NCBI GenBank assembly: GCA_964016885.1
Contig: OZ024741.1
Span: 135,098,001 to 135,162,000, forward strand
DNA: 64,000 bases
Direction of reading: 5' to 3'
DNA from: Eledone cirrhosa
Taxonomy: Eukaryota
Each line of letters starts with the position of its first letter. The stretch's first letter is position 1. The notes beneath the pieces are model-generated. The model was given only the letters and a program-made list of their open reading frames with translations. It had not been told where the DNA came from and searched no databases. Positions 1 through 64,000 of the stretch are shown here, piece by piece. The position numbers were made by a program, and so were the translations under genes.

Positions 1-310
1 CATAGGTACCTGTTACATAACTATTTTATAATATTACATATAAAAACCAGATATAGGAATATATTACACAATTATATTACAACGTTACAAATGTCACAGA
101 AATATCAATATGATAACTATATTATAATATTGCAGATGATAATAGATATAGGAATATTACACGGTTATGTAACAATATTACAAATATAATATAGTTATCA
201 ATTTAATAACTATATTATGATATTGCAGATATTAAGATATAGGAATATTACACGGTTATGTTACAATATTACAGATATTACACCACTGTTATATCACAGA
301 CAACATATTA
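1..310. repeat. Degenerate AT-rich tandem repeat, ~90-95 bp period
   Basis: The motif gatataggaatattacac recurs at ~51, ~145 and ~236 with similar intervening sequence. Confidence 0.6.
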
Positions 311-1438
311 TCAGGTTGTAAAGAAAGTTCTGTCCGTTTTTTAAGGCTCAATAAAACAATAAAACATACAATATCAGATTTATTTAATCGGTAATGAAAT
401 CGCCATTCTCCTTTATGACTTCTCATCTGTCAATAAACTTTTTAATGCAACGTTCATAAAATTCTTTAAGTTTTAATCCACTCAAATGATCTTGCAAACT
501 TCTAAAGAGATGATAATCTGTTGGTGCTAGGTCCGGGGAATTTTGTGGGTAAAGCATTATTTCCCAGGTATATATTTTAAAGAAGATCTTTGGTCTTTTG
601 TGCAGTGTGAGGTATAGCATTATCATGATGAAGGATGAATCCTTTTCTGTTTGTTAATGATAAGCGTTTTTATTGCGTAGTTGCTTTCAAACATCTTAGT
701 TCTTGGCAGACTTCGGCTGTTATTCTAGCAGTTCGTGATAAATTATTCCCGCTACCCAACACACACTCAGAAGAATCTACAGGCCACTTCTGGGCTGTTT
801 AACTGGCTCTTCACCATGATGCCTTTGTATCCATTTCTCATCCCCAGTAATGAATGTTCAAAAGAGGCACTTGAGGCTCACAAGATCGTAGTGATGCACA
901 ACAGTTATCACATTGTTTGTGATTGGCTGCAGGGAGATCATACGAAACCTTTGACACTTTACCAAGTCTTTTAGATTCATGATGAATGGTGGTATAGCTC
1001 ACATTGAAGTCTACACTTAACTCCCGAACTGTAACAGTCAGGTTTGCATCAACAGTGACTTCCAAGTCATTAGAATCCAGCCCTCTTGAGAACACTCCTA
1101 TGTTTCTGAATCGTGAAAACCATCTCCTGTATGTCCATTCAGTCACTACGCCATCACCATAAGTGTTTTGGAGTGTTTTGCTGCTACACTTGCACTATTA
1201 GGTTTTTGAAATTCATAAAAAATAACATGTCGAATGTAATCTTTATTTGGAGTGAACATGGAGCTAATACAACAACTTCAATAAAGTTTGAAATAAATTG
1301 ACAAAGTTTGAAATAAATTGAAACATATTAGTGATTTTGGCATATTCCAAATATAATTGAGAGGTTAGACACCTTTGAATCTAACTCAAGATTTACTTAA
1401 GAAAAGAAAAACCGGACAGGACCTTAGTTACAACCTGA
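311..1438 (-). mobile_element. Decayed mariner (Tc1/mariner) DNA transposon
   Basis: TIRs tcaggttgtaaagaaagttctgtccg (311) and cggacaggaccttagttacaacctga (1438), flanked by TA. Transposase fragments include RRWFSRFR, TVRELS and YPQNSPDLAPTDYHLFRSLQ (mariner YSPDLAP motif). Frameshifted. Confidence 0.92.
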
Positions 1439-1519
1439 TATAAAAGTGTAATAATATTATTGCAGACAAGTTATCTACACACGTAGATCTGAATGTTACT
1501 TACAAGTGTGTAATGTTAA

Positions 1520-1621
<102 letters not shown>

Positions 1622-1904
1622 TTAGAGCAAACATCACGGACGCTCTATCTCAAAATTATTTTTGAAAAGCATTAGAAATGCGCAACCGGTAAAACTTAAA
1701 ACCAAAACTGAATACTAACCAATACTATTACTAATTCTCACTTATTCCTAATTAAACTATTTTTCACTGTGAACAATTTGTCAGCATTTTCTTTTCCGTT
1801 TACCAATATATCATAACTTGTGTGTTACACCTCTATTCTTTTAAATATATATATATATATATTACAGGCTTATGCAATATGCATATATATATATATATAT
1901 ATAT

Positions 1905-4173
1905 TAGGTATAGGATTACCCAAGATGTAGTAATGGTTAATTACTACACTGGATATGGTTGACGTACGGTGAGAAGTTACTCTACGAGTTATGGAAGAAT
2001 TGTTGAAGAAACTTAGTTCCTGATCCTTCTGTATTCCGGAGTGTATATAAAGAATGAATAATAACAGGTAGACATCATAAAAAGGTAATTTATTGCGTGT
2101 GCTTACAAATGTTTCCACGGTGGTACTACAGCCTAGTTATGCTATGTGCAAATTTACAAGAATTTGCAGAACTCAAATATCCAATGCTGTGACCACTGTA
2201 TCCTCAGAGAAGAATGGTAAAATGTACAATGTAAATACCCTTAAGTGGGATTGTTGGGGAAGATAGAGTAGAAAAGGAAGAGAGAAAAGTAGGGGAGAGG
2301 GAGAGAAAGAAAGATATGCAGGGGTTGGAGAAGTAGGAGAGAGTGGTTTGTAGATATCTTAATCAAAATGTTATGGTAGGGGTTTTATTATACTGGTTAC
2401 TTTTGAAGAGATGCGTTGATAGTTAAGGTCGGAATTATTTATTGCCCCAGAGGGCAGGTTCATAGATGTGGAGAGGGAGGTAGGCCAAAGGCGAGAGAGA
2501 GAGAGTGTAATGAATGTAGAGAGAGAGGTAGAGAAGGGACAGACGAAGTTTATGTGGTGAGTGAACTTTGGGTTTGTAGTAGTAATCTGTGAATTGCACT
2601 GAGTTACCATTTATAGTGATAAGCAGTGTATTGTCTTGTAGTGTGGGGGAAGAGAGGGTGGTTAGCTAGAAAGCGATGTTATAATTACGGGTTCGAATGT
2701 TAAGTTATTTTATAGTGAGAGAATTTAGCTTTTAGTTTGTGGTTGCAGTATAATGATCGTTCAATTCTATCGTTAAGTAGTTTGTTTTTGGATTTTAATA
2801 TGTAAAAGAGTTCAAGGTTACATAACCTGCAGTATTTTAATCCACTCCGATATGCACTTGCGCTGGAAAGTATATCCTATTTTAAGGTGAACTGTTGGTT
2901 GCGTTCACGGAGTTGCCAGGTCTTGTTGGCGAGCGTGGTCACAAAACGGTGATTAGGATGTTTGATTGAGAATCGATGACGGTACCAGCGAGATTTAAAC
3001 GAGGTGGTGGTAGATCCGATATAATACCATTTCTGGTCGTTCGATTCAACCGTGCATTGGTAAACAATGTTGAACTTTAGGCATTCATTCTTCAATGGAC
3101 ATCTTTCAGGTAGATGGCAGTTACATTCTTTGTTGTGGGTAGCAGGTATACCATGGATAGGTTGTGATAGCGGTACAGGTGGATTGTGTAATACCCGTCT
3201 CCCATTTAGTGGTTGGGAGGCAGATATTACGTTCTGACCATCTGTTACTAAAATGTTTTGTTTTGTAGAGTTGTCTAATTGCCTTAAGTTAAGTTTTTTT
3301 TATGTATGTTTCAAGGTTTGGTGCCGTGGAGTATGATAGTCTAATAGTTTTAGAGTTCAGAATTTTGCTGTATTTATGGGAACTAGGGAAATGTTTGTTG
3401 ATTAACTTAAAGAATGAAAGAGATAGTTTTGTACTAATCGAGGCATTAAAAATAGGATTGTACCAGATATACTTTCTACAACGTGATTTATTTAGTGGTG
3501 ATTTTCTATTATTAGTATGTCTGGTAGTACTGTGTGTGTGCACTTGTATTTTAGTCCTCCGGTTACGTATTCCTTGATTTCGTGTAGAGCTGTGTGTGTT
3601 ATGGAAATTCCTATCAATGTATTCTATTGTATCCCGGTGGTCGGCCTTCCTTAATGCATTATTGTAGTATTCAGTGTGTTCACTAAAAATATCAGAGTTA
3701 GACGATAGACGAGAGATTCTAAGAGAAATACTCCGGGGAACTGATTTGATCATGGAGAGTGGGTGGTTTGAGTTAAAGTTAATATACGTAAGGTTCTCAT
3801 TCATCTTGTGGAAGGGTCGTATCTGTCCGGTATTTAAATTAAGAGTTACGCCCAGAAAGTTTACTACTTTAAGATTGTATTCGTCTGTTATTTTTAGACC
3901 CAGTTCACTAAAAGATTTTCTAATATTTTTCCGTAGCCTTTCAAAATTTTGGTTATTCAAGTTATTAACTAATAAGAGCCCGTCATCTCTGTATATCCCC
4001 CCTGTAGATTACTAAATTTACTATGTAATATGTGGGCTATGTAAATTCCCACGAGATCCGTGACCTCCGCTGAGTCGTTGGAACCCATGGTAATGTCGAA
4101 ATTTGTGGGTCTGTCCTTACGTTCCCAGTAGCAGTTATCAAACTTAATAATGGTTTTTCTAATATTATTCATT

Positions 4174-4176
<3 letters not shown>
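1905..4176 (-). mobile_element. 5'-truncated Penelope-like element (RT C-half + GIY-YIG endonuclease), disrupted
   Basis: RT motifs FDITMGSNDSAEVTDLVG, VNFLGVTLNL and SNHP. GIY-YIG region CHLPERCPL..CLKFNIVYQC..YYIGSTTTSFKSRWYRH. Bounded by (TA)n at both ends. Confidence 0.9.
2100..2211 (-). ncRNA. Type-I hammerhead ribozyme motif in PLE 3' region (long stem II)
   Basis: Minus strand: ttct CTGAGGA tacagtggt...accaccgtg GAAAC ATTT GTA agca. Stem II is 8/9 paired; stem I is weak. Confidence 0.7.
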
Positions 4177-4220
<44 letters not shown>

Positions 4221-4657
4221 TATAGATAGGTAAATATACACGGGTGTGTATGATTGCGTATAGAAGATTATATTAATAAGAGGAATTCCAACTTTGTCTG
4301 ATTTACTCGTTTTATTTACAATATTTTAAAATATATATAATGGTATTATAATGAAATAGTATGATAGAATATTAAATTCTAAGTGTTAATTGAACAAGTA
4401 CTTTCATGCTTTCGCAATCTTCAGGTTCATGATATGTGGTGACAGTCGAGTTTGCAATTTTCAACTGTAATGAGATGGGTAAATTTACTACCTTTTATAC
4501 ATTTTATACAGAGAACAGTGGCTCCAGAATGCAAAGCCCTGTAAACTGTATTTCGACCAATCAGTGTGTAGTTTCACTGAATTACTACAGCTGATTGGTT
4601 TAAGCGTCACGGCTGGTTGAGCATGCTAACGACCAATAGTCATACCCAACGTTTCAA
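4221..4657 (-). mobile_element. Non-coding pLTR-like unit carrying a minimal hammerhead
   Basis: Lies between (TA)n tracts. Minus-strand order is CCAAT box, TATAAAA, hammerhead, AATAAA (4311-4316). Confidence 0.55.
4391..4429 (-). ncRNA. Minimal type-I hammerhead ribozyme (39 nt)
   Basis: TGAAC CTGAAGA TTGC-GAAA-GCAT GAAA GTAC TT GTTCA: 5-bp stem I, intact core, GNRA-capped stem II, palindromic AGTACT stem III. Confidence 0.8.
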
Positions 4658-5024
4658 TATGCATATATATATATATATATATATATATGCATATTGCATA
4701 AGCCTGTAATATAACAAGGCGCTGGATATTTGTCCAAGCCCTCTGCATTCTGAGATGAAATCCCATCGGGGTCCACCTTAGTTACAAGGTCAATAAAGTA
4801 CCAACCCAATGCTGGTCCAGCTGTTCCATGTGCTAGAAGAAAGGAGGAAGGGTTGAGAGGGTGTCTGCGTCTGCTGCGATTGCATGGGCACCTAAAACTC
4901 TAACAAGTCATACTTGATTGTGAGTGACTGCAGTAGTTTTATGTTATACAACACTGGTATATAAATATTACAATTTCAGAGATAATAAAACGATGCTAAT
5001 AATCATGTACACTATATGTTGTGA

Positions 5025-5520
5025 AGGAGCACGGTTTAGGAGTTAGGGTGTTAGGCTAACGATCGTAATGTCGTGAGTTCGATTCCTGGATGTGCGTTGT
5101 GTCCTTGAGCAAAATATGTAATTATAACTTTGCTCCAGTGGATTCAGCTTGGAAAAAATACTCTTATGTTCTCTACATAGATGTATAATTCAGTAATTCA
5201 ACTGCAAGTGAAGGCACATGGCTCAGTGGTTAGGATTTTCGGCTCACAAATGTAAGAAGTCATGAGTTCGATTCCTGGCTGCATGTTGTGTCCTTGAACA
5301 AGACACTTAATTTTGACATTGCTCCAGTCGACTTATTAGGCAAAAATGAGTTATACCGGTAATTCAAAGGGCCTACCTTGTTACACGCTCTTACGTTGAA
5401 TCTCCCTGAGAACTATAATAAGGGTACACACGCGTGTTTGTGGAATGTTCAGTGACTTGCATGTTATATTTTCTGGTTGATCAAACAATCGGAATACACA
5501 TCGTCGAAACTGACGGAGGC
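5025..5520 (+). mobile_element. Two copies of tRNA-type SINE family 2 (5025-5160, 5212-5520)
   Basis: A-box-like ggctcagtggttagg and B box gagttcgattcc, then tgtgtccttgarcaa. Same family recurs at 25030, 25780, 45307 and 46710. Confidence 0.75.
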
Positions 5521-6241
5521 CCAATAATAAACAACTGCGTTAGAAAGTTATCTTAAAAGCAAATAAGTTGACTTCACCGAATGTCAAAACATAATTAATT
5601 ATATTTGAAACAAACAGTACTAATGCTGTCAAACAGTTAGACTTTATTCATTTTAGAAATGTTGTCCTAAGCCTCCAGTCTTACTAATATTATTGGTCAC
5701 TTGTGGAACATTTTCTATGTTTAGTAGACTAACGTTATTTAGTTCTCTTCAGAAATATATTCGACAGAAAACTTGGAAATTTATGGAACCAAACCAATTG
5801 CAATTAGTCTGTACGACTAATTAACTGTAAAATAAAATTAGATAATTCCTCTAAGGAAGGTATAAAGGAAATAAAATTTATGTGACACAGCAAAATTATT
5901 CTAAATAGCAAGTAACCAAAACAAAAGATCATATTTAGTCTTCGTCTTCATGAAACAAGTCTGAAAATACATACCAATTAAGTTTCACAATTTTGAACTT
6001 GGAAGCAACAACTTAACAAAATGATTCAACATAAACAACTAAAACAATTTCTATTTTCAACACGTCCTCAATCATAATAGTTTCAAAGTTTCTGTTTAAA
6101 ACTATCCAATAATTTACACTCGGCAATACTAATTTAAAGTTTTATAGATTTCGTTTAAAACACCTTTCATCTACAAACATTTCTGAATAAGATATTGTGA
6201 AGAAAACTAACATATTTGTGTAAAATTAGCATAATTTAATA

Positions 6242-6480
6242 GGCGACACAGTGGCAGAGTCGTCGACGGAACGACGGAGAAAATGTTTTGTCGTATATGT
6301 TCCAGTTGTCGGAGTTCAAATCCCATCGAAGTCAACTTTTCAAAGTACCAATTAAATATCGAGGTCGATTCTCTCCCCACCCTCTTTTCCTGGAAAAACA
6401 AATCGACTGCGTTCCGATCTGGGGAGGGATGGGCTCCGTTAGATTCAAATGCCATGATGGCGCCCCTACGACTTCATGAA
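6242..6480 (+). mobile_element. tRNA-type SINE family 1
   Basis: tggcagagtcgt...gagttcaaatccc..gaagtcaacttt, homologous to the copies at 6772, 17757, 27318, 41026, 44932 and 54690. Confidence 0.7.
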
Positions 6481-6771
6481 ACGTTAAGGGCTCATGGCAA
6501 GGCAAAGTAAAATAATGTCTATGAGAGAAATTTCATTTTGATAAACAACGCTTAAGATATTACGGGAAACAATATGAACAGCTGAGAAGTGTATTACTTT
6601 CATGTGTAATTAGAGGGCCGTGATCTCAGGATTTTATGATATTAGAAATTTAGATTGAAGATTCTTAAAAAAACAATAAATCTGTTCTAGATCTATTAAT
6701 TGATCTCAACAATTTTATCTGAGAGACGTCATACTAAGAACGAGATAAAAGATCGTTAATTATAACCTCGA

Positions 6772-6990
6772 GGGCGGTGGATTGATAGTATCGACAGAGC
6801 GTCGGACAACATGCTTTTCGGCATAGGGTTACATACCTTTACTTTCTGAGTTTAAATCTCGCCGAGGTTAACTTTGTCTTTCATCCTTATGGGGTCGGTA
6901 AAATAAAATTTCAGTAGCGCTCTGGGGTAGATTTAATCGACTTTCCCCTTACCCCAAAAATTGTTGGCCTTGTGCCTAAATCAGAAACCT
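6772..6990 (+). mobile_element. tRNA-type SINE family 1
   Basis: ggcggtggattg...gagtttaaatctcgccgaggttaactttg...ggccttgtgcctaaa. Confidence 0.75.
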
Positions 6991-7711
6991 TTAATCACAA
7001 CCTTATACCTCACTAGAAACAACAACCTGGCTAGAACTGATAAATGGAATAATGCAGAGTCTAACCTGTCGATTAAACCATTAGACATTCAGCGGAAAAG
7101 GAGGATTTTAAACTAAAGATTTGAAATGCTAAATACTATTGTTTGACCATAGCCAGAGATTTTTAGAGAATAAATCAACATTCTTAATCCGTTCAGTGTT
7201 TACTCTTTAAATTATTAAATACATTTGTGGGGTTAAATCATATACATTTCTGTTAGGCAGTTACAACGACAATTCTAACTGATAATATCTATATATATAT
7301 TTTTTACAACAAATTTGAACTTATAATGTATAATATATAATATAATTTACTTGAAAATCTTATCAGTTAATCCTTTCACAATATTTAAATTCAGTTTCAG
7401 TTTAGGATTTTTTCTTTAAAGTCGAAAGACATTAGTTTCTTGTAGCATACTATATTCCTATTATTATACATAAAATGAAGGTATTTTAATTTATGCAAAA
7501 GTTATGTTTTCAAATCATCGTATTTGTAATTGTGTTTCTATTTCTAGTCACTGTTCTATTTCTGTTCATTCTTCTGGTGAATTATTTCGAAATGATTAAA
7601 ATTGGTTGTAATTCTACACTCGATATTAGAATAACGAAAAGACAGTTGTAGAAATACAACACCACAGACAAGATGTCTTACCATCCTTATATCTTCATTA
7701 ATCTATCTACG

Positions 7712-7827
7712 GACTGTATGTGAGGGAGCTGTTCACTTTGCAACCACACGGTTTAAGGTTCATACCCACTGCCTTCTAGCATAGCCTCAGGCTGACCAAT
7801 GCCTTGTGTGTGAAAGTTGATAGACGG

Positions 7828-7830
<3 letters not shown>
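7712..7830 (+). mobile_element. tRNA-type SINE family 3 fragment
   Basis: caaccacacggtttaaggttca...tagcctcaggctgaccaatgccttgtg...agacggaaa, homologous to 27952 and 62440. Confidence 0.6.
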
Positions 7831-7871
<41 letters not shown>

Positions 7872-7876
<5 letters not shown>

Positions 7877-8180
7877 AAACGAAAAATCAGTTTATTGTGT
7901 TACAATTGTTTCGCCGGCAGATAGCTCGAGACATGATCGATCATTGTACGGATCTGTCTGATTCTAGATCTGCAGATTCTTCGGACACATGCAATAGTTT
8001 CGGAACAAATTTTCTCACTGGGGTGTTAGCTTCAAAAAACATCTTCCTCTCCTGTCTTGCTATTGGCTGCTGTTTTTCTACGTCATCAAATTCTGGTCAA
8101 TATTTGCTGCCAAACTGGCCATCAGCTACTCTCCGTCCGACACACTTCAATGGACTCATGCTGGGTTTGGTATTTCACAA
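7872..8180 (-). mobile_element. Non-coding hammerhead-bearing pLTR-like element (same family as 16950-17262)
   Basis: Colinear homology with 16950-17262, including the terminus ctgatttttcgttttatatt abutting (TA)n. Confidence 0.7.
7896..7989 (-). ncRNA. Hammerhead variant (CCGAAGA core, long stem II)
   Basis: tgtgt CCGAAGA atctgcagat...atctgccggc GAAAC AATT GTA acaca. Confidence 0.65.
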
Positions 8181-8502
8181 GTCCGCTCACACACACACAT
8201 ATACCCACACATACACACACACATATATACACATACACATACACACACACACACACGCACACGTACATATATACGCATACACATATGTACACACACATAT
8301 GTACGAATATTCACCCGCATACATATACATACACACTCTCTCTCGCACCCACACCCACACACGCCCACGACCATATACATACCAACACACACGTCCACAG
8401 GCGCCTGCCTATATGGCCTCCTACATCCGCTCTCACACGCACGCACGCACACCCACCCACATACACGTACACGCATACAAGGACACGATATATATAAGTG
8501 TG

Positions 8503-9302
8503 TGTGTGTGAGAAAAGAAACAGGATTGGGGTCGCAAAAAATATTTCAAATCCAAACGAAAAACTACAAGTTTTCCCCTACGAAATAACCTCCTCAGTCA
8601 AACGTACTTTCCCATCCTTCTTCGCCACGCCTCCACGCACTCCTGGAAGCATTTTCCCGGGATCTACACAGCTCCGTCTTCGCGGCCCTCCTGATGGCAA
8701 CCACGTTCGGAAAACGAGTCATACTCGAAGATCCATGTGATGACTCTCACCAGTAAGTCTGGCTCGGTTTCAAGACGCTCAAGGATGTCCTGACACGCCT
8801 GCATGCGCCGCTCCGCCCGGTCATCGTTCAGAAGTTTCAACACCATCTTCGCGCAGATCTTCTGCATGTCCGAATATGTGATAATTTTCCAAACGCTGTC
8901 GCGGTCCATGTTCAGCTTGCGATTAGTTGAACAGTCAGCCGATGTTGGTCTCAGTCCCGCTCGTTGAAGGCCTTCCGTTCCTGGTGTCATCTTCAACGTC
9001 CTCATGACACTCGAAAACCTATGAGCGCGACATCGTCTCATCTCCGTATACATGCTGCAGTATTCCGATGCTTCTGGCGGAGTTTTCAGGCTGGTTCGTT
9101 GATCTGTGCCCATTGCTCGACGGCCTAAAATTGAGGAGCTGATAACAAAAGCATATGAAAAAATCATACAATGGCTGTAGAGAGCTGAGATCGCAGTTAT
9201 ATACTCGCCAGATATTACGTCACATGATGATACAGCCCACTAATCCCTACCACAATCATAGCCTTCACAGCTCATTATGTCATGTTACTTTTCTGTCACA
9301 TA
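8503..9302 (-). mobile_element. Internally deleted, decayed mariner element
   Basis: Peptide MQKICAKMVLKLLNDD..RRMQACQDILERLETEPDLLVRVIT-WIFEYD (WVPxxL and TxDExW regions). Degenerate TIRs gtgtgagaaaagaaac / gttactttttctgtcac. Confidence 0.8.
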
Positions 9303-10113
9303 TGTATGTGTTTTGGTGTTGTTTTGTGTCCGTGTATACCTTTCTCTCTGTCTGTTTTTTGTTTTGTAACAGCATTTTAACCACGAGTATTCCAATTGTT
9401 CGAACGACGGAATGACTTGCTCATGAAATTTATCGTGCTAGTGGCCGAGCATTCCACAGACACGTGAACTCATAAAATAGTATGTCTTTACATGACTCGA
9501 TTAGTGAAAGAAAAATATAACAATAGAAAATATATATCTCCTGTTCGTTTGACCCTATTTTATCCTATACACAATATAATCTGCTCATTTTTGAGCTGTT
9601 CAAACGACTGCAACAGATTTCAATCAACGTTATATAAATGGTAGCTACAATTTGAATAACTCACAGGGGAGACCTATAAAGTGACTTTCAAAATGTCAGC
9701 CATTCTCTATATTCTTTGTTACATTGGCTTAGTAGTATTCATTTCTGATAGCCTCATACAAGCTAACGTAGTTTGACATTTCTACCAACGTTACTTACTA
9801 TTAATCAGTAGTTTTCGCTCTGAATGATTGTTGTTCTTTGGTTTAACACGTTATTTTCCAGAAAGCTCCACATAGTATGAATAAGTAGGAACGCAAATTC
9901 TCTCGTTTATTAAGTTACCTTCATTCCACAGTGAGGTGAATAGTGTGAGTTTATGAAATTTCCATTGATTGTTTGTAACAGAAATGATATAAATGTTAGC
10001 TTACCTACTTACTTTATGTACATTTTAATGTGTTCAGGTTAATCTATTCGAATATATACTATTTCGAAAATAAATTATCGGAGGGTTGAATTGATTGAAA
10101 TTTTTAGAAAATG

Positions 10114-10276
10114 TAGAAATATCAAACGCAGAAAATAACTGTAAAACGATCGATTGATATAATTAATAGCTTTAGAAATCTTGTAAAAAACCTTATAGAA
10201 GGAAAAAAGTTTTCTAAAGCTATTAGTTATAGCAATCGACTGTGCTTACAGTTAGTTTCTGCGTTTGAGATTTCTA
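10114..10276. repeat. Foldback inverted repeat (~65-bp arms, ~32-bp spacer), MITE-like
   Basis: tagaaatatcaaacgcagaaa...aatagctttagaaa is mirrored at 10211-10276. Confidence 0.75.
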
Positions 10277-10288
10277 TAACACACACAC

Positions 10289-10404
<116 letters not shown>

Positions 10405-10489
10405 CATGCATAGATGTGTATATATATATATATATATATATATGTTGTGTGTATATGTGTATGTATGTATGCATATAGATATGCATGTG

Positions 10490-10529
<40 letters not shown>

Positions 10530-10602
10530 TTGTATATATATGTATATATATTTTTGTAAATATGTATATATGTATATGTGTTTGTATATATAGATATATA
10601 TA

Positions 10603-10633
<31 letters not shown>

Positions 10634-10714
10634 GGTTGGCAAACCACTGACGAGGGACTAATTTTATAATATGTAACCCATGTGCAACCACGCAGTATTC
10701 CTCTTTCTTCTCAT

Positions 10715-10761
<47 letters not shown>

Positions 10762-10921
10762 GTAATGTACATATATAGAGAGAGGGAGAGACGTGGAGAA
10801 TGGAATCGATTCTTAGTTTTTCCCTTCCTTTCTTACGACTTCCGAATTTCCTATCAGTGTCGCCGTCCGATCTTCTTGGTTATCTCCCCTATTTTCATTC
10901 TACGAGAGCAGTTGTTGAGTG

Positions 10922-11985
10922 ACAAATGGAACAAAACAAAACAAAGTAATGTTTTACTCAGTGTATTTCAACATGATATTTCAGTGCTATTACCCTATTT
11001 TCAGATGCGAAGCTGAAACAGTCCAAGACAAAACAAACGAGCTGTTCAGAGTTTTCTTCTCTAACTGGTCTATGTATTTGCAAAACGCATGCGCATGCGC
11101 GGGGTCGCTACAATAACCATTCTCCCTCGTACATTTCTGACCTATTATTTATTTCTGGTTATATTTAGCTGATGATCTCCTTAATTCTTAAATTTTCGAT
11201 ATGTCTTTCAGTCGCCGCTATGCGGGCCTAAATGGGGGCCCTCAATGTCTTAGTTGCAGCATCTGTCAAGATGTATTTTAACGGAAGAGGCTCTCATTGT
11301 CACGTGTTCCTTGATCCGTATGTGTAGCCTCCTTATGGTACTTCTGACTTATGAGGAGCTACATTTTTTGCACGTGATCGTAAAGACAACATATGCTCCT
11401 ATGTACATTTCTGCATTGTTGATGGGAGAATTAGGAAGTGTGCAGAGATGCTGGTTGGTTTTCTGTGAAGCAGTCTCCTCAATGAGGGTCCCGAATATGC
11501 CAGCCCTATATTCAGTCCCTCCCTACGGATGGCTTGTCTGATGGCAGCTGTCGTCTTTCTATTGAAATGTGGTAGCTTTAGGGAGCACATATTATCCATA
11601 GGGGCACGTGTCTTCCTTGTTACTTTAAGTGTTGCTGCCTTGTCATTTCGGTGTTTGGTGAGAGAAGTAGGGTAGCCGTTTTCGTTGAGAAATATTTGCA
11701 ATTCCACCGTGCTAGTATGTCTGTTGCTACCCTCACTGCATCTGTTGTGTATCCGGGAGTTCTAATTCCGTATATAGGCCATTTTGGCTCTGTATGGAAG
11801 GGCGGAGGCATGGTGCACAAACATGTCTCTGCAGGCATACTTCCTGTAAAATTTGGTGTACATGGATCCCTCCTCTGTGATTCTAGGTTTTGATTTTTTT
11901 GTTTCATCTGTCATCATTTGCCCTTCGTATTTTTCTACCGCATTGTACCGTTGAAAACATATCTCACAATGCTTCGTATTAACTA
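10922..11985. mobile_element. Partial copy of the inverted-repeat element at 52190-53740, interrupted by a PLE fragment
   Basis: 10922-11196 matches 52410-52685; 11900-11985 matches 53632-53740. Confidence 0.75.
11200..11885 (-). mobile_element. PLE fragment of a second subtype (RT thumb + GIY-YIG), disrupted
   Basis: FLNENGYP, LKLPHFN, then VVFTITCKKC..*VRSTIRRLHIRIKEH (GIY-YIG pattern VVYxIxCxxC...YVGxTxRxLxxRxxEH). Confidence 0.75.
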
Positions 11986-12028
11986 CAATAATAATTACTA
12001 TATATATACATATATATATATATATATA

Positions 12029-13216
<1,188 letters not shown>

Positions 13217-13300
13217 CACACACACATACACACACACACATATATATTTATATAAAAGATAACAAGAACGATTGGTTACTCCTTCATTACATTTATTGGT

Positions 13301-13387
13301 AGGTGACGCGCGTTTCGTCACTGATCAGCTCAAGGTTCGATCTGTATCGATCTTACCCGACTCTATAATCCGCAGCTCGACAGACCC
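13301..13387 (-). ncRNA. Hammerhead variant (CTGTCGA core, long stem II)
   Basis: gggt CTGTCGA gctgcggat...gatcagtgac GAAAC GCGC GTC acct, followed by AATAAA. Confidence 0.55.
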
Positions 13388-13964
13388 TTTAAAATGCTAG
13401 TAGAAAATGAATACATACTATATGGTAAAGTCAGAAGTTCATATGTTGGTCAATATGAATTGTTTTGATTGGTGGAATAGATCATAGGGATGTTTTCGCC
13501 TGTAGTGTATGTGGGGGTGGATGTGATGATAAGATGGTGGTGACGGTCGCAGGCTGGGATGGGCTGTGGATTGGGGGTGGTGGATTGTCGGTAGAGAGAT
13601 TGGCGTGTTTTTGTGGCTGATTATTGTGTGTGGTGTGTGGTGTGGTGTTGTTGTTTATGGTAATGGTGTTTATACTGGTGTGGTGATGTGTTGGTGGTGT
13701 CAAATACAATGGCGAGATACATACCTAGACACACTTAGTCTGACAATAACGTTGTATATATGCACATGCGTATATACACATACACACACATACACACACA
13801 CACATACATACACACATATATATATATATATACACACATATACATATATACACATGTGTGTGTATACAGAGAGAGGGGGTTGTCAGTGGGGATGGCGTAG
13901 TACATAGATAGGGGGAGGGGGAGGGCCAATGGAGATGGCGTTGTACATATAAATATATATATAT

Positions 13965-16336
13965 AAAAAACTTAGAACTTTCCTCAAAGACTATTATAGT
14001 CTCACTATTACATTTGAAAACACCAGTAAAATAGTTAATTTCCTAGATATAACTTATCTACGGGTACCAACCTTACCATAAACCTAACCAAAACTTACAT
14101 TACATACACTCACAATCCAATCACCCTAGATCTATCCTTAAAAACCTAGCATATAATATCTCACTCAGAATTTCTAACCTTTCATCTAACCAGGATGTAT
14201 TCGATAAAAATGCGCCCTTTTATAACGAAGCTTTAGCTAGAAGCCGCCATAAAAACAAATTAGTCAATATACCTTGCACCAATAATACTTCAAACACACA
14301 ACCCAATATTACCAACAAACACCAAATGAAAAACACGCACCTAAATACCACTCACACTACACCCCAAAATACCAACCTAAAACTTAATTTCTCTACCTCT
14401 TCTCACATAAAATATAATAACTTTCAAAAACCATTCATCCTAATACTCCAATATACGTTAATAATATTACTAACAAAATTCCAAATAATCAGACTAAAAC
14501 ACCTAAATCAGTTAATCTAACTAAACCTATATATAATAAATTCACTAATACTAATTCTCTTAGTAAACATCCTGATACATCGTATAAATATAAAAAACAA
14601 CATCGAAACCGTTATAGACGAGTTACTTTGTATAATGCTCCATTTAATCTACAAATTAAAGATAATATCCCTAACATTTTTTTTACTATCCTAGAGAAAA
14701 ACTTCCCGCCAAACCATAAATACCATCAAATTTTAAATAGATCAACTGTAATATTTTCCTACTCCACTACCAAAAATATACAACAAAATATAAGTGCGTA
14801 CAATGCATATAAATGTAAAAAAACCCCACGAATATACCACCAACACATCAAACCAACCATAATACTAAAATAAACTGCAAGAAACCACCATATCCTTCAC
14901 ATATAACAAGTCGAGTAAATTCCACACCAAATTTGACTAACTCCCCTGATATAATATTCACGAATGGTTGTAACTGTAGAAACAAAAGAAATTGCCCATT
15001 GAAGGGAAATTGTCTTATTAAAAACATAGTATATAAATGTAAAATTAGCACTAAGGACTCAACTTATTCATATATAGGAGCTACGTCTAACTAATTTAAA
15101 GTAAGATTTAATGCCTACAAACATAGTTTTAAAAATGCCGCATTAGCTAATACAACATCCTTGGCTGAAATAATTAATAATTATAGAAAAAAGAATATCG
15201 ATTACAACCTGACCTGGAGTGTGCTCAAAAGGGCCACCCCTTATCAAAATAATGGATATGAGTGTAGATTACGCTTCCAGGAACTTTTTGAAATAATGAA
15301 ATCTAAGGATATCCTATTAAATAAGCGACAGGAATTAATTATATCTTGCAATCATAGAATTAGAAGAACTTTCAAATATTATAAACCTAATTAATATACA
15401 CCTTACACTTATATTTTACCTATTATTATAATTAGTTTTTTTAATTTAGTTAACCTATAATTAGTACTTTACTACAGAGAACTTCATAATTTATTTCCCT
15501 CTTACAGCTCTTACCCTCTTTTCCAAAAATTAATACCTAAAAGTATACATATAAATTAATTTAATTTCCTGTTATGAATCTAGATTCCTTGTAGTCTATA
15601 TAAGATTGGTATTTCTCACTACTACATTTATCCCAAAATTTTATTTTCCTTCGTTTTTAACAACATCTAATTCTTATTTATCACATCCATATGAATTAAT
15701 ATAAATTTATCCCTATAAGTATACCTAACAATTAATTTTATTTCTTGTTATAGATATAGATCTAATTTCCTTGGGTTTTAATAAGATTGGTATTTCTCAC
15801 TAACAACTTTACCCTAAAACTTTATTCTCCTTCGGCTTTAACATAAACTTTATTCTCCTTCGGCTTTAACATTAACATTATTCTTTAATAACATCAAATT
15901 TTCGTGTACCCTTCACCGGCTTGACCTCTTTTCATCCCCCAAAGTATTCTTTTCATTCAAAGTATTCTTTCCATTCAAAACTTAAGTTTGCATTCCTCTA
16001 CCCCTAAATTAAATTTCTACTACTACTATTCTATCAACTTGACCTCTTACTACTTTTGTATTGGTCAATTCAAAACCTGTTCCCAAACAGACCTATTATA
16101 TGAAATCTTTGTTGTTTTTTTCAATAAACAAATATCATTATTTCTGAAGACAGCATATATATGTGAAGGTATGTATATTTCCTCTGATAGTTTGTAAAAT
16201 TTTTTACATAAATTTTTACATAGATCTATATGATATACATACCAACACACATATATATATCCTAGAAACGATCGTAAAATGATGAATTTTTTAATATAAG
16301 GAACTTGTTCCTTGTTTTTATTTATTGTTTTTATTA

Positions 16337-16338
<2 letters not shown>
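13965..16338 (+). mobile_element. 5'-truncated PLE (RT thumb + GIY-YIG + long 3' region), disrupted
   Basis: VNFLDI, SNHPRS, YNAPFN..FPPNHKYHQILNR, CNCRNKRNCPLKGNCLIKNIVYKC..YIGATS, LLNKRQELIISCNHR. Flanked by (TA)n. Confidence 0.9.
16135..16285 (+). ncRNA. Type-I hammerhead ribozyme with canonical core and ~110-nt stem II
   Basis: tcattattt CTGAAGA cagcatatatatgtg...cacatatatatatccta GAAAC GATC GTA aaatgatga: 9-bp stem I, perfect palindromic stem III ACGATCGT, GUA cleavage triplet. Confidence 0.82.
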
Positions 16339-16407
<69 letters not shown>

Positions 16408-16869
16408 CATACATATACCTACACACAGACACACACACTTGCGTTGTTTAGGGAGGGAAAGTATGTGTTGGCGATGTTAATGATGTTAATGATTGTTGGA
16501 GTATGGAGATGCGCCTTGTGGTGGCGGCGGGGGTGGTGTTGTGAGCGACAAAAATTATACAGGATCGAATTATACGATGGGTTACAGATTAAAAAGTGAC
16601 ATAGGGAACACGGTGAAAACAAGGTTGTGAACATATATATATATATAATATAAAACGTCTGTACGTATTTGTGTGTACGTGTAGACATACGCGTATGCAT
16701 GTGTATGAGCATGTGTGTGTGCGTGTTGATGTATATAGGCATGTAAGTATGTGTCTATGTATGTACGTGCCTCTCTGGATGAATGTATGCGTATGTTTAT
16801 ATGTTTATATGTTCTCTTAATGTGTGGGTATAGCGGGAGTCTATGCGTCGACTGTCGGTATCTATGTGG

Positions 16870-16902
<33 letters not shown>

Positions 16903-16949
16903 TGTGTGTCTGGGTGCGCGCGTGGATGTGTGGACCACCAAAAACAGCA

Positions 16950-17262
16950 GTATTTCATTGAAGTGTGGCAGACATGGGACAGCGGAATGATACCTGTGGT
17001 CAGAATTTATGATGATGTAGACAACCAGCGGCCAATCACTGGACGCGCGAAGAGGATGAAGTTTTTGACAGTACTTGCCATAAGGTCAGATACTCCAGTG
17101 AGAGAATATACTCCGAAATCATTAGACGTGTCCGTCGAACTTGCGGGTCCAGAATCAGACAGATCCACACAATGATCGCGTCTCGAGCTGTCCGCCGGCG
17201 AAACAATTGTAACACACAATAAATTGAGTTAAGATGCATCACTGATTTTTCGTTTTATATTA
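16950..17262 (+). mobile_element. Non-coding hammerhead-bearing pLTR-like element
   Basis: Homologous to 7872-8180. Contains CCAAT, hammerhead and AATAAA (17218). Confidence 0.7.
17128..17215 (+). ncRNA. Hammerhead variant (CCGTCGA core, long stem II)
   Basis: gtgt CCGTCGA acttgcgggt...gtccgccggc GAAAC AATT GTA acac. Confidence 0.6.
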
Positions 17263-17416
17263 TATCATACTCTGCTCTGTAAGAGCATAGAGAGCTCAAC
17301 CGGCATACTGCCTATTGAAGCATCTTAGCTACCATCCGACACATATATAAGAGCGTGAAACTAATAAACCTTTGTTTGTACTGCCTTTGTTTGTACCTTT
17401 GTTTGTATTTTCTCTC

Positions 17417-17562
<146 letters not shown>

Positions 17563-17570
17563 CACACATA

Positions 17571-18005
<435 letters not shown>

Positions 18006-18010
18006 ATACC

Positions 18011-18059
<49 letters not shown>

Positions 18060-19179
18060 GTATGTGTATGTATATGTATCTAAAAATTTCATATTTGTTC
18101 GAAAGTGCGTAAAAAAAGATTTTGGAACCATTGAACTAAACCAACGCCAATGTATTTATTTTCAGTAGCAAAACGTTCTTTCGCCGTCCTCATCATAAAA
18201 TATCCAGTTAAAATTCCCATGAAATGAAATAAGTTTTCATATAAATCTTAGTACCGTTGAAGTTTTTAAATAACAAATAACTTTTCTCTGTACTGATTTA
18301 TATAAGAAAAATATAAACGAAAGTTGCTGGAAGTTAATTTAGGCAAAAGAGCATGTGGTTAAGAGTATATAAATGAAGATATTTTAAGGGGACATTGGAC
18401 TATTTGAACTATATTTAAGGTACAATATAAATATAACATATGGAAGTTTTAGTATTATATAGATTTACAGCCAACACCACCCACAACATATTTATTTAAG
18501 GCATCTTCGTTAATATGTCGACTACAACAGCTTTATTTTGGTAATTTTCTGCAAAATTGTTATATAACATTGTAATATGACCTCATATTTTCATTATGTG
18601 ACATCTAAAATATGGTCATATATTAAATACATTTCAATAATTCTTATGAAAACATTATTGAATTTTCATAAAATTTACTTTTGAATTATATTATTCGGAA
18701 ATATGTAAAAAACAAAATAAAGACATTTTCTTTCAATGCTTTAATACCAGAATAAAAAAAAATAATGCACAATGCACACACTTAAAAAAAAAAAAGATTG
18801 TTCATACCTGTAATTTAAACTAGAACGCATACCAGAAAAAAGGTAAAATATTCGGATCACTAGGAATTGGTAGTAGAAATAAAACTACTGAAATAACATT
18901 AAGAATTTCTGATGTAGTCGATCAATAAAAGAGAAAATGCTATAAACCATAAACCAGCTAAACAAGATTGAAGCAAGGAAGAAGCCAAAGAAAACACCAA
19001 CAAGCTTCAATAATTACAATCTAGAGATAATTGTCGTCTTCTTAAGTGGAGTACATTGCCAAGAAGTAAAAAAAAAAGTCTTCCAATAAATGTAGGGCAT
19101 AAAGGTTCATCGAAATGGAAAGAGTCATATCACATATGTGTAAGGTCATTCATATACCTGAGTTCCTTTGACAAGTCTA

Positions 19180-20477
<1,298 letters not shown>

Positions 20478-20699
20478 GGCGCGATGTTATAGCTATCTAT
20501 CTATCTAAAAAAACAGACTAAGAAAGAGAGAGAGATCGCTAACCGACGCCTAACACCCCTTTAACAACAGAAAATTTAAAAATAAAAGCTGCAGTTAATA
20601 TCTTTAGACTGCAAGGAATATATAAATGCAACTTTGAAGTCAATCGGAGTATAAATGTGGATTTGTATAGACTTTGCAAAAATTAGGACACACGCACAC

Positions 20700-20814
<115 letters not shown>

Positions 20815-20852
20815 AACGCCCACCCACCCACAATTTCAGTTTTATATATATG

Positions 20853-20906
<54 letters not shown>

Positions 20907-21944
20907 ATGTGTGGAACAGTGTTCAAATACAGGGTGATGTGTAACTTACTGGAGTCATCAATGAAGCAGCCGAGTATAAATATCGTACGCTATTAGTGTC
21001 GGTCCATACGATCGTTTCAAATTTGCACACTATATGATTAAATGATTTGTCTCAACATATATGGCGGACGTTTTACTTTCAATGCGAATATGTTGATACA
21101 AATACGCTAGTAAATAGTTACTGTGGCTCAATGTTGTGCATTCTACTCCCACTCTCCACAGCCCGTTTATAATCTTAGCAAAACAGCCAACTCACTCTGT
21201 TTTAAGCACTCGACCAAGGTTTCTCGTCTGAGCCTAACTCTTTTGCCTATCTCAGATAGCTTAAAAAGGAGCACAGCCACTGCCCACCTTCGTTTTAAAA
21301 ATAGTAGGCTTAATTGTTTTAAAATTATTGTATTATCTATATAGCGATGATTTTAAACAGTGAGAAAATAAACTGTTAGCAATAAACTATGGAGAATGTT
21401 TCCACCATCCACAAATATCGTAAAATAGAAGGCGTTTATCCTACAGACTAGTTTCAATTCCCAGTGTACGCAATTTCATTTCACTCATGTTGCTAAAGCA
21501 GTCAGGAAAAGCACATTATAAAATACTTTCTCTAGTCCAGCAATTCCTAGAGACCCAGGTCATATTCCTACCCTTGAAAGTGTATGTTCGTCAGTTTCTC
21601 CGCATTTTGAATTGTCATCTAGTAATATTTCACCCGAGCACCATATTAACATATGCAAGCTTTTCAAACCTCAATAGTTGTAGAGTGACAAATAGAATTG
21701 TAGAGTAGCAAATTGAAGTAGCAGTTTTAGTGAAATTTTAATTTGTGATCGTTATTATAGTTGGGTATTCTGGTATTTCATTTGATATATACACAGGGGT
21801 ATATTGGTATTTTATTTAGGGTATACTGGTACATCATTTGATATATACGCAATGGGATATATTGGTATTTCATTTGATATACACACATATATATATATAT
21901 TTATATATATACACACACATATATATACATACATATATATATAT

Positions 21945-23120
21945 TCATTAGTAAAGCAAAGCAAGACCACAAATTTCACAAGGAAGATATTATTAAAAGA
22001 TTGTCAACATATTTTAGTTTGATGTAAGGAATGTAGAGAATAATAATAATAATATTAATAATAATAATGTCCGTTTACAATTGTTTCGCTACTCCATATA
22101 ATATTTCTGAATCAGATGACTATATATCATAATTGATCTGGTTCAGTTGAAAATAATTAACATATTTAAAAGACAGAGCGGCTCATCGGAACTTCAAAGG
22201 AATATAAATTAAAATAATGAGAGAATGTTACATAATATAATGTTCCATATATTGGTTTTTACTATTGTTGTCAGCCATAATCCAGCAGTATTCATCTTTC
22301 GAGGCTGCATTGTGTGAGATCTGCCTATGGGTAACAAGATGGCTGCCAAAATGCATATTTACCTTACTAATTAGAGGGTGGTTTCAGGGGAAGTAACTCC
22401 TCGAGAGATTAGAAATTGTGGGTGTTTATAGTTAAGTGCTAATTTAAAAAAATTTTTAATTGAGAGACAATGTAGGGGAGGTAACTTATAATTATCCAAG
22501 TTGTTCATAGCAATTTAACTTATTAACTACAAGTAAAAATGGGGCTACATGACTAAGTTGGGTCAAATATTCTATTGGCGAAGGAATTGGCCATTCGATG
22601 TTGACAGCTAATAGTTACCTCCGTTCTATCGTTAATCGGTAGAGGTCGTGATAGAGTTATGTAATATGCTTCCGTAATACAGAGATCACAAGATTTTCTT
22701 CGTCCATTGAACGGTTGGGCCATAGCCACGATATCCCATTTTAGTGAGTGTTGAACGTTGTTTAATTTAAGGTTTTTAACGAGCCTAACTAGCGATGTCG
22801 AACATCTGTTGCTAGGGTATCGGAAGGAAAAAGAGTGCGCGTTATAGCGTACCTTAAAAAGGTTAGAGGTAGACCCAATATAAGAGCTGGTATTCGAAGC
22901 AGTTTTAACCGTGCACCTATAGACTATGTTGGGTGTCAGGCAGTGTTCATTTAATGGGCATGCATTGGAGTAACGGCAGTTGCAGTTGCTTCTGCGGTTA
23001 GTGAGAGTAGGGTAGTTTAACCTAAGCGGTAGGTCCGTGCTAGAAGGATTAGATGGGGGAGGTGTGCTACTAGAGTAATTATTGGTGTAGTGGCGTGGTG
23101 TATTTGATAGGGGTGGTGGT
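21945..23120 (-). mobile_element. 5'-truncated PLE (GIY-YIG domain + 3' region)
   Basis: ORF 22553-23152: CNCRYSNACPLNEHCLTPNIVYRC..YIGSTSNLFKVRYNAH...CDLCITE...CQHR. Confidence 0.9.
22073..22192 (-). ncRNA. Hammerhead variant (CCGATGA core, long stem II) in PLE 3' region
   Basis: gtt CCGATGA gccgctc...gagtagc GAAAC AATT GTA aac. Confidence 0.7.
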
Positions 23121-23175
23121 GGGTATACTGGTATTTCATTTGATATATACACATGGGCTGTATTGGTATTTCAAT

Positions 23176-23229
<54 letters not shown>

Positions 23230-23381
23230 ATATATATATATATATATATTTTGTTCACTCTGAGGAAAAAATTTCTTAATTACTTTATCATTGAGTGCTT
23301 TGTGACAGTCTTCGAAATTCAATCGGATACGAATCTGCTACTTGCAGATGCAACTTCGATTATACTTACTACCATTATATA

Positions 23382-23512
<131 letters not shown>

Positions 23513-23719
23513 ATTGAAATACCAATACAGCCCATGTGTATATATCAAATGAAATACCAGTATACCCAACTATAATAACGATCACAAATTATACATTCAC
23601 AAAAACTGCTACTTCAATTTGCTACTTTACAATTCCATTTTCCACTCTACAACTATTGAGCTGAGCTTTGAAAAGCTTGCATATGGTGCTCGGGTGAAAG
23701 ATTACTAGATGACAATTCA

Positions 23720-23807
<88 letters not shown>

Positions 23808-23899
23808 CAGATTAAATATTTGCTTTAGGGTTCTTATATATTTGATATATATTTATCCTTACCGAGCCCTTTGGATATTAGTCTTCAAATTTATTATTA

Positions 23900-23967
<68 letters not shown>

Positions 23968-23991
23968 TATATATATATGTATATATATATG

Positions 23992-24043
<52 letters not shown>

Positions 24044-24563
24044 TATATAATGGTAGTAAGTATAATCGAAGTTGCATCTGCAAGTAGCAGATTCGTATCC
24101 GATTGAATTTCGAAGACTGTCACAAAGCACTCAATGATAAAGTAATTAAGAAATTTTTTCCTCAGAGTGAACAAAATATATATATATATATATATACACA
24201 TATATATATATATATACAAACAGCGGACAACAGAGGTCACGTACCGTTCCTCTCTGACAGATAATTCCGCCCCCCAAGGAAACCCCCCAGTTGATGGATG
24301 CGAATCCGAAATATAGGGACAATTAAATCTCTCCCAAGGTAACTCTATCTCGTGTTGTTATTTTTATTTTTCACGCTCTTTCGTACGTTCCTCTACAACT
24401 ATACATCTTCTTCTACATTTCCTTACTTACGGATTCTGTTAACCCGGAGATTTAACCATCTGCATTGTTGAGGCCTCCAAAACGCCCCCCCCCCCCCCAA
24501 AAAAAAAATTTTTTTTAAAATTATTCCACAATGCTTCAAGAAAACTTCAATACTCTCTTATAC

Positions 24564-24639
<76 letters not shown>

Positions 24640-24689
24640 GTATAAATATTTATATATTTATATGTATGTATAAATATATATATGTATGT

Positions 24690-24731
24690 ATAAATATATT
24701 AAGTAAAATATTAATATATCCGACCATAATG

Positions 24732-24793
<62 letters not shown>

Positions 24794-24836
24794 CATTATG
24801 GTCGGATGTATTAATATTTTACTTAATATATTTATA
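24690..24836. repeat. Palindrome with ~50-bp arms around a (TA)n spacer
   Basis: attaagtaaaatattaatatatccgaccataatgaatatt (TA)n aatattcattatggtcggatgtattaatattttacttaat. Confidence 0.9.
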
Positions 24837-25568
24837 TATACAAAATATTCACTATAGTTGGATATATTGGTATTTTATCTAATATTAGTAGAGCAGCCCA
24901 TCGTGGCCGGGCATTGTTCACCATAGAATGCCTTTCTTTCAATTTTGTTCTTATTCCATGTCAGACCATGTCACTTCCGTGCCTCAACTCACGTTACTTG
25001 TTCCTCATGGCCCATCCTCATATATCGTCAATCATCCCTTAGATGGTTTCTATGGATCAACGCGAAATAAAATGTCTTGCTCAAGGATCCAACGCGCTGC
25101 CGGTAATTGAACTCACAACCTTACAATTGTGAGCCCAATACCCCAAAGCCATGTTGCGACGAAAGTTATTCACACATCAACAATACGAAATCGAAAAACC
25201 GACAGAAGAAAAGAACGTTTCGACGGATGATGGAAAAACCATGTGCCAGTGAGGTCCATTCATTAATCTGATTGACTATCTGTAATCTTTTCACTTCGCG
25301 CATTAATACATATTTTCAACGATAGAAATGACATAAACTTTTGTTTTTTCTTTTATTCTTTTCGGAATTAAGAAATTCCATGCAGCCACAAATATCCCTC
25401 GGACGCAAATTTCGAAAATCAAGACCCTTTTCCCCCAAGGCGCATCGTTTTGGAGACATTCGGCGACATACACGCATGCATACAAACATACATACATGCA
25501 TACATGCATACATTCCACACATACACACACCCACACACACACACACGCACACACACACACACACACAC

Positions 25569-25637
<69 letters not shown>

Positions 25638-25779
25638 CTTATATACACAAAAAAATTATTATTTCCTAGTTTGGATTCCTCCCCTGACTAGCTTTCTTCC
25701 CTAATACCTTCCCGTTTGAAAATCCCCACCTCAGACGTAAATATCTCGTATTTCTCTCTTCATGTATGTGTGTGTGTGT

Positions 25780-26310
25780 TGGATTTCCGTCGGTTTCGAC
25801 GAGTGTTCTTGACACGTGTACCACTCAACCCGGTTCTGAACGATATTTAGCGTAAGGCAGTGTGTAACAAGGCTGGCTCTTAGAATCACTGGTACAACTC
25901 ATTTTTTACCGGTTGAGTGGACTGAAGCCACGCGAAAAAAAGTGTTTTGCTCAATGACACAATGCTCTGCCGAATCAGGAATGGCATTCACAACCTTACG
26001 ATCGGGAACTAAAGTCTAAAGTCTGTCTCGAGCCCGGTTTCCGTAGCTTAAAGCGTCTGAGGGTACAAGATTCCCCACGGAAGAGGACGCAAGTCCATCG
26101 CAGGGTTAAACCTTCAGCTATTGTTGGTATTCACTTTCAGCTGAGTATACTGGAGCAACGTATTATGAAGTGTTTTGCTCAAGAACACAACACACAACTC
26201 AGTCTAGGAATCGAATCCCGACATTACGATCATAAGTCCATCACCATTACCACAAGGCCACGCGCCTTCACTACTTACGATCGGGAGCCTAACACCCTAA
26301 CTCCTAAGCC
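25780..26310 (-). mobile_element. SINE family 2 copy with a second SINE (26008-26273) nested inside it
   Basis: 13-bp TSD cttacgatcggga at 25995 and 26274. B-box complement ggaatcgaatc. Confidence 0.75.
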
Positions 26311-27317
26311 ACAAGATAAATAAGAAAGCACCAATGGCTAATCCTTTGGAATGTTATTTCCTAATATTGTTTGAAGCCTTTTTCATTGAATTCAATTATA
26401 AATCAGATTGTGCTAAGGTTTGATTGAACTGTTTACTTAAGGGGTTTCTCAGAGATGTCCTCCCACTACACCATACTTTTGTTTTCAAGGGTTTATTTAA
26501 TGTATCGATTTCAAATATGAGTGTTTCGTTTGCAGAAAGCTCCAATAAAATGTATTGAGTTGCTAGATAATTTTATAAGTGCTGATTAAGAATTATACCT
26601 TCTTAGACGTGCATTTTACATTATGCCATGTCATATATCCATCATTAATGGTGATTGCATTTGTTACACAAACAGGGACGGCGCTTCTATTAAGATCAAC
26701 TAGGCAGGGCGCATTACTGGATCATAAAATGTCAAAGTTTTATAAAATACGTATAATTAAATGAAATATATAATTTCCTGCGATTAACAAAATAATCGTA
26801 AATATCTCTGACGCATTGTAGTGTTGTAAATATCCAGAGCGATGGAGAGTCATATGTTGTTATGACCCGTCACATAATTTGGCATAGGTGAGTGTGAACT
26901 GTATAGTAGAACATTCAGATAATTATAAGCAGTGTCTTTCATTAGTAATATGGCAATGAAAAATTTTAAAGTATTTATATTTATAAAAAAAACAACAAAA
27001 CATTCATCATAATTTTATGTGATAACTTTTATTTTCCAAACACCATATAAATGTGAAGGCAGTTATTACTAAATCACTCCAAATTCTTGATTATTTTCAA
27101 AATTATTTGAAAATTATTGTCAGTTTTTCAGAAACATAGTAACGAAAGGAGTAAAGTGCTTATATTTATGTAAAGGAAACTTCCATCATTATATATGTAA
27201 GAACCTTTGTTATATTATGTTCCAAACACCAACCTAACAATGAAAAATTATATTAAATTTCTTCAAATTCGTGGTTATATACGCAGTGTCTGTCTTAAGA
27301 AATATGGTAATGGAAGA

Positions 27318-27650
27318 GGCGGTGAATTAGTAGAGTCGTTAGAACGCCGAATAGAATGCTTTGCGGTATTTGTTTAGTTCCCTGCTCTCTGAGTTCAAAT
27401 CATACCGAGGTCAACTTTGTCTTTCATTCATTCGAGTTTCATAAAAAAGTACCTGTCAAGTACTGGGATGACTCTTCCTCTCTATCTCTTTCTCACTTCC
27501 ATTTTCTCACTTTCTGTACTTCTCTGGAAGAAATTTGCTGTATTCAAACCTGGAGAGGAGATGGGTTTCGCCAGAATTTTAAATATTGCCTCAGGAACGC
27601 CGCATGTCAATACGGCGCCACTGCGATTCTCTCAGGAGTTATGGGACCAT
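27318..27650 (+). mobile_element. tRNA-type SINE family 1 (long form)
   Basis: ggcggtgaattagtagagtcgttagaacgccga...gagttcaaatc..gaggtcaactttg. The 3' part matches the reverse complement of 54690-54965. Confidence 0.75.
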
Positions 27651-27951
27651 ACGTGGTAATGGAAGTGTTACCAAAGGCATGGGTATCAAAGACTCTCCAT
27701 TAACACCTACTCGTGCCTACATAAGCAGAGAAAGTAAAAAAAGAAACATTTAAAATAGGATAGCTTGTCGGCAAGACAGACATGTGAGTTTCTCCATTAA
27801 AGGTAAGATCTAATCACTCACCTGTAAATATTGTATTAAGTGTACATGCTAATAGCGGTTGTGAATATTTAATTTCAGAGCCAATGTATGTCTCTGCTTG
27901 TGAATATGTGATTCCTTTGTCTCCCAGATAATTATGTAGTTGAATGTGAAC

Positions 27952-28105
27952 AAGCATAGCCATATGGTTAAAAAAGTCACTTCGCAATTACGTGGTTTCA
28001 GGTTCAATCCCAATGCATAGTATCCCGGGCAAGTGTTTTCTATTATAGAATCGGGATAACCAATGCATTATAAGAAAAAACTTGTTACACGAAAATTGAG
28101 TGAAA
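27952..28105 (+). mobile_element. tRNA-type SINE family 3
   Basis: tggttaaaaaagtcacttcgcaattacgtggtttcaggttcaatccc...gggcaagtgttttctattatag. Confidence 0.65.
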
Positions 28106-28157
28106 GCAAGCAAGCAAGCCAGCCAGCTGTGTCTGTCTATTTATCTATCTATCTATC

Positions 28158-31100
28158 TCGAAGAAGATAGACGTGTTTTTGTTTCGTTCCTGCATTTTGT
28201 CGGAATTTATTACGAGAAGCGGTAGGTTTGTTTAAGCTACTTGTTATTTGTTGTGTTTAATTCCTCGCCTGGGACTGCAGACGTTGGGTAAAATAAATTT
28301 CGCCCCTTTTTGGGGCGAAATTTGATAGTCATAAGTTATCGATAAAAAGTCGTTTAGTGACAATGGACGCCATTAACACGACCCATGCCACGCCCCCAAG
28401 GAAAGTGATAGAGAGAAGGTAGCAGCCCAACGCTGTAAGCCTTCACTCCTCACTCCCGCAAATTCAAAAGAAAAAATTGTGGAAATGAGTGAAAACCCCA
28501 AAAGTAACAATTACACAAACAAGAACAACAATGACAATAACAACACAACCACCAACAGCAACAATGACAATAACAACACAACCAACAACAGCAATAATAA
28601 CAACACCAACAAAGGAAAAATGCAAGCCAACACGAATAACAACAACAACAATGATAACAACACGAAAGAAAACGGACCTACAGCTGCAGTCTCCTTCGCA
28701 CAGGCGGTCCGAGAAACGCAGACATACAAGGCACTGGACATCTCTAATGCCAAGAAATTGCTGAAAGAAGCAAAGAATTGTGTAAGTTTCGGGAAGAAAT
28801 TAGAAGGGACAGAATCCTCAGGACTGTAATTTTTAGGACAGTTTCGAACGCGACTAGGAAACCGGCTCAATTGTCCCAAAGCGAAATTGAGCTGGTCTTA
28901 AGTAGTGCCTAGAAGGATATCGCTTTCATACAGAAAGGGAAACTGTATGGAAGCATATCTGTTTTAATGCAAGATGAATTGGTGGCACGGAAATATTCTG
29001 TATCGCCAATTGTATCCAAAGCATACACCTTTTACCCCCACATATTTGGGGAAAAGAACTCAAAAGATAAGAATCTCGGGCATCAGGTCAAATGTGAGCA
29101 TTTGGTAGGTGCTAACGGGTTTCTTAGAAGATGAGGACACAATCCTTTCGATAGGCGAATCCACCGGGGGCGTATTCGGCGGCAATAGCCTTGAAGTTCT
29201 GGTCCAAATGAGACCAGAACGGATAGCAAGAATACCGCAGCGTGTGTCCCTGGATGAAGTCGCCTTCATAAACATTTCTGTTGAGGGCAGGCGGCCTTCA
29301 TGCTACCACTGTTCAAGAAGTGGTCACCTGAGAGCTTCCTGTCCCCTTCTAAATGCCTCCCAAGACGCTTCTGCCCACCCACACACAACAACACAACCAC
29401 CACCACCACCACCACAACAACCACAACAACACAAGACATTGTCCCACCCAACCCCTCCCCACCTAAAACAAATACAAAAGAAACCACAACAAAACCCCCA
29501 AATATACCCCTCCCCAACAACACGGACGAGGACCCCTTATCAACGTCACCCAGTGACGGCGAGGGAGAACCCTTTCAACCGGTAAAAAGAAAGAAAAGAA
29601 GGCACCACATCAACAAAAATACAACAAACACACAGCCACCAGCACAAACAGAACAAAAATCACAAACAAAAAAACCCACCCCTCCCGAAAACATAACACA
29701 TACTACAAAACGCAAACACACACAAGAACAACAAACAAAAACAAACACAACAAAAACAGTATACATACATCAACACAAACAACAAAACACTTGTGCTAAC
29801 AATAGACAAAGACCCTTCGGTGGAAACCGAAGGGAAAATGTTCACCAACGCGGCGACTAAACCGCATTTAAAAATGATTAGGGTCCCAAGGGACACCTAC
29901 GCAATGCTCAAACAGAATTTTCCCGAGGACGTGGTGAACCCCTGTACTAGACCTAGCAACCACGTCCTCTTGAAATGTTTCAACACCACCACCCCAGACA
30001 CCCCTCCCCCACCAAACACCCCCACCCTACCACACACTGATATCCCCACCACATCCCAAACCACCACCCCACCAAACAACCCCGCCGACATCCCAATGGA
30101 AATTGTGCAGCCTGGTCCCCAGGAGAAGGACAGGTAGGTGTCTTTTCCTTTTTCTCCACTCCAAACTCTTCACCACCAAAATGGCTGTTATAAGAGTTGG
30201 ATGTTTAAATGTGCGCGGCCTGGGGATGTCCTGGAAGCAGGGCAAACTCTTAAATGACCTCAGGTTGCACAGAATGGATGTGATAGCTATTTGCGAGTCC
30301 AGGATCAGCAGCGAGCACCAACTGGCCCCCATCTTCGACGACTTTGCGATCTATGCATCTCTGTCAGCCGGAGGGTGGGGGCGGGATGGTCGTTCTGCTG
30401 CGAAACACCGGGGCCTCGCAACACGGAGGGTACACCTGGACCCGGAGGGCCAACTGGTGGTTCTAGACGTCGGCAGTAGTGAAGGTGGAACCTTCAGGCT
30501 GGTGGCAGCGTATGCCCCATCTGGGACACCGCGACCGGACTTCTTCCAGCGCCTAGAGACCTTTCTGGGAACGTCTCGCTCCTTTCTTTTAGTGGGGGAC
30601 TGGAATAGTATCCTGGATGCACGTTGGACTATGTAGGGGCATGTCCCGATAGAGGAGGGTGTAACAGCCTCAAACGATTAATCGGCCGATTTGATCTGGC
30701 CGATAGATATCGACTAGATTTTCCGACTGTGCCACTGTGGACGTGGACTAATCTTAGCGGAACATCTAGGTCGTACCTAGATAGGTTCCTAGTTAGAAAT
30801 AAGGATAGGGACATATTAAGCTGTCCACGAATGTTCATGGTTAACTATTCGGATCACAAGTTGGTGACCGGAGTGGTCAATCTTGATAGAACCCATAGAC
30901 AAGGACCGGTTACTGGAAGCTAAACTTGTCCTTACCGACAAACAAAGCTTACAGTAAGCGGATTAGCACTCTAGTTAAGCATCGGTTGACGGGGGCAATT
31001 GTCAACAGCAGGTGGCGGGGCTCTCTCACGAGAATAATTAGAGTAGAGTCGATAGGTTCTAATCAGGAATTAGCATCAGATAGGAATAGAATTGAAAGGG

Positions 31101-33631
31101 AATTGATAGATAGAGTAGAAGAGGCGATTAGGAGTGGCAACGTGGCCAGCGTGCTGGCGTCAAGCACAGCCCTAGACCAGTTCTTTGACGCGAAGCACGA
31201 GGGCTGCGTTGTCAAGAGTAAAATACGTGCTCTGGGTAACGAGGGAGCCAAAGCTGTTAGCTGGGCTCGAGTGACAGAGGAAAAAAGTGGAAACAAGTCC
31301 ACGATTCGGTCTTTGAAGGACCAGGATGGACGCGTGATCCTTGAACCTGAACGGATGTGCGCGGCCTTTCAACGGCGCTTTGCACGACTGTCCGGGAGGG
31401 GCGGCGGGCCGAGTGAGGCCATGGATTTCGGACCATACCTCGACGGTCTGCCGCGGCTCTCGGACGGGGAGGCGAAGTCCTGCGAAAGGCCGATTTCAGC
31501 CGCTGAGATAGGGGAAGCGCTGAGCCAATGCGGCAAACGCAAATCTCCGGGTCTCGATGGTCTTCCATACGAACTTTATGTAGCGATGCCAGACTTGTTC
31601 TCCAATCTCCTCGAGGCGGTCTACTGCAACTGGCAACAGAACGGGAGAATTCCCAGTTCTGTGAGCAAGGGCGTAGTCACGCTGGTGAGGAAGGACGAGA
31701 ACAAGGGGGATGACATAGATAACTTCAGGCCCATAACTCTACTAAACACAGAGTTAAAGATTTTGGCCAAGGTGTTAGCGAAGAGGTTGGCGCTTGTCGT
31801 CGGGAACCTGGTGGGAGAAGCGCAGACATGCGCAATCCCGTCCAGGTCCATACACAACAACCTCCACCTCATGCGATACATTGTAGAGAGGGTAGGGAAC
31901 GAACCCGGCTTTGGTGGGGCCCTGATCAACTTGGATCAATCTAAGGCGTTCGATAGGGTCGACCATCGGTACCTGGATGCGGAAGTTGGAGCTGCGGAAG
32001 TTGGAGCTGTTGCAGGGAATCCTCTTGAAACCTGGATTGCGGAAAGCGGTGTCGGCCTACGCCGATGACGTGACAGTAATGGTGTCGTGCGCCTCAGAAA
32101 TCGGGCAGATCGGCACCTTACTGGAGGAATACGAAAGGTTTACAGGAGCCAAGCTGAACCGGGACAAGTCCGTCGGTTTGCAACTCGGAACGTGGAGAGG
32201 CAAACCGATGCCCTCCGACGGCGTCGTCGGATGCTGGACGGAGGGACCGGTGAAGCTTCTCGGGGTCTGGTGGAGAAAAACTGGGACGAGGTAACGGGCA
32301 GGGTGTTTGCACTCGCTCAGAAGTGGGCGGAGTGCAAACTATCCCTGAAAGGTCGAGCGGAGGTGGCGAACACTTATATAGCGTCCGTCATCTACTACCG
32401 CTTGACCATCGTGCCTTGCCCAGCGAAAACGCTCGCCAAAATGGAGCGCGCGCTCTTCCGATTCCTTTGGAAGAAGCGGGCCCCTTTGGTGAGAAGATCC
32501 ATCTGCTGGCAATACCCTTCGAACGGAGGGCTGGGGATGCCGTGGCTGACGATGCGTAATCTAGCATTAAGGCTATGGTACCTCGAGGTATTCCTCACCG
32601 ATCAGCCGGTGTGAACCCCTTTTGTGAGGCGAGCCTTTCCGAGACTCGTCTCACTCACCGAGCTGCAATCCTGGGTCAAGCAAAGACCGAGAAAAATGGG
32701 CGACTGCACATTGGATGTGCCCAGGCGCTCACAGCCCTCTGGCAAGCGGATCCAGCAATCAGTGGAGACTCAACCTCAACATTCTATAGAGGGTTGGTGC
32801 GCAGCAAGTGCGACGACGCTTTCGGGGAGGCTCTGGGCATGGAGAAGGACCAGCTAGCCAGTCTGTTCGGTAGGACGCTTGGCCCAAGACCGATGGACAA
32901 CTTCTAAAAGTCCCTGGGTGGCAGGACAAGCTCTACAGACACGGGCGCCCGGGTAGGGACGCCTCGAAGAAGATCTGTCCGAGATGCGTGCGTGACGAGG
33001 AAACCGTCGCGCACGCATTCGTACACTGCCCGGGCGTTGCTGACCTGTGGGGCTATGTGGAACGACTACTCTCGCGGGTGGGACCAATCCGGTTGACCAC
33101 CGAGTACATTGTCACGATCAAACCGCCTCCCCCCTTCAAAAACGAAGGAGAGGCGGTTTTCCTCTGTGTGATAGCTATGGCGAAAGAGGTTTATGGTGGA
33201 CGAGGTTGAAAGGGCTGAGGTCAGACACTTTTATCTCCGGCCAACAACTGGTCCTTTTTTTCAAGTACCATTTTAGAAGAAGGATCAGAATAGAGAGAGA
33301 GGTGCTCTACCCCAGCAAGTTTTATGAAAGGTGGGTGAAAGTGGCGAGAATGGCCCGAGTGAATGGGCCTTCTCTCTATATCAGCGTGTAGGTGAGAGAG
33401 GAGAAGAAAGAGGAGAGGAAGGGAGCCCCCGCTCTTTGTGCTCCTGAGGAGGAGGGTTGTACATTTTTTTCGTGGGTGCGTGCGACCCACGTCAACGCCC
33501 CCTCCCTATTGAGAAACTTCGATTGTTGAATTTTATTTGTTATATGTTTTTACACGTCCTTTGAAATGTATGTAAACTCCCCCTTGTATTTGTTCCAATC
33601 TTTGATGCCCTGGTGGCAAATAAATAGAAAG
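28158..33631 (+). mobile_element. Tx1-clade (L1 group) non-LTR retrotransposon, copy 1, near full length but decayed
   Basis: ORF1 ~28363-30137 with CCHC knuckle CYHCSRSGHLRASC. ORF2 ~30181-33391: APE (CLNVRGL, GDWN, SYLDRF, SDH), RT (KSPGLDG, NFRPITLLN, AYADD) and C-terminal CPRC..E..H..C. Many stops/frameshifts and an RT deletion near 31980. Confidence 0.95.
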
Positions 33632-33881
33632 TTATCTATCTATCTATCTATCTATCTATCTTCGTCTGTTCTACAGTGTGGATGTCATTCACTTCGCACA
33701 GAAGTTTTGTTCAAATTTATTGAGGAAATTTTGTGAGTTCAAACTTAATTTTGATACAATTGTGTAGCTTGACCCTCCGTCTGAACTGTCAGGCGGTGGG
33801 TCAGCTCATCTTTACCCCTCCTAGAGGTGAAAAACCTGTTTTAAAAAATTTTGTGTAAAAAATTTCAATCGTCTAACAGAA

Positions 33882-35781
33882 ATGTTAAACGCAACGAACG
33901 AAAATAGTGGTGGGGGGACAGCGGTAAGAGTTGTAAGCTCGCACGCTTTAGTCCCCCCTTACTTCCCAACTAACGTCATAGAGAAGGAAGGAAAAATTGA
34001 AATAAAAACAGACGAATCTGCGGAGAAAAAAAATGACGAAAACACAAATCTGGACATGGATTCCAACAACGAAAAAAAAAAAATTTGAAAAATTGCATGA
34101 CAATACTAATAACACAAACAAAGACACAACAAACACAAAAATAACATTTGAAAATAACACCATATCAGAAAGCAAAGCAGACGACAAGATTTCATTTGCA
34201 CAGAAAACAAAGAAATCTTTGACTTATATAGCGGAAAATATTTCAGATGTGGCACGAAGGATCACAGACGCCAAACAATACATAAGTGAAGGAGAGAATG
34301 GTATTTTATCGGTAAAAATGCCTCAAGAATTCACCAAAGACATTGAAAGCCGAACGGTCAAGTTTCGGACCATCAACAACAGTACAAAAAAACCTGAACA
34401 GCCTTCTCAAGCAGATATCAAAACAGTACTCACAGAAGTACTTAATGAAACCACTTTCATAAGAAAAGACAGACTGTATGGAAGCCTAGCAATTATCATG
34501 AAGAACCAATCGGCGGCAAAAAAATGTGCTTTGTCACCGATTCGTTCGAAAAATTTCACCTTTTATCCATATTATATGGGGAAAAGAACTCAACGCATAT
34601 GGCTGGATGCAATGATGCCAGATGTGGACTACTGCTGGCTCATAGCTGGCTTCATCGATCCAGTGAATGACAACGTGATTTCCATTGGGAAAACCACAGG
34701 CAATGCGTTCAGTGGAACAGGTATAGAGCTGGTAGTGCAAATGAAGCCTGAACGCATCGCCCAAATACCCGACAGAATCCTATTAGAGGACCACGGGTAT
34801 ATAAACATTAGCGTGGAGGGGAGAAGGCCGTCCTGCCATATCTGTGCAGGCAGAGGGCACCTGAAGGCCGCTTGTCCTCAACTCAACAAAAAGAAAACCC
34901 TGCTACCAACACCAGCTCCACCACCACCACCACAACAGATAAACAAACAACAAAACTCAGTCCCACCCAACCCGTCCCTCAGTAAAACCACAACACCACC
35001 ACAACACAAACAGTCACAACACATTACCCCAAAACAAAATACAGGCCCACCCAACCTCTCACTCAATAAAACAACACAACCACCGCAGACACAACACACA
35101 ACACAGTCTAACATAGTGACATCCATCTCCCCCACAAAGAAAACCAACACGGAAACATTACCAGCAAACATACCTCTTCCCTCCAACACTGAAGATAACC
35201 CAACGAATTTGGAGGAAGAAACGGAGTCCTTCAGACAGATTAAAAGGAAAGAAAGAAAACATGTACAAAACACACAAGGCCAAACAACCCCCACCCAAAT
35301 GTCAACACAATCCAACAAAACAGAAAACACCCCTCCAGCAACAAACAAAACCAAACCTGCCCCTCCCCTCTTCGAAACACTCACACCATCCGAAAAAAAG
35401 ACATTACACTATACTTACATCAACAGAAACAATAATAAATTAAATGAACTCATATACAATAATCCTTCGGTACAAACCGAAGGTGTAAACTTTGTTTCTT
35501 CGGAAAACTACCCACATTTAAAACTAATAAAGATCCCAATGAACCTCTACCAAAAACTAAAAAAGGATTTTAAGGAGGACGTAGGACCACCCTCTGTCAA
35601 ACCCATAAACCGCGTCCTACTAAAAAGCTTTCCCCCTCCCCTTCCCCTCCCCAACACAACTCCAAACACCCCAACCCCACCACACACTGACGACCCCACA
35701 CCACCACAAGACACCCCTTCACCCAACACCCCCGACCCCATGGAAGTCGTGCAACCCGAACTCCGGGAAGCGGAAAGGTAG
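33882..35781 (+). CDS. Tx1 ORF1 (gag-like nucleic-acid-binding protein); probable frameshift in the A-run at ~34072-34083
   Basis: 582-aa open segment with CHICAGRGHLKAAC knuckle and P/T/Q-rich C-half. Upstream ATG at 33882 is in another frame. Homologous to copy 1 ORF1. Confidence 0.8.
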
Positions 35782-35814
35782 GTCTCTACACTCTCCTTTG
35801 GCTCTGCCGCCCAC

Positions 35815-38800
35815 ATGGATGTGTTAAGAGTAGGATGTTTGAATGCACGTGGCCTGGGCTCAACTTGGAAGCAAGCAAAGCTTCTAAATGACCTCAGGTC
35901 ATGTAGTATAAATGTAATGGTTATCTGTGAGACTCGAATCAGCGTCGTGCGGCAGCTGGCCCCCACCTTCGATGACTTTGAGGTGCATGCATCTCTCTGT
36001 CAACCTGGAGGTGGGGGTGGGGTTGTCGTACTGCTGCAAAAACACCTGGGTCTTGCCGTACAGGTTGTGCACTCGGACCCGGAGGGTCGTTTGTTGGTGC
36101 TAGACGTTGGCAGTAGTGAAAGTGCGGCCTTGAGACTGGTCGCCGTCTACTCCCCTTTCGGAGCTGAACGGCCCGACTTCTTCCAGCGTTTGGAGACTTT
36201 TCTGGGAACGTCGCGTTCCCTGCTTCTAGCGGGGGATTGGAATGACATCCTAGATGCACGTTGGGACTATGCAGGAGCATGTCCTAATAGAGGGGGGTGT
36301 AACAGCCTCAAGGGGTTACTCGACCGTTTTAACTTGGTCGATAGATATCGACTAGATTTTCCAACTGTGCCTACCTGGACTTGGAGAAACCACAGTGGTC
36401 AATCTAGATCGTACTTAGATAGATTCTTAGTTAGAAGTAAGGATAGGGACATATTAAGCTGTCCAGAAATGCGCACGGTTGGCTACACGGACCACAAATT
36501 AGTGACCTGCGTAGTCAATCTCGAGAAAACACATAAACAGGGTCCCGGTTATTGGAAACTTAATTTATCTTTACCGGCAAAAGAGACTTACAGAAACCGG
36601 ATTAGCAGATTAGTTAAGGAGAGGTTGACGGGTGCAATCGTCAACAACCGATGGTGGGCATCTCTCAAAAGAGAGATTAGAACAGAATCAATAAGTTATA
36701 GCAAGATGTTAGCTGCCGATAGGAATAGAAACGAGAAAGAATTAACAGGTAAATTAGAAGAGGCAATCAAGAGCGAAGATGTGGCCAGAGTGCTGGCATC
36801 GAGGACGGCCTTGAACCAGTTTTTCGATGCAAAGCACGAAGGCTGCGTCATTCGAAGTAAAATACGTGCTCTAGGTAATGAGGGGGCCAAAGCCGTTGGC
36901 TGGGCCCGCGTGACAGAAGCTAAGAGTGGAAATCGATCCACCATCCGGTCGTTGCAAGACGAAGATGGACGGGTGATCCGGGAGCCTAAGCAGATGTGCG
37001 AGGCCTTTCAAAGGCACTTTACCCGATTGTTCGGGGAAGGAGAGGGTCCGGGCGGGGGCGTGGATTTCGGTCCATACCTCGACGGCCTGCCGCGTCTCTC
37101 GAGCGAAGAGGCAGAGTCCTGCGAGGGACCAATTTCGGCTGATGAGATCGGAGATGCGCTGAGCTAATGCAGCAGACGCAAATCTCCAGGTCTCGATGGT
37201 ATACCTTACGAACTTTATTTAGCAATGCCGGTCTTCTTCTCCGAACTCCTCGAAGCGGTCTACTGCAATTGGCAGCAGAACGGGAGAATTCCTTGTTCTG
37301 TAGCCAAGGGCGTAGTCATGCTGGTGAGGAAGGACGAGAACAAGGGGGATAGTATAAATAATTTTCGGCCCATAACCCTGCTAAACACAGAGTTAAAGAT
37401 TTTGGCCAAGGTGTTAGCAAAGAGGTTGGCGCTTGTCGTGGGTGGCCTGGTGGGAGATGCGCAGACATGTGCTATCCCATCCAGGTCCATTCACGATAAC
37501 CTCCACCTCATGCGATACATCATAGAGAGGGTTGGCAACAAACCCGGCTTCGGTGGGGCCCTGATCAACTTGGATCAGTCTAAGGCCTTCGATAGAGTCG
37601 ACCATGGTTACCTGGATGCGGTGCTAGCGGCGGCTGGGTTCGGTCCTGTTTTCAGAGGCTGGATAACTGCCTTACATAGCAACCACATCTGTTCTAGGAT
37701 CAAGGTGAACGGCTACCTTTCGAAGCCGTTCGAAATCACACAATCCATTCGACAGGGGTGCCCTCTCTCCTCCCTTCTGTACGTATTGACTCTCGAGCCT
37801 TTACTAAGGAAGTTGGAGTTGTTGAAGGGTATCCCCCTGGAACCAGGATTGAGCAAAGCGGTGTCGGCCTACGCCGATGACGTAACAGTAATGGTATCGA
37901 CCGACTCGGAGATCGAGGCGATCGGTACCTTACTGGAGGAGTACGAAAGGTTGTCAGGAGCGAAACTGAACCGGGAAAAATCCATCGGGCTGCAACTCGG
38001 AACGTGAAGAGGCAGACCGATGCCTCCTGACGGTGTCGTCGGACACTGGACGGAGGGCCCGGTAAAGTTGCTTGGGTCTGGTTTGGACCGGACCTCCAGG
38101 TGGAAAAAAACTGGAACGAGGTTACGAACAAGGTGTTTGCACTAACCCAGAAATGGGCCAAGTGTAAGCTGTCCCTAAAAGGCCGGGCGGAGGTGGCGAA
38201 CATTTACATAGCGTCCGTCACTTACTACCGCCTGACTGTCGTGCCTTGCCCTAAGGAAACACTCACCACCATGGAACGCATGCTCTTCCAATTTCTTTGG
38301 AAGAAGCGCCCTCCTATGGTGAGAAGATCCATCTGCTGCCAACAACCTTCGAAAGGAGGGCTGGGGATGCCGTGGTTGATGATGCGTAGGCACGCATTAA
38401 GGCTACGGCACCTACAGGTATTCCTCACTGGTCAACCGGTGTGGGCTCCGTTCGTGAAACGAGCCTTTCCGAGACTCGTCTCGCTCACCGAGCTACAGTC
38501 CTGGGTCAAGCAAAGATCCGGAAAACTGGGAGACTGGCACACTGAGTGTGCTCAGGCGCTCAGGGCTCTCTGGCAAGCGGGCCAGGCCATCGGTGGAGAA
38601 TCCACCTCATCATTCTATAGAGGGCTGGTGGCTAGCAGGGGCGATGACACCCTTGGAGAGTCGCTGGACATGGAAGAAGACGAACTGGCCAGCCTGTTCG
38701 GTAGGACTTTCGGCCCAGGACCAATGGACAACTTCCAGAAGTCACTGGCCTGGCAGTGCTACCGGGGGGCTCTACCCGTTCGAGAGAGGCTCTACAGACA

Positions 38801-39251
38801 CGGGGGCCCGGGCAGGGATCCCTCAAAAAAGATTTGCCCTAGATGCGTGCGTCACGAAGAAACCGTTGCGCACGCATTGGTGCAATGTCCGGGCGTGGCT
38901 GATCTGTGGGGCTACGCCGAACGACTGCTGTCGCGGGTGGCGCCGATTAAATTGACCGCCGAGTCCGTGATGACAATCAAACCGCCTCCCCTCTTCACAA
39001 AGGAAGCAAAGGCGGTTTTTCTGTGCGTAATAGCCATGTTGAAAGAGGTTGTTTGGTGGACACGATTGAAAGCTCTGAGGTCAGGCAACTTCCTCTCTGG
39101 CCATAGTCTGGTCTACTTCTTCCGATATCACTTCGGAAGAAGGATAAGAATGGAGAGAGAGGTGCTTGGCCACAGGCAGTTTTATGAAAGGTGGGTGATA
39201 GTGGCGAGAATGGCTCGTGTAAATGGGCCTTCTCTGTATACCATCCTGTAG
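35815..39251 (+). pseudogene. Tx1 ORF2 (APE endonuclease-reverse transcriptase-Cys/His domain) with 2 nonsense codons and a frameshift
   Basis: CLNARGL, GDWN, TDH, GPGYWKLN, IRQGCPLS, AYADD, CPRCVRHEETVAHALVQC. TAA at 37165, TGA at 38005, frame change at ~38075. Confidence 0.93.
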
Positions 39252-39492
39252 GTAAAGAAGTAAAGGAGAAGGGAGCACCTTCTCCATGTGCTCCCTGGGC
39301 AAAGGATTGCACACTTTTTCGGGGGTGTGTGCAACCCCCATCACGTCCCCTCCTTTTTGAGGTTATTTTCGATTGTTTTCATGTTACACCCTTTTTACTC
39401 GATTATATGTAAACTCCCCCTTTGTATTTGTCCCTTCTTTTTATGCCTTTATGGTAAATAAAGAAATCTATCTATCTATCTATCTATCTATC

Positions 39493-39530
39493 ATGTTCCA
39501 TTTCTTGTGCGCCCTTGTAGTAAATAAAGA
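39493..39530 (+). mobile_element. Third, extremely 5'-truncated Tx1 3' end
   Basis: tgttccatttcttgtgcgcccttgtagtaaataaaga resembles the 3' termini of copies 1 and 2 and is flanked by TATC-like sequence. Confidence 0.6.
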
Positions 39531-39699
39531 TATATATCTATGTAAGAATCAGCTTTTCTGTCCAACATGTTATATTTAAAACATGCTCCAGTTTGATCAT
39601 TTTTATTATGAATTCTTAGTTCTTTATGCTTAGTTTGTAAGTAGTGTGCCTTAGTCCATGTGTGTATTAACGTTTCGAAGCCTTCATGAATCAATCTTT

Positions 39700-39965
39700 A
39701 GAATCGCAAAGGTGTATTCATTACATACAAGTGATCGTAAAGTATCATGACAGTATTTAACCCATAGTTGGAGTGGGTGGCCACAGAATCCGAGGAGTCC
39801 CCCCCCCATTTAAATAGCTCTTGTTTTTTTGTGCTGTTGGGGTTCCACACTCTTCGCACCAGACCAGGGTTTGGTTGGGGAGTCGGTTTAGTCACTTACC
39901 ACTAGACCGTAAAGCATGTTGTTCTGGGTTACATAGTACCAGTAACCAGCAGAAGCCCGACCTGA
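39700..39965 (-). mobile_element. RTE-type 5' UTR fragment
   Basis: Minus strand tcaggtc...tactggtactatgtaacccagaacaac...gtgactaaac is homologous to the 5' end of the RTE element at 50349. Confidence 0.55.
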
Positions 39966-40077
39966 ATAAAAACCATAAATTAATCTTCCCTCGTAATATT
40001 CGGTAGTGAAGTCAGGTCATTAAACAGCATAGACTCGGATGCTGCCGTAGACTATAGACTAAAATAACACAAAAAAT

Positions 40078-41570
40078 CTTCTTCTTCTTCTTCTTCTTCT
40101 TCTTCTTCTTCTTCTTCTTCTTCTTCTTCTTCTTCTTCTTCTTCTTCTTCTTCTTCTTCTTCTTCTTCTTCTTCTTCTTCTTCTTCTTCTTCTTCTTCTT
40201 CTTCAAACGGTCCTTGGGCCAGAGTCCCCAAACACGCCTTCCAGCGGGATCTATTAGAAGCAACCATCTCCAACTGATCCGGCTGGATCCCCAAGCGGGA
40301 CCAGCCAAGCTCATGGATATTATCCAACATTCTTGTTCGGGGTTTACCCATGGGTCTCCTGCCATTCGGTTTTGCCCGCACAGCGATTCTTTAACCATAT
40401 CCCCATAATATCAGATTTGTGATCTCTTAATTCGGAGTAGTGTCTCTAACTGGAGTGACTCTCTGATCTATGAGCTACGCACTCTATCAAGTAACGTTAC
40501 TCAAAAGACCTTTCGGAGCAATCCCATTTCGGCCGCTTCTATTCATGATCGTATTCTTTCGGTCATTACTCAAGATTCATAACCATAGGTAAGGGTTGGC
40601 ACGAAACTGAATTGAAGGTAGAGAGTTTGGCTTTTACATCTTCTGATTACTGAATGTTGATGCTGGTACATTACTGCACCAGTTCCTGCAATTCTTGCTC
40701 TTAATACAGCCTCCTGCCTTTCATCCTTAGTGAACACAGCTCCGAGATACTTGAACTTCTCTATTTGCTTCAGTCGAACTCCATTCATATGTAGAGTGCA
40801 CTGCGCAGGCTTCCTGAAGAGAACGACTTTCTCAGTTTTCACAGCACTGATTTTCATTCCAGCCATGCAGCATTTAGCATCAGACCTATCAAGTGCAAGT
40901 AGGAGATCATCTTCTGTCGAGTTAAGTAACAGCATGTCACCTGCAAATTCAAGCCGACTGATTTTACACCCACCAGTCATGATACCATCCCGGATGCGCA
41001 TGTCAACCCTGTTCATGAAAATAATTGTTTCTACTATTTGGCACAAGGCCAGCAATTACCCAGTGCATTACTGGTACTTTATTTTATCGACCCCGTAAGC
41101 ATGAAAGGCAAAGTTAACCTCGGCGGGATTTGAACCCAGAATGGCAAGGGCCGTAACTCTATGCGTCAAAGCATGGCGTCCGACCCTCTACCGATACTGC
41201 CAATCCACCGCCAAATCCTGTTCATGAAAATAATGAACAGGAGAAGTCACGGTACACACATTTAGCGAAGTCCGACTCCCACATTGAATAGTTTCAATCT
41301 AGCACCATTTAAACGAACACAAATACTCGGGCATTCGCATAAAGACATCAGAGCAGCGAGAAGCTGACCATCGATCTCATGCTTCTGCACAACCTTCTAC
41401 AGAAGGTCCGGCGAAATGCGGTCATATGCCTTTTCGAGATTTACAAAACAAGAATATACCTCTTGGCAATCTCGGAGATCTGCTGCAGTGTGAATATTTA
41501 GTCGGCTGCACTGCGTCCGGAACGAAAACTGCACTGTTCATCCGCTAGCTTGGACTCGACAATCCCCCCG
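40078..41570 (-). mobile_element. RTE-clade LINE 3' portion (decayed RT) with long (GAA)n tail
   Basis: FVNLEKAYDRI, LEFAGDMLLL, GMKISAVKTE, FKYLG, PTLTYGYES, RRPMGKPRTRMLD. (GAA)n tail at 40078-40204. Confidence 0.9.
41026..41216 (-). mobile_element. SINE family 1 inserted in the RTE
   Basis: 18-bp TSD cctgttcatgaaaataat at 41008 and 41217. Near-identical to 44932-45111. Confidence 0.9.
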
Positions 41571-42264
41571 AATCTCTTTGCTCTTCCCTCTTAAAATTGA
41601 ATTATTAAAAGGGTTTAAAATGCCCAAGACAGGCTACGAAACCTCTACAACTCTACAAGAAATTAAAGGTACATATACTCTTTTCAGACACCACCAAATA
41701 TCTCAGATATTCATTTTCTCCTTATGTTTATTAATGATGAATCATAACAGACATTAAGATAGAAGAATAGGAATACTGTTTCCTTAAGAATATTATTATT
41801 CTATTATCATGTATGAAATCATTAATGAAATACTTCGAAGGCATGCAAATTGTTCCAATTTTTAAATTGAAAACGTCGGGAGATGAGATGTAAGAAACTC
41901 TATAGCATTATATGCATATTTATACTCTCATTATATTGGTATTGATGTTTTCCCTAAAATAATTCTTCAATAAGTTCAGAGGTTTTATTTCCACTTTATT
42001 TTTAATTTCTTTTTTTTTTTACAAAGAAGTAGTCTCAGTCATACTAGACAAGTCTATAATATACGCTTAATAAACACAATACAGAATTATTATTCAGAGG
42101 AGACAATAAAGAGTAAAATCTCATTGGGGTGAGGTTGGAAATATGGTGCTGTATTAGGAGATAACGAAACCACCAGCATCACTAAATATTTAATCAGTTA
42201 ACGTATGTTTTACATACATAATATTTTCCTTTTCATAACTGTAAAAAACAACAACAAAAAAAAA

Positions 42265-43215
42265 CAACAAAAAAGGAAACTTGCTTGGTATGGCCCTGTA
42301 TCATGCCACAACATATTGTCTAAAACAGGGGTCGGCAACCCCGGCCCGCTAACAGGTTTCAATGTTGGGCTAACGATCTCTGAAAAAGTGCTCTGAATTA
42401 TTTTGGATTAGAATACGTCTACCCACAAGACTTACTTAGCTGAACGTAATTTTTTGTGTGACAGTAACAAACAATCAAACTCAGACAGATTGAATAGTCA
42501 GACATCGAGGTCAAGGAGACTGTGTGTGTGTGTATTCGTGTATATACATGCATAGACAGTATGTGTATGACAGGGATGTGGAATGACCCAGACTTAGCTA
42601 AAGCAAGTCAGTGTGTCTGGTATACAGTTATTTCATTTCATCCACAACATTTTTTATTTGAGTTTGCTGTTTGCTAGTAAAACATTTGTAAGTGACAGTA
42701 TTCGATAATAATCAATGTTTATATATTTATCTATGTTAAAACTGTTCAGTATTATTAGAAGTAAATTGTTTCATGGAACAAATGGCAAACCTGATCTAAA
42801 TACAGTGCCAGATATCGTGGTCTTGTTACAGTTTATTAAAAATGTCAGTATTTTATCATATTACTGTATTCGTTTTTACATATGTTCTTTTTACTTATTT
42901 GATATCATGGCCCTCTGACGAGACACTGCATAACTACATGGCCTGCCGACGAAACACGGCATAGTAATGTGGCTCGCACACCCCAAAAGGTTGCCGACCC
43001 CTGTTCTAAAACCATCCTTCAGGGCATAGTCGAGGGAAGGCGAAGGAGAAGCAGACAGAAAAAACCTGACCGGATAACATCATAAACGAGAGATGTCACA
43101 ATGCCGAGGCCCTTCTACGCATGACGGAGAATAGAGACCAGAGGTGACAGTGATTGCTAAAGCGTCTAGAGTGGCACCCCAACGACTGGCTGCACCAGTT
43201 GCGGGAACGTGATTG
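42265..43215 (+). mobile_element. RTE 3' fragment split by a hAT MITE
   Basis: KRKLAWYG..HNILSK|TILQGIVEGRRRRSRQKK reads through once 42326-43011 is removed. Confidence 0.75.
42326..43003. mobile_element. Non-autonomous hAT (Charlie/Buster-type) element
   Basis: Perfect 15-bp TIR caggggtcggcaacc / ggttgccgacccctg. 8-bp TSD gtctaaaa/ttctaaaa (7/8 match, NTCTARAN-type). Confidence 0.92.
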
Positions 43216-44487
43216 ATCAAATAAAAAGCCAAGTGAATTACAGTAAATCTAAACTGGTAAAGGAACATCATATAAAATACAATTACTCAGCTAAGACAAC
43301 CAAAATAATTCAACAGAATACTTTACATTTAATCAACGTAACCATAGAGTAACAACAAGCGCAAACTACCAAAACCACACAACAGAAAATACAATTACTC
43401 AATTACAAAAACAAAACAAAACACCGTTTAATTCATTAAAACTACGCCAGTACAATAAACATCTAGATATCTTATTAACAAAATCAGAAACCCAAACTAT
43501 GATACCCAACCAAAAGACAGTGACATAACAAAATTAAAGCCGACCCATTATACTGGTACTACGATAATGAACCTCATCAGGCCACTGTCGCCCTTAATTT
43601 CTGTATTTTTGTTGTGTTGTGGCAGGTGAGGGAGAAACTTTTACCTACTAGTTTACTAAGAGTACTTTTCACTAGCACGATTCTCAGATGATACCAAATT
43701 TAGTTTAGAATTTCTTCTTTTCGATTTCCGTTATTAGTCTATGGCCATGTTGGGGTACGGCCTTAAAGGGATTTTAGTGGACCATATCGACTTTAGTACT
43801 TGTACCAAACCACATTTTTTGTCGTACTGCTAAATTACAAACATAAATGTAGACACAAAATGTAGAGACAAACATAAATGTAGACACAGACATACATGCA
43901 TCACTTCATGGCCCAAAGTGTTACATCGGCCACAGAAACTCCACACTTCGTCGGTTAACTATACCCTTACAACAAGGAATCATCGCAACACATTTCCATA
44001 AGAAACATAACACTACAATGCTATATACAATTCTACACCAAAGAAAAAAAACGACGAACGATTATGGAGGCTTTACTATCTTTCGTGATATTTTAACCAA
44101 TATCAGAAGTTGTATATAACTATAATGTATAGTTTATTTGGCCATCGTTACAACGTTGGATATCTATTCCGGCTCTCTGAGCTCTGAGGTCAAATACCAT
44201 CAAGGTTTACTTCGAGGTCGATGAATAAAGTATCAGACTAACGTAGGTGAAGCACTCTCTCTCGTTTCAGCTATTACGACTTGGATGTTCCACTAGAACA
44301 AGGAAAGGAGGACGCAGAATATGTCTGCTCGCGACTGCATGGACACCTAAATCTGTTAGCGAAAGCACTGTACCTACTACCGAGTCATAATCGATTGTGA
44401 GTGGCGGCCATAACATAATTTTACTTGAACATATAAATACAAGACTTCTATTATAATTCCATTTACGTTTAGGATGTATTATAAGAA

Positions 44488-44559
<72 letters not shown>

Positions 44560-44931
44560 CAAGGGAATTAGGACACTATTTATAGAGGTCAACTAAGTGT
44601 ATGCATTTAAGAAATGCAAACTAATTAGTGCATTGGTAAGTATAGAACTTGTATAGTTTCACGTTAATGTGGGGGAGGAGGTGGAGGAGGAGGAGGAGGA
44701 AAAATGATAAATGTAATTGTTGCAATTAAAATTTCCTTGTTCCATACATATATATACAGGAAAAAACAATTGTCGTAATTTGACGAACCGTTTGAATATC
44801 GTGCTGCAGGAAAATATTCGGTTAATTTTAGATAGGTTTATGATGAAGACATACACTACATATAAACATGTTATAGACATAATATATAGTATTATACACA
44901 TATTATACACATATTATTAAGTAGATATAAG

Positions 44932-45111
44932 GACGGTGGATTGGCAGTATCAGTAGAAGGTCGGACTCCATGCTTTTGACGCATAGAGTTACGGCCCTTG
45001 CCATTCTGAGTTCGAATCCCGCCGAGTCTAACTTTGCCTTTCAGCGTCGATAAAATAAAGTACCAGTAATGCACTGGCTAATTGCTGACCTTGTGCCAAA
45101 AAGTAGAAACA
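44932..45111 (+). mobile_element. tRNA-type SINE family 1
   Basis: A box tggcagtatcag, B box gagttcgaatccc, 16-bp TSD attattaagtagatat (44913 and 45112). Confidence 0.9.
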
Positions 45112-45306
45112 ATTATTAAGTAGATATTACACTGGAATTCATCTTTGTCGGTTTCGATAATGAGTGTTCCAGTTTTTCAATCAAGGGATCAATTTACTCA
45201 TGAAATTAGCGTGTATAGTGCTGGGCATTTCAAAGACACGCGTACCCATTATGTAATGGATAAGCCGATGGGCTTCAAAATAGTTTCCTTCTACCTAATT
45301 TCAGTG

Positions 45307-45440
45307 GAGGCGCGTGTCCAAGTGGTAAAGGTGTTGGACTTACGATGATAATGTTCGATTCCTGGACAGGGTTGTGTGTTGTGTTCTTGAATAAAACACT
45401 TCATTTCACGTTGCTCCTGCATACACAGCTGAAATTGAGT
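45307..45440 (+). mobile_element. SINE family 2 fragment
   Basis: ggcgcgtgtccaagtggtaagg...gttcgattcctgg...ttgtgttcttgaataaaacactt. Confidence 0.65.
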
Positions 45441-46709
45441 ACACGCATAATTATCCAGCTAGATGAAACTTGCTCAAGATGCCACGCTATGAGATCGAAC
45501 ACAGGTTCTAATGATCGCAAAGTAAGCTTCTTAACCGTTCAGTCATGCTACGCCTATAGTAGATATTAAGTGGCGGGCTGTATCGTGTTCATTGTATCAC
45601 TTTAGTTTTCACTGGTTGAGTTTTCTATGGGATTATAATTTATTAAATGAAAAGAGAGAAGATATTTTTAAAATCTGAGGAATAGATTTAATAGCTCTGT
45701 TGTAAAAGATCCATGATGGCTTCTCCAAATTAAATTACTTGTTTTCACAAATCCTGACAGATGTAATTGTTATGACGAAGTTAATTTTCAGGGAGTACAG
45801 TTGTACAACAAAAGAGGAAATGTGCTAAATTGGCTTAACAAATAGAGAGCAGGGCCAGCGCTATCTTTAAAGAGAAATAGGCGGCTGCTTATATAGACTT
45901 TAGTGGCGCATTACCGAACTTTAAAGTATTACAGTTTTTATAGAAGTTTGTAAAATTAAATACATAATAATTTCCTGTGATTAATAAATAAATTGCTAAA
46001 GATCTTTTCCCAGTTGCAACATTGTGGAAATATCAAGAGCTGTGGACAAGGTTGTATGGTGTTATGACCTGTCACATGATTTGGTTTGGGCGAGAGTGTA
46101 GTAATTTTTTTAGTGGTGTTAGATTAAGAAGTGTCGAAACCTAGTTTTGTTCCATTACCAAACTAAATTGAAATTATAAGCGCATTGTAGAGCTCTAAAT
46201 ACCCAGGGGATCCTGGGAAAGAGGGGAGAGAGAGAGGGAGAGAGAGTGAGAGAGAGAGAAGTGGCGAAAAGAAAAAGACAGATAGTATGAGAATAAAAAG
46301 AAGATAGGGAGAGTGAAACAAGTGGCGAAAGAGAAAGACATACACATATATAGATAGAAGGAAATATGAGAGACAAAGAGATAGAGAGGTTGAAAAAAAC
46401 ATAGATATATATATATAGCTACAGAGATGATCAAAGTAAAAATATAGAAAAATCTAGATAGTTGGTTTATAAAGAAATAAAATTAAACCAAACCAAACCT
46501 TTTATGAATGACATGAAACACAAGGAGGTAACCGAAACCATAGTCTATGAAATATTATTAATACAGCAAGTCACTTTGCTAATAAAAGCGCAAAGATAAC
46601 TTTTAACTAATCAAAGAAAGAATTACTAACTGAAGTTTCTTGCTAAATGAAGTGTGTGAGTGGAAGTTAAGATCTAAAACATAGCAAAGGAACACTAATA
46701 TACTAGCAA

Positions 46710-46900
46710 AGGCACATGGTCTAGTGGGTAGCTTATTTGGCCTTCGATCGTAAAGTTGTGAGTTCGATTCCTGAATAGCAAGCTGAGTCATTGAACAAGA
46801 CACTTTATTTCACATTATTTCATTCCACTCAGCTGCCAAAAAATACATTTGTAATTCAAAGAATCGGTCTTCTCTATCAGTGTCACGCTAAACTTTGCCG
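46710..46900 (+). mobile_element. SINE family 2 fragment
   Basis: ggcacatggtctagtgg...gagttcgattcctg...ttgaacaagacacttt. Confidence 0.65.
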
Positions 46901-47575
46901 ATAAGGTTGCACGACGGAGGTCCAATACATATACATTCAAACATGCACACATACACATACACACACACAGACTTCCTAACATACAATCACGGACACATAC
47001 ACAAACATACTGACAGACTCGCACACACACACACACATATACACACATTAGTGTTTCCCATTTTATGATAGGTTATTAGGAAGTAAAAGCTTGTAATTGT
47101 GGGTAGTAGTAGGTAAATATAAAAATATAGATCTATTAAAAACAAATAGATGAATGAATTCACTACACCTCTAACATTGCAAATATACCATAAATGAGTA
47201 TATATAGACATTCAGCAAGTAAACATGTCAAATTTACGTATTTCCTCGTATATTGGAAAAAAAAAAAAAGTTAATTTGATATGCTCTAGAATTAAAGACA
47301 GCAATTTGAAGAAAAATTTGAGAAAAGGAATATTTTTATAAATTATTCTATTCGTCGAAAATGATGGAGAAAGATTGAAAAGGAAACATGCTATAATTCA
47401 GACATTTACTTTGTGTGTGTTTCTATGCCTCTTTCGCTATTTACCTCTTATTTCGGTCAGTGTTTGTACTCTTATTTCAGCCAGTATGTTAATTCTCTAT
47501 ATCTCTCTCTTACTTCCTCCTACTGTCTTTCCCTCACTATACGGACCAACCAGCGATACTGAGTATTATATATAT

Positions 47576-47638
<63 letters not shown>

Positions 47639-47912
47639 ATGTGTGTGTAACTTATTGATCTCTCATCCTTATCAAGATAAATATTATGAGCTAGAGAGCT
47701 TAATACTGAAAGTAGAGTTATATGTAAGACCACTGTTGCGAATACATCTTTGCATTGCTGGTTTTATAGATAAAATGCAATACGCATCTAGATTTATTAT
47801 TCCTAAGCATAACTGAACAAGAGATATTGAGTGATATAATCAACTATATAGTTTAAACGCGCGCAGAAATATGACCAACGGTTTCCTAAATGAAATTTAT
47901 TTTCATTTCCAG

Positions 47913-47957
47913 ATACATCGTATGTATCATAAGATTTTTGGCAGAAACTCCATTAAG
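47913..47957 (+). other. Putative 45-bp host-gene exon
   Basis: Strong acceptor tttattttcatttccag and donor AAG|gtaagc. Open in phase 0 (IHRMYHKIFGRNSIK). A paralogous donor lies at 27802. Confidence 0.5.
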
Positions 47958-48772
47958 GTAAGCGTTCCTTTCTGTAAATAGTGTGCAAGCTCAATTAAAT
48001 ATTTCAGATTTAAAAGTCTTTTCGGTAACAATGATATACTCTCTTCTCCTCATAATAATTGCATCGCTCTAAACAGTTCCCCTCTTAATGGCAGTTGCTC
48101 TTGGAAAACAAATATCAATCTTGGATTGAAAGAGAACTCTCTTATGACTCGATTTTATCAACATATTCATTCAATCTAGTAAACGACGGAAATATTTACA
48201 AGTCTTTTCAAATAAATTTGGTCTTTAAAAGATTTTGAAATCAAAGAAGTAATCGTTGCCTATGCATTCTTATGTACATGGCAACTTTCGTTCACTTGAA
48301 TGATGTCTTAGTAAAAACTCATTCATTATACTTCAAGACATGGCTTAACAAAAATGTTTGAAATGTTATGCTGCTGTAAACGCACTTCCAAATTCTTATT
48401 TTACAACTATGTACAACTAAACGTATGAATTCAGGAATATTTCTATTAATACAGTGTTTATACTTTCCATTTTGGGAGATTTATGTTTTAAAAAAAATTG
48501 AATTAACTCTCCTGTTCAGTTATATTCTTTTACAAACACGCAAATATATAAATGTTTGATTTTTAATTTCCCGCAAAAATAAACATATTAAAACATATTA
48601 AAACATCCATGTATTTTACCATAACCATGTTTAGAACGTGTTATATGACATCACACATCTAACTGGCAAACCATCTCCATATTTCTGAAATTGGGGTATC
48701 TGGGTAATGGTTTAGGAAGTTTCAGCTTTATATATACATTTATATATAAGTAGAAGAGATATTTAATGATAG

Positions 48773-48809
48773 TTATAAATATAGTTTCCATTTATTTAAT
48801 ATCATTGTA

Positions 48810-48904
<95 letters not shown>

Positions 48905-48934
48905 GATATTAACAAATGGAAACTATATTTATAA
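48773..48934. repeat. Palindrome with ~30-bp arms around a (TA)n spacer
   Basis: ttataaatatagtttccattt..ttaatatc (TA)n gatattaacaaatggaaactatatttataa. Confidence 0.85.
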
Positions 48935-49096
48935 AACCATATTTATTTCATTATACATATTTCAAGGACACCAAGTTAAATTATGGTGTCCTTTCATCCG
49001 ACAAAATATAATATAGATCAGTTTTATAAATAAATATTGACATACCCCTAAAAAATGCAACCATTACTGTTGGAAGCTCCTATATGTATTTATATT

Positions 49097-49190
<94 letters not shown>

Positions 49191-49248
49191 TATATACATA
49201 TATGGCTGATCCAGTGACCTGTTACCCTGAGGTTTGTATGTATGTATG

Positions 49249-50155
49249 TTTTTCTTTCTCTTAATTTTGAGTACATTTTTTACCGGCCATCTTCCTGGTG
49301 GCAAGGTTAGTAAAAGAAAAGAAATTGTCATCCCTTGAATCACAAGAATGTTTTGCAAATTTTCAAGGTGGTAGCTATCGCAACCATTTGTAGTCTATGA
49401 ATTAGGGAGTTGCGCTTTTTGTCCACAAATCCAAGTTCAGTCATACTTTGGTCCAAGCGGGATGATATATAACCTGAAGCTCCAATAATGGATAATTAGC
49501 TGAAGGTGTATCTTGGATTCTGTATCTGCATCAATGGTCCGTAGATATTCTCCTTCACCTGTATTTTTCTTATAACGTTGACATCAAGTGGGCAGCTGAT
49601 CTCTACAACAGGCACGTTTTCAATGTGTGGTCCCAAACAACAATATCAGGCCGGTTGTGCTTTAATATGGTAACAGTTTTTATTTTTAGGTTCCACCAGT
49701 ATTCCTTAGTGCCATCTATCTCAACATATTCCTCCTCGTTTGTTGTTAATTTTGTTTTCCTCAGTGCGATCCAGATGGTTCTAGCTATCACATCGGGTCT
49801 CATGGGGAGGTAGTAGCGAGACGATATTCTTTCACTGTTGACAACAACAATATGGCTAACATCTTCAATCTTTGTTTTTCATAGCTTACATTTATTGTCG
49901 ACTCATGGCCCTCCTCTTTTGAGTATTAGATATTTGGTAGAGATTTCTTGTTCCTGTATTACATAGAGATATCCTTCAAGGTGGGCTGTCATAAAGTTGT
50001 CGGAACTCCATGCCAGGCTCTTTGAATGATTTATCCGTATATGGTCTGTGTTTTTTGTTTCAGGTACCCATGCACAACTTTCTCTGTAAATTGGTCGATT
50101 TTTATCTTGTTCGAGCATTGAATAGGATCTTCCAATGTTCCTGGGAGAGAGATTT

Positions 50156-50157
<2 letters not shown>
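49249..50157 (-). mobile_element. R4/Dong-type RLE non-LTR retrotransposon 3' fragment, copy A
   Basis: EGYLYVIQEQEI, decayed CCHC knuckle, KHNRPDIVVWD..EISCP restriction-like endonuclease. Flanked by (CATA)n on both sides. Confidence 0.85.
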
Positions 50158-50187
<30 letters not shown>

Positions 50188-50248
50188 TGTATGTATGTAT
50201 GTATGTATGTATGTATGTATGTATGTATGTATGTATGTATGTATGTAT

Positions 50249-50348
50249 GTCACACTCATTCAGCGCATCGGTAGGGGTTCTCCTACATGGATATAAAGTA
50301 GTGGCCGTACTCGAAAACGAGTTGGCAGCCACCATGTATGTATGTATG
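50249..50348 (+). mobile_element. 5'-truncated 3' end of the adjacent RTE element with short (TGTA)n tail
   Basis: Near-identical to 50864-50950. Confidence 0.75.
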
Positions 50349-51008
50349 TCAGGTCACCAGTTGGTGCTACTGGTAACATGTATCCCAGTACAACCTGTCT
50401 CATGGTCGGGTCGTTGGTGACTAAACTGGCAACCCCACCAAGGTTTCTTGGTGAGGAGGGTGACTTTGGACATCCTGCAGGACTAAAAACAAAACCTGTC
50501 AAAGGAGCTCTTAAGAGTCAATGGCCATCCAAAATCACCGGGAGAGATGACCCCTTAGCCTTTGTCAAGGCAGAATTCTAGGAGAAGGAAAACTCTGATA
50601 TAACACCTGCAACCCTGATGGTATCCAATGATGTTGACTTGTTCTTCTTTTTGGTAAATATCATCTTGGTTAAGAGAGTGGGACTGGCTTTGTGCAGTGC
50701 CTTTGCTCACTATAAAAGCTTCACAGCACAGGCATTGCTTTATATCTGTAGATCTCTCTGCACTTGTCGTCACATGGTACCATGGGCCCAGCACTATGTC
50801 TGAATAATTGTCACAAGTGTAGTGTTTGTACCAGAGTTTTCAAGTCGCTGGCTGGACTAAGAAGTCACACTCGTTGAGCGCATCGGTAGGGGTTCTCCTA
50901 CATGGATATAAAGTAGTGGCCGTACTCGAAAACGAGTTGGCAGCCACCATGTATGTATGTATGTATGTATGTATGTATGTATGTATGTATGTATGTATGT
51001 ATGTATGT
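50349..51008 (+). mobile_element. Bipartite non-autonomous RTE (BovB-like) element: 5' UTR joined to C-terminal C2H2 finger, 3' hairpin and (TGTA)n tail
   Basis: RTE 5' UTR motif ggagaaggaaaactctga; peptide CSVCTRVFKSLAGLRSHTR; 3' stem-loop gtggc..actcg-aaaa-cgagt..gccac; tail 50950-51008. Confidence 0.75.
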
Positions 51009-51009
51009 A

Positions 51010-51635
51010 TCTCTTTCTCTTAATTTCGAGTATATTTTTTTGACCGGCCACCTTCCTGGTGGCAAGGTTGTAAAAGAAAAGAAATTGTCATCCCTTGAAT
51101 CGCAAGAATGTTTTGCAAATTTTGAAGGTGCCAGCTATCGCAGCCATTTGTAGACTATGAATTAGGGAGCTGCGCTTTTTGTCCGCAAATCCAAGTTCAG
51201 TCATACTTTGGTCTAAGCGGGTTGGTATATAACCCGTAGCCCCAACAATGATGGGTATGTATCTTGGATACTGGATTTGTAAACTCCTCATCAATGATCC
51301 GTAGATGTCCTCCTTCTCCTGTATTTTTCTGACAACGTTTACATCAAGTGGGCAGCTGATCTCCACAACAGAACACGTTTTCAATGTGTGGTCCCAAACA
51401 ACAATATCAGGCCGGTTGTGCTTTAATTTGGTGGCAGTTTTTATTTTCAGGTTCCACCAGTATTCCTTAGTGCCATCTGTCTCAATATATTCTTCCTCGT
51501 TTGTTAATTTTGTTTTCCGAAGTGCGTTCCAGATGGTTCTAGCTATCACATCGTGTCTCATGGGGAGGTAGTAGCGAGATGACATTCTTTCGCAGCTGGC
51601 AACAATGTGGCTTACATCCTGGATCTTTGTTTTAC
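51010..51635 (-). mobile_element. R4/Dong-type RLE retrotransposon 3' fragment, copy B
   Basis: HIVASC..RHDVIARTIW..RPDIVVWD..VEISCPLD..EKEDIY..IIVGATG, open to the stop at 51088. Flanked by (CATA)n. Confidence 0.9.
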
Positions 51636-51898
51636 ATGTATGTATGTATGTATGTATGTATGTATGTATGTATGTATGTATGTATGTATGTATGTATGTA
51701 TGTATGTATGTATGTATGTGATTCAGTGAATTACTGGTGGTACCAAAATGAGCACTCAATGCTCAGGTAGAGTGTAGATATTAAGAATAACGATGAAGTT
51801 TCGTTTACACGTATCTAGTTCTTTTATTGTGTATCTTTTACATGTATTTAGTTCTTTTATTGTCACCCATAGAATACTGTGTATTTTTTGTAGTATCG

Positions 51899-51988
51899 CT
51901 AGTCTGATGAGCAGATCGATAATAGATTTGGGTCCATAACTTCTATAGGTGACCTTGAGCCAATCCTCTGCGAAACGCGCGCAACAGG
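51899..51988 (+). ncRNA. Hammerhead motif (canonical CTGATGA core, long stem II, cleavage triplet mutated to GCA)
   Basis: CTGATGA gcaga...tctgc GAAAC GCGC GCA acagg. Confidence 0.65.
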
Positions 51989-52073
51989 TCGATACACACA
52001 ACAAAAAACTATATGTATGTAAACGAAACTAAACTTCATCGTTTTTCTTAACATGTACGCACACACACACACA

Positions 52074-52183
<110 letters not shown>

Positions 52184-52189
52184 CACACA

Positions 52190-53740
52190 CTTATATATAC
52201 ATAGGTTTATGAATTTACGCACGTGTCGTGTTTGTGCCAATGTAAACATTGATATCGATTCAAAAAGCCTTAGTGGTGTTTTATAAAAAAAAACATAACT
52301 TAGCGATCCGACAAAATATCGAATAAAAGACCGGTAATTATGAAAAAGGCCGGTACAATGCGGTACAACGCGGTACAACGCGATAGAAAAATACAATGGG
52401 CAAAATGATAACAAATAAAATAGAACGAAGTAATGTTTTACTCAGTGTATTTCAACATGACATTTCAGGGCTATTACCCTATTTTCAGATGCGAAGCTGA
52501 AACAGTCCAAGACAAAACAAATGAGCGAGCAGAGTTTTCTTCTCTAACTGGTCTATGTATTTGCAAAACACATGCATATGCTCGGGGTCACTACAGTAAC
52601 CATTCTCCCTCGTACATTTCTGACCTATTATTTATCTCTGATTATATGTGGCTGATGAAAATGACCTCCTTAATTCTTAAATTTCCCATGCGTATTTCAG
52701 ACACCTAGGCCAGTTAGGAAAAGAAAAAAAAAAAGATTCAATTATCCGTCTTGCTTTGAACTGTTTCACCCGCTTGAAATATCATGTTGAAATACATTGG
52801 TTAAAACATTACCTTGAACTGTTTCACCCGCTTGAAGTATCATGTTGAAATACATTGGTTAAAACATTACCTTGAACTGTTTCACCCGCTTGAAATATCA
52901 TGTTGAAATACATTGGTTAAAACATTACCTTGAACTGTTTCACCCGCTTGAAGTATCATGTTGAAATACATTGGTTAAAACATTACCTTGAACTGTTTCA
53001 CCCGCTTGAAATATCATGTTGAAATACATTGGTTAAAACATTACCTTGAACTGTTTCACCCGCTTGAAATATCATGTTGAAATACATTGGTTAAAACATT
53101 ACCTTGAACTGTTTCACCCGCTTGAAGTATCATGTTGAAATACATTGGTTAAAACATTACCTTGAACTGTTTCACGCGCTTGAAATATCATGTTGAAATA
53201 CATTGGTTAAAACATTACCTTGAACTGTTTCACCCGCTTGAAATATCATGTTGAAATACATTGGTTAAAACATTACCTTGAACTGTTTCACCCGCTTGAA
53301 ATATCATGTTGAAATACATTGGTTAAAACATTACCTTGAACTGTTTCACCCGCTTGAAGTATCATGTTGAAATACATTGGTTAAAACATTACCTTGAACT
53401 GTTTCACCCGCTTGAAATATCATGTTGAAATACATTGGTTAAAACATTACCTTGAACTGTTTCACCCGCTTGAAATATCATGTTGAAATACATTGGTTAA
53501 AACATTACCTTGAACTGTTTCACCCGCTTGAAGTATCATGTTGAAATACATTGGTTAAAACATTACCTTGAACTGTTTCACGCGCTTGAAGTATCATGTT
53601 GAAATACATTGGTTAAAACATTACCTTGAACTGTTTCATTTGTTATCATTTGACCATTGTATTTTTCTACGCTTTGTACCGTTTTTTTTTTGAAAATTAT
53701 CACTCATTTATTACATATCTCACAATGTTTTGTATTAATT
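52190..53740. mobile_element. Non-coding element with ~100-bp inverted repeats (52350-52470 / 53586-53682) containing a minisatellite
   Basis: Arms are reverse complements of each other. A second copy lies at 10922-11985. Outer limits are approximate. Confidence 0.65.
52756..53638. repeat. 58-bp minisatellite, 15 near-identical units
   Basis: Unit ttgaactgtttcacccgcttgaa(a/g)tatcatgttgaaatacattggttaaaacattacc, with only two variable positions. Confidence 0.97.
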
Positions 53741-54332
53741 ATTGAATGTGAATCTCTTTCTTAATGGTAACCCAATATATATATATATAATTGTGTGTGT
53801 GTGTGTGTGTGTATATACATTTTACTCGCAAAGGGCGGAGGAACTCAGCAGAGTCAACGGCCATCCAGTATTTTTTTGTCTTCTTTTTGTTTTTTTCACC
53901 TGGGAATGAAAGGCCCCCAGTTGTTCTCACAATACCTTTCTAAGAGATGGAAACTGTGAAAGAAAACCTGAGATTTAGGAAGCATCCGATGATGTTGACC
54001 AGTTCTCCTTTTCGGTTGGTATGTGAAATAGACTGTATCATTAATCTAGTGAAGAAATAAGACGTCTTTTTAATGTTTTTTTTTTGTGAAAGTATAAGGA
54101 TAAAAGATGAAATCGAAAATGCAACTGGAGTCTTTTTAAGAATATTTATTTGTTTCCTTTACCGGTTTCACAGTTCTTATGCTTTTCAAAAGTAGAATTG
54201 AGATGGAGGGTTTGTGGTTTTTCTCGCATCTGGCTGGTTTTCGAATATAACTTCTGTTTTATGTGTAAAAAAATGGCTCGAATAGAAAGGGTGTTTAAAC
54301 AGTAATTCGGTTGATTGATGACTATCACATGA

Positions 54333-54378
<46 letters not shown>

Positions 54379-54689
54379 GGTCGATTTTTGTCCTTTAATT
54401 TGTACCTGTAGACTGCCGCCATGCTAAATCACAAACTTAAAGGGATTTAGCTGATCTTATGGATCCCTGTACTTAAATATTTTCAAGATTAGCGCTCATA
54501 TTATCAATCTAATTTTTAACAAACCGTTATATAAGGCTACTCTATTTTAGCAAATCACTTTGACTTTTGTCTACCAACATCTACATCTATTCCGCTTGGC
54601 AGCGACATGGATGTAGATGTTAATGATATTCTAGGGGTCCTGGTTAGTTTTTCTAGCATGTTATCTCCCACCGATATATATATATATGG

Positions 54690-54965
54690 TGTTGTAACTC
54701 CCTATAGAGTCGTAGGGGTCCCGTATTGACATAAGGCGTTTCTTGGTCATTTTAAACCGAGCGGAGCCCCTCCGTCGACATGTCAGAGTACAGCAGATTT
54801 CTCCCAACGAAAGACAGAAAGTGAGAGAATGGAAACGAGGAAGAGATTTAGAAGAAGAATCCGCCCCAGCATTTGACTGGAATTTTTTTTTATCGACCTT
54901 GAAAAGTTGACCTCGACGGGATTTAAGCTCAGAGAGCAGAGAGCCAAAACGAATACCATAAAGCA
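54690..54965 (-). mobile_element. SINE family 1 (long form)
   Basis: Reverse complement matches 27360-27650. Another partial + copy lies at 55060-55160. Confidence 0.7.
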
Positions 54966-54988
54966 TACAGGACCATATATATATAAAT

Positions 54989-55058
<70 letters not shown>

Positions 55059-55236
55059 TTGGCAAAGTCGGTAGAACGTTGGATAGAATGCTTTATGGTA
55101 TTCGTTCTGATTCTCTGCTCTCTGAGCTCAAATCCCGCCGAGGTCAACTTTGCTTTCATATATCACAAAAATCATCATGGTAATTGGAAGTCATTAATAA
55201 CTATTTAAACACCTAGGTGACTTTTGGGACAAAGTA

Positions 55237-55298
<62 letters not shown>

Positions 55299-55453
55299 AA
55301 AGGGAGTAGTCTACTTGGTTATTTGCAGTTTAGCGTACAGTTTATTTCAATAAAAAAAAATAAAAAAATAACTCTAGCCCGGTAGATTGGATGTATTGAG
55401 TTCTCGTTAATTTTTTACTGTTAAATCTACAGTAATATTCAATAGACTTCAGA

Positions 55454-55502
<49 letters not shown>

Positions 55503-55602
55503 TATGCACATCTCTCTCTTTCTCTCTCTCTCTCTCTCCTCCCCTCTCCCTCTCTCTCTCTCTCTCTCTCGCTCTCTTTATATATATATATATATATATA
55601 GG

Positions 55603-55710
55603 AAAAAGTATGACCCCCACAGCAGAGCTCAAGCCGTTTCGACGGCTATTTCTGACTCCAGAAATAGCCGTCGAAACGGCTTGAGCTCTGCCGTCGGGGT
55701 CATACTTTTT
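55603..55710. repeat. 52-bp-arm hairpin built from two inverted PLE 3' termini
   Basis: Arms 55603-55654 and 55659-55710 (2 mismatches, 4-nt loop). The arm matches the PLE terminus at 12029-12084. Confidence 0.88.
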
Positions 55711-55979
55711 CATATTTCCCACTCTGCTACCCTAAGTATTGAGTACTCTGGTGCGTTATGGTCCATCTGGTTCCTTACCACAATTCCTTTGTTATATATA
55801 TATATATATATATATAATATAAGACCAAAAGATGGTTAAAAGAGTTCCAAGTATTTTATTATTCGCATTTCAAAAGCAAATATCATCATGAGATGATATC
55901 TGCGTTTTCATCAGATAAAATAGGGATACATGATATGAAGGTTAAAAACACTTGTGAATAGTGAAGTTTTAAATCAGCA

Positions 55980-59501
<3,522 letters not shown>

Positions 59502-59519
59502 CCCCCTTCTCACTCTCTG

Positions 59520-60456
59520 ACTGACACTGACATCTCTCTACACCAAGAAGTGCAACTTTTACTACTGCTACTGTAGTGTTAGTTTAGCTACCTGCAACAG
59601 CGCTCGCTGCTGCCTGCTCACAATACAACAACAACAACACTACTTTCAAACTACTTCCATCTGCGTTTACCTTCCATCTTAGTCTTCTCTCTGACTCTCC
59701 GCTCCAGGATATTTGGATTATAACAAAACTTCGTAGGAAAAAAAAAAAAGATAATGTTTATTTATTATTATATATTATAAAACATTAAAGTAAAAAAAAT
59801 ATATATATTATCAATATTATGTAGAATAATTACATATATAATCTTGCAAATGATATTATATTAATATTATATTAATTTAATTTCTTCTCCCTCTTAGAGA
59901 AGAAAGAAAATAAGAGTAAAAAGAAAAAAATCAACAAACATACAAACCCCTTCCCCTAAAAGTATTTGTTTTGTGAAATATTTGTGTTAATGTCTCCCCA
60001 CCACCAGCACTGACACTATCACCGCCGCTAACACCACCACCGAATAACAACTAACACCACAACCACTAGCAACAACAACATCACCACCACCAACAGCCAC
60101 AACAACTACTAACGACGACTTTAAGTAAATATTTGTCTTTTAGTTGTATCAACATCGTTTAAATTTCAGTATTCGTGTAAATATTGTATAAATAAAGAAA
60201 TCGTTTATATATAATATCATATAAACATATATAGAACGATATATAATAAAATTATATATATATAAATATATATGTATATAAAGGAAAACAAAAAAAAACT
60301 TCTGCTCCAATTCTATAGGTATATCCTTGCCATATTTTGCTAACTGTATTGTCAAAAGCTAAAGCTTAGTTCTCTAATAACTTTGTGTGTGAAATCTAAT
60401 ACAAATGTGATCATTGCCTTCAACTTGTACTCAATTTTCAATAACAACAATTTCAG
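59520..60456 (+). other. Putative non-coding first exon / 5' UTR of a host gene
   Basis: Transposon-free stretch downstream of CT-rich tracts, ending in a consensus donor CAG|gtaaga. The start is uncertain. Confidence 0.4.
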
Positions 60457-60906
60457 GTAAGACACCATTCATCTTTTTATTTTCTTAATTGAAGGTTTCT
60501 TAATGACGCAGCAACAGGTAGCTCCAAAGACTCACCTGTATTATGTGGTACTATCGTAACTCTGGTACTACGATACTATAGTACTATGGTACTACACATT
60601 TCTTTTAGTCTTTCAAAGATACTAAAAGCTTGGCATGTTAAGCAAGTCGGACTATTCATCAGTCAGTAGTTCAAAATATGTTGGTATAATTTCAAGTTCG
60701 AAGTAATTTGCGATACACACGCACACACATACACACACATACACACACGCACACACACACACACATACACATACACACACGGACACATACACACACAGAC
60801 ACATACACACACACACACACGGACACACGCGCGCGCGCACACACACACACATATATCTGCAAAGTTTGTCAGGGTCTCGAGAGCCAGGTGTTTCGTGCAT
60901 AATGAA

Positions 60907-60965
<59 letters not shown>

Positions 60966-61037
60966 GTATCTATATATATGTGTACATGTGTGTGTATATA
61001 CATACCTACATACACACACATACACACACACACACAC

Positions 61038-61069
<32 letters not shown>

Positions 61070-61609
61070 ATGTATATTGGTAAGTATATATATATATAAC
61101 ACAAGCATGCATACTTAGTTACACGTATACGCACACGCATGTATGTATACACACACATAAATATGATATATTATCATTTGCAATGAATAAAACTTACACA
61201 AGATAACGAATGGTTTGTATTTTTATATTATTTTAAAGCATAAAGTTGAATATTTTCCTTTGAATTATTTCAGAAACTATATTCTATGTGTTTAATTTGG
61301 GTGTTTACATCAATATATTATTGTAATAACCTAGAATTTAAATGTTACTTGAAATAACGTTTCTTTCATACCAAGTATAATGTTTACGTGAGCATAATAT
61401 AGCAATACTTAAGTTAAATAACTCTGCATTTCTGCCATAGCAACTGGAATGCAACGTTGATTATATTGAATATTTACAGTCTTATAGGTAACTATCGTAC
61501 ATCACATTAATCTAACGTCTCTATCTTTCCCTCTTTCTCTTTCTCCCCCACTCTCTCTCTCCACATACACACATTTATATATTTATATATATATATATAT
61601 ATATACACA

Positions 61610-61706
61610 CAGGGTGTCCCCCAAAATTGTACACACATTTTGATTACCTGTACAGGCAATATTTATTAGGTGCATGCATTTATGTAGCCAATTTTGGGAT
61701 ACCCTG
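61610..61706. mobile_element. Tc1/mariner-type MITE (~97 bp)
   Basis: TIR cagggtgtcccccaaaatt / aattttgggataccctg, inserted in a TA-rich tract. Confidence 0.75.
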
Positions 61707-61728
61707 TATATATATATATATGTATATA

Positions 61729-61786
<58 letters not shown>

Positions 61787-62439
61787 TGTATATAAAACAT
61801 GCCTTAATACATACGTTATTGAAGTCACAACCAGTTTCTTGTTTCAATTTCTTTATAAGAATCATATAACCTATTAAAGCCCATACACATAGTTCGGAAC
61901 AACAAAGTTCCGAAGTCCATAATTTTAGTCATCCGCACACACACACATATATATATGGACATGCATGCAAATACCCCCCCCCCCCCCACACACACAAATG
62001 TATGTACCTTGACATAGTAATAAAACACCCACAGTAATCGCTATACTGAATAAACATCTGATCACTTGTAAACATACACACACACACGAACAGATATATT
62101 CCTATAAAGATACCCGTATATCTGTGTAGGTGTGTGTGTCTCTGTGTGCTATATATATTAGAGCTGTTAGTATTACTGTCTAAAAGTGTAAGCTTTTGTG
62201 TGTATGCATTTATTTTATGGATGCATTTGTCAGTAGAAGTTTTTGGTGTGAATTCATATATACTTTCGCCATTATAAAGCAGAACTGAGTTACGTTTAGG
62301 AAGACTTATTTGAAGAATAAACGGTGTTTGAAACCTTGCTTTTTTGGCCAACAAACCAAACGGAATTTTTAACCGGTTGTACTTGACGCACGCAGTAAAC
62401 TCCCCATCAATCTGTTAATCTTTAATTCTTTCATTGGTT

Positions 62440-62750
62440 TCGGTCACTAGACTGTGGCCTTGCTGGGGCACCACATTAATGGGATTTTTGTCGATCATAT
62501 CGATCCCAGCACTTATTTTTTTAAAAGGCTAGTACATATTTTATCGATTTCGTTTTTGTCAAACCGCTATTTTACTTGCAATAAAGACACATACACATGT
62601 ATACGACAGGGCTCTGCTGTTTCCGTCTACAAAAAGGCATTAGTCACTATGAAGCTATAATAGAAGACACTTTCCCCCAAGTGTCATGTAGCACAACTGA
62701 ACCCAGAACAACGTGGCTGCCAAACCGACTCTTTAATCACACAGCCATGC
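62440..62750 (-). mobile_element. SINE family 3 composite
   Basis: Reverse complement gives ggctgtgtgattaaagag..gttctgggttcagt..aagtgtcttctattatagc..tagacggaaac. Confidence 0.65.
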
Positions 62751-63279
62751 ATAAGTAAAATTGACTTTAATAAAATAATTACTTAGATTCATAACTGATA
62801 AATGGTGACCGGAAAGAGGAGAAGGCATATTAAATTTTGTATTACCTGTCCGAAACAAATGTGAAGTTGCTTCCGGCAATAACAAGGTGTGAATGCAAGC
62901 ATTTATTTGTTGTTGTTATTGTTGTTGTTTCGGTGACGAATTTGAAGAATTTTTAGAACGTTTGATAGAATGTATCAAGGTATTGTTTCATGTTTCTGCA
63001 CTCTGAATTCAAATCCCATCGAGGTTAACCTTGCTTTTTATTCTTTCGATGTCGATAATGTACCAGTCCAATAATGGCGTTGGTTCTTTCTCTGTACTTT
63101 CCTACTTCCCCTTCCTCTCTATCTCTATTTGGAAGAAACCGGCTCTGCTCTGACTTGTGGTTAAGGAACCATGATATAGAATTGTTCTTGTTATTTAGAT
63201 CCAGGCAAGATGTCATTGAGCTGAGCGTTAATCAAATAGACTATCGACGTCATTTTGTCGTTATATGTGATTTGTACAA

Positions 63280-63595
63280 TATTTTACTGTTATTTCTAGT
63301 AGCTCAGCTAGCGAGTAGAGTCTGTCTCATTGGCTCCATATAACATTTGACTGTTATTTCTAGTAGATCAGCTACCGACTAGAGTTTATCTCACTGGCTC
63401 CACATAATATTTGACTGTTATTTCTAGTAGATCAGCTAGCGACTAAAGTTTCTCATTGGCCCGACATAATATTTGACTGTTATTTGTAGTAGATCAGCTA
63501 CCGACTAGAGTCTGTCTCACTGGCTCCATATAACATTTGACTGTTATTTCTAGTAGATCAGCTCCCGAGTAGAGTCTGTATCTCTGGCTCCATAA
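63280..63595. repeat. ~64-bp tandem repeat, 5 diverged units
   Basis: The motif ctgttattt(c/g)tagtag(a/c)tcagct recurs at 63287, 63351, 63415, 63477 and 63541. Confidence 0.92.
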
Positions 63596-63945
63596 AACAG
63601 GTAGCAGTAAATATGAGCTTTGAGAGCTAGCAGTAAATAAACAAGAAGATAATATATATATTTATTTATTTATATAATCAGTTTAAACGTCCATATAGAG
63701 CTAGTAAGGTATGAGAGACTAGTGGAAGTACTTAGTATTTCTTACGGTTGAGAAACAAAAACAAGATTGACAGATAAGAGACAATTCAAAAAGAAATTGA
63801 AAAAAAAAAATTAAATAGTGAATACCATAAAATATGAAGAAAGGTGAAGAAAAATGGAAAGCAAGGGAAACTGTAATAAGTTCTATTTTCCAACTATCAA
63901 TGTGAATGTATCCGGTATGGTATCTTTTGCTTTCTATATCAACAG

Positions 63946-64000
63946 GTGGGAACTAGCGAACGACCGGCAGTTGAAGATTATAATCACTATAGTAGTTATA
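63946..64000 (+). other. Putative exon start (runs off the window)
   Basis: Acceptor tcttttgctttctatatcaacag|G. Phase-0 frame is open (VGTSERPAVEDYNHYSSY). Confidence 0.45.

Follow-up and report, generated by a model that had tools for sequence, protein, structure and literature searches.

Tx1-like LINE families at (TATC)n microsatellites of the octopod Eledone cirrhosa: probable insertion in a single orientation

In a 64-kb stretch of the Eledone cirrhosa genome (contig OZ024741.1, positions 135,098,001 to 135,162,000), here called the window, three related LINEs stand head to tail in the same orientation, with TATC repeats at their junctions. Does this repeat belong to the elements or to the place into which they were inserted, and how did three of them come to be neighbours? 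Repeat-targeting Tx1 elements have been known since 2004. In our opinion, Tx1-like LINEs from different families very probably inserted here on three separate occasions, in a single orientation in TATC repeats, likely directed by the APE endonuclease, for which nicking of the GATA strand is predicted.

Two long copies and a 3' stub in one region

All features considered lie on the forward strand. Perfect (TATC)4 at 28142..28157, with degenerate units reaching about 28132, forms the 5' junction of copy A (28158..33632), a full-span, decayed LINE of the older family A with approximately 90% identity to another copy of this family. Its ORF2 (30181..33391), containing APE, RT and zf-RVT domains, is split into eight pieces and has lost about 180 bp of its RT near 31982-31992. 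Perfect (TATC)7 at 33633..33660 is both the 3' target of A and the 5' target of copy B (33661..39468), a near full-length member of the young family B, which is 98.9% identical to its nearest relative among the fetched loci and in which the first 8–10 nt of the family head are absent or changed. The end of copy B was placed at 39468 because the two bases past GAAA belong to the element. ORF1 of this copy (33882..35781; 626 aa in intact B copies) has a frameshift near 34043-34072, and ORF2 (35815..39251; APE, RT and zf-RVT; 1145 aa in intact B copies) is interrupted by stops at 37165-37167 and 38005-38007 and, near 38073, by a frameshift. Neither of the long copies is intact. The APE domain of B, starting at 35815, has an open reading frame and retains its motifs, so that its repair, which the first-pass annotation had considered necessary, is superfluous.

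Perfect (TATC)6 at 39469..39492, the 3' target of B, is followed by a 3' stub of a third related family (39493..39534), which ends with AATAAA and 6 nt more and matches the 3' ends of its family in the fetched loci by 89–93%, and then by TATCTAT (39535..39541), a target remnant. The same annotation had described two diverged long copies and a third stub in one orientation, which is correct save for the stub length (42 bp and not 38 bp), and TATC-like sequence at every junction, which is confirmed with small corrections of coordinates. Runs of at least three TATC/GATA units occur five times in the whole 64 kb, and three of these are LINE junctions. The commonest microsatellites of the window are (TA)n and (CA)n. 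Contigs from public sequencing runs break at the TATC arrays of this locus, and no empty allele of it was observed among them.

Copies A and B are 76–77% identical across the last part of ORF1, ORF2 and the 3' UTR, and the rest of ORF1 has only patchy likeness; therefore, a recent tandem duplication is excluded, in agreement with the first reading of the locus.

Class of the elements and comparison with known systems

Pfam domains Exo_endo_phos, RVT_1 and zf-RVT were found in ORF2 of copies A and B, together with APE motifs. ORF2 was matched to human L1 ORF2p over residues 8-855 (E 3e-50) and to R2 in the RT only (E 2e-20), and so stands nearer to L1 than to RTs of the R2 type. Other traits of the L1 group, namely a separate ORF1 (626 aa in intact B), 5'-truncated copies and target-site duplications (TSDs), are also present. 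Judging by these features, A, B and the stub are L1-group non-LTR retrotransposons. An ORF1 with a CCHC zinc knuckle is a feature of the Tx1 clade. For ORF1 of copy A, zf-CCHC was obtained with E 0.0025, which is under the Pfam cut-off, and ORF1 of copy B gave no Pfam match, zf-CCHC included; a CX2CX4HX4C pattern is visible in it.

In an RT tree built without Repbase or named L1-clade sequences, the elements group with Keno-like LINEs abutting U2 snRNA (FastTree 0.92; UFBoot 100). These nearest anchors (L234, L242 and L243), APE-type LINEs that served as proxies for Tx1 and are regarded as Keno-like by their U2 snRNA flanks and not as named records, gave 392–465 bits versus 174 bits for human L1 ORF2p. 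The elements are here called Tx1-like, by way of proxy anchors and not of Repbase. Protein searches yielded no named Tx1 record, the sole eukaryote-named relatives being hypothetical proteins of Argonauta hians; metagenome relatives are distant (mostly 24–34%), and TATC arrays were absent from the first 19 of them checked. The families distinguished are A, B, the third family of the stub and D, plus a sister group with 60% endonuclease identity, which terminates in (ATT)n instead of (TATC)n. Naturally intact copies occur in B (L124, for example) and in the ATT group (L467); the endonucleases of the TATC and ATT groups differ in the hairpin and in the loop following the GDWN motif.

Among L1-group APE-type LINEs preferring microsatellites, Kibi in (TC)n and Koshi in (TTC)n of teleosts and the crocodilian Tx1-1_Crp group in (TTCC)n/(TTTC)n have been described (PMC4494074). 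The families of E. cirrhosa resemble them in these properties and differ from what is described there in the target, (TATC)n, in the octopod host and in the sister group on (ATT)n. No TATC target of microsatellite-seeking LINEs was found in the literature searched, the scope of which ended short of the Fig. 3 labels and supplementary Tx1 flanks of PMC4494074. Keno is a U2 snRNA-specific Tx1 element (PMC4494074, PMC1919474), and the endonuclease of Xenopus Tx1L is reported to be sequence-specific (PMC1919474); the targets given for both differ from (TATC)n, and it is U2 snRNA that the nearest anchors abut here. Targeting determined by the endonuclease is established for Tx1L, TRAS1, SART1 and R1Bm, and in TRAS1 and SART1, which belong to the R1 clade and use telomeric repeats, a swap of the endonuclease domain alters the target (PMC1919474). 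The latter two are likewise APE-type LINEs, with a simple-repeat target set by the endonuclease, and differ from the present families in clade and target. In Octopus vulgaris, recently active L1-Tx1 elements are reported to comprise 13 families and 421 insertions (PMC13282606, PMC8967140); the word 'target' is absent from the main text of PMC13282606, and the accessible text of PMC8967140 gives no insertion target.

Target-site duplications and target preference

Both ends are present in 59 copies of B, 30 of which were informative for TSDs. The duplication is 15–22 bp long in 25 of these 30 (mode 19–20), starts with TAT in all 30 and has TATC immediately upstream in 26; no TSD of at least 8 bp was found in 11 of the 59 copies. 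According to the junctions, the 3' end of B is joined at TATC|TAT with at most one repeat base and no poly(A) added. The lack of poly(A) after AATAAA, pointed out in the first-pass annotation, holds for the elements of the window and for all 282 distinct 3' ends that the fetched loci contain. In 5 of the 30 cases, the dinucleotide ahead of TAT is not the same in the target as at the 3' junction, and four 3' flanks start with TATA, exactly like their 5' copies; since target variants recur in the 3' flanks, the repeat there follows the target and is not a tail. The TSDs contain unique flank as well as repeat, and minimal targets with only 0–2 repeat units were duplicated together with unique flank (L163, L164, L433, L438 and L443). 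Truncated B copies also have such TSDs (6 of 7 informative ones, and more in a further set), so the repeat is not merely a part of the head.

These duplications bear on the suggestion that TATC is an encoded tail (and head) of elements inserting at random, with arrays formed by slippage and stacks by recombination. Such an origin might be sought in truncated copies having neither a TSD nor 5' TATC and carrying TATC only at the 3' side (8 of 27 in B, 7 of 10 in A), which may have arisen by deletion of the target, by later rearrangement or as off-target events, in the TATC probably carried by the heads of A and D, and in some same-family tandems with identical junctions, maybe products of recombination. 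It is nonetheless hardly credible, and for B is already largely refuted, as repeat and unique flank are duplicated on both sides, truncated copies included, and the stacks combine families only 76–82% identical.

Contigs from public runs reach the L164 target out of flank-like sequence (0.74 agreement) with the element absent and are probably empty paralogues; searches by sequence pattern yielded no empty paralogue. The repeat behind L131 was considered as a host repeat and rejected, being the head of family D.

Exact heads of B occur 551 times in the genome. CTATCT lies within 20 nt upstream of 236 of the 265 minus-strand heads, each site being counted once (89%), and is absent within this distance from about 11%; its background is 0.56–0.66% of window positions outside elements. 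It had been proposed that TATC confined to 3' ends, with random 5' flanks, would speak against targeting; among the full-length copies examined, the 5' flanks hold TATC repeats in 29 of 29 for B, 27 of 28 for A and 30 of 30 for D, and none of the 29 B flanks has the GATA orientation, the TATC sense being constant. Both the 89% in B and the counts in A and D exceed the criterion of PMC4494074, by which more than 20% of the flanks have to lie in a single repeat type. In A and D, part of the 5' TATC is probably element-borne, so that targeting by these two families does not follow from their 5' flanks by themselves. Moreover, TATC comes next at 263 of 282 distinct 3' ends (12 clusters and 24 singletons), and 28 of 87 heads are immediately preceded by the 3' end of another family member. 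The specificity is strong and not absolute, because 8 of the 27 truncated B copies are without a 5' target. Some ends of copies sit in (TA)n or (TC)n. A bias of insertion toward the 3' end of arrays is unsupported (median 4.5 units upstream versus 4 downstream, n=44, p=0.12). The initial idea of one (GATA)n-targeting family repeatedly hitting one site is thus retained as regards targeting, and the single family is replaced by a group of families.

Family B is young, with unlinked copies up to 99.97% identical and both ORFs kept in 12 of 36. Random insertion followed by selection, with survival in microsatellites only, could have filtered older copies, but the same pattern is found in copies 99.9% identical, and selection leaves unexplained why one repeat was favoured among the commoner (TA)n and (CA)n, in one orientation and one phase; its probability is practically negligible.

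Proposed mechanism and 5' joining

In the mechanism that we prefer, the APE endonuclease would nick the GATA strand and the nick would prime reverse transcription. The first nick would fall at GATA/GATA or, shifted by a single base, at GAT/AGAT, with the second about 20 nt away. Repeat would remain on both sides of each insertion, allowing later copies to adjoin earlier ones in head-to-tail stacks; in the window, A and the stub would have come earlier, and the younger B would have entered the array between them.

Pairing of read-through RNA ending in (UAUC)n with nicked (GATA)n could instead be the main means of targeting, the endonuclease having a loose preference, for example for T/A steps. 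AATAAA stands a few bases from the end and yet no poly(A) is inserted, so transcripts may continue into the repeat; some copies are at sites with little repeat, and the ATT and TATC groups may both be cut at a bottom-strand T/A step. This explanation is unlikely, given that no units are added at the 3' ends of B, TSDs are 15–22 bp irrespective of unit number, the 3' flanks track target variants from the second base onward, and TATC upstream of the junction (26 of 30) is not needed by 3' read-through. RNA pairing may be an aid to targeting by the endonuclease.

The 5' junctions of B differ from those of A and D. Non-repeat flank is duplicated in 20 of 25 copies of B, 1 of 20 of D and 1 of 10 of A, and the head abuts TATC in 0 of 25, 20 of 20 and 8 of 10, respectively, the junction in D and A being in phase with the repeat. 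These counts represent three families, within each of which the copies lack independence; L159, one of the B entries, is a tandem, and short 3' arrays were the ground for choosing D and the second B set. At L426, a TSD of 21 bp is accompanied by 11 nt of extra repeat. From such DNA junctions, a model with TATC-led RNA in A and D and leaderless RNA in B appears rather probable. RNAs of A and D would begin in the upstream TATC repeat, and the cDNA end would anneal to the target repeat, with the loss of the non-repeat part of the duplication; B RNA, having no TATC leader, would leave the whole duplication in place with a few extra bases. In R2, for which such a leader has been proposed, 5' junctions are uniform when the RNA has upstream 28S sequence and variable when it has none (PMC3774820). 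This parallels the contrast of A and D versus B, the leader being deduced here from DNA junctions; R2 differs in its restriction-like endonuclease and rDNA target, and it has a ribozyme.

Tentatively, and with slightly less than an even chance in our estimate, octopod Tx1-like LINEs may be an active radiation split by (TATC)n versus (ATT)n target, with endonucleases 60% identical, in which B lost its repeat-derived RNA leader and passed from homology-guided to homology-free 5' joining. If so, intact copies of both kinds would be a natural pair for studying recognition of a repeat by an APE endonuclease and what decides the mode of 5' joining.

Many GATA microsatellite loci of this genome lie at LINE ends, which is relevant to marker design and repeat annotation. 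(GATA)n is an addition to the short list of microsatellite targets of LINEs, and the material is unusually favourable: young full-length copies run into the hundreds, both ORFs being open in many of them, the cut site can be read, and the (ATT)n sister group is closely related. With such material, one can test directly how APE endonucleases change their target and what part RNA leaders play in 5' joining.

Tx1-like elements in the window and their families

Copy A (28158-33632) and copy B (33661-39468), LINEs encoding APE, RT and zf-RVT domains, lie on the plus strand together with a stub (39493-39534, plus strand), the 3' end of a third family. The first-pass annotation had described same-orientation LINEs with TATC-like junctions, and this was confirmed: the junctions bounding the three elements are, in order, (TATC)4, (TATC)7, (TATC)6 and TATCTAT. 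Only five TATC/GATA runs of three or more units occur in the whole window, three of them being these junctions. The stub had been noticed as well, although its size is 42 bp and not 38 bp; it matches third-family 3' ends at 89–93%. The strong divergence of A and B was also recognised correctly, as they are 76–77% identical over the stretch between the end of ORF1 and the 3' end, and the rest is hardly alignable. Both copies are broken. The APE domain of copy B, previously considered in need of repair, was found to be an open frame. The RT deletion site of copy A carries a 15-bp direct duplication (31978-32009). A (TCT)43 array (40077-40204) and then a minus-strand open frame (40012-40410), possibly the 3' terminus of a further LINE, were found downstream.

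In the 3.0-Gb genome that contains the window, family B has 551 exact heads (5' ends) and at least 1445 3' ends. Its 34 fetched full-length copies and the window copy are 98.2–99.97% identical pairwise, and both ORFs are kept in 12 of 36 copies having both ends. Family A is older, with decayed copies about 90% alike. Family D (L311-L340, L361-L380, L411-L430), discovered in the sequence flanking a B copy, is young and TATC-targeting and has its own 5' UTR and ORF1 start; its 3'-end pattern gave 644 matches, some of them from a related subfamily (about 82%), and many D copies are >99.5% identical to the D reference copy. In L414, L421 and L422, the 3' part of D is joined to a different 5' 360 nt, which suggests 5' UTR replacement. 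Tandem B copies, three in number and spaced 5.8 kb, occur on G000:C1 near 348.92 Mb (L019-L021) and near 168.11 Mb (L054, L055); the junction is identical among those at 348.92 Mb, which possibly arose by unequal recombination. The 3' ends of all fetched loci group into 12 clusters and 24 singletons.

Among eukaryote-named RT relatives, the nearest is a protein of Argonauta hians (65%), which makes an octopod host probable. Human L1 ORF2p is the best match among solved structures (E 3e-50, 174 bits). APE-type LINEs abutting U2 snRNA, Keno-like by flank, score 392–465 bits and cluster with these families and with an unnamed relative set (support of 0.92 in a tree of 91 sequences and of 100 in a reduced one). 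Sequence comparison favours assignment of families A, B and D to Tx1, the anchors of the tree being Keno-like by flank rather than named families. Metagenome LINEs adjoining U2, 5S or U1 RNA sequence were also seen (L234, L242, L243, L252, L268), as was U2-like sequence upstream of ORF2 (L231, L237, L243, L244).

Insertion into the TATC repeat

Genome-wide, CTATCT was found within 20 nt upstream of 236 of 265 B heads on the minus strand, where each site gives one match, at a background of about 0.6%. In the best-hit sets, a TATC repeat lies within 40 nt of 29/29 B, 27/28 A (one row unparsed) and 30/30 D heads, and 0/29 B flanks have the opposite-strand repeat. Thus, the 5' flanks are not random with TATC restricted to 3' ends. 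TATC follows 263 of 282 distinct 3' ends and poly(A) none of the 282, in agreement with the earlier remark on its absence. The elements are often stacked, 28 of 87 heads lying immediately after the end of another member of the families, and no position bias of insertions within repeat arrays was found. These LINEs have repeatedly struck a MITE-like palindromic repeat, a few hundred bases long, that ends beside TATC arrays (on the upstream side of the arrays in L131, L150, L159 and L162).

Target-site duplications (TSDs) were studied in 59 B copies that have both ends; in 30 of these, the duplications include non-repeat bases and are informative. Their length is 15–22 bp in 25 of the 30 and 19–20 bp in 15; all 30 begin with TAT, preceded by TATC in 26. 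A TSD of at least 8 bp is missing in 11 of the 59. Another 20 B copies, selected because their 3' flanks are short or odd, gave eight TSDs of 13–20 bp, four shorter calls and eight copies without any. Some targets are nearly repeat-free (L433, L438, L443, L163, L164). At deviant targets (TATA, TCTC), the 3' flank matches the deviation; therefore, the RNA can supply one repeat base at most, and the junction is TATC|TATC or one base further on. The latter would correspond to a T/A step on the GATA strand, matching the junction of a sister group joined to (ATT)n.

Neither a TSD nor 5' TATC was found in 8/27 truncated B and 7/10 truncated A copies, and in the four B cases examined, the fetched DNA contained no match upstream for the TSD seed. 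No empty allele was demonstrated; contigs from public runs reach the L164 target from flank-like sequence with the element absent and modest agreement, and are probably empty paralogues. The proposed targeting of the TATC/GATA repeat is, accordingly, borne out as a strong preference that is not absolute. In L177 (about 6100-6148), a 46-nt piece of a family A-like ORF2 separates the TATC array from a truncated B copy, which suggests that the template was switched between families.

Two kinds of 5' joint

Full-length copies with a 3' repeat run of at most 14 nt, chosen for their short arrays, differ by family. Non-repeat flank is duplicated in 20/25 B copies versus 1/20 D and 1/10 A, and heads abut TATC in phase in 0/25 B, 20/20 D and 8/10 A copies (Fisher p 2e-8, in three families and short-array sets only). 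A 21-bp TSD and then 11 nt of additional repeat were seen in D copy L426, and the truncated A copy L191 shows an imperfect TSD, roughly 16 bp long, so families A and D are also capable of long TSDs. In our opinion, the simplest reading is that A and D RNAs carry a TATC leader, which would let the cDNA anneal to the target repeat; alternatively, the second nick may be specific for the repeat. The leader reading resembles the annealing that PMC3774820, in its accessible part, postulates for those R2 elements whose 5' junctions are uniform; the accessible part of PMC13586686 adds nothing further on 5' annealing.

The (ATT)n sister group and known repeat-targeting elements

The first sign of the sister group (L431, L170, L451-L470) was (ATT)n after three 3' ends in flanking DNA. 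Its 3'-end pattern has 9128 matches, a number to which short non-autonomous elements may contribute; of the first 100 matches listed, nearly all run on into ATT. Both ORFs are open in one of 20 fetched copies (L467), a TSD of 17 bp was found in one truncated copy, and several of the full-length heads adjoin ATT arrays. The group has several distinct heads. APE identity to B is 59–60% in this group, compared with 77–80% for three of four D and 72–73% for two of three A copies, and among the differences from B are the hairpin preceding YLDR and the loop that follows GDWN. Families A, B and D are grouped in one clade (UFBoot 98), among whose close relatives the ATT group takes no settled position.

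Tx1 elements targeting (TC)n, (TTC)n, (TTCC)n and (TTTC)n have been described in the accessible text of PMC4494074, whereas the target here is (TATC)n. Targeting was established as set by the endonuclease in related elements, according to the portions available of PMC1919474 and PMC4640811. Octopus annotations, in the text available (PMC13282606; PMC8967140), give active L1-Tx1 elements and not their targets. No TATC/GATA-targeting LINE appeared in the literature listings searched, and Repbase Reports, a 2004 paper and supplements may hold one. The TATC-joined LINE families are real and target-seeking, a variant of known repeat-targeting elements, and TATC would be an additional target within this known class.
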